Counted from the stretch's first letter, positions 1 through 64,000 are shown. The stretch: DNA of 64,000 nucleotides from Colwellia polaris (GCA_047617785.1 JBLGBK010000003.1:22853-86852), one strand, 5' to 3'. Numbers and translations: made by a program. The notes: generated from the letters alone by a model not told the origin.

Positions 1-213
1 AGAACCGCTATCAAAGCTGCTTTCTTCAATGCTACCTCCCTCTCTATCCAAGTTACCTTTACTTATCCTGTCATTATTGTTATTTACGGCGGCAGGGTTG
101 TTAGCAGTTGAGGGCTGTTTATTTGAACTGTCTCCGTGTCCTTGTATGAGGTTTTTGATTTCCTCCATGTTTTCTCTTAGTTTCTCCTTGTCTTCTGATC
201 CAACGTTGAACAT
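1..213 (-). CDS. Hypothetical protein, 5' part only (runs off window start)
   Basis: Own translation from ATG at 213: MFNVGSEDKEKLRENMEEIKNLIQGHGDSSNKQPST..., open to position 1; acidic and low-complexity like other real genes here; not in ORF track. Confidence 0.7.
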   Translation of the reverse strand, partial: MFNVGSEDKEKLRENMEEIKNLIQGHGDSSNKQPSTANNPAAVNNNNDRISKGNLDREGGSIEESSFDSGS

Positions 214-288
214 GGCTAATTCTAATTTACAATATGGTGCTGCCTCGGTTTAAAACATGCAGGTTACAAAAGAAGGAAACTGTCTATA

Positions 289-828
289 TCATTTGATTCG
301 CTCTATATGTTCTCCTGTCTTCTCGATAAAACTATTGATCCGGCTATCATAACTTTCATCAAGAAGTTCTCCGTTCTCACTCACAGTTTTACTTAGATTG
401 GATATAGATAGGCTAGGTCCTGGATGAGCGTTTACGGCTAAGGTGATGTCGTGCAGATGTGATTGAGCTCTTACGCCTCCAAAACCACCTTCAGAAGTAG
501 TTACGTAGCTAAAAGCCTTTTCCTCGTACTCAGGGTAGAAATGGTCCAGTATATTCTTCATTTCGCCGGGAATACTGTGGTTGTACTCTGGAGTGACTGG
601 TATTATGCAGTTAGAGTTCTCTATAAGCTGGCCAAGAAGCTCAACGTTTTCTCCGGGGTTATCAGCATGGTGTCGTCTCTTGTTCAAGAAAGGGAGAGGA
701 TTAGTTTTAGGGTCGAATACACTAACCTTGTACCCTTCATCCAGGAATCTGTCCTCTATAAGGTCTGCAGCACGGATGGTCTTGCGACCTTCCCTGCTTG
801 TACCTATTATGAGAAGAATATTCTTCAT
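289..828 (-). CDS. NADPH-dependent FMN reductase (flavodoxin-like)
   Basis: IGTSREGR, VTPEYNHSIPG.MKN.LD and GGFGGVRAQ motifs. Confidence 0.9.
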   Translation of the reverse strand: MKNILLIIGTSREGRKTIRAADLIEDRFLDEGYKVSVFDPKTNPLPFLNKRRHHADNPGENVELLGQLIENSNCIIPVTPEYNHSIPGEMKNILDHFYPEYEEKAFSYVTTSEGGFGGVRAQSHLHDITLAVNAHPGPSLSISNLSKTVSENGELLDESYDSRINSFIEKTGEHIERIK

Positions 829-1433
829 TCTTCCTCTTCTTCAGGTTCTGGATTCTCCTTGAAGAAGTCAAGTTCATAGTCGAACTCTTCGCCTTTCTGT
901 TCTGCCATCTGCTGAGATAGTAGGTAGAAAACTGTCGAAAGGCTGTTTTCTCCTTTATTGTTAGCAGGTATTACATAGTCGACGTTTTCTAGGCTGCTTT
1001 CGCTGTCTGCAATTCCAATTACGGGAATATTAGATTCATGTGCTTCCTTGATCGCCTGACTGTCTTCTTCAGGGTCGCATGCGACTAGTACTTCTGGTTC
1101 CTGGAACTCTACGCTTTCAGGGTTAGTTAGTGTTCCTGGCATGAACCGTCCAATAATCTTGGAAGCTCCTGTGACTTCTGTGAATCTGTCAATGGGATAA
1201 TGTGCTTCATCTTTTCTTCCAACTACAAGTATTTCCTCTACAGGAATGTCTGCAAGGTATTCTGCAAGTTCTCTTATTTTTTCGTCTGTCTGCTGTACAT
1301 CTAGTACTGCAAGTTGATTCTTCTTTACGTGGAAGATATACGGTTCCATGTCTTTAGTTTGGCTTCTGGTGCCGATATGTACGCCGTTAGCCAGGTACTC
1401 GTCCCGGTCGATCAAGAGTTCTTCTTCGCTCAT
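825..1433 (-). CDS. rps2: 30S ribosomal protein uS2
   Basis: YLANGVHIGT, GRFMPGTLTNP, IPANNKG motifs. Confidence 0.97.
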   Translation of the reverse strand: MSEEELLIDRDEYLANGVHIGTRSQTKDMEPYIFHVKKNQLAVLDVQQTDEKIRELAEYLADIPVEEILVVGRKDEAHYPIDRFTEVTGASKIIGRFMPGTLTNPESVEFQEPEVLVACDPEEDSQAIKEAHESNIPVIGIADSESSLENVDYVIPANNKGENSLSTVFYLLSQQMAEQKGEEFDYELDFFKENPEPEEEEE

Positions 1434-1478
1434 AGAGTTGAAATTAGAGAAAAAAAGTTAAATAAGAGGTAGATACGG

Positions 1479-1670
1479 CTACTTAGAATCTGTTCTATTG
1501 TACAGATGACGGTAAAGTAAACCTCCAGACCAGATGATTCCAATTGTTAATGGAATTATGAATTGGACGCTCCCCGATAGACTAACTCTAGAGGTGGTTA
1601 AACTTGCTGTAAGTACTGCAACTACTCCTAGAGCGCTCTCAATAAAAATTTGTCTATTTCTATCGTCCAT
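1479..1670 (-). CDS. Small hypothetical membrane protein (2 predicted TM segments)
   Basis: 63 aa, two hydrophobic stretches, co-oriented between enolase and rps2. Confidence 0.6.
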   Translation of the reverse strand: MDDRNRQIFIESALGVVAVLTASLTTSRVSLSGSVQFIIPLTIGIIWSGGLLYRHLYNRTDSK

Positions 1671-1673
1671 AGA

Positions 1674-2795
1674 TTAGAAGCTGTTCATCTCGGGTTCTTC
1701 GATTTTATCCCATAGCTTGATCAACCTGTTTAACTTAGCGATCCGAATGTCGGCTATACCTGCCTTGATTATTGGGCATTTCCATTCAAGTGCCAGATCT
1801 GAAATAGTGTAATCGCAGGTTTCACCGCTTCTATGGGATATGACTGGCGTGTAATCTTCCTCTTTTGCTAGGTCGACTGTTTTCTTCGCCTGTGTGACCG
1901 TTCCGATCTGGTTGGGTTTCACGATCAACGAGTTGCATGCGCCAGTCTCTATGCCCTCGCGTAGCCGCGTCTTGTTGGTTGTAAACAGGTCGTCGCCGCA
2001 TATAAGCACGTCAGGATTTGCTCTAGCAAGCTGTGCATGGTTCCGGAAATCTTCCTGATCGAAGGGGTCTTCTACGTAGATTAATTCAAACTCGTTTATC
2101 AGTTTCTGAATGAACTTTCTGTGTTCCTCTGGTGTCATAACCTGGTTAACAGAGTCAAGATGGTACTTGCCATCCTCATATAGTTCGCCTGCTGCAACGT
2201 CAAGACCTATCCGTGCATCATGACGGTCAGCAACCTTCTTCAATACTTTCAGAGTCTGTTCATCATCCATAGACGTGATCAGTGCGCCCTCATCATTCAT
2301 TCCTTTGATCTTATGTGAATAGTTATCTTTCAGATCCTGATAGATTGCGGTATTTGTTTTGATGGCTTCCGGAAAGCTTTCTGCGTTTACAGGTAGTACA
2401 AGAAATTCCTGGATGCTTGTATTTCCACCGTGCTCGCCTCCACCAATTATGTTGCTTAGAGGTAGAGGGAACTCTTTTCCGTGATCAAATCCGGATGCGT
2501 TCTTGAATGCGAAGCTTGATGCAATTGCTGTGGCTCCGAGACGTGAGAAATTGTTTGTATCATCTAGTGTCTTCAGTTTATCGTCGAATTCTTTCTGTGT
2601 GAGGTCGCTGCCTTCTAGGTTTTTGATCAAGCTGGTTATTTCGTCTAGGTTTTCTGGTACGAAACATTTGGCTTCGTGTGTTCCTGTGGATGCTCCGGAA
2701 GGTGCTTTTCCGCTGTGGCTGTTTATCTCAGTCTCTACTGTTGGTTTTGTACGCGAATCAATTATCTCCCTGATCTCCAGGTTTCGTATCTTCAT
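1674..2795 (-). CDS. eno: Enolase (compact, 373 aa)
   Basis: REIIDSR, APSGASTG.HEA, EDPF, GDDLF.TN, KPNQIG, SHRSGET motifs. Confidence 0.93.
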   Translation of the reverse strand: MKIRNLEIREIIDSRTKPTVETEINSHSGKAPSGASTGTHEAKCFVPENLDEITSLIKNLEGSDLTQKEFDDKLKTLDDTNNFSRLGATAIASSFAFKNASGFDHGKEFPLPLSNIIGGGEHGGNTSIQEFLVLPVNAESFPEAIKTNTAIYQDLKDNYSHKIKGMNDEGALITSMDDEQTLKVLKKVADRHDARIGLDVAAGELYEDGKYHLDSVNQVMTPEEHRKFIQKLINEFELIYVEDPFDQEDFRNHAQLARANPDVLICGDDLFTTNKTRLREGIETGACNSLIVKPNQIGTVTQAKKTVDLAKEEDYTPVISHRSGETCDYTISDLALEWKCPIIKAGIADIRIAKLNRLIKLWDKIEEPEMNSF

Positions 2796-2926
2796 ATAAT
2801 GAAAAACTGTATTACCTTGATATTAAGTCTAACCCTTATCTACTAGGAAATAATCAGGTTTGATAGAATAAGCTGTCAGAAAGTAGTTGTAGAAATTAGA
2901 AAAAGAGAGGTGTAAAAGCTGGTTTT

Positions 2927-3091
2927 TCAGCTCTTTACTGTAATCGGTAGCTTGCCTTCATTAAGTTCTTTCTTTGCGATATCAAGAGGCTGTGCTCCGC
3001 TGTCATAATCAACGAATGGTGGAGCGCCCATTGCTATCTGAAGGCTTCTTGCACCGAGGATTCTTGCTTTCTCGTAACGTGTGTAACTCAT
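2927..3091 (-). CDS. rpoK: DNA-directed RNA polymerase subunit K (Rpo6)
   Basis: Own translation, 54 aa, below ORF-track cutoff: MSYTRYEKARILGARSLQIAMGAPP...ELNEGKLPITVKS; conserved rpoK-eno-rps2 order. Confidence 0.96.
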   Translation of the reverse strand: MSYTRYEKARILGARSLQIAMGAPPFVDYDSGAQPLDIAKKELNEGKLPITVKS

Positions 3092-3098
3092 AGTATTT

Positions 3099-3869
3099 TT
3101 ACCCTATGTAGCCTAGATCGTTTCCAGACTGTTGCTGGTCTTGGTCCGGGCTCTGCTGATTTTTCATGTTTTGAAGTTTTTTAAGTACTTCCTGTGATTC
3201 TTCGACTTTATCGTCAAGCTCGCTGTAGTCAAGATCTACATTCATGATGCTTTCGACTACCTTCAGAACTGCTTCTGTACTCTTTGGATCGCTTAGCAGG
3301 AAGCCAGGTGTCTCTCCCAGAAGACAAATTCCAGGAATTTCTTTATCCTGTGCTTGACCAAGTAGTAGGCCTGAAACGCCTACAATCTGATCTACATCAT
3401 GCTCAAACTGGATGCCGTTATCTGAATAGTCTTCCTTGAGATCTTCTGTTGTAACTGCTCCAAATACGTCAGGATCTTCTACTACATCTCCTGTACCGTA
3501 TCCTCCGATGGTCAGCACTCGAGAGATATCATTTTCTTCCGCGAACTTGATTAGTTTTCGTGCTACTTCGTGATGTCCTTCTGGAGTCTGTGCCTGTGCA
3601 TTTCCTTCAACGAGGATGTAGTCGCCGTTATCGGTGTGTAGCTGGTATATGCTGTTCTTTATTTTTTCAATTGTCTTGTCATCTTTTACTATTGTGTAAG
3701 GAGGGAAGTGGTCGCTCTGCAGTTCTCCAATTTTCTCTGCGTCTAGGTGTTCTGCTAGGTAGCTTACTACGTTTCTTCCGATGTGACCTATTCCTGCTAG
3801 GCCTTCTACTAGTGTAGGGTTTTCGACATCAGGTTGTTTTTCTAGGTTAAGTGTTGTAGTGGTTGTCAT
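3099..3869 (-). CDS. Proteasome assembly chaperone PAC2 family protein
   Basis: LVEGLAGIGHIG, IVGVSGLLLG, CLLGET...DPKS motifs; usual position after nop10. Confidence 0.9.
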   Translation of the reverse strand: MTTTTTLNLEKQPDVENPTLVEGLAGIGHIGRNVVSYLAEHLDAEKIGELQSDHFPPYTIVKDDKTIEKIKNSIYQLHTDNGDYILVEGNAQAQTPEGHHEVARKLIKFAEENDISRVLTIGGYGTGDVVEDPDVFGAVTTEDLKEDYSDNGIQFEHDVDQIVGVSGLLLGQAQDKEIPGICLLGETPGFLLSDPKSTEAVLKVVESIMNVDLDYSELDDKVEESQEVLKKLQNMKNQQSPDQDQQQSGNDLGYIG

Positions 3870-3872
3870 TGA

Positions 3873-4013
3873 TTAACTCCTCTTGGTCTTTCTACGGTAT
3901 TTGCCATAATGATCTGGGTAAGAAAATTTAGGCGGTCTGCTTGTCTCTGTCTCTTCACCGCAGTGTTCCTTCTTCATTGTGTACGAATTACATTCCACGC
4001 ATTTTTTAATCAC
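3873..4013 (-). CDS. nop10: H/ACA RNP protein Nop10
   Basis: Own translation from GTG, 46 aa: MIKKCVECNSYTMKKEHCGEETETSRPPKFSYPDHYGKYRRKTKRS; PPKFS..D.YGKYRR signature; lies between aIF2alpha and PAC2. Confidence 0.93.
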   Translation of the reverse strand: MIKKCVECNSYTMKKEHCGEETETSRPPKFSYPDHYGKYRRKTKRS

Positions 4014-4073
4014 GGGTGGGTTTCACGCTCCTAGAGGGGTAAAAAATGCACTCGGCGATTCTAATCAAGTCCA

Positions 4074-4832
4074 TTATGCGCGTGAGAACTCGAATTTGCC
4101 GTCAAGTTCCTGGGTTTTTTCTCTGACTTGTTCGATTGTTTTGTCCATTTTCTCCTTTGCTAATTCTTTGGTTCGTCCCCAAGTTGTGATAGCGTAGTTT
4201 GGTGCTGATACGTACTTTATCTCAACTCCGTCCATATCGTTTACAAGTGCTTCCTGAATTCTTTCTAGCCCGTTACCTTGGTAGAAATTAAGCTCTACTT
4301 CTCCTTCAAGCTTCTCTTTCTTCAGGTCGATGTTGTTCTCTGCTACCTTCTGGATGGCGTCTACAACTTCTTCATCAAATAAATCTTCCAGTTGGTCTTC
4401 TTTTCCTACTGATATTTCGAATCCGTGGAAGCTGGATCCAAACTCTTCCTGCATAGGGAATGCGATTTCTTCAATAGCTTCCTCTAGATCCATGCCCAGT
4501 TCTTCAGCTACTTCTTCAATAAATTCTTCCGCTTTCTGTTCCTTGTTCCATCGGCTCATTGCCTCTCGCTTCTGTTTATCGTTTACGCGTTTGATTGAGA
4601 GGCTGATATTATTCTCGTCTTCTGCTTCAACTACTTGTGCTACTGTTTTCTCTCCTTCGCTTAGTTCTTTGTTTATGTCCTGTACCCAGGATCTAGAAAC
4701 TTCAGAAATATGGATTAAACCGCTTAGATCCTCATATTCGTCCAGTTCTGCATATGCTGAGTTCTGGTCGATGTCTGTAAGGGTTATTACAACGAAATCT
4801 CCTTCATCCGGTATGTCTTTGTACCATTTCAT
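4074..4832 (-). CDS. eif2a: Translation initiation factor aIF-2 alpha
   Basis: S1 domain with GLIHISEVS, ISLSIKRV, and YVSAPNY C-terminal motif. Confidence 0.95.
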   Translation of the reverse strand: MKWYKDIPDEGDFVVITLTDIDQNSAYAELDEYEDLSGLIHISEVSRSWVQDINKELSEGEKTVAQVVEAEDENNISLSIKRVNDKQKREAMSRWNKEQKAEEFIEEVAEELGMDLEEAIEEIAFPMQEEFGSSFHGFEISVGKEDQLEDLFDEEVVDAIQKVAENNIDLKKEKLEGEVELNFYQGNGLERIQEALVNDMDGVEIKYVSAPNYAITTWGRTKELAKEKMDKTIEQVREKTQELDGKFEFSRA

Positions 4833-4884
4833 ATTCTTAGCTTTACCTCGATAAAAAATAGGGATTTATGTGTTTTTTAACCCG

Positions 4885-5058
4885 TTATTCCGGACTCAGT
4901 GTCTCCACTACGTTACCGTTGAGTTCAGGCTTTCCGCCCTTTGGGTCTGCGATGACTGTGCTGCATACCAGGCATTGTACTTCAGATGCTGCTCTTGAGA
5001 AGATTGTCTGCTGGTTGCCGCATTCTTCGCATTCTACTCTTAGAAAGTCTTGTGCCAT
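4885..5058 (-). CDS. rps27e: 30S ribosomal protein eS27
   Basis: Own translation, 57 aa: MAQDFLRVECEECGNQQTIFSRAASEVQCLVCSTVIADPKGGK...; lies between L44e and aIF2alpha. Confidence 0.96.
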   Translation of the reverse strand: MAQDFLRVECEECGNQQTIFSRAASEVQCLVCSTVIADPKGGKPELNGNVVETLSPE

Positions 5059-5066
5059 TACTTAAT

Positions 5067-5369
5067 TCACCTCTCAATCTCGAACTTTGCTGCTCTAATA
5101 GCATTCTTAGGTTTGTTTGACTTTCCGCATTCCTGACACTGGAACTGAAGATCTCTCTTCTTGGATGTCGGGTTCTTTCCTCCACGGCTTCTGATTGCCG
5201 GATTCTCGTATGGGAACGAACCGTATCCGTGGTCAATCTTTCGTTGTCTCTTCCGGAACTTCTTTCTCATCTTTCCGTCAGGTCTTCCAGTTACTTCTTT
5301 CACTGTTTGAGTTGTATGTTGGTCACAGTGAGGGCAGTACCTTTTCTGCTCTTTTGGAATCTTAACCAT
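5067..5369 (-). CDS. rpl44e: 50S ribosomal protein eL42 (L44e)
   Basis: MVKIPK...YCPHCDQHT...KK.DL.FQCQECGK; start moved to ATG at 5369. Confidence 0.95.
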   Translation of the reverse strand: MVKIPKEQKRYCPHCDQHTTQTVKEVTGRPDGKMRKKFRKRQRKIDHGYGSFPYENPAIRSRGGKNPTSKKRDLQFQCQECGKSNKPKNAIRAAKFEIER

Positions 5370-5401
5370 ACAAGACAAGTATAGAATAAAACTTTAAAAG
5401 G

Positions 5402-6043
5402 TCACTTATTCGAGGGTTCGATTTCTGTGCCTTCAGCCTGTTCAGGGTCAACAATATTCTCGTTAGTCGCGTAGAAAACTTTGGTCGAGATATTTGATCT
5501 CTCAATCAGCCGGATCGCAGCCTCATCTACAACCGAGTAAGTTCCTGGCTCATTTCGTCCTCCAGCCAGTTCAAGAAGTTTGTCCGTAGTGATGGAATCA
5601 AACTTCTTAGCGCTGTCGTCCTTCTCTGGATCAGCTGAGTAGATGCCATCAACGCGTGTAGCGATATACAGTTCGGCATCAAGAAGCTCCGCTACTGTTG
5701 CAGCAACAGCATCGGTCGAATAACCGGGCACAAGTCCGCCGGTTACAACATTTTTTCCTGTCGAAGCTGCTTTCTGAACTTCTTCAGGTTTCTCAGGAAC
5801 TTCAGGGTAGGTGTTGTCTATCTCGGTGATAAGTGTCTGTGCATGTAGACGTGTGGCTTTGATCCCGATAAGATCTTTTTCCCCTTTATTACCTTCTACA
5901 GCTTTCTGATATTTGCTTAGTCCTCCTGCGCCGGTTACAACTACTATCTGTTCGCTGTTCTGGTTGATTGATTCGGCAAATTCTCCGATTTCGTCTAGTT
6001 TGTTTCTGATTATTGATCCGCTGACTGCAAATACTTTTGTCAT
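5402..6043 (-). CDS. pyrH: Uridylate kinase
   Basis: DLIGIKATRLHA, GG..PGYSTDAVAA, T.VDGIYSADP motifs. Confidence 0.92.
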   Translation of the reverse strand: MTKVFAVSGSIIRNKLDEIGEFAESINQNSEQIVVVTGAGGLSKYQKAVEGNKGEKDLIGIKATRLHAQTLITEIDNTYPEVPEKPEEVQKAASTGKNVVTGGLVPGYSTDAVAATVAELLDAELYIATRVDGIYSADPEKDDSAKKFDSITTDKLLELAGGRNEPGTYSVVDEAAIRLIERSNISTKVFYATNENIVDPEQAEGTEIEPSNK

Positions 6044-6711
6044 TCTACTACCTCTGCGTTTCCACGGTTTACAAGTATTTCGGCGTTCTCCTCGGGTATC
6101 GCTGCTTTCTCGCCTTCATCAAATGGTCCATATGGTTCTAAGTCTGTGCCCATGAATTCTGGGACCTCAGAAGTTATCTTTACTTTCTCATAACCGTCTT
6201 CTACTTCCTCTTCTGAAGTTTTCTCTTCTTCCTCTTTCTCTGTCTCATTTTCTATTCTCTCAGGTTCTCCGCTTGGTTCGGCTATTTCTTCCTCTGAGCT
6301 GCTTTCCGTATTCGTTTCTTCAGCAGTGGTTGTTTCTTGTACTTCTGTATCAACTTTCTGGACGGATGTTGTGTCTATACGGTCTTCTATGCGTCCTCTG
6401 TGCTGTTTGAACTCTTTCTTTATCTCGCGGAAAAGTTCTTGTTCGCTTGGTAGAAGATTGAGATTGCCTGCGTTCAGATCTGTTTTTACTGCGATCTGTG
6501 CTTGTCTGTATATTTTTTTCTCTCTGAGAGATATTATTTTGTCGAATACACGTTTGGCGTTATTGTATTCTCTTTGTTCGCCTAGTTCTTCTTTGTTAGA
6601 AAGGTATTCGGATACTTGTCGGAAGAAGTTATCATCCAGTTCGGTTAGTTCTTCCTGGCGTTTCTCGGATTTCTGTACTTTCCGGAGTTCGCTGAATGTC
6701 AGTGGATCCAT
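6040..6711 (-). CDS. DNA replication complex GINS subunit (Gins15/51 type)
   Basis: ELTELDDNFF N-domain, acidic linker, VPEFMGTDLEPYGPF...P.ENAEILV B-domain; follows primase. Confidence 0.9.
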   Translation of the reverse strand: MDPLTFSELRKVQKSEKRQEELTELDDNFFRQVSEYLSNKEELGEQREYNNAKRVFDKIISLREKKIYRQAQIAVKTDLNAGNLNLLPSEQELFREIKKEFKQHRGRIEDRIDTTSVQKVDTEVQETTTAEETNTESSSEEEIAEPSGEPERIENETEKEEEEKTSEEEVEDGYEKVKITSEVPEFMGTDLEPYGPFDEGEKAAIPEENAEILVNRGNAEVVE

Positions 6712-6748
6712 TTTCTATAGAAATAGTCACAGTGTAAACTTTTTTACC

Positions 6749-8146
6749 TTACTCAATCTTCCGAACTTTCTTATCCTCGTCATTATTACAGCTACGAACA
6801 TGTTTCTTATACCACTGATTCTCATCGGAATACTCTTTACCGCAATAAGGACACTGAACACTGTTATCGCTGCCTTTATCGCTATTTGAGTCATCTCCGC
6901 CGCGATTGGCTTTCCGGAATGCGTAGCTTACAGGGTTGGGAACTTTTTCCTCAAGGTTGTCGCCTTCGTATACTTGCATATCTTTGTAGTAACCTTTGGA
7001 ATCATAGTTTGGAGGTGGAACTGTTTCACCACGCTTCTTATGCCAGTTTAACTGTCCTTTCACGTAGCTTTCACGTAGCTCTTCCTTATTCTCTTCGTTC
7101 CATTTCCATATTTTGGATTCGACCTCTTCCCAGGAGTAACCTATTGTTCGGAAGAAGTTGATCAGTATGAATAATGCGCGTTTCCTACCATCTTCTAAAC
7201 CTTCAAGTATATTGTTTATTGTCGGAGGGAAGTATTTTTCAGGAATGGCCTCTTCAGGTCGGTCAAAGTCCTTCTCCTCATTCTTAATCCGTTTTTCATG
7301 CTTTTCTTGCCGTCTTTCCTCTATAAAGTCTAAGGCTTGGACAACTAGGTTCCGTGCTTCGTCTTCCTCATAGCTGTCGAGGAATCCTGATTCGAAGTCG
7401 ATGTTATCGATTTTTGCGTCTTCCTTTTCGAAATTTGGTATTTCTTCGATCTTGATTGGTTTGGATACTAACCAGCTCTTATCGTTGATAGAATAAGGCA
7501 TTCTGAAGAGATGTCTTTGTCCCCAATCGTTCTCCACGTCAGCTACTTGGAAGGGGTCAACGCCGTCGTCAGTCTGTATTTCTTCTTCAAATCCGTACTC
7601 CTTTACGAGCTTTTCTACCTCGTCTCGTATGTTTTCGCGTATGTAGTCGATTATTCCTCGTGGAAGTTCCGGATAGTGGTCGGCTAGTTCTGTTTCCTCT
7701 GCTTCTTCAGGAAAGGCCTCCTGTCTTACGCCGATGTGGAAGCCTCGATTTCCTGAGAATTTTACTGAGATATGGTCTATGCCGTGATGCTGTATTTCCT
7801 GTATTACGAGCTGTGCTACTTCCTTGGATAGTTCAAAGCTGTGATCGCAGTCGATATCGATTACTAGGTCCCAGCCGGTTCTGAGGTCGTTCAGGTTGCT
7901 GACTTTATCGATTAGAAGAGGGTTTCTCCAGTGTTCAACTGATGCATGGAATGCTATTGCACCATCTTCAACAAGCTGTGTGAAGTCGCCTGGAAAGTTG
8001 ATTGCATCAGGGCGTTTTCCGTAACCCTGCGGGTATGTAGGAGCAATTTCTCGGTACTGGCAGAGTTCTACTATCTTTTCTACAAGCTCTTCCTGCTGGT
8101 AGTACTGCCTTATTTTCCAGTCTTGTGGTTTCTCCTGTTCCCCCAT
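6749..8146 (-). CDS. Fused DNA primase PriS-PriL (DPANN type)
   Basis: PriS motifs WDLVIDID, FSGNRGFHI, RHLFRMPYSIN followed by PriL-like FPP.I..IL.GL.DGRKR; C-terminal CPYC...H...C. Confidence 0.92.
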   Translation of the reverse strand: MGEQEKPQDWKIRQYYQQEELVEKIVELCQYREIAPTYPQGYGKRPDAINFPGDFTQLVEDGAIAFHASVEHWRNPLLIDKVSNLNDLRTGWDLVIDIDCDHSFELSKEVAQLVIQEIQHHGIDHISVKFSGNRGFHIGVRQEAFPEEAEETELADHYPELPRGIIDYIRENIRDEVEKLVKEYGFEEEIQTDDGVDPFQVADVENDWGQRHLFRMPYSINDKSWLVSKPIKIEEIPNFEKEDAKIDNIDFESGFLDSYEEDEARNLVVQALDFIEERRQEKHEKRIKNEEKDFDRPEEAIPEKYFPPTINNILEGLEDGRKRALFILINFFRTIGYSWEEVESKIWKWNEENKEELRESYVKGQLNWHKKRGETVPPPNYDSKGYYKDMQVYEGDNLEEKVPNPVSYAFRKANRGGDDSNSDKGSDNSVQCPYCGKEYSDENQWYKKHVRSCNNDEDKKVRKIE

Positions 8147-8278
8147 CTGTTTAATTCACTTTAATTTGTGAAAAGGTAAAAAGCCGTTTGATACACTTGG
8201 TTTTTTCTGCTGCACGTATTGGCCGCTGATGCCGTAGAAAGCAGTAAATTAAAGGTAAAGAAAGGTTGAGAAGGAAGT

Positions 8279-9031
8279 TTAATCTTCCTCGATTCTTGGT
8301 GCGAGAACAAAGCTTAGATTGGCTTCGTCAGGGATAACGAATTCAAGTCGCATTGGGAAGTCCTGTCCTAGTTTCATTGTTACCTGTTTGGACAGTTTCT
8401 TTCCACCAATCATCTTGGATAGGTAGTCTAGGCTGAACATGGATTTGGCTTCTCCGCCTTCTAGTTCAAGTACTCCTGGTGAGTCGCCGGTGATTGTGAA
8501 TGATGCGTCGCTCTGATCGCCTTCTGCGCTGATGTTGATTTTTTCGTCGTCTGCGGTTACTGTTACAGAGTCGGATACAACCATTGCGTCCTTGATGGCG
8601 CTTTCAAGCACTGATGTTTCCAGTTCTGCTTCGACTGTGAAGTCAAGTTGGTCTGTGCTTGGGATGTCGTCTTCGGAAAGGTTTAGTATTGGTAGTGAGA
8701 AGTTTCGTGTGGAAGAGCTTTCCATTGTGATGTGGAACTTTGAGTTTTCTTCATCAAGTTCGAAGGTTAGTGTGTCGTCGCTGTTTGCTCTTCTGAGGAT
8801 TGAGTAGAAGTTTTCTAGGTTTAGCCCGACTTTGGTTTCTTCGTCAAGTTCGTAGCTGTCGAATACGTCTTTTTCTATTTTGAAGTCGACTAGTCCGACC
8901 ATTGCTGGATCTGCTGCGACTAGTTTGATTCCGTCTTCCTGCAGCTGGAAAAGTCCTTCGCTGATCAGGTCGGATACGGTTTTCATGGAGTCTTTGATGA
9001 GGCTTACTTCTTCTATTTCTGCTTTGAACAC
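8279..9031 (-). CDS. pcn: PCNA sliding clamp
   Basis: DPAMVGLVD, SMFSLDYL, FVLAPRIEE motifs; GTG at 9031 (MFKA) chosen because AGGTG lies just upstream. Confidence 0.97.
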   Translation of the reverse strand: MFKAEIEEVSLIKDSMKTVSDLISEGLFQLQEDGIKLVAADPAMVGLVDFKIEKDVFDSYELDEETKVGLNLENFYSILRRANSDDTLTFELDEENSKFHITMESSSTRNFSLPILNLSEDDIPSTDQLDFTVEAELETSVLESAIKDAMVVSDSVTVTADDEKINISAEGDQSDASFTITGDSPGVLELEGGEAKSMFSLDYLSKMIGGKKLSKQVTMKLGQDFPMRLEFVIPDEANLSFVLAPRIEED

Positions 9032-9046
9032 TGAAAACACCTATTG

Positions 9047-9379
9047 TTATTGAGTAGTGTTAACAACTTTTTTAACTTTGTTGTGGAGTTCGGAGTCGAT
9101 GCTAGAGAAGTCCTGCACGATCTCTCCCTGTACTTCAAAGCTGTCAGGAGTTGGCAATACTCTACCAAGAACGCGGATCCGATCCTGTTCCTCAACATCA
9201 TCAAGTAGGTCTTCTTCTAGGAATACTTCTGTGCTTCCTGTTCCGTCGTCAAGTGTTAGTGAGTCTTCGGATTTGGAAAGTACTGTACCTACTATTCTTA
9301 CACGGATATCGGACTCAGGTGATATATCTTCGATGTCCCGTGGTTCGGCTGCAGCTCTTCTCTGTCTTTCTTCTGGCAT
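9047..9379 (-). CDS. Small OB-fold replication protein A subunit (RPA14/RPA3-like)
   Basis: VRIVGTV...LDDGTG...IRVLGRV single OB fold immediately upstream of PCNA. Confidence 0.8.
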   Translation of the reverse strand: MPEERQRRAAAEPRDIEDISPESDIRVRIVGTVLSKSEDSLTLDDGTGSTEVFLEEDLLDDVEEQDRIRVLGRVLPTPDSFEVQGEIVQDFSSIDSELHNKVKKVVNTTQ

Positions 9380-9463
9380 ACTCAGAAAAACTCATCTAAA
9401 TGTTTTAACTCTTCCCCGGATTTTCCGAAGTTTCAAATACCACCAGCTAGAAACTTTACCTAA

Positions 9464-10057
9464 ATGGATCTAACTGGAAAGAAAGCAGAACAGGCAGCAG
9501 AAGGCGTGCAAAATATTTCGCAGCGCCTGGAGCAGCTGGAATCTCATCTGAACGCTGTAGACGATGCGGTGCAAGACAACCAGAATAAGATCCAGAATAT
9601 TTCTGCTATAGAGGATAAAGTTGAGAATCTCAGGTCACAACTAGGAAGCTACTTCACAAATTATCATAACAGAATCAACACTTTAGAAGACGCCAAAGAT
9701 TCTATGCAGCAGGATGTTGACAGTAACTCCGATCGCCTATCCGGTCTCGAGCAGATGAATATTAAGCTTGAAGATAGACTGGATGAGATTGAAGATAAAG
9801 TTAAACGGAATGAAGAGAGTTTAGAAGATCTTAAAACTAAAGTCGATGGTTTGAAAGAAGACATAGATAATCTAGATGCTAGAAGCGAACAGGAAGGGGT
9901 ATCTGAATTCAAGGAGCAACTTGGCCAAAAACTTGACCGCACAAGGTTTACTAATCGTCAGAGAGCAGTTAATCACGAGATCAACAAATTAAGAACCTCT
10001 ATAAATGCATTAGCGGATAGTATAGATGAAAATGATAAAATAGAGGTTGATGAATAA
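9464..10057 (+). CDS. Hypothetical coiled-coil protein
   Basis: 197 aa with heptad-patterned Q/E/D/N/L over nearly the whole length. Confidence 0.75.
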   Translation: MDLTGKKAEQAAEGVQNISQRLEQLESHLNAVDDAVQDNQNKIQNISAIEDKVENLRSQLGSYFTNYHNRINTLEDAKDSMQQDVDSNSDRLSGLEQMNIKLEDRLDEIEDKVKRNEESLEDLKTKVDGLKEDIDNLDARSEQEGVSEFKEQLGQKLDRTRFTNRQRAVNHEINKLRTSINALADSIDENDKIEVDE

Positions 10058-10097
10058 CCTCTAACATGTTTCTAAGTATAGTAGGCTCTATATTAGC

Positions 10098-10430
10098 CTA
10101 GTCGTATTCTTTGTGGACATTACTGCACTCTGTACATCTATAAAATCGGGTTGGCGGTTCGTCTGATGCTCTTGTCTGTTCCATCCAGAATTCGCATTCC
10201 ATGTTCCCACATTTGGGACACTCTTTCTCGGTAGTAGGGTTCATGGTTTCGCTGTCTCCTTCTTCGTTAACATTCAGCCGATCCATTGGATCGTCTTCTT
10301 TTTCTTCGGTTACTTTGTAATCTTCTTCGTTTGCTTCCTGAATTTCTCCGCAGTTGCGGCATTTCATGACAGTTCCGTCATCGGTTTTCTCAGAGACAAG
10401 CATGCCTCCACATTCGTCACAGAAGTCCAT
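10098..10430 (-). CDS. tfs: Transcription factor S
   Basis: Two Zn ribbons; QTRASDEPPTRFYRC cleavage hairpin. Confidence 0.95.
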   Translation of the reverse strand: MDFCDECGGMLVSEKTDDGTVMKCRNCGEIQEANEEDYKVTEEKEDDPMDRLNVNEEGDSETMNPTTEKECPKCGNMECEFWMEQTRASDEPPTRFYRCTECSNVHKEYD

Positions 10431-10472
10431 GGTTAGGAAGAATTATCGAGAAATTTTTTTATACCTATTACC

Positions 10473-11186
10473 TTAAACGGTTTCTTGGCATACTGGGTAG
10501 GTGTCAAAGAGTATAGGTTTACCTCCATTCAAACCAAGGAAGTCCATTGCTAGGAGCTTTACACCACCTAATCTTGGGATGCGGAAAATGGAGGTGCCGT
10601 ATATCTGTTCTGGCTCAACGCGTTTCTCGAATGGTATCTGTTTCGGGTTATTGTCTCCTTTGGTCTCTAGGTAGGTCTCTTCTTTCTCTATAACGCGATG
10701 TACTACTGGTATGTCCATACCTGCTGCATAATTCAGCCGGATGTTAGTTCCTCTTGAAATTGTTTCTCCGATTTCCATGCGGACTGTTTCTCCTTCTATA
10801 TCGAGTAAGGCGTATCCACCTTCCTCTGTTGACTGAGCTCCGATTAAAGTTATTTCTCCTGCTGCTGTTTCCGCGGAGGTGTTACTGCTATCAAGGTTTA
10901 CTTTTTCTCCTCCTACTGATAGAACGGCTTGTTTATCCACATTGTAAACAACAATATCCTCCTCTTCTATTTGATCAAAATCTATGCCATTTACAAGCAA
11001 TATATCGCCAACATTCAACGCGGGGTACATGGAACAGGAGACTACTGAAACGACAGGTCTTTCAGTTCCCATGACTGTTCCTGCGGTTTGAAGGCTACCG
11101 AACGCAAGTAAAACTGCTATAGTTAGGAAGAAAAACGTATCCAGATATTCTGTGGCTTCTTCAGGTATTATTTCTGGATCCATCAA
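10473..11186 (-). CDS. Signal peptidase I (Sec11/S26B type) with internal insertion
   Basis: TM helix, VVSCSMYP (catalytic Ser), GD box, VVHRV, TKGDNN. Confidence 0.88.
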   Translation of the reverse strand: MMDPEIIPEEATEYLDTFFFLTIAVLLAFGSLQTAGTVMGTERPVVSVVSCSMYPALNVGDILLVNGIDFDQIEEEDIVVYNVDKQAVLSVGGEKVNLDSSNTSAETAAGEITLIGAQSTEEGGYALLDIEGETVRMEIGETISRGTNIRLNYAAGMDIPVVHRVIEKEETYLETKGDNNPKQIPFEKRVEPEQIYGTSIFRIPRLGGVKLLAMDFLGLNGGKPILFDTYPVCQETV

Positions 11187-11222
11187 TAAAGAGAAGATAG
11201 GTAAGAAGTTACTTTAAACTGT

Positions 11223-11465
11223 TCAAATCTGGCTCTGAAGCTCGTCAACCCAGTCCTTAGCTGTCTCTACTGCCTGATTGAGGTCGTCTTCAGGTGTGTC
11301 GGATACTACTACAAGGTTTGATTCGTCGCCCAGCGGGTGGCCTTTGTCGTATCCAGCTTCGCTCCCGTTCTGCCATAGAGCTTTACGTACAAGGTTTGCT
11401 ACAGTATGGTTTCTATCCATGTCGATGATAAGCCTGTCGTCCTTTTCTACAGTTGTAATGTCCAT
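11223..11465 (-). CDS. rpoL: DNA-directed RNA polymerase subunit L (Rpo11)
   Basis: HTVANLVR.AL...AGY..GHPL motif. Confidence 0.88.
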   Translation of the reverse strand: MDITTVEKDDRLIIDMDRNHTVANLVRKALWQNGSEAGYDKGHPLGDESNLVVVSDTPEDDLNQAVETAKDWVDELQSQI

Positions 11466-11477
11466 AGTATAAGTTTG

Positions 11478-12074
11478 TCAATCCTCCTGTTCTGCTATTA
11501 TAATATCCACTTCGATTTCTTGGCTTGCCTCGGTATGGAAGCCAAAAGTCGGTGGAAGCGACACCGTGTAGCCTTCAGTAGCTACAACTCTAAAACCTGA
11601 TTTCTCTACAAAATCTTTTATAACTGAACGCTTACCGTGTGGAGAAACTGCATAAACCTTAGAACCTGTTTCAACAGCTTTCTGCCAGAACTTCATCCCT
11701 AGCTCGCTGTGAACAGAAAACGGAGGGTTCATCACAACGGTGTCAGAATCTAACTCGATACTCTCAACATCCTTGTTTAATATACTGAATTCTACGCCAA
11801 ACGTTTCTCTATTCTTTTTCAAGGATTTAATAGCTTCTTCATCCTTTTCAATAGAAGTAACCTTTCCGTTAAGAAGAGAGGCTCCTATAGAAAGAATCCC
11901 TGTACCTGCGCCCAGGTCGACAACTTTCTTTCCTTCGATATCGCCTTGCATATATGCAGTATGCAATAAATCGGCAGCGAGGCTGGCAGGGGTAATATAC
12001 TGTTCCAGCTTGACTTTAGGATTCTCAAAGTCTTCTACTTTTGAAAGCTTACGGGCTAAGTGGCTTTTCCTCAC
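11478..12074 (-). CDS. METTL5-family RNA m6A methyltransferase
   Basis: LEQYITP, VVDLGAGTG, MNPPF; GTG start at 12074 preferred over 12083. Confidence 0.9.
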   Translation of the reverse strand: MRKSHLARKLSKVEDFENPKVKLEQYITPASLAADLLHTAYMQGDIEGKKVVDLGAGTGILSIGASLLNGKVTSIEKDEEAIKSLKKNRETFGVEFSILNKDVESIELDSDTVVMNPPFSVHSELGMKFWQKAVETGSKVYAVSPHGKRSVIKDFVEKSGFRVVATEGYTVSLPPTFGFHTEASQEIEVDIIIAEQED

Positions 12075-12132
12075 AGCGAACAAATTTCCGACAGTACTGA
12101 TTTAAGATTAAGCAAGCCATACCCGAAAAGTA

Positions 12133-13755
12133 ATGTCCGAGTACGAAGATCTATCCCGAGAAGAACTTATAGAATTGCTTCAAGAGCAGGAAAAACAAGA
12201 TCAGGTGGTTTTCTTTGAACCACAGAGAGAGATAATAGTATCTGAACCTGGAGAAGAAACACTTCATGAACTTTCAAGCATAGCACACATGGAAACATCT
12301 TCCGAGAGTCATTACAAGTTCCAGGTTCGGGAAATGGACGTATGGAACTCGGATAGATCTCTTGAAGAGATGAAAGAGGCATATACACGTATAGTAGGAA
12401 ATTATCCAAGCTTTCTGGAATGGATTGAAAGAACATACGAGCGCCAGGAAATCTTCTCAATTGAACACAAAGGACGTTACCATGCTCTTGAATCCACGGA
12501 TGCAGAAAGAATGGAGTGGGCGAGAGGAATAGACAAGGTAAGAAAGAACCTGGCAGTAGATCTATCAGATACTTCTTCAAGAATAAAGATGGGGTCAAAG
12601 GCCAGAGCAGAGATCAAGGAAGCACTTCTTAAGAAAGGGTATCCGGTAGAAGACAACTCCAAGTTCCGAGAAGTCGACGAGAAAATTGGGTGCGATCTTA
12701 CAATCGATCTCAGAGAATATCAGCAAGAATATGTTGATAAAGCATACGACGAACGCGCAGCCGTTCTAGCCAACCCTGCAGGATCCGGTAAAACAGTTAC
12801 GTCTATAGGATTGATGGCAAAGATCGATGCTCCAACACTTGTTCTTGTACCGCAGAGATCGCTTGTAAACCAGTGGAAACGAGAAATACTAGACAAAACA
12901 ACGCTCACAGAGGATCAAATTGGTGAATACCACGGCGGCCAAAAGAAAATGAAAGATGTAACTATAGCAACCTACCACATGGCTGCAGAAAAAACGTCAT
13001 TGTTCAGAAAGGACTGGGGTCTAATCATCTTCGACGAAGTACACCATATTCCATCCAAGATGTTCAGAAAGACCGCAAATCTCCAGTCGACGCGTAGAAT
13101 CGGTCTATCAGCCTCTCCTGTCCGAGAAGACAATAAGGAAAGAGAAATATTTGCTTTGATAGGAAAAGAAATCGGTGGAGAATGGGCTCGCTTCTTCCAG
13201 GAAGGACACGTTGTTAAACCGGATGTAGAGCTACGTTTCGTTGAGTTTGAATCCGACTACTACCGTAACAAGTACGAACAGGCTTCAGGAATCAAGAAAG
13301 CGATTGTAGCTTCGAAGAATCCGGCAAAGATCCCGCTTCTGGAGAAGCTTCTGGAGAAGCATGAAGGGGATAAGACAATTATCTTCTGTGACTGGATCGA
13401 TCAGGGAGAACAGATTTCCGAACAGTTCGATATTCCTTTCGTCTCAGGAGAAACAGAATTCGAAGATAGAGAGGACTACTTCCAAAAATTCCGGGAAAAC
13501 GAACTCACAACACTTATTGTATCAAGAATTGGAGATGAAGGGCTTGACCTTCCTGACGCAGAGATAGGAATTGTTATGAGCGGACAAGGAGGAAGCCGAA
13601 GACAAGCAACACAGCGAGCAGGACGAGTAATGCGACCATTCGGAGATGCACAAGTCTATATGATAGCGACGAAAGGAAGTAATGAGGAAGACTTCGTCAA
13701 GAGACAGGTAGAATTGCTGAAAGAAAAAGGAGTTCCTGTAACTATCAAAGAATAA
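12133..13755 (+). CDS. XPB/Rad25-like SF2 helicase
   Basis: LREYQ, PAGSGKT, DEVHH, GLSASPVRED, DEGLDLP, QRAGRVMR. Confidence 0.9.
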   Translation: MSEYEDLSREELIELLQEQEKQDQVVFFEPQREIIVSEPGEETLHELSSIAHMETSSESHYKFQVREMDVWNSDRSLEEMKEAYTRIVGNYPSFLEWIERTYERQEIFSIEHKGRYHALESTDAERMEWARGIDKVRKNLAVDLSDTSSRIKMGSKARAEIKEALLKKGYPVEDNSKFREVDEKIGCDLTIDLREYQQEYVDKAYDERAAVLANPAGSGKTVTSIGLMAKIDAPTLVLVPQRSLVNQWKREILDKTTLTEDQIGEYHGGQKKMKDVTIATYHMAAEKTSLFRKDWGLIIFDEVHHIPSKMFRKTANLQSTRRIGLSASPVREDNKEREIFALIGKEIGGEWARFFQEGHVVKPDVELRFVEFESDYYRNKYEQASGIKKAIVASKNPAKIPLLEKLLEKHEGDKTIIFCDWIDQGEQISEQFDIPFVSGETEFEDREDYFQKFRENELTTLIVSRIGDEGLDLPDAEIGIVMSGQGGSRRQATQRAGRVMRPFGDAQVYMIATKGSNEEDFVKRQVELLKEKGVPVTIKE

Positions 13756-14031
13756 GGTTAAACAGCTGTCTGATAAAAGATCCCTATACTTTCTGGGTGA
13801 AAATACCTGGTGCTGAATTAAAATCAGGGCCTATAACAGGATACTTGTTGTAAGAGAAGTAATCCCCGAGCTGAAGTGGCGTTCCCGAAGTCTGCTCGGT
13901 TATGGATATTGATGGACACTATTTCGTTGCAAAAGGTAATTCTGCATGTTACGTCCAATAAAGTGGTTCTTCAGAATTTTACGGATTCTGAATAAGTTGA
14001 TTTTTCAAACTACTTCAACCAATTTTAGAAC

Positions 14032-15015
14032 ATGACGCTAATTAAAGCAGAAAATCTGGACAAGACCTTCCGCATCTACAACCAGGGCGAAGGAATCCGC
14101 GGATACCTCAAATCCTTCATCAGTAGAGATTACGAAGAAATACATGCAGTAGAAGATCTCAACCTGCAGATAGATGAAGGTGAGATGATAGGATATATTG
14201 GTTCAAATGGGGCAGGAAAAAGCACAACAGTCAAGATGCTGACTGGTATACTAGAGCCATCTTCCGGTAATATAGAAGTAGATGGTCTAAATCCAAACAA
14301 AAACCGGAAGAAGAATGCGATGAATATCGGAGTTGTATTCGGCCAAAAAACACAGCTCTGGTGGGACCTACCCGTTAAAGAATCATTCAAACTTCTGAAA
14401 GAAATTTACGAAGTCGGCGATCAAGAATACGATAAGAGAATAGATGAGTTCGACGAAGTTCTCCAGCTTTCTGATTTCTGGGATCAACCTGTTAGAAAAC
14501 TGAGTCTTGGTCAGAAGATGCGTTGCGAGCTAGCAGCAGCATTCCTTCACCACCCGAAGATCGTCTACTTGGATGAACCGACTATTGGTCTCGACGTAGC
14601 GGTTAAGGAAAGGATAAGAGATTTTATCCGTAAAATGAACCAGGAAAAAGACATCACGGTAATGTTGACAACGCACGATATCGGTGATATAGAAGATTTG
14701 TGTGACAGAATTGTTGTTCTTGATAAAGGCAAGAAAATATACGACGGCCAGCTAGATGACTTAGTAAATCGTTTCTCCTCTAGAAGGCTTGTTCTAGAGA
14801 CGGATGATACTATAAAGATAGAAATCGACGGTATAAAGGATATTCAGACGCCTAACGGCAAAACAGAGATAGTTTTCGACCGTGAAATAATTTCCGCCGC
14901 TGATCTGATGAAAGAAGTGCTTGACAGATATGATGTCAGCGACTTCCAGATTAAAGAACCAGATATTGAAGCAGTAGTCAAGAAAATCTACAATGAAGGA
15001 CTGGCTGAGGAATAA
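14032..15015 (+). CDS. ABC exporter ATP-binding subunit (COG4586-like)
   Basis: GSNGAGKST, VFGQKTQLWWDLP, LSLGQKMR, LDEPTIGLD. Confidence 0.93.
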   Translation: MTLIKAENLDKTFRIYNQGEGIRGYLKSFISRDYEEIHAVEDLNLQIDEGEMIGYIGSNGAGKSTTVKMLTGILEPSSGNIEVDGLNPNKNRKKNAMNIGVVFGQKTQLWWDLPVKESFKLLKEIYEVGDQEYDKRIDEFDEVLQLSDFWDQPVRKLSLGQKMRCELAAAFLHHPKIVYLDEPTIGLDVAVKERIRDFIRKMNQEKDITVMLTTHDIGDIEDLCDRIVVLDKGKKIYDGQLDDLVNRFSSRRLVLETDDTIKIEIDGIKDIQTPNGKTEIVFDREIISAADLMKEVLDRYDVSDFQIKEPDIEAVVKKIYNEGLAEE

Positions 15016-15016
15016 A

Positions 15017-15808
15017 ATGTCCAAGATAAGGAAATACTTCGAATTTGTCCGCATAGGATTCAGAGAATCAACAGCATATCGATTTAATGCTGTTATGTCT
15101 TTAGTAGCATCAATTCTCTACTTGATAATGGTTTATGCCATCTGGACAGCGATAGATGCAGGAGGACAACTTGCAGCCAGTCTAACCGGGGTTCTTACAT
15201 ATATTCTACTCGGACAGGTTGTATCTAACTCTGTTTTTATTGACGTAGAAAGTTTCATGTCCGAAAGAGTCAGAGAAGGAACTATAGTGAACGAACTGAA
15301 GCGTCCTGTCTCGCTCAGGCTTCAGGTATACTCGTATCTCGTAGGAAAGTCAGCTTTCAACATCGTAACAAAGGGCCTGCCAGTCCTGATTATCGGCTTC
15401 CTTTTCATCAATATCCAGGCTCCATCCTTAATGAACGCCTTGGCATTTGTAGTCTCGCTCATATTGAGCTTTAACCTCGTATTCGCATTTTCATTCCTGA
15501 CCTCAATGTTGGTTTTCTGGACAGAAATTGGTTGGGGGATCAGAGCAATGCGTACAAACATACAGGACGTATTTTCAGGGGTTCTATTCCCGCTTTATCT
15601 GCTTCCTGTAGGGCTAGTATCGTTCTTCGATATACTACCTTTCAAGTGGATGGCAGACGGACCGATACAAATTTTCACCATGGAAGCAACAGGAGCGGAG
15701 GTAATCCGGATTTTTGGCCTCCAGTTATTCTGGATTTTTATAATGTCAGTTCTAGGAGAACTAGCCTGGCGAAAAGCTAAGACAAAGTTAACGGTTCAAG
15801 GGGGATAA
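15017..15808 (+). CDS. ABC-2 family permease (COG4587-like)
   Basis: Multi-TM; VREGTIVNELKRP, FSG.LFPL; start moved to ATG at 15017. Confidence 0.88.
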   Translation: MSKIRKYFEFVRIGFRESTAYRFNAVMSLVASILYLIMVYAIWTAIDAGGQLAASLTGVLTYILLGQVVSNSVFIDVESFMSERVREGTIVNELKRPVSLRLQVYSYLVGKSAFNIVTKGLPVLIIGFLFINIQAPSLMNALAFVVSLILSFNLVFAFSFLTSMLVFWTEIGWGIRAMRTNIQDVFSGVLFPLYLLPVGLVSFFDILPFKWMADGPIQIFTMEATGAEVIRIFGLQLFWIFIMSVLGELAWRKAKTKLTVQGG

Positions 15809-15811
15809 AAA

Positions 15812-16627
15812 ATGATTAAAGACAAATTAGCGGTTGTAAAGAAATACCTCAGTATCTACTGGTATTACTTCAAACAGTACTGGAAAACACGACTTGTCTA
15901 CAAGGGAGACTTTGCCGTAGGATTTATCGCACAGCTAATCAACCTCGGGGCATCTCTCGCTTTCCTGACTCTCCTCTTCACGCAAGTTGAATCACTCAAC
16001 GGTTGGAGCTTCAACGAGATGCTATTTCTCGCAGGGGTTGGAGGATTCATCATGAACTTCCACCATGTCTTCTTATTCAATATGTTCAGTCTGGAAGACT
16101 ACATCGTCGAAGGACGCATGGACAGATTCCTAGTAAGGCCGTTAAGCCCTTTATTCCAGGTATACGCTGATGACGTCTCAGACAATAACCTGTCCAAGCT
16201 GATAGCTAACTCTGCATTAATTATCTACTCGGCAAACCAGATGGGGCTAAATCTGCTAACGTTTTCAAACGTCGCATATGGGGTAGCCGCTCTTGTATCG
16301 GGAGTTCTGGTTTTTGCAGCAGCTTACATGGCATTTGCTACAACAGGTTTCTGGACGGGAAGATCAAGAAGCGCTATCTGGCTGATATTTCGGCTAAGCG
16401 AGTACCGGCGCTATCCATACAATATCTACAGCTTGCCGATCCAGATAATACTGGTTACAGCTATACCTATAGCCTTTGCTTCATTCTTCCCGGCAACATA
16501 CTTCCTTGGAAAAGAAGGGTGGCAGATTTGGCAGTACGCATCTATAGCAGCAGGACCGGTTCTATACAGCCTGGCGCTGGCTTTCTGGAAGTACGGTCTC
16601 AGCAACTACTCTAGTACAGGGAGCTGA
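15812..16627 (+). CDS. ABC-2 family permease (COG3694-like)
   Basis: Multi-TM; GWS..E, G.MDRFLVRP.SPL, YP..IY, YSSTGS C-terminus. Confidence 0.88.
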   Translation: MIKDKLAVVKKYLSIYWYYFKQYWKTRLVYKGDFAVGFIAQLINLGASLAFLTLLFTQVESLNGWSFNEMLFLAGVGGFIMNFHHVFLFNMFSLEDYIVEGRMDRFLVRPLSPLFQVYADDVSDNNLSKLIANSALIIYSANQMGLNLLTFSNVAYGVAALVSGVLVFAAAYMAFATTGFWTGRSRSAIWLIFRLSEYRRYPYNIYSLPIQIILVTAIPIAFASFFPATYFLGKEGWQIWQYASIAAGPVLYSLALAFWKYGLSNYSSTGS

Positions 16628-16671
16628 CTACCCTCACTTATTAAACAGTTCCTTTCTTTTGCTTTTGCTAC

Positions 16672-17286
16672 ATGACAACATTTCACGAGTTTGTTTACTC
16701 GGAATTGGGGGAGCCAGATTCTCTTGATATTGTAGGTCTTGGACCTGCTGAAAGAGAGTATGATAATCAGTGGCTTTATGAGATGAATCGCAATTTTTCT
16801 CGAATAGACAGTCTTGATCAAGCAAGCGATTACTGGCTTGGTTTTGAGCAGGATGACCGAGATTATGATATTGAAGGAGATGTTTTCGAACAGGACTTCT
16901 ACGATGCGATTCTGGATGGAGATGCAGCAATTCTTGTGGCTCCTAAGCCAACCATATACAGAGGTTCTGCTACAGAAGATAATTCGTATACGTCTAATTA
17001 TGTCGAGTTAGGTGAACTTGCCAAAACTGGTCTTGACGCTGTACTAATGAGAAAGATTGATGAGGGCTTTGAAGCACTAACTCATCTAGAGTACAAGGAT
17101 ATGGCGGATAACTTCCGTGAGGGATTCCAGAAAAAGGAGCGTTCAATGCAGGAAATGGAGCCAAGAGACATGGCGAATGTAGTTCAGAATCAACCTGATA
17201 TCCAAGCTACACACTTGAACTGGACTACTCAAGATGAAGAGGTAATTCTCGTTACTGAGAGTCAGAAACCACTTTCAACGCTTTGA
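16672..17286 (+). CDS. Hypothetical acidic protein, possibly a divergent Rossmann/SAM-methyltransferase fold
   Basis: 204 aa acidic ORF; motif order LDIVGLGP / IDSLD / EGDVFE / DAAILVAP. Confidence 0.65.
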   Translation: MTTFHEFVYSELGEPDSLDIVGLGPAEREYDNQWLYEMNRNFSRIDSLDQASDYWLGFEQDDRDYDIEGDVFEQDFYDAILDGDAAILVAPKPTIYRGSATEDNSYTSNYVELGELAKTGLDAVLMRKIDEGFEALTHLEYKDMADNFREGFQKKERSMQEMEPRDMANVVQNQPDIQATHLNWTTQDEEVILVTESQKPLSTL

Positions 17287-17404
17287 AAACCAGGTAGAAT
17301 ACTTCAAACCTCATCTTCTGAAATCGAAGCAGGCAGTTCCATTAAAGAAAAATCTTGAAAAGTAAATAAAAAGTAGTAGAGAGGTCTTGACAGACCTCAA
17401 GTTT

Positions 17405-17938
17405 TTACTCGAATTTCTCGCTGTAAAGTTCTTGACTTCTCTCAATGGCTTCTTTAGCGTCTTCTGCGTCGCCCCAGCCTTCAATCTCTACTTCTTTCTT
17501 AGGTTCGAGGTTCTTGTATGTCTTGAAGAACTCTGCGATCTCTTTCTTCTTGTGCTCATTGACGTCTTCAAGATCTTCAACGTTGTTCCAGCGCGGATCT
17601 TCTGTAGGTACTGCGATGATGTTGTCGTCCTGTTCTCCGTCGTCGTCCATGTAGAGGATTCCAACTGGTCTGACTTCGATTACGCATCCTGGGAAAGTTG
17701 AGTGTGTGGTCAGTACGAGGATGTCCATTGGGTCGCCGTCTTCGTAGTAGGCTTGTGGGATGAATCCGTAGTCACCGGGGTACTGGATTGATGAGTAGAG
17801 TACTCTGTCGAGGACAACTGACTCTTTTTCTTTGTCGTATTCGTATTTGTTTTCTGTTCCGTCAGGGTTTTCGATTATTGCGTTGATTACATCCGGCGCG
17901 TCCGGACCTGTTTCGTAGTCCTGCCACTTGTTTACCAT
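17405..17938 (-). CDS. ppa: Inorganic pyrophosphatase (family I)
   Basis: KYEYD, LDRVL, YPGDYGFIP, DGDPMD, FF.TYK.LE. Confidence 0.97.
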   Translation of the reverse strand: MVNKWQDYETGPDAPDVINAIIENPDGTENKYEYDKEKESVVLDRVLYSSIQYPGDYGFIPQAYYEDGDPMDILVLTTHSTFPGCVIEVRPVGILYMDDDGEQDDNIIAVPTEDPRWNNVEDLEDVNEHKKKEIAEFFKTYKNLEPKKEVEIEGWGDAEDAKEAIERSQELYSEKFE

Positions 17939-18028
17939 TTTGCTTCTAACCGTGGATTGGTTAGTTACACTTTTTTAACTGATTGTAGAAGGAGAATTAG
18001 AGAAAGATAAGAGAGGGGAATTTTGGTT

Positions 18029-18184
18029 TTATTCGTGGTTCTTGGTTGTAGCAGATAGTCTAATCATTGAGATATCTGTTACGTGGCCGCAGTTGCTGCA
18101 GACAACTTTAACCCAGTCGATATTAGGTTTATCTACTGCGTTCACATGTAGTTCGTTCCCACATTCTTCGCATTCAAGTGTCAT
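18029..18184 (-). CDS. Zinc-ribbon microprotein (51 aa)
   Basis: Own translation: MTLECEECGNELHVNAVDKPNIDWVKVVCSNCGHVTDISMIRLSATTKNHE; two CxxC; TTTAAA TATA-like element upstream. Confidence 0.75.
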   Translation of the reverse strand: MTLECEECGNELHVNAVDKPNIDWVKVVCSNCGHVTDISMIRLSATTKNHE

Positions 18185-18278
18185 GAATTTTGTTCTGCCT
18201 CGTCTCCCAGTTTAAAAACAGGTTCCCAACTATTTAAGCCTAACTTGAACTGAATAAAACACAGACGAAAAAGCACTT

Positions 18279-18353
18279 GGGTTCGTGGTCTAGCTTGGTT
18301 ATGACACCTCCTTGACGTGGAGGAGATCCCCAGTTCAAATCTGGGCGAACCCA
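18279..18353 (+). tRNA. tRNA-Val(GAC)
   Basis: GGGTTCG/CGAACCC acceptor; CCTCC-TTGACGT-GGAGG anticodon arm; CCCAG-TTCAAAT-CTGGG T arm; CCA not encoded. Confidence 0.96.
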
Positions 18354-18363
18354 CTACGCATTT

Positions 18364-18527
18364 GGGAAAGTAGCTCAGGGGTTAGAGCGCTGCGCTCATA
18401 ACAACTTTTATGAGCGATGAGGGAGCAGGCGATTTCTGGATAGCCGGCTTTCCGATGATTAAAAACTCTTCCAGAATCATGTTTGTGAGAAACGCAGAGG
18501 TCCCGGGTTCGATTCCCGGCTTTCCCA
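18364..18527 (+). tRNA. tRNA with CAU anticodon (probably elongator Met; Ile2 not excluded), intron 18401-18491
   Basis: GGGAAAG/CTTTCCC acceptor; CTGCG-CTCATA|A-CGCAG anticodon arm; canonical BHB at 37/38 (CTCA/TGAG helix, TAA and AAA bulges); lacks initiator A1:U72; 10 nt downstream of tRNA-Val. Confidence 0.93.
18401..18491 (+). ncRNA. tRNA intron, candidate box C/D-like guide RNA for Cm34
   Basis: TTATGAGCG (18408-18416) is the reverse complement of the anticodon arm CGCTCATAA and is followed by D-like ATGA; C-like CCGATGA at 18452-18458. Confidence 0.6.
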
Positions 18528-18708
18528 TATAGTTTTGACTTAATTAGATTTTATCGTAGCCATCATCTTTTTTTTTGTGTCTAGATAGAAGTAAATTTCC
18601 CTGAGCTAGATGAAGATATGTTCTAGCTGGTTTAATTTGGTTTTTGTACCAGGTTTTTCCCTCTCTGATAGGGGAACATTAAAATGCATGTATTTAGAAT
18701 AAGTTGAT

Positions 18709-19074
18709 ATGGCAAGTAAAGAGGAAAAACTCGAGGAGCCTTTAAATGATCTGGACGATGTTCAAAGTGTAAATGGTGCTGCAGTTGTCCGACGAGATGG
18801 ATTGTTAATTGCTTCTAATATGGGCGATGATATTAATGATGATCAGGTTGGTGCTATGACGGCATCTACAGTAGGGTCTGGAGAGACGGCAAGTGAATCA
18901 CTGGAAATGGGAGATGTAGAAGCAGTAACAATCGAAGCAAAAAACGGAAAACTAGTCGCTACAGGAGCAGGAGACGAAGGAATCCTAGCAATACTAACAG
19001 ACGACGACGTCAACATGGGACTAGTAAAAGTCGAAATGGAAAAAGCAACAGACAAAATCAAAAGAGTACTTTAA
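18709..19074 (+). CDS. Roadblock/LC7 domain protein
   Basis: GAAVVRRDGLLIAS, GAM.A, NMGLVKVEM pattern. Confidence 0.93.
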   Translation: MASKEEKLEEPLNDLDDVQSVNGAAVVRRDGLLIASNMGDDINDDQVGAMTASTVGSGETASESLEMGDVEAVTIEAKNGKLVATGAGDEGILAILTDDDVNMGLVKVEMEKATDKIKRVL

Positions 19075-19122
19075 ACCCTTTTTCTCCTTACGTTTCTATA
19101 TCTGTATTTAATAGTATGAAGG

Positions 19123-19157
19123 AGAGGCAGAAGGATATTTTATTACCTTCTCCCTCT
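19123..19157. terminator. Inverted repeat between convergent genes, possible terminator
   Basis: AGAGGCAGAAGG-N11-CCTTCTCCCTCT (12 bp, 1 mismatch) between the roadblock gene and the Zn-finger microgene. Confidence 0.4.
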
Positions 19158-19167
19158 GGTTAAGTTT

Positions 19168-19308
19168 TCAGGCTTCGGCTCTTTGCGCCTTAGGAATACA
19201 TTCTTTATGGCAGTAACCGTCTGATGACTTCAGGTAATCATCCCTCTTGAAAACTCTTTCTTGGCAAAGAGTGCAGAAACCTAGCCTTACAGATCTTAGT
19301 TTAGACAT
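19168..19308 (-). CDS. Zinc-finger microprotein (46 aa, CxxC...HxxC)
   Basis: Own translation: MSKLRSVRLGFCTLCQERVFKRDDYLKSSDGYCHKECIPKAQRAEA; not in ORF track. Confidence 0.7.
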   Translation of the reverse strand: MSKLRSVRLGFCTLCQERVFKRDDYLKSSDGYCHKECIPKAQRAEA

Positions 19309-19454
19309 AGTTCGAAAATCCCCCGTCTCCCCTCGGGAATCAGTATTACTTTCTCCTTGCTTTTATGGATATATTTACAGCTCTACAATACTACTGTTGA
19401 GACAAAAACAGAGAATGAAAAAAGGTTTTTTAGGTCGTTAAATGCTGAAAAATT

Positions 19455-21125
19455 CTACTGATGGCCGTAGATAAACAGGTTCTCTTCTTCTTTGCGTACA
19501 AATCCGAAACGCTCGAACTGGACTATTTCATCTAGCGTGATTTCATTAGGTTCGATACGGCCTTCAGCTTTTCGACCGTCGGGCATCCACACGATAGATG
19601 TCTCAGATTCTTCAGGTGTCCACTGAACAAAGCTTATGTCTTGGTCGAGAGCTTCCTTGTAATCCTCTTCTACGTAGACTGCAGTTTGCTCGTCTTCAAA
19701 CTCGATGGTGCATAATCCTTTCAGTCGAAGCTTTCCGTCATTTATATCCTTTCTATCAACATATACTGTGAATTCTCCCTCTTCTAAGTTGACGTCAGGG
19801 CTTCTGTAACCGCGGTCAACGTCAGGATGAATAGGGATCTTCGCTTCTAGATCTTCCGGAGCGTCTTCGACTGTTATCGCTACAGGTTCTTCTACAAAGA
19901 AGTATCGGTCGGCGTCTTCGTCAATTACTCGGGTGTTCTCCTTCTCTAGACTTTCAATACTCGCTTCGATATTGTTCTCTGTTACTCCCATATCAACGAA
20001 GAACTTCTGAATGGCTTCCGGCTGGAAGCCTCTTCTCTTTAACGCTCGCAGTGTACCGCAGCGAGGATCATTCCATCCTTCAAGCTCGCCATCTTCCACC
20101 ATTTCTGCTATGGATGAGGTGGACATTGGAGCGGTGAAACCTGATACCTCTACCGTACCCCAGTATTGGATATACGGGTAATCCCAGTCAAGGTAATCGT
20201 AGATGTACTTCTGTCGCTTTGTAGATGCACGTAAATCTTTTCCACGGACAATGTGGGTGGTTCCCATGACGTGATCTTCAATAGCGCCTTGGAAGTCAAG
20301 CATAGGCCATACGCGGTACTTGTTCTCTGTAATAGGGTGGTTGGCGTTATCTATTATTCTAAATGCTACAAAGTCTCTTACTGCAGGGTTTTTGTGGTCC
20401 ATGTCGGTTTTGATCTTGAGAACGGCTTCTCCTTCTTCAATACTGCCGTTTTTCATTTCTTCCCAGTTTTTCATTGCCTTTGAAGGAACTTGTTCTCGGT
20501 GTGGGCACGCTTCTCCTTCTTTTCTGTATTTCTGTCCTTCTTCCTGGCTGCAGAAGCAAACATATGCTTTGCCCATGTCAATTAGTTTTTCAGCGTACTC
20601 TATGTAGGTATCAAAATTCTTTGAGCTGTAACGTACTTCATCTGGTTCGTAGCCAAGCCATTTGTAGTCTTCAAGATACATTTCGTAGGCTTCTTCCATC
20701 GGACGCTTAGTAACGGGGTCGGTATCGTCGTAGCGAAGAATTAGTTTTCCGTCATACTTGTCTCTTAGCTCTCCGTTGACTGTCATTCCACGTGCGTGAC
20801 CGAGGTGAGGCGGTCCGTTAGGATTTGGTGCGAACCGTACCACTACTTCGTCCATTTCCTCTGCGTTCGTTAGATCGGGCACAGGGTCGTGTTCTTTTTT
20901 CTCTGGTATATCGAATTCGTATTGTTCAAGTTCTTCTTCTTGTTCTTCTAGAGATAGCTGGTTTACTTCCTGGCAGACCTCTTGTGCTGTCGAAGTTACC
21001 TCGCCTTTATCATCAAATTCCTCTTCTGCGAATATCTTTCCGATTACTGCTCCAGGGTTGCATTCGCCGCCGTGCTGGACAGCGTTTCTCAAAGCGTATT
21101 TCCGTGCTATCTCTTCTAAACTCAT
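19455..21125 (-). CDS. gltX: Glutamyl-tRNA synthetase (archaeal, probably non-discriminating)
   Basis: RFAPNPNGPPHLGH, RYDDTDP, THIVRGKD, QFERFGFVR. Confidence 0.97.
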   Translation of the reverse strand: MSLEEIARKYALRNAVQHGGECNPGAVIGKIFAEEEFDDKGEVTSTAQEVCQEVNQLSLEEQEEELEQYEFDIPEKKEHDPVPDLTNAEEMDEVVVRFAPNPNGPPHLGHARGMTVNGELRDKYDGKLILRYDDTDPVTKRPMEEAYEMYLEDYKWLGYEPDEVRYSSKNFDTYIEYAEKLIDMGKAYVCFCSQEEGQKYRKEGEACPHREQVPSKAMKNWEEMKNGSIEEGEAVLKIKTDMDHKNPAVRDFVAFRIIDNANHPITENKYRVWPMLDFQGAIEDHVMGTTHIVRGKDLRASTKRQKYIYDYLDWDYPYIQYWGTVEVSGFTAPMSTSSIAEMVEDGELEGWNDPRCGTLRALKRRGFQPEAIQKFFVDMGVTENNIEASIESLEKENTRVIDEDADRYFFVEEPVAITVEDAPEDLEAKIPIHPDVDRGYRSPDVNLEEGEFTVYVDRKDINDGKLRLKGLCTIEFEDEQTAVYVEEDYKEALDQDISFVQWTPEESETSIVWMPDGRKAEGRIEPNEITLDEIVQFERFGFVRKEEENLFIYGHQ

Positions 21126-21181
21126 ACAAGAACTTTATGAGGTAAAAATTTCTATAAAGTCAGTGGTTAGTTTTCCTATCA

Positions 21182-21679
21182 TTATTGGTCTCGTATTAAA
21201 GTCCATTTCTTCTCGACGTCGGAGTTGTTTATAACACGTAGATTTCCGTCTTCTAATTCTAGCCGCGACTTCCTGAGCCCGACATTAGTTATCTCTCCTT
21301 TTAACCCGTCAACCTCGACGAAGTCCCCGTTGTTGAAGTCCGGATCTTTCGCTAGGTAGACGCCTGCAACTGTGTCGGATAGAACGTCCTTTAACGCGAA
21401 TGATACACCTAGAGCGACGAATCCGGCTGCTGTTCCAAGTGCTGCGGCGATTTCGCTGAATCCAAGGATGCTTAGGGTGATGAGTGTTGCTGAGAACCAT
21501 AGTAGTCCTTTAGATATGCTTTCCATAAGGTTCAGGATTGTTTCTTCCTCGAACTTGTGGGACAAGATATTATGGATAACTTTTCCGCCATAATTTATTG
21601 CCAGACTGGCAAATACCAAGAAAAGTGCTGCGGCGATTATGCGTGCGCCTACAGCGGTTAGAACAGCTTCCGAGATCAT
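21182..21679 (-). CDS. Small MscS-family mechanosensitive channel protein
   Basis: 3 TM; ALGVSFALKD.LSD.VAG, D.F..GD.VEV. Confidence 0.85.
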   Translation of the reverse strand: MISEAVLTAVGARIIAAALFLVFASLAINYGGKVIHNILSHKFEEETILNLMESISKGLLWFSATLITLSILGFSEIAAALGTAAGFVALGVSFALKDVLSDTVAGVYLAKDPDFNNGDFVEVDGLKGEITNVGLRKSRLELEDGNLRVINNSDVEKKWTLIRDQ

Positions 21680-21801
21680 ACGTTCTTAATTTCTTCCTGT
21701 GTCTTTTACTTCTGTCGGTCGGCAGAAAAAGAAAGTTTGGTAGTATATATGATTGTTTTTAACCTCTCGTATTTTTAACCAGTAGTTTGTATAACTCGGT
21801 T

Positions 21802-22281
21802 ATGGATGAACTCAAAGCTTCGATGATTATTTTGGCTATACTTGCTATCGGTTTTGCTGCACTAGGTTTTCTACCTACTCAGAATCAGTCAAAAGTGGTT
21901 TTCCAGACCGGATCTCTTGATTCAGCAGTAAAAGTTGAGGTGGCTGATAACAGTTCTACGAGGGCGAAAGGCTTGATGAATAGAGAATCGCTTTGCAGAA
22001 GATGTGGTATGATCTTTGTCTTTGAGAATGCCGAACAGCGTGCTTTTTGGATGAAGAACACGTCGATACCGCTGGACATAATTTTCATATCGGAGGATAG
22101 AGAGGTTATCAATGTCGAGCAGGCTGATCCTGAACCGGATGTAGCTGATGAGAATTTAACGCTTTACAGAAGTGATGAACCTGCAAAGTATGTTGTTGAA
22201 GTTAATCAGGGATTTGCTGAAGAAAAAAGTATAGAGGAGGGAACGAAAGTGTTGTTCCGCTCTATTCCTCTAGATCAATAA
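21802..22281 (+). CDS. DUF192 family protein with N-terminal anchor
   Basis: VEVAD...RAKGLM.RESL...GMIFVF...FWMKNT.IPLDIIF...YVVEVN; ATG at 21802. Confidence 0.92.
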   Translation: MDELKASMIILAILAIGFAALGFLPTQNQSKVVFQTGSLDSAVKVEVADNSSTRAKGLMNRESLCRRCGMIFVFENAEQRAFWMKNTSIPLDIIFISEDREVINVEQADPEPDVADENLTLYRSDEPAKYVVEVNQGFAEEKSIEEGTKVLFRSIPLDQ

Positions 22282-23578
22282 CGCTTTGGTTCTCGCTTAT
22301 GAAGATGTCTTCGTTCAGTGTGTAACCTTCTTGTCGAGCAAGCTCTACGTAGCTTCCAAGCTTCTGGATGTGCCCGTGGCTTGGAATGATGTTGTCGGGG
22401 TCGAAGAACTTGATGAAGTCTCTGTGATCTTCTTTCTTTGCGTGTCCGGATGTGTGGACGTTTTTGTAAAGTCTTACGCCCTGTTCCTTCATCTTTTTCT
22501 CTAGGTTGTATCTGTTTGCTCTTGTAGGCGGTGTTGGAATCGTTCGGCTGGAGAAGATTACGTGATCTCCTTCCTTGAACTTGAATGGGTATGTCTGAGA
22601 TGCGACTTTGTCCATCTGTGCTCCAGGTTCTCCCTGGTTTCCTGTCGCAACGATTAGCCATTCTTCTCTTTCTCCGTCTACCCGGTCCATTAGCTCCTTA
22701 CATTCATCGAAGTAGGAAACCATCTTGACGTCAGAGAGATCGATCAGATCAAGCTTCTCGGCTGCTTCTGTGTATTCTCTGAGGCTACGCCCCATAAATG
22801 CTACCTTTCTTCTGCCATTGTTTGCGTCTAGAATTGAGTTTAGACGTGCTATCTGACTGGAAAATGTTGTTACGAATACTGCACCACCTGCGTCGTAGCA
22901 AGCGTTCAGTACGTTGTCGAGCTCTACCTGAACTGCTTTTTCAGGCTTTACTCTTCCAGGTTCGTCTACAGAGGTTGTTCCAGGAACCATTACTCGGACT
23001 CCTTCTTCTCCTACTTCCTTGAGTCTTTCTGAGTCGGTGTTCTTTCCGATTACTGGACTTCGGTCGAACTTCATGTCGTTTCCGTAGACAACATTCCCTT
23101 CCTCTGTCCGAAGAAGTGATAGTGTTGCGTCTGGTATACTGTGATTGACATGCAAGAATTCAAGAGACTTTTTGGAATTGATTTCGTATTTGTCTCCTGT
23201 TTCCAGTTCAACAAGTTCGTTGTTGATGTTCTTCCGATCTCCTTCCATCCCGTTCTCGATAATCTTCTTTGTGAACGGGGTACATAGGATTGGTGCGTCG
23301 TACTGTCCTGCAAGTTTTGGAATTGCTCCTACGTGGTCAAGGTGTCCGTGGCCGATAACGATTGCCACGACGTTCTTGTCCATAATCTGTTTGTCTTTAG
23401 GAATTGCTCCTGTTTCTAGGGTTTGATTTGTGGTTAGTTCGTCGATTTGGTCTTCTGCGGCCACGACCTCTTCCATATCATAACCCATGTCGAAGATGAC
23501 GACTTCTCCGTCATCTGTTTCGACTGCGGTCATGTTCTTTCCGATTTCTTCGTAGCCTCCAATTGTGTGTACTTTCAT
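22262..23578 (-). CDS. rnj: RNase J-family beta-CASP ribonuclease
   Basis: IGGYEEIGKNMTA, HGHLDHVG, NHSIPD, TG.QGEP, HTSGHA, IPSHG. Confidence 0.93.
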   Translation of the reverse strand: MKVHTIGGYEEIGKNMTAVETDDGEVVIFDMGYDMEEVVAAEDQIDELTTNQTLETGAIPKDKQIMDKNVVAIVIGHGHLDHVGAIPKLAGQYDAPILCTPFTKKIIENGMEGDRKNINNELVELETGDKYEINSKKSLEFLHVNHSIPDATLSLLRTEEGNVVYGNDMKFDRSPVIGKNTDSERLKEVGEEGVRVMVPGTTSVDEPGRVKPEKAVQVELDNVLNACYDAGGAVFVTTFSSQIARLNSILDANNGRRKVAFMGRSLREYTEAAEKLDLIDLSDVKMVSYFDECKELMDRVDGEREEWLIVATGNQGEPGAQMDKVASQTYPFKFKEGDHVIFSSRTIPTPPTRANRYNLEKKMKEQGVRLYKNVHTSGHAKKEDHRDFIKFFDPDNIIPSHGHIQKLGSYVELARQEGYTLNEDIFISENQSVIDLEE

Positions 23579-23708
23579 AAAGTGAGAAATTCACCTGAAA
23601 TTTTGAAGTCTTTATAACATGTATCATAAATGAGACTCTTTTAAATCCCTCCTCGATTTCGGCCGGTGGAATACTTAAGACTTCCACTAACTCATACAAA
23701 CTGTAGAT

Positions 23709-25013
23709 ATGTACTCCGATCAAATCCAGCAACTTCTCGACGAAAAAGATATCGAAACCGGAGACCGGATAAAAGTAAATAAGCGTGAAGGCGTACTGAT
23801 GCCGAAACCGGAGACTGGCGATGAAAGTATAATTAATCTCAAGCTGGAAAGCGGGTACAATATAGGTCTTAAACCAGAAAACATCGAACTAGTTGAGAAG
23901 AAATATGTAGAGGACAGCGAACTAGAGGAGAAAATTACATACAGCGATGATAAGAAGGATATCTTACTTCTTCATACAGGAGGTACAATTGCATCAAGAG
24001 TTTCCTATGAAACTGGTGGCGTAAAGGCCTCTTTTGAGCAGGAAGATATGGTACAGATGTACCCCGAGGTTGTAGAGGAAGCCAACATTCACTCAGAAGT
24101 GTATGTAGGGAAGATAATGTCTGAAGACATGGAGCCAGGTCACTGGCAGGGACTAGCCCAAAAAATAGATGAGGTTAAAGATGAATACGATGGAATAATA
24201 ATCGGTCATGGTACCGATACTCTCGGCAGCACGGCAGCAGCTCTGAACCTGATGATGAAAGGACTGGATACTGGCGTCCTTATTGTAGGTTCACAGAGAT
24301 CTTCTGACCGGCCAAGTACTGACGCAAGAATGAATATTTTCTGCGCCACCAAATTCCTCTCCGAAACTGATTTCACAGGCATAGGTGTCTGTATGCACAA
24401 GAACACGAGCGACGACATGTGCTCGATTCTTCCCGGAGGAAAAGCAAGAAAAATGCACACCTCAAGAAGAGATGCTTTTGAGGCGATAAATTCTGAAGAA
24501 CTAGCTACTGTAGACTACCAGACAGGAGAAATAAACTATGAGGAAACTGAAGAGAAGAGCAAATACGAACTAAGAACGGACTTAAATGAAAATGTAGGTT
24601 TCCTTAAAGTGAGGCCTGGATTTGATCCAGAAGAACTACAGTTCTACATAGATCAAGACTATGACGGTGTAATTATTGAAGGCACAGGTTTAGGCCATAT
24701 GCCGATCAGTGCATTCGATGATAAAACTCAGCATCATAAAGAGATACAAGAGAAACTAGAGGAGCTAACGGATAAGGCCCTGGTTATCATGAGTTCCAAC
24801 TGCATCCATGGCCGAGTAAATATGGATGTATACGACAACCAGGTAAAGGTTAAGAAGAGAGGAGTATTTGAATCAGAAGACATGCATCCGGAACTAGCCT
24901 ACGTCAAACTTATGTGGTCTCTAGGCCAGGCCGAGGATAGCGAGGAAGCACTAGAAATTTTCCAGAACAACGTAAACGGAGAAATAAATGAAAGGACTCC
25001 CTACGTAGAATAA
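23709..25013 (+). CDS. gatD: Glu-tRNA(Gln) amidotransferase subunit D
   Basis: KLESGYNIG, TGGTIASRV, HGTDT, GSQRSSDRPS, KMHTSRRDAF. Confidence 0.97.
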   Translation: MYSDQIQQLLDEKDIETGDRIKVNKREGVLMPKPETGDESIINLKLESGYNIGLKPENIELVEKKYVEDSELEEKITYSDDKKDILLLHTGGTIASRVSYETGGVKASFEQEDMVQMYPEVVEEANIHSEVYVGKIMSEDMEPGHWQGLAQKIDEVKDEYDGIIIGHGTDTLGSTAAALNLMMKGLDTGVLIVGSQRSSDRPSTDARMNIFCATKFLSETDFTGIGVCMHKNTSDDMCSILPGGKARKMHTSRRDAFEAINSEELATVDYQTGEINYEETEEKSKYELRTDLNENVGFLKVRPGFDPEELQFYIDQDYDGVIIEGTGLGHMPISAFDDKTQHHKEIQEKLEELTDKALVIMSSNCIHGRVNMDVYDNQVKVKKRGVFESEDMHPELAYVKLMWSLGQAEDSEEALEIFQNNVNGEINERTPYVE

Positions 25014-25026
25014 CAGGGTTTAAACG

Positions 25027-25266
25027 ATGGATAAAGACGAATTTGATGCAAAAGCAGAGAAGTTTCTAGACGATGGAAACCAGGAAAGAGTTAGAGATAT
25101 TCTCAGAGAGTACGCTATGTGTATAGCATTCGAAGAGGACAAAGAGCTTGATAACCCTACACATCTTCTTGACTCGGTTGTTGATATTTCTACAGTGAAC
25201 GACTTCACAGAATACCGTGTTGCAAAATCGCTTATACGCAACGAAATCAAAAGAGGATCAATATGA
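25027..25266 (+). CDS. Hypothetical protein (79 aa)
   Basis: Acidic ORF; stop overlaps next start (ATGA); inside the gatD-gatE run. Confidence 0.7.
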   Translation: MDKDEFDAKAEKFLDDGNQERVRDILREYAMCIAFEEDKELDNPTHLLDSVVDISTVNDFTEYRVAKSLIRNEIKRGSI

Positions 25267-25811
25267 CGCAGCTTTACGGTGTTGCTGGCCTGCCTCTATC
25301 AGGTAAAACCACTGTAGCCGGCAAGATGCAGCAAAATGGCTTCAAAAAAGTCGACATGGGTGATGTCGTAAGAGAAGAAATGGATAAAAGAGGAGTTCCA
25401 GCTGAGGAAACAGGAGATTTCGTCTCCGCTCTAAGAAAACAGAATGGTATGGCTGCTATAGCAGAACTTACGCTTCCATATGTTGAAGAAGTATTACAGG
25501 AAAACGAAAAAGTGGTTATCAGCGGTATGCGAAGCTGGATGGAAAAAGAATGCTTTGAAAAGAATCTTAGCGAGCAATTAAATATAATTGCAGTATGGGC
25601 ATCTCGAGAAACACGTTTTGAAAGACAGGAAGGTCGTGGAAGAGAAGAAGATCAGGTAGTAAAGCTTGAGGAAAGAGATGAACGTGAGATTGAGCACGGT
25701 GCTGCCAAATTAATTACTTTAGCAGATTATCTTCTCGTTAACGAGTTTGATAGTCTAGAAGGTTTTGAGCAGGAAGTAGAAAATGCTTTACAAGAATTGG
25801 AGGTAAAATAA
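25263..25811 (+). CDS. P-loop nucleotide kinase (UPF0200/dephospho-CoA kinase-like)
   Basis: GLPLSGKT, MGDVVRE, RF.R...RGR..D, RDERE motifs. Confidence 0.85.
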   Translation: MTQLYGVAGLPLSGKTTVAGKMQQNGFKKVDMGDVVREEMDKRGVPAEETGDFVSALRKQNGMAAIAELTLPYVEEVLQENEKVVISGMRSWMEKECFEKNLSEQLNIIAVWASRETRFERQEGRGREEDQVVKLEERDEREIEHGAAKLITLADYLLVNEFDSLEGFEQEVENALQELEVK

Positions 25812-25816
25812 GTACT

Positions 25817-27661
25817 ATGGATTACGAAAATCTCGGCTTTAAATGTGGGATCGAAATACATCAACAGCTAGCAACAGAAACCAAACTCTTCTGCAACTGT
25901 CCAGTTGACATGGAAGACGAAGAAAAGGACTTCCAGGTTAGAAGGCAGTTAAAATCGGTCGCAGGAGAAAGCGGAGAACGAGACGAAGCCGCAGAAGTTG
26001 AATCAGAAAGCTCAAACATATTTTTGTACAACTACTACGCAAGAAACAACTGCCTGGTTGAACTAGACGAGGAACCGCCGCATAAACTCAATCAGGAAGC
26101 ACTTGATACAGCATTAACCTTCGCACGAATGATAGGTGCTAATATACCAAGTGAAATTCAGATAATGCGTAAAATAGTGGTTGATGGCTCCAATACGTCA
26201 GGATTCCAGAGAACAGCGATGGTAGGGCTTGATGGCGAACTAGAAACAGAGACGGGAAAAGTAGCTATCGATGATATTGAACTTGAAGAAGAGTCAGCAG
26301 GAATTCACAGCAGAAGCGCAGAAGAATCAGTATACGACCTCAATCGACTAGGAATACCGCTAGTCGAAGTAGGAACTGATGCATCAATCCAGAATCCAGA
26401 ACACGCACGCGAAGTCGCAAAAGAACTCGGAATGCTACTACGATCAACAGGCAAAGCACGTAGAGGAATAGGAACAATCAGACAGGACGTCAACGTATCA
26501 ATAGAAGACGGTGCACGTGTCGAAATCAAAGGATTCCAGGATGTAGAGAACATCGATAACTTGATTGAATTGGAAGTAACACGTCAGAAGAACCTTGTTG
26601 AACTAGGCCAAGAACTTGAAGAAAGCGAAGTACTTGTAGACAACGTAACACATCTTTTCGATGACTCAGATAACGAAATACTATCAACAGTACTAGGAAA
26701 TAATGGGGAGGTCTACGGCTTCAAACTGCCGCAGCTTGAAGGTAAGATGAAACAGATAATCTCGGGAGACCGATACCTAGCCAAAGAACTAGTCGACTAT
26801 GGGAAAAAATATGGAATCAACGGACTAATTCACACAGACGAAGATATAGAAGGCTATGGGCTCGAAACAGAGTTTAAGGAGCTTGCAGATACCTTTAAAC
26901 GAGAAGACGGGGATGTCCTCGCGATAATGGCGGGTCCAAAACAGAAGGTAAGAGCAGCCGCCAAAGCAGTTCGAGACCGAGCAGAAAAGATTTACAGAGG
27001 AGAAGTCCCTGAAGAAACACGCAACGCGGAACAGGACTTCACATCAACGTACCTCAGACCTCTTCCGGGAAGCGCACGAATGTATCCGGAGACAGATATA
27101 CAACCTGTCAAAATAACAGATGAAGAAATAGGAAAGATCGACCATAATCTGCCCGATACGCTAGAAGAACGCAGAGAAAAGTATGCGGAAGAAATCGGTG
27201 AAGAACTGGCCATACAGATCACAAGCAGCAGGAAGCTCAACACGTTTGAAGAACTCAAAGAGAGTCACGATATGAAGAATGCTGCAAATCTTCTGGTCAA
27301 CACTCTTCCACAGCTGGAAGATGACGGGGTGGCGGTTAATAGGCTTTCCACGGAAGATCTTAGCTATCTCCTGGACGCTCTTGAGAGCGATGAAATAAAG
27401 TCAGGAGAGTTAGAGAAGGCGGTAAGACTTTCAGTTGAATCTGGTCCTGAAGAAGCAGTTGAACGGATACAAGAGAACAGGGTGAGCGAAGATGAAATAC
27501 GTGAAGCAGTTCAAGAAGTAATCGATGAGAAACAGGACATGATTGAAGAACAGGGCGAGCACGCGCAGGGAGCTTTGATGGGATTAGTAATGCAGAAGGT
27601 TGAGGCCGACGGCTCAACGGTTTCAAGAATTCTATCCGAAGAACTGCAAGAGCACCTGTAA
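25817..27661 (+). CDS. gatE: Glu-tRNA(Gln) amidotransferase subunit E
   Basis: GIEIHQQL, DEEPPH, MRKIVVDGSNTSGFQRT, RG.GTIRQDVNVSI, RPLPGSARMYPETD. Confidence 0.97.
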   Translation: MDYENLGFKCGIEIHQQLATETKLFCNCPVDMEDEEKDFQVRRQLKSVAGESGERDEAAEVESESSNIFLYNYYARNNCLVELDEEPPHKLNQEALDTALTFARMIGANIPSEIQIMRKIVVDGSNTSGFQRTAMVGLDGELETETGKVAIDDIELEEESAGIHSRSAEESVYDLNRLGIPLVEVGTDASIQNPEHAREVAKELGMLLRSTGKARRGIGTIRQDVNVSIEDGARVEIKGFQDVENIDNLIELEVTRQKNLVELGQELEESEVLVDNVTHLFDDSDNEILSTVLGNNGEVYGFKLPQLEGKMKQIISGDRYLAKELVDYGKKYGINGLIHTDEDIEGYGLETEFKELADTFKREDGDVLAIMAGPKQKVRAAAKAVRDRAEKIYRGEVPEETRNAEQDFTSTYLRPLPGSARMYPETDIQPVKITDEEIGKIDHNLPDTLEERREKYAEEIGEELAIQITSSRKLNTFEELKESHDMKNAANLLVNTLPQLEDDGVAVNRLSTEDLSYLLDALESDEIKSGELEKAVRLSVESGPEEAVERIQENRVSEDEIREAVQEVIDEKQDMIEEQGEHAQGALMGLVMQKVEADGSTVSRILSEELQEHL

Positions 27662-27757
27662 ACCGATTCAAAACCGGTTTCAGTCAATCTTTTAAATTTT
27701 AACATACTTCTATTAAAACAAGTTCTACATTCTATTCAAGAGGTGTAAAAATAAACA

Positions 27758-29434
27758 ATGCCAGGATTCGGAAACAACCCGGTTTTCATCATGTCTGAAG
27801 ATGCCGAGAGGCAGCATGGTGAAGACGCACAGCAAGAAAATATCGAAGCATGCAAAACCGTAGGAAACTCAGTAAGAACTACTCTAGGTCCAAAAGGAAT
27901 GGATAAAATGATGGTCGACGGAGTAGGAGACCTAGTAGTCACCAACGACGGTGTAACAATACTAGAAGAAATGGATATTCAGCATCCAGCAGCCAAAATG
28001 ATGGTAGAAGTCGCACAGACCCAGGAAGAAGAAGTCGGCGATGGAACCACCACTGCAGTAGTTCTCGCAGGGGAACTGCTCAAACAGGCAGAAGATCTGC
28101 TGGATCAGGAAATCCATCCAACAATAATCACACAGGGATACCGACTCGCGCGAGAAAAAAGCATCCAGGTGCTTGAAGACATCTCAGAAGAAGTAGATAT
28201 CAACGATACTGAAACACTGGAGAAAGTAGCCAAGACAGCAATGACAGGCAAGTCAGCAGAAAGTTCACGCGACTACCTCTCAGAAATCACAGTCAGCGCT
28301 ATCAAACAGGTAGCAGAAGAGAAAAATGATAGCATCCTAATTGACAGAGACCAAATCAAGGTTGAAAAACAACAGGGAGGTACAATCGACGATACAGAAC
28401 TTGTAGAAGGAGTAATTCTCGATAAGGAGAAAGTGCATAGTGGGATGCCTAACACAGTTGAAGACAGCAATATAGCGCTTCTCAACACTGCAATCGAGGT
28501 CAAGGAGACAGAAACAGATGCAGAAATCAATATCTCCGATCCAAGCCAGATGAAAAACTTCGTAGAACAGGAAGAAGAACAATTGAAGGAAATGGTTGAA
28601 AAACTGGATGATGCAGGAGTAAACGTAGTATTCTGCAAGAAAGGAATCGATGACATCGCCCAGCACTACCTCGCCAAAAGAGGGATCCTCGCATTCAGAA
28701 GAGTCAGCAGCGGCGATCTAGAAAAGCTAAGCAAGGCAACAGGGGCAAATATCCTCACAAGCTTAGAAGATATCCAGGACTCCGATCTAGGAACAGCAGG
28801 AACAATTGAACACCGAATCGTCGGAGGAGACTCCATGACATTCGTCTACGACTGTCCAGAAGCCAAATCCGTCTCCATCCTCATCAGAGGAGGAACAGAA
28901 CACGTAATTGATGAAATTGAAAGGGCAGTAGAAGACGCAATCGGCGGAGTAAGCTCAGCTCTACAACACGGAAGAGTAGTCGGTGGAGGAGGAGCAACAG
29001 AAGTAGAACTAGCACGAGAACTTCGAGACTACGCAGACAGCGTAGGTGGAAGAGAACAGCTAGCAATCAACGCATTCGCGGACGCAATGGAAGTCATCCC
29101 ACGAACACTCGCAGAAAATGCAGGTCACGACCCAATCGATACACTCGTCGACCTCAGAAACAAACATGAGAAAGGAGAAGTATGGGCAGGAATCAACGTA
29201 ACAACAGGAGAAAGCGATGCCCTATTCGATCAAGGAGTAGTAGAACCACGACAGACCAAGACACAGGCAGTACAATCCGCCAGCGAAGCAGCAGAAATGA
29301 TTCTCAGAATCGACGACGTAATCTCTGCATCAGGATTTGACAGCGATGGTGGAGATTCAGGAGGACCTCCAGCTGGCGGCCCAGGCGGCGGAATGCCTGG
29401 TGGCGGCATGGGAGGAATGGGCGGCATGATGTAA
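27758..29434 (+). CDS. ths: Thermosome (group II chaperonin) subunit
   Basis: [30 protein letters not shown] tail. Confidence 0.98.
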
Positions 29435-29549
29435 AAACCGTCTCAACACCCTATATCTTTCTTCTATCTATATTTTTCTTTCATCTATTCTCCATTGGTT
29501 ATAAATACAGGCTCCGGGAATATTGGAATACAAGAGGTTTTCTAAAAAC

Positions 29550-30317
29550 ATGTCAGACCGATCAGATAACGAGGTTGAAATAAACCACGGTAACGGCGAT
29601 GATTACGAAGTTGTCCCTGTAGGACCAATCAAGAAACTGGAAAGAAGAATTGACGAGATGGAGCAACAAAACCAACAGGGAGGCGGTGCTGCCGGAGATC
29701 GTATGGTCAGCGATATGATGGAAATAATGAAAACTAACCAGAAGATCGTCAACGACATGACTGAGTCAACACACGAACTGAAGAACTCGGTAGAAGATCT
29801 CACACACAAAATGGATGAAGTAGTAGATAACATGAACAGCTTCATGGATCTTCTTACAGAGGCTTCTGAAGTAGATATGGAAGGAGAAGTCATGGGAGAC
29901 ATGGAAAGCCGAATCTCCAAAGCAATCGGCGACGAAATGCAAGACGTAGCTGAGGATATTAAACAGTCTAATCAAAAAGTCGTTGAGAATTTAGACAATA
30001 TTAATGAGAGTTTGAGAAGAGCTTATGCTTCTCAGGATAGTCAAGATTTCTCGCCTCAAAATAGTAGTAACTCTAGCCCGTCGGGTTCTCCACAGAACCG
30101 GCAAAAATCTGCTAGCTCTTCATCGACTAATTCGGTTAATAGAGCTTCTCAAAGTTCGGGAAGTTCCCATCAGCGAAGTAGCAGCTCATCTATTCAGTCA
30201 ACGTCAGGCAGTTCTACTCAGAGTCAAGGTTCGGGGAATGGTAACAGTGATTTAGGCAGTATAGGTAATGATTCTGACCGTATGGAAAAGTTGAAGAAGA
30301 AGTTTTCTGAAGAATGA
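29550..30317 (+). CDS. Hypothetical coiled-coil protein with Ser/Gln-rich disordered tail, coupled to first pilin
   Basis: ATG at 29550 preceded by GAGGT; stop overlaps pilin start (ATGA). Confidence 0.75.
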   Translation: MSDRSDNEVEINHGNGDDYEVVPVGPIKKLERRIDEMEQQNQQGGGAAGDRMVSDMMEIMKTNQKIVNDMTESTHELKNSVEDLTHKMDEVVDNMNSFMDLLTEASEVDMEGEVMGDMESRISKAIGDEMQDVAEDIKQSNQKVVENLDNINESLRRAYASQDSQDFSPQNSSNSSPSGSPQNRQKSASSSSTNSVNRASQSSGSSHQRSSSSSIQSTSGSSTQSQGSGNGNSDLGSIGNDSDRMEKLKKKFSEE

Positions 30318-30808
30318 TGGATAGAAAAGGAGTTACTCCTGTAGTTGCAACAGTACTTTTGATATCTATAGGTATAGCAGCAGTAGGTACTGCCGGAGTT
30401 TTTCTCCAGGATATTGGAGATACTCTTAGAGAGAATGCTAACGATAGGATAGCAGGTGAGAACCGGATAGAGAATTCTGATATCTCTATAGAATATGCTT
30501 TTGAAAATGCTGACGGAGATATAGCTCTTGATGTTAGAAATACAGGTTCTACTAATTTAGAAGTTAAAGAAGATGGTGACGACTTATGGAATATCTATAT
30601 TGAGGGGCGTCCTCAAGGCTCGTGGGAACTATCTGATACTGCTCTTGATAATTCGGATGATGTCGATTTATCGCCTCAAGAACAGCTCAGAATAGATACA
30701 AATGAAGACTATCCTTCTACGGGGAACTCTAAAAGGGTCCAGGTATCAGGAATTTATGAAACACAGTCATCAATAATTTGCTCCTATAATGACGATGGGA
30801 GCTGCTAG
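30314..30808 (+). CDS. Type IV pilin (class III signal peptide)
   Basis: MMDRKG|VTPVVATVLLISI; VRNTG Ig-like motif; C-terminal Cys pair. Confidence 0.9.
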   Translation: MMDRKGVTPVVATVLLISIGIAAVGTAGVFLQDIGDTLRENANDRIAGENRIENSDISIEYAFENADGDIALDVRNTGSTNLEVKEDGDDLWNIYIEGRPQGSWELSDTALDNSDDVDLSPQEQLRIDTNEDYPSTGNSKRVQVSGIYETQSSIICSYNDDGSC

Positions 30809-30825
30809 AGGCAGTAATGACTTAG

Positions 30826-30834
30826 TTATATAAA
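30826..30834 (+). promoter_or_regulatory. TATA box of the probable major pilin gene
   Basis: TTATATAAA ~35 nt upstream of the 30869 start. Confidence 0.55.
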
Positions 30835-30868
30835 CCGTTTAACACTATGAAATTTATAGAGAGATATT

Positions 30869-31399
30869 ATGTTTGATATGAAAAATAGAAAGGGTATTAC
30901 GCCCGTAATCGCGATTGTCCTACTCCTTATGGTTACAGTAGGAGCGGTCGGAGTGGTTTACACACAGTTCCAGTCACTTGTAGGTGATCCTGCAGATGAA
31001 GTGGGTAATCAGCAGCAAGTGCAGAACACAGAACTGTCAATCCGACCTTATCTCAACGACGATGATGATACCATCAACATCACGGTAGAAAATACCGGTG
31101 ACGAGTCATTTGTCCTTAACGAGACAATGAGAATTACCTACGCTCCAGATGGAGAAAACTCTGGATTCGAGTATGGTAGTGCAGACGGTATTGGAAATCT
31201 TGTTGCCGCTGGAGGAACAACGCCTCTATGTCACAACGATGACACCACTATGGATCCTGGAGATACCGTAGACTGTAATACCGGTATTCAATATCCGGAA
31301 GCAACTTCGTCCGTAGGAATCATCATCGAGTTTAGAGGAGAGGAAAAATCTTGGTCAGAAACCTGTGATCCAGAGAATTCTGACTCGCTGACTTGTTAA
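30869..31399 (+). CDS. Type IV pilin, probable major subunit
   Basis: NRKG|ITPVIAIVLLLMVTVGAVG; VENTG; four Cys; own TATA box and downstream T-rich tract. Confidence 0.92.
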   Translation: MFDMKNRKGITPVIAIVLLLMVTVGAVGVVYTQFQSLVGDPADEVGNQQQVQNTELSIRPYLNDDDDTINITVENTGDESFVLNETMRITYAPDGENSGFEYGSADGIGNLVAAGGTTPLCHNDDTTMDPGDTVDCNTGIQYPEATSSVGIIIEFRGEEKSWSETCDPENSDSLTC

Positions 31400-31410
31400 A
31401 AAGTCGGATC

Positions 31411-31452
31411 TTATCTTTCCCCTTCGATTCTTTTTCCCCTTTATTTTATATT
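31411..31452 (+). terminator. Pyrimidine/T-rich terminator after pilin
   Basis: TTATCTTTCCCCTTCGATTCTTTTTCCCCTTTATTTTATATT directly after stop. Confidence 0.5.
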
Positions 31453-31476
31453 CGGTTAAGTGCCTACACTTACTGT

Positions 31477-32139
31477 ATGAAGGTAGGCCAGACTCAGGCT
31501 GTAACTGCAGTAATTATTACAGGGATAACTCTAAGCGCAGTATCTGCGACATATATATGGGGTACTCCTATACTGGAGAAAAGACAAAGTCAGCAGCAGT
31601 TGGTCCAGACTGAAGACCAGGTCAGGTCTCTTTATCAATCAATTGATTCAATCAGTAATAGCGGTGAAGGTACTACAGAGACTTTAGAGTTTGATTTTTC
31701 AGAGGATGCAAATATTCGTTTAAACGAATCAGGCAATTATATTGAAGTTAGTACTTCTGCTAGTAGTTCTCCGTATGCTAAAGGTACGTGGTTCCTTTTG
31801 GAAGGTGAGAGGCTGCAAGGATTATCTATAGGCGAAGGGACTTACGCAAGACGAGGTCAAGATCAGCCAGGGGTTATAGCGTTAAGAGCTACTGGCGATA
31901 GCAATGTTCAGTTAAGTTATCGTGTTGAGTTCAGAAATATGTATACTGAAACTGCATCTGGAAATAGACTTGAACAAGTCGATCTGCAATCTGTACGAGG
32001 GGATACGGCTACTGGAGATACCGAGGTAGTTATTTCCAATGAAGGAACTGAGATAGATAGTGGTTCAGAAGCAGTAGACACAGAAACCGGAGAGACTATA
32101 GATCGTGAAAGAACTGTTGTAACTGTAGAGTTCCGGTAA
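31477..32139 (+). CDS. Minor pilin-like protein
   Basis: Start moved to ATG 31477: MKVG|QTQAVTAVIITGI...WG.PI. Confidence 0.82.
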   Translation: MKVGQTQAVTAVIITGITLSAVSATYIWGTPILEKRQSQQQLVQTEDQVRSLYQSIDSISNSGEGTTETLEFDFSEDANIRLNESGNYIEVSTSASSSPYAKGTWFLLEGERLQGLSIGEGTYARRGQDQPGVIALRATGDSNVQLSYRVEFRNMYTETASGNRLEQVDLQSVRGDTATGDTEVVISNEGTEIDSGSEAVDTETGETIDRERTVVTVEFR

Positions 32140-32160
32140 TATCTGAAGAGGTCGAGAATT

Positions 32161-32565
32161 TTGAAAGGACAGTATTTGGCCGTAGAATATATTTTTGTCA
32201 TAGGTCTAAGTTTGATACTTGTTATAGCTTCGGTAGGTTTATTTAACGCCTATCGTGAGGAGGTTGTAGAGACCTCTATTGATGGTCAAACTGATATTGT
32301 TGCCTCCAAGATGAGCGTTCAACTGTATAATTTGAAGCAGCATGAACAAGGTACTGTTGAGAAGACTATTCAGTTACCGGAATCTATGGGTGATAGAGAC
32401 TATGAAATTATTCTTGCTAATCCGTCGAACTTGATAATAGATATTCAAGGAGAAGAATACTCCTATGAATTTCCTTCACTTTCTGACTATGACTTCAGCG
32501 GTGATGCCGAAGGAGGAGACATAACTTTATACAAAAACAATAACCAGATAAGTATAGCAGGGTGA
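32161..32565 (+). CDS. Minor pilin-like protein
   Basis: TTG start, MKG|QYLAVEYIFVIG; LP..MG...Y.I motif. Confidence 0.82.
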   Translation: MKGQYLAVEYIFVIGLSLILVIASVGLFNAYREEVVETSIDGQTDIVASKMSVQLYNLKQHEQGTVEKTIQLPESMGDRDYEIILANPSNLIIDIQGEEYSYEFPSLSDYDFSGDAEGGDITLYKNNNQISIAG

Positions 32566-32571
32566 AAAAAT

Positions 32572-34269
32572 ATGAATATGCATGGACTAGTTGAACGTCT
32601 TAGAAGAGTAAGGCACCCAGAGTGGTATGAGGAAGAGGAAGAAGAGAATACACATCAAGAAGGGGTAAGTCTTCCTGCACCAGGTAAGTTTTCACCGGAA
32701 ATGGTCGATGAGGGAGAAGCCTCAGCTGACTTAACAGATGTTGACACCACATATCCTCTAGTACCAGAAGATCCGGATAAAGGCGAAATAGTCTATGCTT
32801 GGGCTCATATAAAATGGGATGAGGAAGCAGGAGAAGTTATATACCATATAATAGAACCTGAGCTTACAGAAGAGACTGAGAAAACTCTTGATAAGATAAG
32901 CCAAATTATGGAGAGAAGCTTCGATGTAACATTCAATGATATGGAGAGCCAAGAAGCAGAGGAATATCTCGAAGAGAAAATAGACATGATTGTTGATAAA
33001 TATGATATCTCTATTGATGATGAGCAGCGAGAAGTAATCAGATACTACACTAAAAGAGACTTTGCGGGACTAGGCAAGCTACAACCGCTAATGAATGATA
33101 CAGAAGTCGAAGATATATCTTGTGACGGGAGCGGCATACCGGTATATGCTTATCACCGAAATCCACGTTTTGGATCGGTTAAGACTAGTATAACCTGGGA
33201 GGATAAAGGTGAACTTGACGAGTTCGTCATGAAACTAGCACAGAGGTGTGGAAAGTCTGTCTCTGTTTCCAGTCCTTTACTTGATGGATCGCTGCCAGAT
33301 GGTTCTCGTGTGCAGGCAACGTTAGCGACTGATATTGCCCGCAAAGGATCTAACTTCACCGTTCGACGGTTTACAGAGGATCCATTAACACCTATCCATA
33401 TGATGGATTATGAAACTGAAAATGCCCAGATGCTTAGCTATCTTTGGACGCTTGTAGAACATGGAAAGTCTATACTTGTATGTGGAACTACCGGAGCAGG
33501 TAAAACTTCGCAGTTGAACTCTCTAAGTCTGTTTATCAAACCTGAAAAAAAGATTGTATCTATTGAGGATACTCCTGAGTTACGGCTTCCTCACGATCAC
33601 TGGGTGCCTGAAGTCGCCCGTTCAGGATTCGGATCCTCAGCTGAAGAAGGCGGAGAGGTATCAATGGATGACCTGCTTAAGGAATCTTTACGTCAGCGAC
33701 CTGAATATATTATCGTCGGAGAGGTTCGAGGAGAAGAAGCATACATACTTTTCCAGCAGATGGCAACAGGACACACAGGACTGTCTACGATCCACGCAGA
33801 TTCACTTGACATGCTTATGGACAGGCTTACAACCGATCCGATCGACCTTTCTCCATCATTGATTGAGACATTGGATATGGTTATGCTGATTAAACGTATC
33901 CGGCGTGGAGGAAGCTACATCCGACGTATTACAGGACTTCATGAGATCCGAGGCTATGATGAGCGTACAGGTATTGATGAGAATCAGGTATTTGGATGGG
34001 ATCCGGGAGAGGATGAGTATATTGTGAAGAATAACTCTCTGATTCTAAAGGATATTGCTGATCAGAGCGGTATGGATTACACCGATCTCCAGGATGAACT
34101 CCGTAATCGCCAGCATGTCTTGAGTTGGATGCAAGAGGAGCAACACAAACATTACCGAAAAGTTGGTGACATTATTTCACGTTATTATTCTAATCCTGAA
34201 TCAATTCTGGAGAGAGTTGGGCAAACATTTAATTCAAATAAAGACGAATTAGAAGTCAAGGATGCTTAG
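32572..34269 (+). CDS. Type IV pilus assembly ATPase (TadA/VirB11/FlaI family)
   Basis: VEDISCDG, LPDGSRV, G.TGAGKT, IEDTPEL, LRQRPEYIIVGEVRG, TGH.GLSTIHA. Confidence 0.96.
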   Translation: MNMHGLVERLRRVRHPEWYEEEEEENTHQEGVSLPAPGKFSPEMVDEGEASADLTDVDTTYPLVPEDPDKGEIVYAWAHIKWDEEAGEVIYHIIEPELTEETEKTLDKISQIMERSFDVTFNDMESQEAEEYLEEKIDMIVDKYDISIDDEQREVIRYYTKRDFAGLGKLQPLMNDTEVEDISCDGSGIPVYAYHRNPRFGSVKTSITWEDKGELDEFVMKLAQRCGKSVSVSSPLLDGSLPDGSRVQATLATDIARKGSNFTVRRFTEDPLTPIHMMDYETENAQMLSYLWTLVEHGKSILVCGTTGAGKTSQLNSLSLFIKPEKKIVSIEDTPELRLPHDHWVPEVARSGFGSSAEEGGEVSMDDLLKESLRQRPEYIIVGEVRGEEAYILFQQMATGHTGLSTIHADSLDMLMDRLTTDPIDLSPSLIETLDMVMLIKRIRRGGSYIRRITGLHEIRGYDERTGIDENQVFGWDPGEDEYIVKNNSLILKDIADQSGMDYTDLQDELRNRQHVLSWMQEEQHKHYRKVGDIISRYYSNPESILERVGQTFNSNKDELEVKDA

Positions 34270-35134
34270 AAAGTACGCCAACTTATGCTATAATTTAGTA
34301 GGCAGCTTTGTGCTTCCATATGTGGATCTTTTTGAGGGTTTAAGACCTCAAATATCGAAAGCAGATATAGAGGTATCGCTGCCAGAGTATGTAAGCTTGA
34401 TGTTTGCTACTTCCGGATTTGTATCTTTGTTTATATTTTTAGTTGTTGGCACCCTGCTTCTGTTGTCTCAAGGTATTTCTGGCATAATATTAGCCTTAAC
34501 ACTTTCTATAGTATCTGGCGCGGCGACAATTATAGGTTTCTACATCTATCCTTCTTTGATAAAGTCAAGTAGAGCTTCTGAGATCCGAGACACTCTGCCT
34601 TTTGCTACTATGTATCTCTCTACCTTGGCCGGTACTGGTACTTCTTTACCGGAGATTTTCTCAAATCTTGCAGAGGTAGAGGAGTACGGAGAAGTTGCAC
34701 GGGAGGCTGAGAAGATTGATAGAGATATTAAGACATTTGGTATGGATGCAAGTAAAGCAATTCAAAGAGCAGCTGAGAGAACCCCTAGTGAAGATTTTCG
34801 AGAGCTTATGTGGGGTCTTAACCATGTTTTGACGACAGGAGGAACTCTTAGAGACTTTCTACAGGAACGTGCAAGCCGTTTAATGGATGATTATGAAAGA
34901 AGAGTGGAAGAATTTGCAGATTCACTATCTTTATTGGTGGAAATGTATATTACTGTTGTAATTGTAGGTTCAATTGTATTTACATCAATGTCCGCAGTTA
35001 TGACAACTTTTACAGATCTTTCTCCTAGTGTAATTGTAACAATACAGATGCTTCTTATCTTCTTTGGGCTGCCATTAATTTCAGGCATGTTCATACTTCT
35101 TGTACAAGGTCTATCGCCGGGTGGAGTACAATGA
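34262..35134 (+). CDS. Pilus membrane platform protein (TadC/T2SS-F family)
   Basis: TM helices; LPFA..YLSTLA..G, YGEV..E, TPS..F. Confidence 0.92.
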   Translation: MLRKYANLCYNLVGSFVLPYVDLFEGLRPQISKADIEVSLPEYVSLMFATSGFVSLFIFLVVGTLLLLSQGISGIILALTLSIVSGAATIIGFYIYPSLIKSSRASEIRDTLPFATMYLSTLAGTGTSLPEIFSNLAEVEEYGEVAREAEKIDRDIKTFGMDASKAIQRAAERTPSEDFRELMWGLNHVLTTGGTLRDFLQERASRLMDDYERRVEEFADSLSLLVEMYITVVIVGSIVFTSMSAVMTTFTDLSPSVIVTIQMLLIFFGLPLISGMFILLVQGLSPGGVQ

Positions 35135-36159
35135 TTGACTTTTTCCAAGACGAGAAACTGGAGGCAGGATGGTCTATTGAGGATAAAATCCTCTTTATAT
35201 CAATTTCATTAGGTATTGTTCTTGTAGGATCAGGTCTCTTAACCTATGCTGCTTTAGGGCCGCAGCTAGGTGGTGCGATACTCATCTTTGGTTTAATAAT
35301 GTCGGTCTTACCTTACTCTGGCTACTCGTTCTTGAAAAATAGGGCAATTAGGGAAATAGAAAACCAGTTCCCTTCATTTTTGAACGACCTTGCTGAATCT
35401 AAGAGAGGAGGTATGACTCTATTAAGAGCTCTCGAGTCAGCAAGAGAGTCTGACTATGGAAGACTGAATAACGAGATAGAGAAAGTTCATAACCAAATGA
35501 CCTGGGGCGTGCCGTTTCCTGAAGTAATGGAAAGATTTTCCAGGAGAATGAGCGCTTCCTCAGTTGTTCAGCAATCTTTGTCTATCATTATTCAGAGCTT
35601 TCAGAGCGGAGGAAACATAACTGCTACTATTGAATCGGTCGCAGAGGATGCAGATCAACTTAGAGAAGTTATTCAAGAGAAAGATGCTCAGCTTAAACAA
35701 CAGCTCGTTATCATGTATGTTATTTTCTTCCTGTTCATAGGAATAACAGTAGGAATATATTTCCTGCTTGGACAGCTGTTAGGTCTAGGTTCTCCAGATG
35801 CAGGAGCACTCTCTGGAATAGGAGAGGTAATAGGTAGCGGCGGAAACACTGATGTAAACTTCTGTAATGGCAACATACAAACAGCTACTCCGTTCTGCCA
35901 AACTGCTAGAATATTCGGTTTTGTACCTTCTGATATAGCACTTACGTCTCAACAAGCAGAAGACAGAAGTTATGGTAATATGGCCTACTATAAATCACTT
36001 CTTTTCCTTATGCTAATAGTTCAAGGTATGTGTACTGCTGCAGTAGCAGGTCAGATAAAGGAAGGAAGCCCTAGCGGAGGGGTAAAGCATGCTCTAATAA
36101 TGCTTCCTTTAGCACTTGTTGTATATATGGTAGTGGTAGCTCCTGCAGGTGTAAGCTGA
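35131..36159 (+). CDS. Pilus membrane platform protein (TadB/C, T2SS-F family)
   Basis: IE.QFP.FL.DLAES.R.GM, DYG.L, WGVPF, QG...AGQIKEGS...G.KH. Confidence 0.92.
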   Translation: MIDFFQDEKLEAGWSIEDKILFISISLGIVLVGSGLLTYAALGPQLGGAILIFGLIMSVLPYSGYSFLKNRAIREIENQFPSFLNDLAESKRGGMTLLRALESARESDYGRLNNEIEKVHNQMTWGVPFPEVMERFSRRMSASSVVQQSLSIIIQSFQSGGNITATIESVAEDADQLREVIQEKDAQLKQQLVIMYVIFFLFIGITVGIYFLLGQLLGLGSPDAGALSGIGEVIGSGGNTDVNFCNGNIQTATPFCQTARIFGFVPSDIALTSQQAEDRSYGNMAYYKSLLFLMLIVQGMCTAAVAGQIKEGSPSGGVKHALIMLPLALVVYMVVVAPAGVS

Positions 36160-36986
36160 TGATGAAAGGTCAATCGACCATAGAGTTTCTTGGAACTTCA
36201 ATGATGTTCATAGCGCTTTTAGGTACTATCATAATGGTTGCCTCCGATAGCTTACCCCGATTTGATTCCGAGGTAGAAGAAGCATCATTAAATATGGAAT
36301 TACAAACTCTTACGACAAAAATGCTGACACAGCCAGGTGAAACTACAGGAGGATCATCTGATTGGGAGCGTAATCCTGACTTAATCGAAACCTTTGGATT
36401 GGCAGATAAGAGCGGGGAGGTTGAACGATCAAAGATACAGGCACTGGACGATAGCAGTAATTCGCCTTCGACTTTGAATTACACTGAATTTAGGTCTACG
36501 GAGAATATAGAGAATGAGTACAGAATGGTATTTACATGGTATCCTATTGTAGAATCGTCTAAAACATTTACTAGAACAAATTCTCCCTCTAAAATTCAGG
36601 AGCCTACAACCTCTGAATACACTGACGACGGTAATACTGTCCACTATGGGTCAGCCATGATTAATGGGCAAGATATGAAATTTCTTGTAACTTCACACGA
36701 TAATGTCTACGATACAGTGTATATATCTCCAGAGTGGAATTTCCTAAACGCAGAACCTAGAGTTGAAGGCGAGGTAGTTGATATTCAGGGTCAAAACTTT
36801 ACCGTTTCCGAATTCCAGAACAGAGATGAAAATCCGGGTAATTTAGTAATATTCTCCAAAAATTTGAACGACTTTGGTGCAATCCAAGGGCAGGCCAGCA
36901 CCGTCATAAAACTCAATAGATATGCCATCTTGAAGGATGTAGGCTCAGATGATTTCCCTCTTAAGATAGAGGTGTTAGCATGGTAA
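36159..36986 (+). CDS. Minor pilin-like protein
   Basis: MMKG|QSTIEF (Q+1, E+5); L..PG.....DWE......GLA motif. Confidence 0.85.
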   Translation: MMKGQSTIEFLGTSMMFIALLGTIIMVASDSLPRFDSEVEEASLNMELQTLTTKMLTQPGETTGGSSDWERNPDLIETFGLADKSGEVERSKIQALDDSSNSPSTLNYTEFRSTENIENEYRMVFTWYPIVESSKTFTRTNSPSKIQEPTTSEYTDDGNTVHYGSAMINGQDMKFLVTSHDNVYDTVYISPEWNFLNAEPRVEGEVVDIQGQNFTVSEFQNRDENPGNLVIFSKNLNDFGAIQGQASTVIKLNRYAILKDVGSDDFPLKIEVLAW

Positions 36987-38716
36987 GAAGAAAAGGGTTA
37001 AGCTATTCTCTTGAAGTTATAATATCGGCTATTATAATTCTAAGTTTCACCTATGGTATTTTTGAAATTCCTCAAGGGAATGATTGGAATCAGCATAGAT
37101 CTGAGATAGAAGCTCAAGATTTGACACAGACGCTCCATAAAACAGGGCTTGCCACTAGTTTAGTTAGTAGAGGAGAGACAGGTTCTTTGCAGACAGCTAT
37201 TACTACAATTTCGGATAGAGATCGTACTATCTCAGGTAGTATTACTAATATTCCTATAGGTGAGGTAGAAGTAGGATATCATACTGTTGATGAGGATCAG
37301 TACACAGTCAATCTAGAAGACGTACAAGGATCTGGTGATATGTGCCAAGGCGACTTACAAGATGATATTGATACTCAAAAAGATATTAAAAGAACCCAGC
37401 AACTAGGTACTTCGGATGAAAACTACGATGTTAGGCTTTATATCGCGGATACCGGCTCTCAATTTGATGAGAGCGTTGATTATAATACGGTATGGGTAGA
37501 TAATGGTACAGAATGTCAGTTTACGGCATCCGATGGACCTTTCTTTTTGGAAGACAATTTCAAATGGGGAGACAGTAATAACTCCGCACCAAGCGATCAT
37601 TTTCAGATAAAAAGTATAGAAGGCAATCAACTGACTATCTACAAAACCACGATACCTACTCAAATACATAAACAGATGAATGAGCCTGTAAATTCGCTTA
37701 GACCGGAAGTAGAGATGGATGCAATAGATATTAGGGATGAGGAACTGACACAGGATATAATGGTCTTCAGAAAAACTGAAGCTCTTGATGACATAGACAC
37801 TGAAAGGACTAAAGTAGAGGATTACATGCAGGACTACCCTGTTTTAATGATGATGGATATAAATCAAGCAGATTTCTCAAACTCAGATTTTATGCAGAAT
37901 ACCAACTTCCATTGGGTAGATGCAGGGTTTTCAGGGGGTTATGGTGGTAATCCAACAAGTATTGAATTTACTAATTCGGATATATCTAGAAATATTGAGA
38001 CTTTCTTTGAAGGAATGAATGGGGATAGTGCTTCTGCAGCTCTGCCTCCTGCAGGACCAATAGTGTCCAACAATTCGGATACTCTAACGCAGGAAAATCC
38101 TGCTCTTCAAGGAGGTGCAACTCTTAATACTGCTGCATGGAGTGATCGAGTTGATAATATGGCTACAACTCCCTACGATGGCGAACCTTCTCCAGACTGT
38201 GGAACTCGATATGAAGGAACGGTAAATCTTCCGGGAGGTAATTACCCTATATTGAATACAGAACTAGTAGGATCAGAGGGAAGCTGTCCTACTGATGGAT
38301 GGGCTGTGAACTTTGATTTTCAAGGTTCTGCAGACACTGGTAGAGGGCCATTTCTTCAAGGGGAAGAAACAATTATCGATAGAAGAGGTTACACTATTTT
38401 AACTAACTCTGATGACTCAGGATGTGATTTAGGAGAATGTGTCGAATTTAATTTCTCAGGAAATTCCAATGTAGAGGTAATTAACTACGGTGAGAGCTTC
38501 CAAGGATTTGATGGGGAGAGACTTGCACTGACGGGAAGGAAGACATCATATAATGAGGAGGAATTTAAGCTACTATCGTCTACGATTTTCAGCCTTTACG
38601 ATTCAGAAGTAACCTTTGGAACTCAGCAGTCTTCATCTATATCTACAGATATAGTCTCTGGTGTTGATAATACTACATATATGCCTTATCAGTTACGTCT
38701 GAGGTGGAGTCGATGA
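36980..38716 (+). CDS. Large pilin-like surface protein (578 aa)
   Basis: MVRRKG|LSYSLEVIISAIII; beta-rich acidic Cys-containing body; ends ..LRLRW. Confidence 0.82.
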   Translation: MVRRKGLSYSLEVIISAIIILSFTYGIFEIPQGNDWNQHRSEIEAQDLTQTLHKTGLATSLVSRGETGSLQTAITTISDRDRTISGSITNIPIGEVEVGYHTVDEDQYTVNLEDVQGSGDMCQGDLQDDIDTQKDIKRTQQLGTSDENYDVRLYIADTGSQFDESVDYNTVWVDNGTECQFTASDGPFFLEDNFKWGDSNNSAPSDHFQIKSIEGNQLTIYKTTIPTQIHKQMNEPVNSLRPEVEMDAIDIRDEELTQDIMVFRKTEALDDIDTERTKVEDYMQDYPVLMMMDINQADFSNSDFMQNTNFHWVDAGFSGGYGGNPTSIEFTNSDISRNIETFFEGMNGDSASAALPPAGPIVSNNSDTLTQENPALQGGATLNTAAWSDRVDNMATTPYDGEPSPDCGTRYEGTVNLPGGNYPILNTELVGSEGSCPTDGWAVNFDFQGSADTGRGPFLQGEETIIDRRGYTILTNSDDSGCDLGECVEFNFSGNSNVEVINYGESFQGFDGERLALTGRKTSYNEEEFKLLSSTIFSLYDSEVTFGTQQSSSISTDIVSGVDNTTYMPYQLRLRWSR

Positions 38717-39570
38717 AAGGGCAGTTTATGGCGCTTACTGCAGTGTTGGTCTCTATAATCGTCCTTTCGATGACAGGCATAATTACAGAGTTTCAGAGCC
38801 AGAATTATCCTGATACTCAGGAAGATAGAGTTATCGATATGATTAAAGAAGAGGCTGGCAAAGTTGATGTAGCTCAGCCTGAGGAAAGGCGTAGTTTCAC
38901 ACGATTTGTTCAGTCAGTTCCTAACTATAGGGCTGAGACTACCTTTGATAACACACGTCAATGCTTTGAAGTAATACTAGAACGATCAAATTCACGAATT
39001 ACAATGGACTGTGTAGGAGGAGAGGAGTCTAAAGTTGAGGAGGTTAGACTTATTTCAATAGGCTATGATGCAAGGCAAGATTATGGGGGTAACGCACCGG
39101 TACCTCCTAGAGGCACAGAATCTAGTTATGGTGGAGTCTACGATGCCGAAAACAACCGTCAACTTCACAGTGCAGGACGTTCATATTCCCTATCAGTCTA
39201 TGATCTAGGTTCTAATACGTTTCTTAGTCATCAAACTTATGATATATATGACGAGGATGATGGTGAGTCAAAAGCCGACCAAATGGCAAATGATATACAA
39301 TCTATGACTGACGATGAAATAGCGTTAATAACGACCCAGAATGAGCCCCAAAATCACAGACTTCATGGTGACCTTGAAGATGCAATGTATAACTTAGGAG
39401 CTTCTCAAGATCTCTATGGGGCAGGGGATTCTATATTTAAGAACAGAAGCGCTTACTTACTGGTTGGAAGACCGGATCTCGGTGAAGGTAACGCCTATAT
39501 TGAGAAGTACGCTGGTGAAGTAAATAACAGTTCTGATGCATGGGTTAAGGCAGATTTCAAGCTAAGCTGA
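38713..39570 (+). CDS. Pilin-like protein with C-terminal ILEI/PANDER-like domain
   Basis: ATG 38713 overlaps previous stop: MKG|QFMALTAVLVSII; C-terminal GRSYSLSVYD...TYDIY...IALITTQNEP...LGAS...RSAYLLVG. Confidence 0.78.
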   Translation: MKGQFMALTAVLVSIIVLSMTGIITEFQSQNYPDTQEDRVIDMIKEEAGKVDVAQPEERRSFTRFVQSVPNYRAETTFDNTRQCFEVILERSNSRITMDCVGGEESKVEEVRLISIGYDARQDYGGNAPVPPRGTESSYGGVYDAENNRQLHSAGRSYSLSVYDLGSNTFLSHQTYDIYDEDDGESKADQMANDIQSMTDDEIALITTQNEPQNHRLHGDLEDAMYNLGASQDLYGAGDSIFKNRSAYLLVGRPDLGEGNAYIEKYAGEVNNSSDAWVKADFKLS

Positions 39571-40752
39571 AAATTTTTCTATAAACTCTACTTCTTTATC
39601 ATCAAATTCAAGGTCTCCGGCTAGTGCTGGATTATCTTCCAGTATCTCAGCAAGGAATGGCAGCGATCTTTTTGCCTCTCTCTTTGAGATATGCATTTTG
39701 TCGGATAGCTTGGATGCGATGCCGTCCATACGGTTCCGTGCTGCATGTGTCTGTCCCATGCGCTTAATCTTTCCAGGATACTGGTACTTGGTCCATCCAT
39801 CGTATTTTTCATCCTTGGAAAGAGCAACTCCTACACTGGAGAAGAAGTAGACATATTTCAACAGTTTCCAGTTTTGCCGGATCCGAATCCTTCCATTGAA
39901 TAAATCCGCATTCGATAACTGCCTGTATGCTTTTGCAACATCCTCTTTTTTCTTGTATTCGCGCGGGATATTCTCTCTTATCCATTGAAGGAAGGTATCT
40001 GCATCTTCATCAAGATTCTCCGTAGCTTGCTTCGCATTTTGGGGAGTCGTTGTTTTGAAGATAACTTTCAGTGAGTCAAAGATTTCCTGTCGATTATCAC
40101 GCTGGCTGATAGCATCAAGGTCTTCGACCTCAAGTTTATCCTTTCCGAGTGCTACAGCTTCAAGGTCGTTTATTGCTGACCGCATCTGGCCGCCGCTTCC
40201 ACGGGCGATACGTTTGACCGCGCTTTCATCGTATTCAATTCCCTCGTTTTCAAGTATCCTTTTCAGATGTGCGTTGATGGAATTTGTGTGTACTGATCCA
40301 AGTTCGATAAGTTTGGATCTGTTTCTTATCGTCTGTACGTTGCTTGCGTAGGCGTCATTTGCGGTAAGTATTACTGGGAAACGTGATTCATCTATGATTT
40401 TAAGCAATTCGCTGCTTCCCCCTCTGTCGGCGCGCCCCATACCGTCTACTTCGTCAATTAAAATCAGTTTTTCTTTTCCTAGAAAGCTGGCCTGTCGAGT
40501 TGCTTCTTTCAATTCTGACTTTAGTTTCTTCTTGGTCCGGACGTCTGAAGCGTTGGTCTCTACAAGTTCTCTGTCATAGTCTTCTGCTAGAGCTTCGGCC
40601 ATTGAGGTTTTTCCTGTTCCTGCCTGTCCATGTAGAAGTACCGGTTTATCTCCTTGTTTCCAGTTTTCAAGCCATTCTTTCAGCTCCTTTTTTTCGCTGG
40701 AAGCACCTCTATAGTCTTCTAGGCTGTCTGGACGGTATTTTTCTACCCACAT
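39562..40752 (-). CDS. rfcL: Replication factor C large subunit
   Basis: WVEKYRP, G.AGTGKT, ETNASD.R, IDEVDG, RSAINDL. Confidence 0.95.
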   Translation of the reverse strand: MWVEKYRPDSLEDYRGASSEKKELKEWLENWKQGDKPVLLHGQAGTGKTSMAEALAEDYDRELVETNASDVRTKKKLKSELKEATRQASFLGKEKLILIDEVDGMGRADRGGSSELLKIIDESRFPVILTANDAYASNVQTIRNRSKLIELGSVHTNSINAHLKRILENEGIEYDESAVKRIARGSGGQMRSAINDLEAVALGKDKLEVEDLDAISQRDNRQEIFDSLKVIFKTTTPQNAKQATENLDEDADTFLQWIRENIPREYKKKEDVAKAYRQLSNADLFNGRIRIRQNWKLLKYVYFFSSVGVALSKDEKYDGWTKYQYPGKIKRMGQTHAARNRMDGIASKLSDKMHISKREAKRSLPFLAEILEDNPALAGDLEFDDKEVEFIEKFSA

Positions 40753-40758
40753 TGTCCT

Positions 40759-41709
40759 TTATTTCTGACCTATTTCTGCGAGTTTTGCGAGCATTGCCTC
40801 GATCTGGATGTCGCTGCTTCCTCCTTCGCTTATTCTGAATTCATATTCTCCTAGCTGTTCGACTACTTCCAGTTTCTGTTGGTCGTCTAGATCTAGGTCG
40901 AGAATTTCTCTGTGAATGGAATTTATTATGTCGGTTCCATCGAGCCCTCTGTCGACCATTAGATCGGTGAGTTTCTCTCTCGCATCCATGAAGCTGCCTT
41001 CAAAGGCGAGGTCGAGTACTTCACGGATTTCATCTGGTCGAAGGCTGGCTGCCACACCGTAAACGTCTTCTTCCTCGATCTCATCTTCCTGAATTGCTGC
41101 GGTCTGAAGGATGTTAGTAACTCTACGCATGTCTCCGCTTGATACTCTCATAACTGCTTTTACAGCGTCTTCAGAAATTGTAAATTCTTCTTTCTCGCCA
41201 AGTTTCTGAATGTATTCTTTAACATCTTCCTCTTCTAGGCGGTTGAAGCGGAATACCGCACATCTTGATTGGATAGGATCGATGATCTTGGAGGAGTAGT
41301 TGCAGGAGAGGATGAATCGGCAGTTGTCGGAGAACTGCTCCATAGTTCTTCTCAATGCCTGCTGTGCGTCGCTTGTGAGCGAGTCTGCCTCGTCTAGGAA
41401 GATTATCTTGTAGTCTGCATTGACGGGTTTGGTCCGTGCGAAATCCTTGATCTTATCTCTTACTACATTAATTCCTCTCTCATCAGAGGCATTAGTCTCC
41501 ATGAAGTTCTGACTCCATTCATCGCCGTACAGATCCTTAGCTAATGCAACAGCAGAAGTGGTTTTTCCTGTTCCTGCTGGACCTGCAAACATCATATGAG
41601 GTATGGAATCCTCCTCTACAAATGCTTCAAGTCTTTCAATTATTTTATCCTGTCCAATTACCTCTTTAAGCGTTTCCGGCCGGTACTTTTCAGTCCATAT
41701 ATCAATCAT
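40759..41709 (-). CDS. rfcS: Replication factor C small subunit (no intein)
   Basis: WTEKYRP, GPAGTGKT, NASDERGI, LDEAD, AQQALRRTME, PIQSRC. Confidence 0.97.
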   Translation of the reverse strand: MIDIWTEKYRPETLKEVIGQDKIIERLEAFVEEDSIPHMMFAGPAGTGKTTSAVALAKDLYGDEWSQNFMETNASDERGINVVRDKIKDFARTKPVNADYKIIFLDEADSLTSDAQQALRRTMEQFSDNCRFILSCNYSSKIIDPIQSRCAVFRFNRLEEEDVKEYIQKLGEKEEFTISEDAVKAVMRVSSGDMRRVTNILQTAAIQEDEIEEEDVYGVAASLRPDEIREVLDLAFEGSFMDAREKLTDLMVDRGLDGTDIINSIHREILDLDLDDQQKLEVVEQLGEYEFRISEGGSSDIQIEAMLAKLAEIGQK

Positions 41710-41828
41710 TTTTGATTCGTCCTCCTTTGAAGCGGAGCGGTTAAGTTATCGTTTCTCTCGCCCCTTTGTGCTATACTGAGTTTTGCTCTATCTATTCTTT
41801 TATGCCTTCATACCGCACATCATAAACT

Positions 41829-42344
41829 ATGATAGTAACCATAACCGGGACTCCGGGAACAGGAAAAACCTCTGTACTGAAGTCTCTAGACACGAATTTC
41901 AGAAAAGTACATCTAACCGAATATATACAGGAAAACGAAATTGGAGAAAACACGGACGACGTAACGGAAGTAGATACCTATCTCTTGAAAGAGAAGATAT
42001 CAGAAGACATCAATGATGGGGAAGAGGACGTTATAATTGAAGGTCATCTTGCACACCATATTGACTCCGATCTCTGCATAGTTCTACGCTGCAACCCGGA
42101 AAAACTTGAAGAAAGACTCTCTCAGAGAGATTACTCTCAAAACAAGGTTATGGAAAACGTTGAATCCGAAGCACTAGATGTGATTCTTTCAGAAACAGTT
42201 CATACCCAGAAAAACGTCCTTGAGATAGATACTACGCATAAAGAACTAGATGAAGTAGTAGAAGAGGTAAAGGAAGGAATTGAGAAAGAGAAAACGGGTT
42301 ATGGTGGTGTTGACTGGTCTGAAAGTTTTCAGGAATTATTTTGA
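41829..42344 (+). CDS. Adenylate kinase AK6/Fap7 family
   Basis: ITGTPGTGKT, IIEGHLAH, RL..RDYS..KV.ENVESE. Confidence 0.92.
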   Translation: MIVTITGTPGTGKTSVLKSLDTNFRKVHLTEYIQENEIGENTDDVTEVDTYLLKEKISEDINDGEEDVIIEGHLAHHIDSDLCIVLRCNPEKLEERLSQRDYSQNKVMENVESEALDVILSETVHTQKNVLEIDTTHKELDEVVEEVKEGIEKEKTGYGGVDWSESFQELF

Positions 42345-42640
42345 ATCCAGTTGAATAGTTTATCTTTCTGCATAGCTCCCGATGCACGAGCAACTTCTTC
42401 ACCGTTCTTAACCATTAGCAGTGTCGGTAGAGCTCTTACACCGTATTTTCCGCCTGCGCTCTGGTATTCTTCCATATCCAGTTTACCGAAGTTGATATCT
42501 TCAAACTCCTCTGAAGCTTCCTCAACTCTTGGTGCTAGTACCTTGCATGGCTGGCACCAGTCTGCCCAGAAATCAATTATCCATGTTTCATCTGACTCAA
42601 AAACTTCGTCAAGTTCATCAGCAGTAAGTTCTTGTACCAT
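42329..42640 (-). CDS. trxA: Thioredoxin
   Basis: DFWADWCQPCK; cis-Pro LPT. Confidence 0.93.
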   Translation of the reverse strand: MVQELTADELDEVFESDETWIIDFWADWCQPCKVLAPRVEEASEEFEDINFGKLDMEEYQSAGGKYGVRALPTLLMVKNGEEVARASGAMQKDKLFNWIQNNS

Positions 42641-42723
42641 GGTTCTAAATCGAATGGTCGAGACTTAATTAACTTGTCATAAGCTGTAGGTTAGTTAGAA
42701 AAAAAGAAAGAAGAGCGAGGAAT

Positions 42724-43536
42724 TTACTCCTCCATGTAGACAGTACGGATCGGATAAGGGATATCGATCCCTTCATCGTCGTAACGATCCTTGATCAGCT
42801 GTGTCAGCTCTGAAGAGGCCTTAACAACGTTAGCCTTTCGAGTGTCAGTCCAACCACGTAGCTTCAGATTTACAGATGATCCTCCTAGCTCATTCACAAG
42901 AACCTGAGGCTCTGGTGAATCTTCTGTATGTTCTGCATCATCTAACACGTCCTCTGCAATGTTCTTCGCAGTCTCTATATCGTCTTCATAATCTATACCG
43001 ACTACAACCTCGAATCTTCGATTTCCATAGGCGGTGTTGTTTACTATAACGTCGTTGTACAGGTTGGAGTTAGGGATAATGACTTTACGCCCGTCATAAG
43101 TTTTGATGTCTGTGGCCCGGATTCTGATGTCTTGTACTGTTCCTTCTTCTCCAGCTGATTCTATCTGATCACCGATCTTGAATGGTCGGCTTAGCAGGAT
43201 CATTACTCCAGAAATAAAGTTGGCTATCATATCCTGCATGGCAAATGAGAGACCTAAGCCGAGCAGACCTACTAGAGTTGCCAGTGAGCCGAGAGGTACG
43301 TTAAATACTCCGAGAAGAGCAACAATTGTCAGCGAGTAGATTGCAAATGTCGCTAGCTTTCTTGTAGTCTTTGCAACGTGTTCATCGCCACCTTTCTTCT
43401 TAATTGCTTTCTTGATGTATCTTGAAGCGATCTTATTAGCGAATATCCCTGCAACAAGTATTACAGCAGTCCATAGAACGGTTTGGGGTGCTATATAAGA
43501 TGTTGCCAGTTCAACCAGTTGATTGAGACTTTGCAT
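42724..43536 (-). CDS. mscS: MscS-family mechanosensitive channel
   Basis: GLSFAMQD.IANFISG, RPFKIGD, IPNS, GIDIPYP. Confidence 0.94.
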   Translation of the reverse strand: MQSLNQLVELATSYIAPQTVLWTAVILVAGIFANKIASRYIKKAIKKKGGDEHVAKTTRKLATFAIYSLTIVALLGVFNVPLGSLATLVGLLGLGLSFAMQDMIANFISGVMILLSRPFKIGDQIESAGEEGTVQDIRIRATDIKTYDGRKVIIPNSNLYNDVIVNNTAYGNRRFEVVVGIDYEDDIETAKNIAEDVLDDAEHTEDSPEPQVLVNELGGSSVNLKLRGWTDTRKANVVKASSELTQLIKDRYDDEGIDIPYPIRTVYMEE

Positions 43537-43636
43537 AATTCTTATTATGAACTCGGACTTTCCAGTGTTAAAAACTCTTTGAGAAAAAGGGCTTCTGTTT
43601 AAAAATCATCTTCCCTCAACAGATAATTACTAGCCA

Positions 43637-44476
43637 ATGGACTCAGTTGAGAATTACATAGAATACGCAGGAGTATTCGCACTTTCGCTGCTCGCAGTCT
43701 CAGCAGTATACCTGATAGACTTTTCACGCCCTATAACAGCATTTCTACTACTAACGTTTCCTATACTATACGGATTTGTCGCAAGCATCTCAACTGAAGG
43801 CTTCAACAGAGCCTCGTTAATATCTCTTTTATCATTAGTTTTGGCACCTGTTGATCTATTTATGGCGGCTGCAGCCGTATTTATCTCATTCACTACTGTC
43901 CTAATATCGTTCTTTTCGAGCGGGAAACAGTTCAGAGATTTCTACGGATCGACAGCACTCCCTCTACTCCTTACCGGACTAATTGTAAGCTCAGGGCTGT
44001 TTGTTGCAGCTTCAACAAGTCAACAGTTTGGAAATAAAATTACCAATACTACAGCGAATGTTGTAGGATCTCAAACACAGAACGTAATTGAAACAACAGG
44101 TATAGTAGGCTCTCAGCAACAGCAACAGGCCAGAATAGTAGAGGCAACCAGCCAGAACTCTGTAGTTCTTACACAGCAATATGTCCTGAATGAAACAAGA
44201 GAGGACTTTAACAGAGATCAGATTAGATCTCTTAATCAGGCTTTCCAGGGCGCGGAACAGGAAATACCTGATCGGCTCTCATCAGAGATAGAGGACAGAG
44301 ATCTAGATGTTGATGTTGAAGGTCAGATGGAAGACCTAGTTAGAGATAACTTTGATCAGAAGCTTTTCATTGTAATAATACCGCTATTAACACTTCTAAT
44401 CTACTCATTGCAGCCGGCAGTAGGGCTTTTAACAGCTGTAGTAGCTTCTATAATCGTTCGTTTCCGACATCTATAG
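43637..44476 (+). CDS. Hypothetical multi-pass membrane protein
   Basis: Several N-terminal TM segments, Gln-rich helical loop, C-terminal TM. Confidence 0.75.
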   Translation: MDSVENYIEYAGVFALSLLAVSAVYLIDFSRPITAFLLLTFPILYGFVASISTEGFNRASLISLLSLVLAPVDLFMAAAAVFISFTTVLISFFSSGKQFRDFYGSTALPLLLTGLIVSSGLFVAASTSQQFGNKITNTTANVVGSQTQNVIETTGIVGSQQQQQARIVEATSQNSVVLTQQYVLNETREDFNRDQIRSLNQAFQGAEQEIPDRLSSEIEDRDLDVDVEGQMEDLVRDNFDQKLFIVIIPLLTLLIYSLQPAVGLLTAVVASIIVRFRHL

Positions 44477-44531
44477 GATAAACTAATTGGCTAGCGCAGG
44501 TTGTTAAATCTTCACCGATCTAATTATTAAC

Positions 44532-47222
44532 ATGCCGGAGATAGATTTCCATCCTGAAAGTGAGGCCTCAGACACGCTTCCTGAAGACTTCCAGCCCTAC
44601 GTTAAGGACTGGTTTAACTCCAAGTTCGAGTCATTGAGCCCTCCGCAGAAACACTCGTTCCAGCTAATACATGAGGAACAGAACTCTCTCATCTGCGCAC
44701 CAACAGGTTCCGGTAAAACGCTGTCCGCATTTCTCTCCGGATTAAACGAACTATTCCGACTCGGTGAAAAAGACGAGCTAGAGGATCAGATCTATATGGT
44801 CTACGTTTCACCTCTTAGAGCACTGAACAATGATATTAAGAGAAACTTAGAAGACCCGCTTAACGAAATCCGAGAAAAAGCGGAGGAACACGGCCACGAG
44901 GTACCGGAAGTCCGATCAGCTGTAAGAACAGGAGATACTACTGATGCAGAGAAATCAAAAATGCTTGAAACGCCGCCACACATACTGATAACAACGCCAG
45001 AATCTTTGGGGATACTTCTCAACTCGCCAAAGTTCCAAGATCATCTGAAAAATGTTGAATATACTATTGTGGACGAAATCCACAGTCTATCAGAGAACAA
45101 GAGAGGAGTACATCTATCTCTCTCACTTGAACGACTTCAGGAAATGGCTAATACCACGCCGACGAGGATAGGTTTATCGGCTACGCAGGCACCGATAAAG
45201 GAGATTGCCAAGTATCTTGTAGGCTTCAAGCCGAAGAAAAGAGATAGCTACATGAAGGAAACAGAGTACGATGATATACCTGCAGATGAAGAGATGCTGG
45301 ATGCTGAAAACTTTGAATCGCGCGGATGCCAGATCGTAGACGTCGCAGCGTCAAAGGAGATCGATCTAGAAACAATTTCTCCGGTCAGAGATCTAATACA
45401 CACAGATCCGGGTGAAATACGCGAGGCGATGTACGACCAAATACATAATCTGGTCGAAGAACATGAATCTACTATAATATTTACCAATACTAGAAGCGCA
45501 ACGGAACGAGTAGTCAACAATCTGAAAGAGCGCTTTCCTGATTATTACGACGATAATATTGGCGCGCATCACTCCTCTATGAGCCGTGAAAAACGCTTGG
45601 AAGTCGAGGAAAGATTGAAGAAGGGAGAAATGGAGGTAGGAGTTACATCTACCTCTCTAGAGCTCGGAGTTGATATTGGAACAGTTGACCTTGTGCTGCA
45701 GATCGGATCTCCAAAAGGTGTTGCACGTGGAATCCAGAGAATCGGCCGCTCAGGACACAAAATCGGTGAGAAAGCAAAAGGAAAAATGATCGTGACGGAT
45801 AGAGATGAGGCAGTTGAATGCTCTGTGCTTACAAAATGTGCTAAAGAGGATGACCTGGATAAAATACAGATTCCAAGAAACGCTCTGGATGTACTGGCAC
45901 AACATGTGGTTGGAATGGCATGTAATCATAGGTGGGATATCAACCGCGCATTCAACACGGTAAAACAGAGCTATTGCTATCGTCACCTCAGTGAAGATGA
46001 CTGGGATAATGTTCTCAAGTACCTTTCTGGAGAATACGAATTGGAAGACCAGAATGTTTACAGTAAGATCTGGATTAACCGTGATAAAGAGCTATTCGGA
46101 CGCTCGGGAAAGATGACGCGCGTAATATATATGACCAACATAGGGACAATACCAGATGAATCTGGTTACGATGTGAAGACGCGTGGAGAAGGAAACTATG
46201 TTGGAACTCTAGATGAAGAGTTCCTTGACCGGTTAACGAAAGGCGATATATTTACTTTAGGTGGTTCAACCTATCAATTCTCCTACGCAAAGGGTATGAA
46301 GGTTTTTGTTGATCCTAAGCCTCAGAGCAAGCCAACTGTGCCTTCTTGGTACTCTGAACGTCTTCCTTTGAGCTATGATCTTGGTATGAAGATAGGAAGA
46401 TTCCGGGCAAGGATTGCAGAACAGCTTGAATATGGGGCGGGAGATGATGATATCATTCAGTGGATTATGCATAACTACTATCTGGATGAGAACACGGCTA
46501 ACTCGATTTTCCAGTATGTGAAGGAGCAGTATCAGTTCACGGGCCAAGTATCTTCCAACGAAGATATTGTGGTTGAGAAATACATAGATGATGATAACCG
46601 TCAGAATCTTATCTTTCAGACAACTTACGGTAGAAGAACTCACGACGCACTGGCGCGTATAATGGCCAACGTCCTACAAGACAAGTTCAATACCAATATC
46701 GGAATGGTTATTGATGATAACGGTTTCATCCTGCTGACGCCGCGTAGACCTGTTGATCTTGACTGGATAATGGAACAGCTCAAGGAATGCAATCCTGAGG
46801 AGGAATTACGTGATGCAGTGTCTAAGACAGAATTGATGAAGCGTCGTTTCCGGCACGTTGCGGGTCGTAGCCTGATGATTCTCAGAAACTATCAGGGAAA
46901 TTCCAAGACGGTAGGGCAGCAGCAGATGAAAGGACATTTCCTGCTTTCAACAGTAAGAAACCGTTATGATGAGGACTTTCCTATGGTAAAGGAGACTTAC
47001 AGAGAGATTATGGAGGATGCTATGGATATTAAGCATACCTTGGAAGTGATTGACGGTCTTCGTGATGGAGATATCGATTACAGTATGTATGATGCAAACA
47101 TTCCATCTCCTTTCAGCCATAACCTGCTTCTGCAGAACAGTACGGATGTTGTGAAGATGGAGGATAGGAAGAAGCGTTTGAAGGACCTGCATCAGAAGGT
47201 CATGGAGAGGATCGAAGATTAA
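44532..47222 (+). CDS. lhr: Lhr-family ATP-dependent helicase
   Basis: APTGSGKT, SPLRALNND, ITTPESL, DEIH, KRG.HLSLSLERL, QRIGRSGH, IGTIPD. Confidence 0.95.
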   Translation: MPEIDFHPESEASDTLPEDFQPYVKDWFNSKFESLSPPQKHSFQLIHEEQNSLICAPTGSGKTLSAFLSGLNELFRLGEKDELEDQIYMVYVSPLRALNNDIKRNLEDPLNEIREKAEEHGHEVPEVRSAVRTGDTTDAEKSKMLETPPHILITTPESLGILLNSPKFQDHLKNVEYTIVDEIHSLSENKRGVHLSLSLERLQEMANTTPTRIGLSATQAPIKEIAKYLVGFKPKKRDSYMKETEYDDIPADEEMLDAENFESRGCQIVDVAASKEIDLETISPVRDLIHTDPGEIREAMYDQIHNLVEEHESTIIFTNTRSATERVVNNLKERFPDYYDDNIGAHHSSMSREKRLEVEERLKKGEMEVGVTSTSLELGVDIGTVDLVLQIGSPKGVARGIQRIGRSGHKIGEKAKGKMIVTDRDEAVECSVLTKCAKEDDLDKIQIPRNALDVLAQHVVGMACNHRWDINRAFNTVKQSYCYRHLSEDDWDNVLKYLSGEYELEDQNVYSKIWINRDKELFGRSGKMTRVIYMTNIGTIPDESGYDVKTRGEGNYVGTLDEEFLDRLTKGDIFTLGGSTYQFSYAKGMKVFVDPKPQSKPTVPSWYSERLPLSYDLGMKIGRFRARIAEQLEYGAGDDDIIQWIMHNYYLDENTANSIFQYVKEQYQFTGQVSSNEDIVVEKYIDDDNRQNLIFQTTYGRRTHDALARIMANVLQDKFNTNIGMVIDDNGFILLTPRRPVDLDWIMEQLKECNPEEELRDAVSKTELMKRRFRHVAGRSLMILRNYQGNSKTVGQQQMKGHFLLSTVRNRYDEDFPMVKETYREIMEDAMDIKHTLEVIDGLRDGDIDYSMYDANIPSPFSHNLLLQNSTDVVKMEDRKKRLKDLHQKVMERIED

Positions 47223-47269
47223 AGAAACTCCATCTCGCTATTATTAATTCAGAGGGCATTGAAAGATAA

Positions 47270-48856
47270 ATGATACAGCAACTTGGGAACTACTTTCTGC
47301 AGCCGATGAATCTGGCAGTTCTATCAGTTTTGGTTGTAGTTATTCTGCTGTATCTTCTGAAACCGAAGCCAGAGAAGAAAGTTATGCCATCAATAATGTT
47401 TTTTCAGGAAGATGAGAATCCTGGTAAATTGCGGCAGGGCTTAAGGAAAATTCTACAGAACAAGTTTCTATTTCTTCACCTGCTGATTGTATCGCTTCTT
47501 GCAGTATCTCTTGCTGATCCTTACATAAATCAGGAAACAGAAACAGAAGAAGTAACGATTTATCTAGATTCTACAGCTAACACTGCAGCAAACTTCCAAG
47601 ATGTGAAAGACTATGCTTCTCAACATCTATCTGAACGTAACAATCTGGTTATTGCAGGAGCTCAGACTGAAGTTTACACGGATATTTCGGCTTCAGAGGC
47701 ACGTCAACAAATACGAAACACGGCCTCTACTGAGGTTTATCCAAGTTCTGAAAACAGCTTGGAATCTGCTTCATCGCTTGAAGGCCGACTTTACATAGCC
47801 AGCAACCTAGCGGATTTAACGGATACAAAGGCGCAGCAGCTAATTGATACTTACAGCGATAGAAGATCAGTAGATATCTATGAAACAGATTTTGAGAATA
47901 ACTGGGGTATAACTGATTACAGGTTAGAAGGCGAGCAGATAGAACTTTACGTGAAGAACTACGGTGGTCAAGAAATTATTGGGTTGAATATTAATGATGA
48001 AGAAGTTCAAGAGTTCGAAGCTTCGGAAGGAGAGCTTACGACTATCCGGACCGAGATAAAGCCCGGTAGAAACAACATATCTCTTTCTCAAGATGGTTTC
48101 AGCAGTGATAACAGTATTTATTTGAGGAATCCGTCCTCATCTCACATAGAGGTCGAGATTGAGGGGGAACATCCCTATATGAATGAAGTTATCAACGTTC
48201 TTCCGAATGCTGATATAGGTAGCGAAGATCCTGATATCAAGATTGCCTCTTCCATAGATCGGCAAGATGTTGAAAAAGTTGAAAACGGCCTCACACTCAT
48301 TTATATGGCAGAAGAATCTACATCTAGCTCTCAACTTCCTGTAAAAATCTCTCAAAAGAGTGAAGGCGATATAAGAATAAATCAGCCTATAAGAGATAGA
48401 GTGTATAACGCACACTATCTGCAAGGCAGTCTTGAACCAGGGGCAAAAAACCTGACGACCCCGGACTCCGCTATAGTGAAAATCGAGCGTGGCGAAGGCA
48501 CTATAATCCAGTATAACATTCTTGATAACTCGTTCTCACGTAGTATTGTATTCCCGATTTTCTGGCAGCAAGTATTCCAGAACACAACTGAAAAATTAAG
48601 CATAGAAGAAGCTAACAAATTGACCGGTCAGAGAGCAGAAGGGCGCTTACTAACCTCTCAGGGATATAGCGATGTCAACGGCAAAACCTATGCAGTATCT
48701 ACAACCGGATCTTTCTCTCCTAAAAACCTTGAAACAAAAGACCAAAATACAGGAACAACTACTGAAAAGAAGTCAATTTCCTCAGCTCTTAACATAGGGA
48801 TAGTTTTACTGCTATTAATAGAGTCAGTACTTCTTTACAGAGAGAGGGTGATATAG
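47270..48856 (+). CDS. BatA N-terminal domain / degenerate vWA membrane-anchored protein
   Basis: F..P...LYLLKPKP....PS.MF BatA motif, LA.P, vWA-like segment, FPIFW motif, C-terminal TM LLIES. Confidence 0.85.
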   Translation: MIQQLGNYFLQPMNLAVLSVLVVVILLYLLKPKPEKKVMPSIMFFQEDENPGKLRQGLRKILQNKFLFLHLLIVSLLAVSLADPYINQETETEEVTIYLDSTANTAANFQDVKDYASQHLSERNNLVIAGAQTEVYTDISASEARQQIRNTASTEVYPSSENSLESASSLEGRLYIASNLADLTDTKAQQLIDTYSDRRSVDIYETDFENNWGITDYRLEGEQIELYVKNYGGQEIIGLNINDEEVQEFEASEGELTTIRTEIKPGRNNISLSQDGFSSDNSIYLRNPSSSHIEVEIEGEHPYMNEVINVLPNADIGSEDPDIKIASSIDRQDVEKVENGLTLIYMAEESTSSSQLPVKISQKSEGDIRINQPIRDRVYNAHYLQGSLEPGAKNLTTPDSAIVKIERGEGTIIQYNILDNSFSRSIVFPIFWQQVFQNTTEKLSIEEANKLTGQRAEGRLLTSQGYSDVNGKTYAVSTTGSFSPKNLETKDQNTGTTTEKKSISSALNIGIVLLLLIESVLLYRERVI

Positions 48857-48857
48857 A

Positions 48858-51008
48858 GTGATAGCTTTTGAACAACCATACGCTCTGCTACTCTTAATGC
48901 CTTTAATGGCAGGGGTTTACAAATTTTATGCTTCTGAGAAAGATTTTACATTACTTCACATATCCAGAGCATTGATTGCCGTCCTTGCAGTAGCGCTATT
49001 AGCTCAGCCGATGATAGCTTCTTCTTACATGACTGATCAACAGTCCATAACGTTATTGAAAGATGATTCTGCCTCAACAGAGATAATAGACTACCAGAAA
49101 CCTGAAAGTTCACAAGTTAGCATTAGAGAACAAACTGTAGATGCTGGAAACCCTGATGAAACCACTTCGTCTATTCTTAATCATATTCAAGAGGATAGGA
49201 CCTATCTTATATCCTCTGATCTTAGAATCGATCAGCAAAGGCTTGAAGATGGTGTAAATGAGAGAAACGCCACTCTTCATCTGGTAAAATACTCTGAAAA
49301 GGATGAAATATCTGTAAGTATTAAAGGGCCTGAAGAAAGCTATATATCCGCTGAGAACAGCTTTGCCGTCCAGGTAAGCTCGACAGCAGAGAAACATCCT
49401 GTTCCAGAAGTAAGAGTGGAAGGAGAGGAAGTAGAGTTGGAAGAGACTGAAGAAAATACCTATACCTTCGGCTATAGCTTTGACGATGAAGGAAGAAAAA
49501 AGATTTCGGCATCAATAAACTCAGAGGACAAGTTCTCGGAGAATAATAAATACTATCATGTTGTAGATGTTCAGGAGAAACCTGATATTCTGTATGTAGA
49601 GAACAGAATAGAAGGCTCTCATAACAACTTCCTAGATACAGATTACGTTCAGGAAGTACCTGACAAAACCGAAAAATACGATACATTAGTTGTTAACCGA
49701 GAATCAGCTTCAGATCTGGAAAGCAGTGTTATACAGGGACAGAATGTTCTCTACACCGGCCCTGCAGTTGAAAGCAACTATCTCCCAGTAGAACCATCTC
49801 AAAAATCTTCTCAAGACAGTGAAACATTTGAAAGCGCTCGGGTAGCTATAGTAATCGATATCTCCGTAAGTAATACGCAGGAAATACGCAACAACAAGGC
49901 TATCGCTCTCAACACTATTGATGGTCTTCCTTCATCCTCGCGGGTTGCAATAGTAGCGTACAACGATGAACCGTACCTATTATCTGAACTAACATCTCTA
50001 CAAAACAATAGGGGCTCACTGAAGAATACAGTGAAATCTATAGAAACTAAAGGACCAACAGATCACGCAGTAGGCTTGAATGCAGGTAGGAAAGCGCTAA
50101 GCGATGAAGGAAATATTGTCATGATTACTGATGGAGGGCTGAAAACCGATGCACCGGGTGTGGAGAATGTAAGGGAAAGAACTCTGAGAGCAGCAGCTAA
50201 CACATCTACGACAGTTAATGTCGTTGATACCCAACCGCAGCTGAATCCTGATTTCCTGAAACAGATTTCACGCCTTTCCGATGGTATTTACACGTCTGCA
50301 AGTTCTGAAAGTCCGCTATCATTCGTGTTTGATTCGCAAACCTCTGAGTCAGGGACGAAGGTGGCAACTATAGATGACTCACATCCTATAACCGAAAATC
50401 ACGATTCAACAGTATTTACTGAAGTAGCGCCTACGTCCTCCCAAAATGCAGCTCAAGAACTAATGGTTTCCTCGTCATCAACACCATACCTGTCAACTTG
50501 GAGATATGGAATAGGCAAGGTGGCGACAATCACTGACAAGGATCCTTCATTAAACTCTCTAGCCTCCCAGGATCCGCAGATACTTCTAAATACATTCCAG
50601 TGGCTATCTGACTCATCAGAAGAAGAATTTACTGTTTCTGGTGCTCGTCAACCTTTTTCAACTGAAGTACGTAGCTCAGAAAAGTTTGAAGGGGCAGAAC
50701 AGCTTAACTCAGATACATTTATACGGCAGGTTAATTTCAACAGTACAGGTATAAAGCAGATTGCTGGAAGACCTGTAGCTTACAACTATCCGATTGAACT
50801 AGAGAAAGTAGGTTACAGCAATGAAATAGAAAAGGTAGTCAATAGTTCTGGAGGAGATGTTCTTCAGCAGGATTCAGGACGTATTTCGGAGATAGCTAAT
50901 AAGCAATCGGCGACAGAAAGCCGTAGTATAGAAAACCCGCTTCTCATAGCTCTTGGCGTGATTTTTCTGCTTGAGATCGGTTACAGAAAGAGAAACCGGT
51001 TGATATAG
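48858..51008 (+). CDS. vWA domain membrane-anchored protein
   Basis: F..P..LL N-terminus, MIDAS DISVS...T...TDG, W.YG.GKV motif, C-terminal TM FLLEI..RK. Confidence 0.88.
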   Translation: MIAFEQPYALLLLMPLMAGVYKFYASEKDFTLLHISRALIAVLAVALLAQPMIASSYMTDQQSITLLKDDSASTEIIDYQKPESSQVSIREQTVDAGNPDETTSSILNHIQEDRTYLISSDLRIDQQRLEDGVNERNATLHLVKYSEKDEISVSIKGPEESYISAENSFAVQVSSTAEKHPVPEVRVEGEEVELEETEENTYTFGYSFDDEGRKKISASINSEDKFSENNKYYHVVDVQEKPDILYVENRIEGSHNNFLDTDYVQEVPDKTEKYDTLVVNRESASDLESSVIQGQNVLYTGPAVESNYLPVEPSQKSSQDSETFESARVAIVIDISVSNTQEIRNNKAIALNTIDGLPSSSRVAIVAYNDEPYLLSELTSLQNNRGSLKNTVKSIETKGPTDHAVGLNAGRKALSDEGNIVMITDGGLKTDAPGVENVRERTLRAAANTSTTVNVVDTQPQLNPDFLKQISRLSDGIYTSASSESPLSFVFDSQTSESGTKVATIDDSHPITENHDSTVFTEVAPTSSQNAAQELMVSSSSTPYLSTWRYGIGKVATITDKDPSLNSLASQDPQILLNTFQWLSDSSEEEFTVSGARQPFSTEVRSSEKFEGAEQLNSDTFIRQVNFNSTGIKQIAGRPVAYNYPIELEKVGYSNEIEKVVNSSGGDVLQQDSGRISEIANKQSATESRSIENPLLIALGVIFLLEIGYRKRNRLI

Positions 51009-51093
51009 CGTTTTTCTTCGTTTTTTGGTTAACCTATAAAAGCCGGTGAAGTCAATTATTCGATAACATGCCAAAGGTGTTTCCGCAACTGCT

Positions 51094-51771
51094 ATGAGCT
51101 TTTTTGATAATATACGAGGATCTGTAGAGAAAATAAAACCTGGTTCAGACTCGGATAGCGGAAGCTCTGGAGGATTTGAAGGCTCTGATTTCGACTCCTC
51201 TTTCGATAGTGGAGGAAATGACTCCGGTGGTTCTGCAGGATCAGATTTTGATTCAGACTTCTCATCCGGCGGTGATGGGGGTTCAGACTTCGGCTCCAAT
51301 CCGTCTCAGAATGGGCTCGGTCAAGGAGGAAATCAATCTCAGCCTTCACCTGCTCAGGAACCGCAGGCTCAAGGTCCACAACCGGGAAGTCAAAATAATA
51401 GTTTAGGTCAGAACCCACAGTCTTCCCAACAGCCAGGTCAACAGGTACGACAGCAGAACTCTAATTTAGGCAACTCTGCTCCCGGTCAATCCCGGAATCA
51501 AGCACCTCAGAACTCTGGCGGTTTAAATCAACAGCCAAACCCTGTAAATTCAGGTAATTCGGGAGGTATTGATGCTCCTAATCCCCAGGCTGGAAGGCCG
51601 CAGAGAGGAAGTGATTCTCCGCAGGTAAGTCAGCAGACCGAGCAGAAGATGCAGAATGCAGGTCTTAGTGGTGGTTCATCAGGAACCGGTTCTGGCGATA
51701 TGGAAGAGTTGAAGCAGCAGAATCAGCAGATTATCCAGCTTCTTCAGCAGATTTCCAATCAGCTTCAATAA
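51094..51771 (+). CDS. Low-complexity disordered protein (G/S/D/F then Q/P/N/G), terminal helices
   Basis: 225 aa; SDFDS-like repeats; C-terminal MEELKQQNQQIIQLLQQISNQLQ; T-rich tract after stop. Confidence 0.75.
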   Translation: MSFFDNIRGSVEKIKPGSDSDSGSSGGFEGSDFDSSFDSGGNDSGGSAGSDFDSDFSSGGDGGSDFGSNPSQNGLGQGGNQSQPSPAQEPQAQGPQPGSQNNSLGQNPQSSQQPGQQVRQQNSNLGNSAPGQSRNQAPQNSGGLNQQPNPVNSGNSGGIDAPNPQAGRPQRGSDSPQVSQQTEQKMQNAGLSGGSSGTGSGDMEELKQQNQQIIQLLQQISNQLQ

Positions 51772-51784
51772 ATTTTTCTTTATT

Positions 51785-52111
51785 CTATCTGTTCATTAAA
51801 CCGGATACGCTCCATATTCCTTTGAATAGCAGTATATAAGCCAAGTATATTTTGTAGTCTGCAAATATAGGTGGCTGACCGATATAGAGTATGCCGGCAG
51901 ACATTATGTCGGCAGGACCTCCTAGGTAGTATACAGGTAGCGGTAGAGGTATCGGTTTCAGCATACTTCCTATTCCTTTGAATATCAGAAATGCTGCGTG
52001 AACTTCGGAGATAACTGTGGGTATCTGTGAAACTGTTAGTAAAAGTAGTATGCCTGATAGAAGATCTGTTATTCCTAGTGGATCAGGTCTTATTAATGTG
52101 AGAAGTGGCAC
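51785..52111 (-). CDS. Small hypothetical membrane protein with internal duplication
   Basis: Two similar halves: G..DLLSGILL...LIFKGIGS and G.ADIMSAGIL...LLFKGIWS. Confidence 0.75.
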   Translation of the reverse strand: MPLLTLIRPDPLGITDLLSGILLLLTVSQIPTVISEVHAAFLIFKGIGSMLKPIPLPLPVYYLGGPADIMSAGILYIGQPPIFADYKIYLAYILLFKGIWSVSGLMNR

Positions 52112-52141
52112 GTGTAGAAAATTCTTGAGACCTTGAATTAT

Positions 52142-52606
52142 TTATTCTAGTTCCACGACTTTGTCAGCTGCATTTCTCAGTGCTGTTGAGAAACCGGGCT
52201 CCATACCCATGATAACAGTCTCCTTGCCGTGTTCCTTGGCTTTCTGGATTACAGGTAGGAAGTCTGTATCGCGGGTTACAAGTACGATTATATCTATATC
52301 GTCGTTAAATACTGCTTCCATTGCGTTGACGGACATGTAGACGTCTACATCGCTTTCCTTGTCTTTTTCTCCGCCTAGTCCCAGATCGGCTTCGAAGCCT
52401 TGTGAGATAATGGCTTCAATCAGCTTGTCGGAAGCGTACTGGTTGAGAAAAACTTTACCTATCTTTATCTCCCCAAATTCTTCTACTTCTTCACGTAGAT
52501 GATCTAGATCCAGGTCAAACTCTCTTCTTACTACGTTAGGACCGTCTACAAATACTGCAACGTTCGGTTCGGTTGAAATTCCTTCTTTTAGTTTTTTGAA
52601 GACCAT
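52142..52606 (-). CDS. NYN domain protein (TIGR00288-like)
   Basis: VFVDGPN..RREF, NQYASDKLIEA, DVDV, TRD.DF.P, GFS.AL.NAAD. Confidence 0.92.
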   Translation of the reverse strand: MVFKKLKEGISTEPNVAVFVDGPNVVRREFDLDLDHLREEVEEFGEIKIGKVFLNQYASDKLIEAIISQGFEADLGLGGEKDKESDVDVYMSVNAMEAVFNDDIDIIVLVTRDTDFLPVIQKAKEHGKETVIMGMEPGFSTALRNAADKVVELE

Positions 52607-52675
52607 ATCGAGTTATTCCCTGTTTCTCTGTGTATAATTAATTTAGGAACCTTTTTGAAATAAATAGCCCCCTGC

Positions 52676-53425
52676 CTAGTCTATATTGAAGAAATCTTCA
52701 GCATTCATGGTAGTCCTTTCAACTACCTTTGACTGGTCTAATTCCTTTATATCTGCTATTTTGCCTGCAACCTCTCTTACGGTCAAAGGAGTATTCCTCT
52801 CACCTTTCTTCAGGAACGGCGAATCAGTTTCCAGAAGAAGATTCTCAAGAGGTATATTTTCAGCTAACTCCTGAACGCGGTTCGAGTAAAGCACCTGATA
52901 AGTTACTCCAATAAACATATCCTCATCAAGAGCACGCTCTAACTGGCTTATATTGCCGTTGAAACAGTGAAGATAAGCATCAGCCTCCTTTTCCTCCAGT
53001 ATATCAATCACTTGTTTCTCAGCGTTCCGGCTATGTACAACAACAGGAAGATCCTGTTCTTCTGCAAGTTCAACCATTTCAACGAAAACCTCATGCTGCT
53101 TTTCACGCAATTCTTCTTCCTCAACATGGTGGAAGTCCATGCCTATTTCTCCCACAGCATGGAAATTATTCTCCTCAACCTGGCGCTTTACCTCCTTCAA
53201 CTTGTCAAAACTATCAGTATGTGTCGGATGAATGCCGGCAGTAGCGTAAACAAAATCAGGGTGTTCCTCTTGGAGATTTAGTGAGTCTTGATTGCTTTCA
53301 GGTTCTCTGCCCGAATTAACTATAAAATCAAGTTTTTCCTGGCATTTCTGAATAACTTCTTCTCTATCATCGTCGAACTTATCGAAGTCTAGGTGGCAAT
53401 GTGCGTCAACAGGTTTATGGCTCAT
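52676..53425 (-). CDS. tatD: TatD-family nuclease
   Basis: DAHCHL, GIHP, GEIG.D, HSR.A, HCF, ETDSP. Confidence 0.95.
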   Translation of the reverse strand: MSHKPVDAHCHLDFDKFDDDREEVIQKCQEKLDFIVNSGREPESNQDSLNLQEEHPDFVYATAGIHPTHTDSFDKLKEVKRQVEENNFHAVGEIGMDFHHVEEEELREKQHEVFVEMVELAEEQDLPVVVHSRNAEKQVIDILEEKEADAYLHCFNGNISQLERALDEDMFIGVTYQVLYSNRVQELAENIPLENLLLETDSPFLKKGERNTPLTVREVAGKIADIKELDQSKVVERTTMNAEDFFNID

Positions 53426-54006
53426 CTTTTCTCTCTATCAAGTCTTGCTTCGGTTGCTCCTGTCTGATCCATGTATTTGGAGTCTTTTTTCTCTCCGTAA
53501 GGGTTCTCTGCCTCACTTGTCATGGTTTCAATCGCCATTTGGCAGATACGATCCTCGGGATAGATGGTGATTGGTACGTTACCGAGGTTCTGGATTTCCA
53601 GGGTTATCTGTCCTCTGAAACCTGCGTCAACAAATCCTCCGGCGGCATGAGGGATTAGCCCCATCCGGGCGTAGCTGCTTCGACCTTCTATACGTGCTAC
53701 AAGGTCATTAGGTATATTTACGGTTTCCAGTGTGGTGCCAAGAACGAATTCGCCGGGATGAACGACTATCCCTTCTTCCGGTGTTGCTTTCATGTTCTCC
53801 TGGAGATCGGAGTAGTTCTCCATCTTTTTAGTGTCCAGAGCTTGGACTTTACGGGTTCTGAGTAAGCCGAACTCGTATCCTAGCCGTAGATCAATAGAGG
53901 ACGGTCCTATCTGTAGTTCTTTGTTCACTTCAGGGCCGCCGTCTACATAAACTGCGTTTTCTTCTTCGATTATTTTTTTGATATCTTTGTCAGACAGTAT
54001 AGTCAT
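53422..54006 (-). CDS. dcd: dCTP deaminase
   Basis: ILSDKDI, PSSIDLRLG, EGRSS.AR.G, AGFVDAGF.GQITLE, SKY..Q. Confidence 0.95.
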   Translation of the reverse strand: MTILSDKDIKKIIEEENAVYVDGGPEVNKELQIGPSSIDLRLGYEFGLLRTRKVQALDTKKMENYSDLQENMKATPEEGIVVHPGEFVLGTTLETVNIPNDLVARIEGRSSYARMGLIPHAAGGFVDAGFRGQITLEIQNLGNVPITIYPEDRICQMAIETMTSEAENPYGEKKDSKYMDQTGATEARLDREKR

Positions 54007-54083
54007 ATACTACGGTTTAACTATGCAATAGTTTTTAATCTTCATCTCCGCATTCTTCATCAGTTGAGGAAACTGCCAACACC

Positions 54084-55589
54084 ATGAAAGCAAAATTACT
54101 CTCTCTAATATTGCTGCTTTTTGCAGCCTCTGCGGCAGCTCAGGTCACCTATGATATAGATAACGGACTTGAAGAGGCTACCATGTCTGTAGATGTAACT
54201 CTAGACTGTAGCACTATCAATTGTCCTCGTCTGACATGGGGTATGCCATCTGGTTTTGATCTGGTTAGTGTTACAGGTCCTGATGGCGAAAGCCTGGATT
54301 ATAAGGTGTCAGGAGGTCAAGTAGAGATAGATACGGGCCGTTCAGGAGGCAGAGATGAGAAAACAATAACGATACAGTTTAAATCGACTGAAGAAGCTAG
54401 GGAGATATATTCCGGGCTTTACAAGCGGGAGCTCTCTCTTTCAGCTTTTGAAGGAGATACTAGCGGCATAGTTGATAGCGAAAATCTTATCTCTGGCAAT
54501 GTCGGCTACGGATTCCAAACTTCTTATGCGGAAAGACAATACAACTTTACAGGCCGTGGACCGGTCAATATTGATATTAACTTTGGTGAAGGTGAGAAAA
54601 CAGATTACTATGTTCTTTTCGGATCATATGAGGGTTCTAAATCTCTTTCAGGAGTATATGAAATTGTTGCAGGCACAACTGGCAGAGTTCAGAACTATGA
54701 AAGAATCCCTGTAGCAGTTATACCAGGTTCCGTATACAATCAGACTCAAAGCAGTTGGAGTTCTGGTGAGTACGGCGGCGGAACAATCAGGATTCGAGGA
54801 GATTTAGAGGATGATTTCAACAAGACTCTCGCTCATGAAACAGTTCATGCTGTAAATGATGAGATACTTGACTGGGACAGAACTTCCTCATCCTACATTG
54901 ATGAAGGAACAGCTAAATACGTAGATTATCTTGTAGATCGTCAGAGCGTCCCTGTAAATCAGCGAGACCAGAGAATTAGGCGGCTTTTTGGAGAAGAAGT
55001 CAGCTATACGACTACTATAGATGGTCAAAGGTATAAGATAACAAAGCCTTCAAGAGGTGATAGAGAGGTTCTATGGAACTACTATGAGCAGGATGCAGAT
55101 TTTATGAAAACATGGAAGCCTTCTGATGCAGAATACAGGGATTTTGGATATGCCTACTCTGAACTGATTATCCGGCATAATATCTTGGAAAAAGATATGG
55201 AGCTATCTGAAATGTATGATTACTTCCAGATGGATCAGAAAATAAGTGATCCTGAAGTTAAATGGGCCGATCTATCTGAAAACCTAGATTTGACGCCGTG
55301 TAAGACGGATAACAGGACAGAGTTTGATAACTGTCTTGAAGAAGTAAATGACCATTCTCAGTTCACAACTTATACTGCCGAACCTGAGAGAGGGTCCACA
55401 TCTCTGAAAATAGAGAAGAAACAACCTCCAGAAGAGGGAGATATAGAAGATGTAAATGGAACCCTCTTGGGTAATGAAACTGAAGTAGAGGAGCTAGGTA
55501 GCAGGCAGTCATTTGCCTCTTTCGTAACAGATTTGGTGCGGTATATTCTGGAGGGAGTTTCAAATTTTGTAAACAGCAATGTGGAGTAA
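54084..55589 (+). CDS. Secreted gluzincin-type zinc metallopeptidase
   Basis: Sec signal (MKAKLL...SAAA), HETVH-X18-E (DEGTA), downstream YAYS. Confidence 0.8.
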   Translation: MKAKLLSLILLLFAASAAAQVTYDIDNGLEEATMSVDVTLDCSTINCPRLTWGMPSGFDLVSVTGPDGESLDYKVSGGQVEIDTGRSGGRDEKTITIQFKSTEEAREIYSGLYKRELSLSAFEGDTSGIVDSENLISGNVGYGFQTSYAERQYNFTGRGPVNIDINFGEGEKTDYYVLFGSYEGSKSLSGVYEIVAGTTGRVQNYERIPVAVIPGSVYNQTQSSWSSGEYGGGTIRIRGDLEDDFNKTLAHETVHAVNDEILDWDRTSSSYIDEGTAKYVDYLVDRQSVPVNQRDQRIRRLFGEEVSYTTTIDGQRYKITKPSRGDREVLWNYYEQDADFMKTWKPSDAEYRDFGYAYSELIIRHNILEKDMELSEMYDYFQMDQKISDPEVKWADLSENLDLTPCKTDNRTEFDNCLEEVNDHSQFTTYTAEPERGSTSLKIEKKQPPEEGDIEDVNGTLLGNETEVEELGSRQSFASFVTDLVRYILEGVSNFVNSNVE

Positions 55590-55661
55590 ACTTACGGCTC
55601 TTTTTCCTTCTTTAACGAGTGCCTGTTTAATAAGCTCAATTAATTTAATGAAAAATCATAG

Positions 55662-56606
55662 ATGAACGATCGCTTCCGCAGAATTATGGATACTTATCTT
55701 AAGGGAATGGCAATGGGAGCAGCAGATGCAGTTCCGGGCGTCTCTGGAGGAACTATCGCTCTTATAACGGGTATATACGAAAGACTGATTGATGCGGTAG
55801 CGGGATTGACCGGTCAAAAATTAATTTATACAGCTAAAATACTAGATAAAGATCGCCAAAGTTTCTACCGACAACTGAAGGACCTTGAAATCCCTTTCCT
55901 CACTGTACTGGGTGCAGGAGTCCTATCCTCTCTGCTTATAGTACTCAATCTGATGCATTATATGATATCAAGTTTCCCTGTGGAAACCTACGGTTTCTTT
56001 TTCGGTCTTATAGCTATCTCTGCGCTTGTACTTTACAGTGAAGTTGATCTAAGCTCTTTGAGAAGTAAATTAGCAGGTTTAACAGGATTTATGGCTGCAT
56101 TTCTACTTTCGGGCTATGCGGCTACATCGATAGGCAACAGTCTTCCCGTAGTTTTTCTATCAGGGGCTGTTGCGGTAAGTGCCATGATACTTCCTGGTAT
56201 ATCCGGATCCCTTATCCTCGTAATCCTTGGACAGTATGAATACATGACTGCAGCACTCTCACGTTTCACAGATGCAGTAATTAATATACGAGAAGCAGGA
56301 GTAGGCAATGTTGCTGAGAATGCGCCTCCTGTAGTAGTATTCGTTTCTGGGGGAGTAGTAGGTCTGCTATCTATAGCTCACTTGGTAAAGAAGGCTCTGG
56401 ATAAATACAGGAAAGCCACAATGACGTTTCTCGTCAGTATGATAGTAGGTGCTTTAAGAGCTCCTGTAGAAGAAGTAAATGTTCATCTAGCAGAGCAAGG
56501 CGTAGAATGGATAACTGTATTGCCAGAATTTATATCCGCAGCAGTTTTAGGAGGCATAATGGTATTTATCCTTGATTACAGAACTTTATCGGATTCTATA
56601 ACGTAG
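55662..56606 (+). CDS. DUF368 family membrane protein
   Basis: KG.AMGAAD.VPGVSGGTIA..TGIYERLI and AMILPGISGS repeats. Confidence 0.93.
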   Translation: MNDRFRRIMDTYLKGMAMGAADAVPGVSGGTIALITGIYERLIDAVAGLTGQKLIYTAKILDKDRQSFYRQLKDLEIPFLTVLGAGVLSSLLIVLNLMHYMISSFPVETYGFFFGLIAISALVLYSEVDLSSLRSKLAGLTGFMAAFLLSGYAATSIGNSLPVVFLSGAVAVSAMILPGISGSLILVILGQYEYMTAALSRFTDAVINIREAGVGNVAENAPPVVVFVSGGVVGLLSIAHLVKKALDKYRKATMTFLVSMIVGALRAPVEEVNVHLAEQGVEWITVLPEFISAAVLGGIMVFILDYRTLSDSIT

Positions 56607-57824
56607 AATCGCCGCTATTCCTCCCATATTAAGAAGTCTTTTACCTTCTTCATGATCGCTGGAGATAATCTCCAGGTCGCTGGACATTTCCTCAGCTTTT
56701 TCCCCAAGTGCATCAACTATATCCCCGATCTCCTTTAAGTCCATGTCCTCGCCGCATTCAGGGCATTCGATATCGTCATCTATCTCTGCTTTCTCCTCAA
56801 ATATCTTGTGTTCGTGCCCGTTATCGCATTCATAAGCTGCTTCGTAAAGATCAACATCTTCAGAAACCAGTATTGTGTCGACAGCTCCGATTTTAAGAGC
56901 CTCTTCAACTTGCTCGATCCCGTATTCCGACTTGCCGTTATCCTTTTTCAGGTTCTCGAAGAAATTGTTCACGAGGTTGCGCTCCTTCACAACCTGGCTG
57001 TCCTCAATTGACTCTTCAGCTTTGTCAACAAGCCTTGAGAGGCCAGCTTCCCCGGATACATCTAGGGATTTAGTATCGATTATTTCATCCTGCAACGCTT
57101 GATGAAGGTGGTCATCGTCAACAAGCTTGTCCTTAACAAAACCAGGTCCTCCAATCAGGATGCCCAGTAGCTTATCGTCTCTTGCCTTCTTCATGAACGC
57201 ATTCTTTGCTTTCTCAGCTATCTCATCTAGGAAGGTCTTAAGCATTTCTTCTCTTAGACGTGAGAAACGCTGTGCGGACTGCCCTCCAGCCTTTGTCTTG
57301 CCCGGGACATTCGACTCCAGAGTATAGGCTGTTTTGATGCTTGAACCTTGTAGATATCCGATGGCTGCCTCGTTTTTGTCCGCTACAATTAAACCATAGA
57401 CTCGGTCATCAACAACCATCTGTTTTAGAGGCTCTAAAACGAATTCTTTGTCACAACGATAGTGTCGGGATTCGATCGGTTGTGGTGGGTGTACTTCCCA
57501 TATCTGTATATCGGGGCGTCCTTCCTGTTCAGATACATTGCCTGCGAAGAAAGCTACACCGTTTTCTGGTGTTTGCTGCTCTTCTTTCACCTTTCTACCT
57601 ATTTTTCCAAGTGCATCTTGAACATTGTTCCGCGTATGTTTTGACTTGATGTTCTCGGCTTCGGACTGTTCAGAAGTAATGAACTCTGAGATGCTGGCCA
57701 TATCATAACCCGCAGGAATATATAGAGAAACTAGTTCCGTATTCCTGCCTCTGATATCCTCCAGCTCCTTAATCAGCTTCTTCAACTGATACTTGTTCAT
57801 TCCCGGGTTTTCGTCTTCGCTCAT
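56586..57824 (-). CDS. prf1: Peptide chain release factor aRF1
   Basis: TELVSLYIP, NIKS, YRCD, GGQSAQRF, GGIAAILRY. Confidence 0.97.
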   Translation of the reverse strand: MSEDENPGMNKYQLKKLIKELEDIRGRNTELVSLYIPAGYDMASISEFITSEQSEAENIKSKHTRNNVQDALGKIGRKVKEEQQTPENGVAFFAGNVSEQEGRPDIQIWEVHPPQPIESRHYRCDKEFVLEPLKQMVVDDRVYGLIVADKNEAAIGYLQGSSIKTAYTLESNVPGKTKAGGQSAQRFSRLREEMLKTFLDEIAEKAKNAFMKKARDDKLLGILIGGPGFVKDKLVDDDHLHQALQDEIIDTKSLDVSGEAGLSRLVDKAEESIEDSQVVKERNLVNNFFENLKKDNGKSEYGIEQVEEALKIGAVDTILVSEDVDLYEAAYECDNGHEHKIFEEKAEIDDDIECPECGEDMDLKEIGDIVDALGEKAEEMSSDLEIISSDHEEGKRLLNMGGIAAILRYRIR

Positions 57825-57850
57825 AAAAGTAAGAAGTGAAGTGAATTCTT

Positions 57851-58594
57851 TTAACTCAAATCAATACGTTCGCGAGAGACCTCTAGGTAGTCCGGATCGC
57901 TGCAGAAAATCTCCATACACTTCGTACCATCAAAATCTTCAAGCATATTGTACAGCTCGCCGAACTCTATATCCCCAACGCCTATAGGCAAGTGCAGATC
58001 CTCTCCTTCACGTGTATCTTGGATGTGCAGATGAGAAATTACTTCCTCAAATTCGGCTAGGAACATATCAAGCTCTTCCTGCCCGACTTCTGCAAATCCG
58101 TGACCGGTGTCAAGACACATTGAAAAATCCTCTTCACGGCAAATATAGCCTAGCTGGAAGAGATCCAGTCCGTATATTGAGCCTATATTCACGTTCTCAA
58201 AGCAGATCTCGACCCCGTGATCATCACCGAGCTCGTTTATCATATCCAATTGGTTCACGATTTCCGGTACATGTTCCTCGATCTCTACAGTGTATCTGCA
58301 GTCTACGTGTACAACTGCCTTTTCCGCATTCAGTTCGCTGGAAAACTCCAGCAGGCGGTCGAAGTAAACAAGTAGAGACTCGTCAAACTCTTCTACACCT
58401 GTGTAAACAGGTTGACGGAAAGGAAGGTGGATCACAAGATCCAGGTCTTTTTCCTCCAGATCCGAATTTATTTCCTCTGCGTCTAGCTCTTCAACCGGTA
58501 TTTCACCTTCCCCGATCGCTAGCTCAACGAAGTCGTATTTTCCATCAACTTCGGAGATTTTCTCTGGTTGTGGGCCTATGGAGATACCAGTCAC
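57851..58594 (-). CDS. Sugar phosphate isomerase/epimerase-like TIM barrel (AP endonuclease 2 superfamily)
   Basis: H.P, V.H, FEN, LDTGH, HLHI.D, D.HLP.G.GDI, E metal ligands. Confidence 0.85.
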   Translation of the reverse strand: MTGISIGPQPEKISEVDGKYDFVELAIGEGEIPVEELDAEEINSDLEEKDLDLVIHLPFRQPVYTGVEEFDESLLVYFDRLLEFSSELNAEKAVVHVDCRYTVEIEEHVPEIVNQLDMINELGDDHGVEICFENVNIGSIYGLDLFQLGYICREEDFSMCLDTGHGFAEVGQEELDMFLAEFEEVISHLHIQDTREGEDLHLPIGVGDIEFGELYNMLEDFDGTKCMEIFCSDPDYLEVSRERIDLS

Positions 58595-61185
58595 TTGACA
58601 ATCACCAGTAGATTATCTATTTCAAGCATCTGTCCTTGACCAGTGTAGGTTCTTTCTTCTTCAACTTCGTACATCTCCGGTGCGAGATGTTCGCCTGCTG
58701 CAACAAGTTTTCCTGCATCGATGCTGTACTCATTGTTCTCTAGAGCATCTTCGATCTCTGAGACTTTATCTCCGTATTTTGGACCTGCCTCACTGTAGTC
58801 AAGGCTGATTTCAACAACCTTCTTCTCTGTTTCCGGTTCTTCTTCAAGTGTTTCAAGGTTTTCGACATGCATCACGCTCTTGATGGCGTTTTCGAAGCCT
58901 TTGATGTCTCCATAGACTTTGACTTCCTCCAGTGTCTCGTTCAGTGACATCTGGTTGCTGGTCTTGTATTTTCTGAGGCGGGAGATAACTTTCATTGCGT
59001 TCTCTCCTCTTTCTGTCTTCATTTCGACTCCGCGTGTTTCTGGCCATTCTGAGTTGTGGATGCTCTTGCTGCTGTACATTTCTTGCCAGATTTCCTCTGT
59101 TACGTGTGGTGTTATTGGTGCGAACAGTTTCAGGAATGTTTTGTGTGCTGTTCTCAGTGCGTGTTCTGTTGAACGGTTGTCTTCTTCGTCCAGTTTCTGC
59201 TTTGCAATCTCTAGGTAGTCATCGCAGAATGTGTTCCAGAATAGGTCTCTTGTTTTTTCAAGTGCTTTGGAGAACTCGTATTCCTCGAAGTGCTCAGTGA
59301 CTTCTTCAACCAATTCGTCCAGTTCGGCGAGTATCCACTGGTCGACAGGATCAAGATCTTCGACTTCTAGATCGGCTTGATCCATAGATGCTAGTTCGTC
59401 AACCAGCTTGGAGGCGTTCCACATCTTTCTCAGCAGTTTCTCTCCGGATACAAGGTCTTTCTCGCTGAAGGCCATGTCTTCTCCTACGGATGCTCCTGCA
59501 CTCCAGTATCTTGCTGCATCGACAGGGTAGTCTTTGACGACGTTCTGCGGTAGAACGACGTTTCCACGGCTTTTACTCATTTTCTCCCTGTTCTCATCTA
59601 GGATGTGGCCGTTGATCATAACTTCGTCGAAGGGAACCTCTCCTGTGTGCTCCAGGCATTTGACTACTGTGTGGAATAGCCAGAAGCTGATGATATCGTG
59701 TCCTTGAGGTCGGAGATTCATCGGGTAGAGTTCGTCTCTCTCCATTGCGTATTCTTCCTCTTCTGGATTCCAGTGCCATCCTGCGTTGACCAATGGTGTT
59801 AGTGAGGAGGTTGCCCATGTATCGAAGACATCTTCTTCTGCTTCGAAAGCTGTTGAACCACATTCAGGGCATTCATTGACAGAGGGATCATCTGCTATCG
59901 GATCGACAGGTAATTCTTCCTTGTCTGCGATGATTTCTTCACCACAGTCTTCACAGTACCATACTGGGAATGGTATTCCACTGTCTCGCTGACGTGAGAT
60001 ACACCAGTCCCATTCAAGTCCTTCAATCCAGTGCTCGTACCGTGTAAACATTTTCTCAGGGTGCCAATCTAGCTCTTCGCCTGCTTCCAGATATTTATCC
60101 TTGTTTTCAAGGATTTCAACGTACCATTGCTCCTTTACCAGGAATTCAATTCCTGTATCGCAGCGTTCGTGAACCTTGATTGTATGGTTGATCGCTCTGC
60201 GGTCGATAAGCTTTCCTGATTCGTCAAGGTCGTCAACTATTTCTTCGCGTGCTTCTTCTGTGGATAGGCCTTTATATTCTCCGGCTACGTCCGTCATTGT
60301 TCCAGATTCGTCGATTGCGATCCGCAGATCGAGGTCATGCGCTTTGTACCATTCGATATCCATTTCGTCTCCGAATGTACAGCACATAACGACTCCTGTT
60401 CCTGTTTCTATATCGACACGGTCGTCTTCAATTATAGGTACTTCGTGACCGAAAAGAGGCACAACTGCGTCTTCACCAGCTAGGTGGCTGTTCGCTTCGT
60501 CATCTGGATGGACGAATATTGCGACACATGAAGGTAGTAGTTCTGGTCGGGTGGTTGAAATTACGATTGATCCATGTCCTGTAGCTAAATCGAACTCGAT
60601 ATCGTTGAAGTGGGAGTCTTCGTCAAGCCCTTCCATTTCTACTTGGCTGATTGCCGTCTCACATTCGGGACACCATATTGCAGGTGCTTTCTCGCGGTAC
60701 TCCTTTCCCTGCTCATACAGATCGATGAATGAGAGCTGACTGACTTCTTGTACTTCCGGTTGAATAGTCTTGTAAGTGTTGTTCCAGTCCATAGAGAAAG
60801 CGAACTTCTTCATTATGTCCTCGAAGTTTTGTTCGTATTCCTTACATACCTCTCTAACTTTTTCCTGAAAATCTCTTCGGCTGAAATCTTGGTGGCGTAT
60901 ATCCAGTTCTTTTTCAGTTAGACGTTCGCTTGCGATTCCGTTGTTGTCGTATCCGAACGGGAAGAAGACGTCTTTTCCTCTCATGCGCTGGAAACGTGCT
61001 TGGAAATCGGTTAGAGTGTTTCCATATGTGTGACCGAAGTGCAGGCTTCCAGATACTGTTGGTGGGGGTGTATCTATACTGAATACTTCTTTATCGTTGT
61101 CCTCCTTGTATTCGTATGTCTGGTTTTCCTGCCATTTGTGGCGCCATTTGTCTTCGATCTTTTCTGGTGTGTAATCTCCTTCCAT
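58591..61185 (-). CDS. valS: Valyl-tRNA synthetase
   Basis: IDTPPPTVSG.LHFGH, TTRPEL, GTG.VMCCTFGD, DWCISRQR, KMSKS. Confidence 0.97.
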   Translation of the reverse strand: MEGDYTPEKIEDKWRHKWQENQTYEYKEDNDKEVFSIDTPPPTVSGSLHFGHTYGNTLTDFQARFQRMRGKDVFFPFGYDNNGIASERLTEKELDIRHQDFSRRDFQEKVREVCKEYEQNFEDIMKKFAFSMDWNNTYKTIQPEVQEVSQLSFIDLYEQGKEYREKAPAIWCPECETAISQVEMEGLDEDSHFNDIEFDLATGHGSIVISTTRPELLPSCVAIFVHPDDEANSHLAGEDAVVPLFGHEVPIIEDDRVDIETGTGVVMCCTFGDEMDIEWYKAHDLDLRIAIDESGTMTDVAGEYKGLSTEEAREEIVDDLDESGKLIDRRAINHTIKVHERCDTGIEFLVKEQWYVEILENKDKYLEAGEELDWHPEKMFTRYEHWIEGLEWDWCISRQRDSGIPFPVWYCEDCGEEIIADKEELPVDPIADDPSVNECPECGSTAFEAEEDVFDTWATSSLTPLVNAGWHWNPEEEEYAMERDELYPMNLRPQGHDIISFWLFHTVVKCLEHTGEVPFDEVMINGHILDENREKMSKSRGNVVLPQNVVKDYPVDAARYWSAGASVGEDMAFSEKDLVSGEKLLRKMWNASKLVDELASMDQADLEVEDLDPVDQWILAELDELVEEVTEHFEEYEFSKALEKTRDLFWNTFCDDYLEIAKQKLDEEDNRSTEHALRTAHKTFLKLFAPITPHVTEEIWQEMYSSKSIHNSEWPETRGVEMKTERGENAMKVISRLRKYKTSNQMSLNETLEEVKVYGDIKGFENAIKSVMHVENLETLEEEPETEKKVVEISLDYSEAGPKYGDKVSEIEDALENNEYSIDAGKLVAAGEHLAPEMYEVEEERTYTGQGQMLEIDNLLVIVK

Positions 61186-61433
61186 GTGTTTAACAGCCTC
61201 GCTTGAATGAATTGAGTTGGGGGTTAAACGGTTTTAACGCTTTAGAAATCTGCATAGAAACTGTAGTTGAGAACTTCATAGTATAATTTATAGAAAATGG
61301 TAAACAGGAAATAGTTCTAGAAAGCAGCAGCTGGCCGTACAAAACGTCCACCTTTCGCCTCAAGGCCAGCAACCCTGTTCATTACAGAACTGTATCTGTA
61401 GCTCAATAGTTTAAAATATTTCGCCGAATTCCT

Positions 61434-62213
61434 CTAGAAATCTGCCAAACTTCTGTCGCCAGGGTACTCCATATTGTCCGTTGCAAATATTACTTTCTGG
61501 CTGATCTCATCTTCCAACCACTGTTTCTGTTCATCAAGATCTGATTCGAGGAACTTGTAGCCGAAATGAGTAATCAGAATAGTTGAAGCATCGGTTTCCT
61601 CAGCTATACTAGGGATGTCGCTGAGATGCGTATGTCCTTTGAAATCTTCTCCTCTTGGGTGGGTGCAGTAGACTACCAGGGTATCGCAGTCATCGTAAAA
61701 AACGGTTAACTCATCTGAATAATCTGTATCAGTCCAGAAGCCAATTTTATTATCTTCGTCTTCAAGTGTGAATCCTATTGTCTTTGGGTCGCTGTGAAAC
61801 ATCTCTTGCGTCTCGATCTCTAGATCTTTGAACGTGTAGCTATCTTGCTCTCCCATTATCTCGAAGTTAACGCACAGGTTCTTGTGGTAGCGTGAAACTA
61901 CTTTATCTATGTCGCTATATCCTTCCATCGCTGTCTGGTTGCCGATGACTGTTCCTGGAAAGTCGTTAATCTCAGTGATCTGCTCTATTATACAGTTCAC
62001 ATCGTTTGAGTGATCGGGATGGTTGTGAGAAACCAGTACGGCTTCAGTTTCTTCCGGATTATCTAGTTCCTGGTTTGAGTATACAAGCGCTCCTGGACCG
62101 GGATCTATGTGTAACTGTGTCTTTTCTGTCTTTACTACTACTCCTGCAGTTCTTCTTTTCTGTTCTCCAGTTACGTATCTTCCGCCACCAGTTCCCAGGA
62201 ATTTCAACTTCAT
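61434..62213 (-). CDS. Metallo-beta-lactamase fold hydrolase
   Basis: FLGTGGGR, IDPGPGAL, SHNHPDH, THFG. Confidence 0.9.
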   Translation of the reverse strand: MKLKFLGTGGGRYVTGEQKRRTAGVVVKTEKTQLHIDPGPGALVYSNQELDNPEETEAVLVSHNHPDHSNDVNCIIEQITEINDFPGTVIGNQTAMEGYSDIDKVVSRYHKNLCVNFEIMGEQDSYTFKDLEIETQEMFHSDPKTIGFTLEDEDNKIGFWTDTDYSDELTVFYDDCDTLVVYCTHPRGEDFKGHTHLSDIPSIAEETDASTILITHFGYKFLESDLDEQKQWLEDEISQKVIFATDNMEYPGDRSLADF

Positions 62214-62507
62214 ACAGTCTATCTAGTGTTTTATTTTCAAAAAACCGTCAGTAAAGCACTGGCTTGAAGTTGGATTGGGCGGTTACAGACTTGACTATGT
62301 TGTCGGATCTTCCAACAGTTTCTGGAAATTTCTGGATGCTCGCGATATGAACAGAATAATCTATCAGTTTGACCAATATAAAGAGAAAATCCCAAGATGC
62401 GTTCAAGATTATGCGCGAACAAGGTCAGCAGATTCTTACGGAAAGAGATTAGGAAGAAACATTTCTAGTGGCTATGTTTTTTACTTTTAGAGGCGGGTTA
62501 AATCTAT

Positions 62508-62816
62508 ATGGAGTGCAGCCCTGAACTTGAGGAGGTCTTGAAAGTAGTTTTTAATTTGAATTCGCGCGAAATAGATATTTTGATGGTTCTTTGTGATTGT
62601 AGCTTGATGGTTCAGGATATTGAGGCGGAGGTTGGGTTGGAGAGAAGTACTGTTCAGAGATATCTTTCTTCTTTGAAGAAGACAGGTCTAGTGAAGGTCT
62701 CTAAAGAAGGCCGAAAGCATGTTTATGAGGTGGATAAGTCTGAGTTGAAAGATCAGGCCCATAATCGTCTTGAGGAGTGGTGCGATGAAAAGGACGAGGC
62801 CATAAACCAGATTTAA
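62508..62816 (+). CDS. Winged-HTH transcriptional regulator (TrmB/ArsR-like), Cys-containing
   Basis: VFNLN..E, ERSTVQRYLSSLKKTGLV HTH; Cys at MEC, LCDC and WC. Confidence 0.85.
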   Translation: MECSPELEEVLKVVFNLNSREIDILMVLCDCSLMVQDIEAEVGLERSTVQRYLSSLKKTGLVKVSKEGRKHVYEVDKSELKDQAHNRLEEWCDEKDEAINQI

Positions 62817-62821
62817 TGTTT

Positions 62822-62850
62822 ATAAATGTTCAACAATTATACACATTTAT
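62822..62850. promoter_or_regulatory. Palindromic candidate operator overlapping glutaredoxin TATA box and start
   Basis: ATAAATGT-N13-ACATTTAT perfect 8-bp inverted repeat; left arm overlaps TTTATAAA, right arm overlaps the ATG. Confidence 0.4.
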
Positions 62851-63094
62851 GAGTAAAATAGAGGTATTTACGACACCGACCTGCCCATACTGTACAAAAA
62901 TCAAGCAATGGCTCGACGAAAACAACTACGAATACGAGGAACATGATGTTGCCTCCGATCAAGAAAAAGCAAAGAAAATGATTCAAAAAACAGGTCAGAG
63001 AGGAGTTCCACAAACATTTGTAGGTGATGAAGCAATTGTAGGTTTCCAGCCTCAGAAAATAGAAAAAGCAATAGACCAGAAAATCAAGGGTTAA
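62849..63094 (+). CDS. Glutaredoxin (NrdH/YruB-like)
   Basis: TPTCPYC, GQRGVP, IVGF; start moved to ATG 62849. Confidence 0.92.
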   Translation: MSKIEVFTTPTCPYCTKIKQWLDENNYEYEEHDVASDQEKAKKMIQKTGQRGVPQTFVGDEAIVGFQPQKIEKAIDQKIKG

Positions 63095-63164
63095 GACTCT
63101 TTTTCTCTTCTCGAGCTTGTTTTAAATTTCTCTTTAATTCTTTCTTTAACGTGATATTCAACCA

Positions 63165-63917
63165 ATGAAAGCAACTACAAAAGGTCAAGGACAACCTGAA
63201 CTAACAGTTATTGGATCGCTGCATGGAGACGAACCTGCAGGTATGAAAGCAATTGAAAAAATACTTCAAACCGATATAGAATTTCTCAAGCCTGTAAAAT
63301 TCATTATAGCTAACGAAGAAGCGCTGGAGGAAGAAGAAAGATACCTAAAAACAGATATTAATAGATCTTTTCCGGGTAATCCTGAAAGCAATATTCATGA
63401 GGAAAGACTGGCTGCAGAACTGCTTGAAGAAATAGGTGACACTAAAGTTCTAGATATACACACCACACATTCTTATCCAGAGCCTTTCGCAGTAATCAAA
63501 AGCACAGAAGACGAAGTAATTGAACTAGTGAATGCATGCAATGTAGAAAACGCAGTATACTTTCCAACGCAATCAGGAAACATTCAGGAATTCGTTACAG
63601 GTGTAACAATAGAAACAGGTTACCAAAGAACAGAAAAAGCAGCTGAAAATGCGGTTGACACCATTAAGAACTTTCTTGCATATCATGGGGCAATAGATCA
63701 AGATTACTCTACTTCGGAACCTCGGATATTCGAATACACTGAAACAGTTGAAGGAGATTGGACGTTTAAAGCGGAAAATTTCCAGAAAGTCAAAAAAGGC
63801 GAAGTATATGCAGAAAAAGACGGAGAATCTCTAGTAGCGGATCATGATTTCTACCCTGTGCTCATGTCAACAAATGGATATGAAGGTCATCTAGGATACA
63901 AAGCCAAGAAGCTTTGA
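63165..63917 (+). CDS. Succinylglutamate desuccinylase/aspartoacylase family (M14) hydrolase
   Basis: HGDE, D.NRSFPG, LDIH, IETG. Confidence 0.9.
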   Translation: MKATTKGQGQPELTVIGSLHGDEPAGMKAIEKILQTDIEFLKPVKFIIANEEALEEEERYLKTDINRSFPGNPESNIHEERLAAELLEEIGDTKVLDIHTTHSYPEPFAVIKSTEDEVIELVNACNVENAVYFPTQSGNIQEFVTGVTIETGYQRTEKAAENAVDTIKNFLAYHGAIDQDYSTSEPRIFEYTETVEGDWTFKAENFQKVKKGEVYAEKDGESLVADHDFYPVLMSTNGYEGHLGYKAKKL

Positions 63918-64000
63918 CTCTTCAAAACTTCTTCTTTATTCTCTATAAACTAGGAAAACTAGAATAAGTGTTGAAAAAACTCCTAAAAGAGATCTTAAAA

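Follow-up and report, generated by a model that had tools for sequence, protein, structure and literature searches.

Archaeal tRNA introns that double as modification guides have their stock example in the intron of pre-tRNA-Trp, a box C/D guide RNA in Pyrococcus (sR50) and in Haloferax volcanii (Clouet d'Orval 2001 and Singh 2004, as cited in the sections of PMC4033218, PMC7994747, PMC4090602 and PMC11408192 drawn on here). In those sections it serves as the example in 2014 and again in 2024, and one review calls it 'a unique example'. The tRNA-Trp intron lies at the 37/38 site, directs methylation of the ribose at position 34 in the tRNA that hosts it and competes with the bulge-helix-bulge splice motif, all of which the tRNA-Met intron described here appears to share; it is, however, a complete C/D RNA whose two guides serve C34 and U39, whereas the tRNA-Met intron has one kink-turn and one guide. 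Two of these reviews (PMC4033218, PMC7994747) state in the same sections that Cm34 of archaeal elongator tRNA-Met is itself C/D-guided, and PMC4033218 adds that haloarchaea use sR-tMet for it, in agreement with an initial annotation of this DNA. The target of sR-tMet in Haloferax volcanii, as these sections describe it, is the one proposed here, Cm34 of elongator tRNA-Met, likewise in a halophile; sR-tMet is a stand-alone RNA, whereas here the guide lies within the intron. Joardar, writing in 2011, reportedly found sR-tMet to be the product of a separate gene that acts in trans on the intron-containing precursor. Cm34 of human elongator tRNA-Met is said to be guided by SNORD97 and SCARNA97, a finding attributed to Vitali and Kiss in 2019: the same nucleotide of the same tRNA and again a box C/D RNP, but eukaryotic, trans-acting and built on canonical snoRNAs. 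Separate dual-guide C/D sRNAs likewise guide wobble ribose methylation in several tRNAs, but they are not intron-borne half modules.

The nearest relative is the tRNA-Met intron of Nanoarchaeum equitans, a stable and abundant RNA of 66 nt (Randau 2012, Genome Biol 13:R63, PMC3491384). It has a consensus box D, a GC hairpin and a box C that departs from consensus by a single change, and it is described there as 'potentially guiding RNA methylation'. The main text of that paper names no target and does not use the word 'anticodon'; its supplements might name one. It was the only account of a tRNA-Met intron guide found in our search of the literature. The suspicion in the initial annotation that such introns had a precedent in Nanoarchaeum was justified, as the N. 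equitans intron has the same module: an elongator tRNA-Met with a 37/38 intron, in which an antisense element, a D box, a short hairpin and GAUGA follow one another (TATGAGC-t-CTGA-cccgaaaggg-GATGA in our locus L069, with C34 at D+5). The design is thus already known from N. equitans, and for the window alone our findings are confirmatory and not new in kind. The two introns differ in their D-type box, CUGA in N. equitans and AUGA here, where the C' box is changed to match, in having no similarity outside the module, and in the loop-to-tail complementarity that is added here. The peculiarities of the present locus are its AUGA/AUGAUUA box pair, this loop-to-tail complementarity and a genome whose Nop5 lacks the fibrillarin-binding domain.

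In the window, the 64,000-nt stretch of DNA analysed, the Rfam tRNA model detected a tRNA(CAU) at 18364-18527 (56.5 bits), in which 93 nt are inserted downstream of the anticodon. With introns allowed, ARAGORN called a tRNA-Met(cat) with a 91-nt intron, the length given in the initial annotation; at its default settings the program overlooks the gene. The genome (787 kb in 22 contigs, 96.55% complete) has 32 tRNAs by two methods, two of which carry a CAU anticodon. Because the other one (C1:8739-8815) is initiator-like, with A1:U72 and a GGG/CCC anticodon stem, because the AUA codon is covered by a tRNA-Ile(UAU) (C8:40626-40749, L153) with a canonical 51-nt intron, and because TiaS had no match in the 96.55%-complete genome under a search whose control was positive in four archaea, we assign the gene to elongator tRNA-Met. 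AUA is seemingly read by the UAU anticodon and not through agmatidine. A TmcA/Nat10-type acetyltransferase domain was not found in the same 96.55%-complete genome either, so that agmatidine and acetylation, the rival modifications of C34, are unlikely and were set aside. The gene starts ten bases downstream of a tRNA-Val(GAC) (18279-18353), a gap short enough that the two are probably co-transcribed, and is followed at around 18570-18578 by a terminator-like run of nine T residues. The features of the gene and its intron are collected in Table 1.

Table 1. Features of the tRNA-Met gene and its intron, in window coordinates. A1 is an alignment of 34 tRNA-Met and tRNA-Lys modules.
Feature	Position	Strand	Basis or detail
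Exon 1, elongator tRNA-Met(CAU), positions 1-37	18364..18400	+	Rfam, ARAGORN, G1:C72 acceptor
BHB 5' half	18395..18404	+	CTCA (18395-98) of 4-bp helix; 3-nt bulge 18399-18401 with 5' splice site; CAA (18402-04) of outer helix
Anticodon CAT	18397-18399	+	C34 = 18397
Intron, 91 nt, canonical 37/38 site	18401..18491	+	Sequence reading, ARAGORN, comparison with relatives
Guide TTATGAGCG	18408..18416	+	Exact reverse complement of tRNA positions 30-38
D'-type box AUGA	18417..18420	+	T, G, A invariant in A1
Hairpin, canonical (C) stem of the putative kink-turn	18421..18453	+	GGGAG (18421-25)/TTTCC (18449-53), inner GGC/GCC, apical loop
Apical-loop heptamer TTCTGGA	18434..18440	+	Complementary to 18470-18476
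C'-type box GATGATTA	18454..18461	+	A, T, G, A invariant in A1; RUGAUGA register = AUGAUUA (18455-61)
TCCAGAA, partner of apical loop, possible pseudoknot	18470..18476	+	Loop complement
BHB 3' half	18483..18492	+	TTG (18483-85); TGAG (18486-89); 3-nt bulge 18490-18492 with 3' splice site
Exon 2, tRNA-Met, positions 38-73	18492..18527	+	Rfam tRNA model

The guide is complementary to CGCTCATAA (18393-18401), which comprises tRNA positions 30-37 and the first intron base. Guide bases 18408-18415 pair with tRNA positions 31-38 and G18416 with C30, and G18412, the fifth base upstream of the ATGA box, stands opposite C34. The spliced tRNA retains the same 9-mer target since intron and exon 2 both begin with A. 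Both of the corresponding statements of the initial annotation, that the complementarity is perfect in precursor and spliced forms and that ATGA follows directly with the fifth upstream base facing C34, were exact on re-reading and recounting. The duplex, at 8-9 bp, is short against the usual 10-12. When the intron was subjected to 200,000 mononucleotide shuffles, 39 yielded a 7-nt guide core followed by one free base and NTGA.

We used BLAST to compare the gene with 60 relatives, which returned 30 loci, and cut out the 26 introns for which both exons lay within the locus (L022, L026, L027 and L030 were left out). All 26 contained the core T-[A/G]-TGAG-[C/T]-N-[A/C]TGA, with C34 opposite the fifth base and 7-9 contiguous pairs to the anticodon loop that start at the second base before the box. 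The introns were 65 to 262 nt long and could not be aligned beyond the module. A-to-G changes in the guide fall opposite U36, where they are kept as a G-U pair; the base adjoining the box is G, A or T, its pairing being dispensable as in genuine guides. The box is ATGA in 24 introns and CTGA in two, and the CUGA form is that of family f3, N. equitans and others. In the order as a whole, the pattern GCTCATA-N3-30-TRTGAGYNMTGA was matched once each in 47 of 70 genomes, including 24 of the 28 that are at least 90% complete, with a single match to a reversed-pattern control among the same 70. A scan of 185,579 species' genomes extended this distribution: of the 118 matches listed, at least 19 come from archaeal tRNA-Met genes that have an intron laid out in the same way, with Nanoarchaeum equitans, Aenigmatarchaeota and a Methanosarcinales MAG as distant carriers, and most of the remaining matches listed are chance matches in bacteria. 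The central proposal of the initial annotation, an intron-borne C/D-type guide aimed at its own C34 by the D+5 rule and to be sought in an alignment of orthologous introns, has therefore held up, with guide, box and register kept in 26 of 26 orthologues and in distant archaea including N. equitans. One contig filed as an Oligoflexales bacterium MAG (L052) has an archaeal-type, intron-bearing tRNA-Met with the module; it is probably archaeal and was placed in the wrong bin.

A second copy of the module was found outside the window, in the tRNA-Lys(UUU) gene of the same genome (C6:47817-47963; L152:101-247), whose 72-nt intron has canonical boxes and reads GTTAAAAGCA-CTGA-GCCACG...CGTGGC-GATGACGA. 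Here the guide GTTAAAAGCA matches GCTTTTAA(C) in the anticodon loop of the same tRNA, which places U34 at D'+5. Among 37 box-stem-box matches genome-wide, an 8-nt target in cis occurred only in the Met and Lys introns. Relatives yielded 30 tRNA-Lys loci, 29 of which were extracted; five have no intron, and of the 24 that do, 14 carry the module in register and ten do not, one of these ten being a CUU tRNA. The carriers belong mostly to families f3 and f4 and to the genome's own genus. With these, the D'+5 register is preserved in 40 of 40 Met and Lys modules. Nothing argues more strongly for a function of the antisense element, in our view, than the way in which the guide tracks the anticodon of its host; our literature search found no earlier description of a tRNA-Lys intron guide. 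The module was not found in the other introns of the genome (Ile, Asn, Gly and Thr). A relaxed scan of the genome for stand-alone box-stem-box elements gave 73 candidates, of which, besides tRNA-Lys, only two had a 9-nt match to rRNA or tRNA, both probably by chance. A strict pattern for canonical dual-guide C/D sRNAs gave none in the genome, which accordingly offers no independent sign of a C/D system at work. As to the other introns, the gene that ARAGORN labels tRNA-Thr(agt) with an odd intron (L154, C1:15615-15741) is, by eye, a tRNA-Asn(GUU) with a 53-nt canonical 37/38 intron lacking the guide module.

The hairpin between the two boxes adjoins both of them, with no spacer, for which reason a standard kink-turn is its natural reading. 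The initial annotation had recognized this hairpin and paired it as GGGAGC/GCTTTC; the hairpin stands, and its register is best moved by one base to that of Table 1. It had likewise taken CCGATGA as the C-like box, in place of which we prefer (G)AUGAUUA, beginning with G18454. Across 34 distinct Met and Lys stems the box-adjacent pair is formed in all 34 and the next positions in 33, 32, 28 and 25, through many pair types. In alignment A1, scored on the five box-proximal pairs, 97.9% of 142 cells are paired and 62 cells have changed on both sides; these values are inflated for pairs 1-3, since the rows had been pre-selected for at least three abutting pairs, and pairs 4-5 and the counts over the 34 stems are free of this bias. 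Covariation of the stem in A1 was 0.795 compared with 0.187 in shuffles (none of 500 reached 0.795), and slid controls were 30-62% paired. Internal C'/D' motifs ordinarily have the D' box upstream of the C' box, with a helix closing the two, so that circularization is not required. The suggestion that the D-before-C order would suit a circularized intron is therefore unneeded: a covarying stem that adjoins both boxes closes the kink-turn without a circle, and we dropped a circular RNA as a requirement for the box order.

The putative kink-turn has, in sequence, each of the expected elements: a stem, G/A-A-U, GA opposite GA, and a stem. Following kink-turn pairing rules, we would place G-A-U (18454-56) in the 3-nt loop, G18457 and A18458 in tandem sheared pairs with A18420 and G18419, U18459 opposite U18418, and U18460 in a pair with A18417. 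The C' box AUGAUUA is one change (G to U) from RUGAUGA, and this change faces the C-to-A change in AUGA. All 26 ATGA modules (24 Met and 2 Lys) have GATGATT or AATGATT, and CTGA modules have C, A or CG at the corresponding C' place; in the register used here, 4b/4n of the CUGA-type modules would be C opposite C. The repeated GAUGAU also permits another register, used in the initial annotation, in which the sheared pairs fall on the first GA, and the main text on N. equitans draws its boxes in that way (PMC3491384). Compared with a canonical dual-guide RNA, the internal D'/C' pair with tandem GA/GA is present and the terminal kink-turn of C (RUGAUGA) and D (CUGA) at the RNA ends is absent. No second C/D box pair was found anywhere in the intron (18401-18491), in line with the single pair seen in the initial annotation; GTGA at 18485-88, a candidate box D, was discarded as part of the splice-site helix. 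The intron overlaps no Rfam C/D family, even at E values up to 10, and permissive snoRNA-like Rfam matches downstream of the tRNA (DdR8 at 18529-18605, E=5; snoZ247 at 18603-18698, E=6) are weak and were taken as chance.

The anticodon bases are claimed by two folds. In the splice motif, CTCA pairs with TGAG and CAA with TTG to form the bulge-helix-bulge, and the nine defining pairs (anticodon stem and 4-bp helix) form in 37 of 40 module-bearing pre-tRNAs, this one included. The unconstrained minimum-energy fold of the precursor instead contains the guide:target hairpin, at a predicted -55.7 kcal/mol, compared with -45.9 to -49.9 kcal/mol when the splice motif is forced; these energies are nearest-neighbour estimates at 37 °C for RNA free of proteins and tertiary structure. 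By the same estimates the guide fold is favoured in every one of the 40 module-bearing precursors, Met and Lys (median -5.5, range -0.6 to -15.6 kcal/mol), and the guide:target duplex formed in trans is predicted at -13.1 kcal/mol. An ATGATT/AATCAT hairpin in the minimum-energy fold, which would bury the C' box, was rejected as it is absent from relatives.

The genome encodes fibrillarin (236 bits), Nop5 (163 bits) and L7Ae (92 bits), all above Pfam cut-offs, together with EndA and RtcB. The three C/D proteins for which the initial annotation proposed to search are thus present as genes, with Nop5 in a form that lacks the N-terminal fibrillarin-docking domain. Nop5 (L002:1387-2151; C3:5732-6493, upstream of the window) is a protein of 254 aa whose Nop domain spans residues 39-246. 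Its alignment to S. solfataricus Nop5 is confined to residues 121-374 of the latter, from which we conclude that the docking domain of around 120 aa is missing. The short form is the rule in family f1: of the 35 other genomes with a match, 34 have a Nop5 open frame of 247-284 aa and one (G028) has 384 aa, as against 314-362 aa in most f3 and f4 genomes. A split-off N-domain was considered and rejected: the open reading frame upstream of Nop5 (L002:981-1394) had no significant Pfam or PDB match, and the N-domain of f3 Nop5 used as a query had no match in the genome. The Pfam NOP5NT model is uninformative for archaea, as none of the control genomes scored above its cut-off. The fibrillarin gene starts at the Nop5 stop codon, downstream of Nop5 and translationally coupled to it. 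The RtcB profile was matched in two pieces (1-105 and 47-426) lying around 1.2 kb apart within a single 971-aa open frame (C1:93712-96417), which suggests an intein or other large insertion.

Taken together, these sequence comparisons show that the module is a real, conserved feature, and we think it probable that it is a minimal, intron-borne C'/D' module with a single guide, its most likely role being to direct Cm34. The 8-9-nt antisense element lies directly upstream of AUGA, and AUGA and (G)AUGAUUA, clamped by the helix, would form a kink-turn (18417-18461) that L7Ae may bind, after which Nop5 and fibrillarin would assemble. The guide would pair with its own anticodon loop and the ribose of C34 would be 2'-O-methylated. 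The particle may assemble on the nascent precursor and methylate N34 in cis, the RNA then refolding to the bulge-helix-bulge to be spliced by EndA and RtcB. In this scheme methylation would precede splicing, since the same anticodon bases are needed for the guide:target hairpin and for the splice fold. It is equally compatible with the sequence that the excised intron acts in trans on other tRNA-Met molecules, given that the 9-mer target survives splicing and that the initiator tRNA has the same loop. Counting against a Cm34 guide are the presence of only one kink-turn, the shortness of the duplex, the loss of the docking domain from Nop5, the want of a match to any Rfam C/D family, the failure of the strict pattern to find canonical dual-guide sRNAs in the genome and the C opposite C that our register implies for CUGA-type modules. 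Archaeal C/D RNPs are most active in methylation when a C/D and a C'/D' motif are both present.

The single kink-turn also fits a reading in which no methyl group is transferred and the kink-turn, bound by L7Ae with or without Nop5, covers the anticodon, holding the precursor in a fold that can be neither spliced nor decoded and so acting as a folding chaperone, a splicing timer or a quality gate. The greater predicted stability of the guide:target fold in all 40 precursors would suit such a role, and the Nop5 of family f1, lacking its fibrillarin-docking domain, recalls Prp31, a protein that binds a kink-turn complex with no methyltransferase involved. A cover for the anticodon, however, would not need an exact D'+5 register, yet this register is kept in every one of the 40 Met and Lys modules, including those from f3 and f4 genomes whose Nop5 is full-length; the base adjoining the box is unpaired or variable, as in true guides, and fibrillarin has been retained, starting at the Nop5 stop codon. 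For these reasons we consider a purely masking role unlikely. That the complementarity is a relic or a chance inverted repeat, for instance a duplicated anticodon arm with no function, has nothing in its favour beyond the shortness of the elements, and it is very hard to reconcile with the 39 hits in 200,000 shuffles, with a module conserved across the order in introns whose flanking sequence is not, with the covariation of the stem and with a second instance that fits a different anticodon, that of tRNA-Lys; we regard it as highly improbable.

The timing of action is a separate matter. The module might act only after splicing, as an excised intron, linear or circularized by RtcB, that guides in trans on tRNA-Met and possibly on the initiator; this is a variant of the guide explanation and does not contradict it. 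Splicing leaves the 9-mer target unchanged, the CTCATAA loop recurs in the initiator tRNA, where G31 precedes it, and the predicted energy of the trans duplex is favourable to it. The N. equitans intron accumulates as a stable RNA according to the main text of PMC3491384, and reviews state that action in trans was demonstrated for guidance by the tRNA-Trp intron. Set against this, 3-30 nt separate guide and target in cis and the predicted ground state contains their hairpin, so that pairing in cis should win kinetically, and no feature of the sequence demands a circle. An exclusively post-splicing role therefore seems to us improbable, and we retain methylation in cis on the precursor as the preferred order of events.

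The module is a conserved, portable element of tRNA-Met introns across DPANN and other archaea and of tRNA-Lys(UUU) introns and, if it is a guide, a stripped-down version of the idea embodied in tRNA-Trp, with one kink-turn and one guide. In that case it offers a concrete reason for the upkeep of long introns in tiny genomes, assigns a target to the stable intron RNA of N. equitans, and poses the question of how a half-size guide particle works, notably where Nop5 has lost its fibrillarin-binding domain. A bolder suggestion, which we put forward only tentatively and with more doubt than belief, is that in the nanohaloarchaeal family the module works with a Nop5 lacking the fibrillarin-docking domain, either because fibrillarin has a new way of joining a half particle with one kink-turn, providing a methylate-then-splice checkpoint in cis, or as a pure anticodon mask or splicing timer in the manner of Prp31. 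The checkpoint would follow from the guide:target fold being the predicted ground state, which must be undone before the splice motif can form. Either way, a plug-in module re-aimed by the anticodon of its host (C34 in Met, U34 in Lys) would then be a general and so far unrecognized function of long archaeal tRNA introns.

The apical loop of the hairpin has a further partner within the intron, the TTCTGGA heptamer being complementary to TCCAGAA, 11 nt past the C' box. The TTCTGG/CCAGAA core recurs, within loop-to-tail complements of 7-9 nt, in 10 of 26 Met introns, and in one of the loci (L009) the strands are exchanged, with TCCAGAA in the loop and TTCTGGA in the tail. This recurrence and the strand exchange argue for a real, pseudoknot-like contact.
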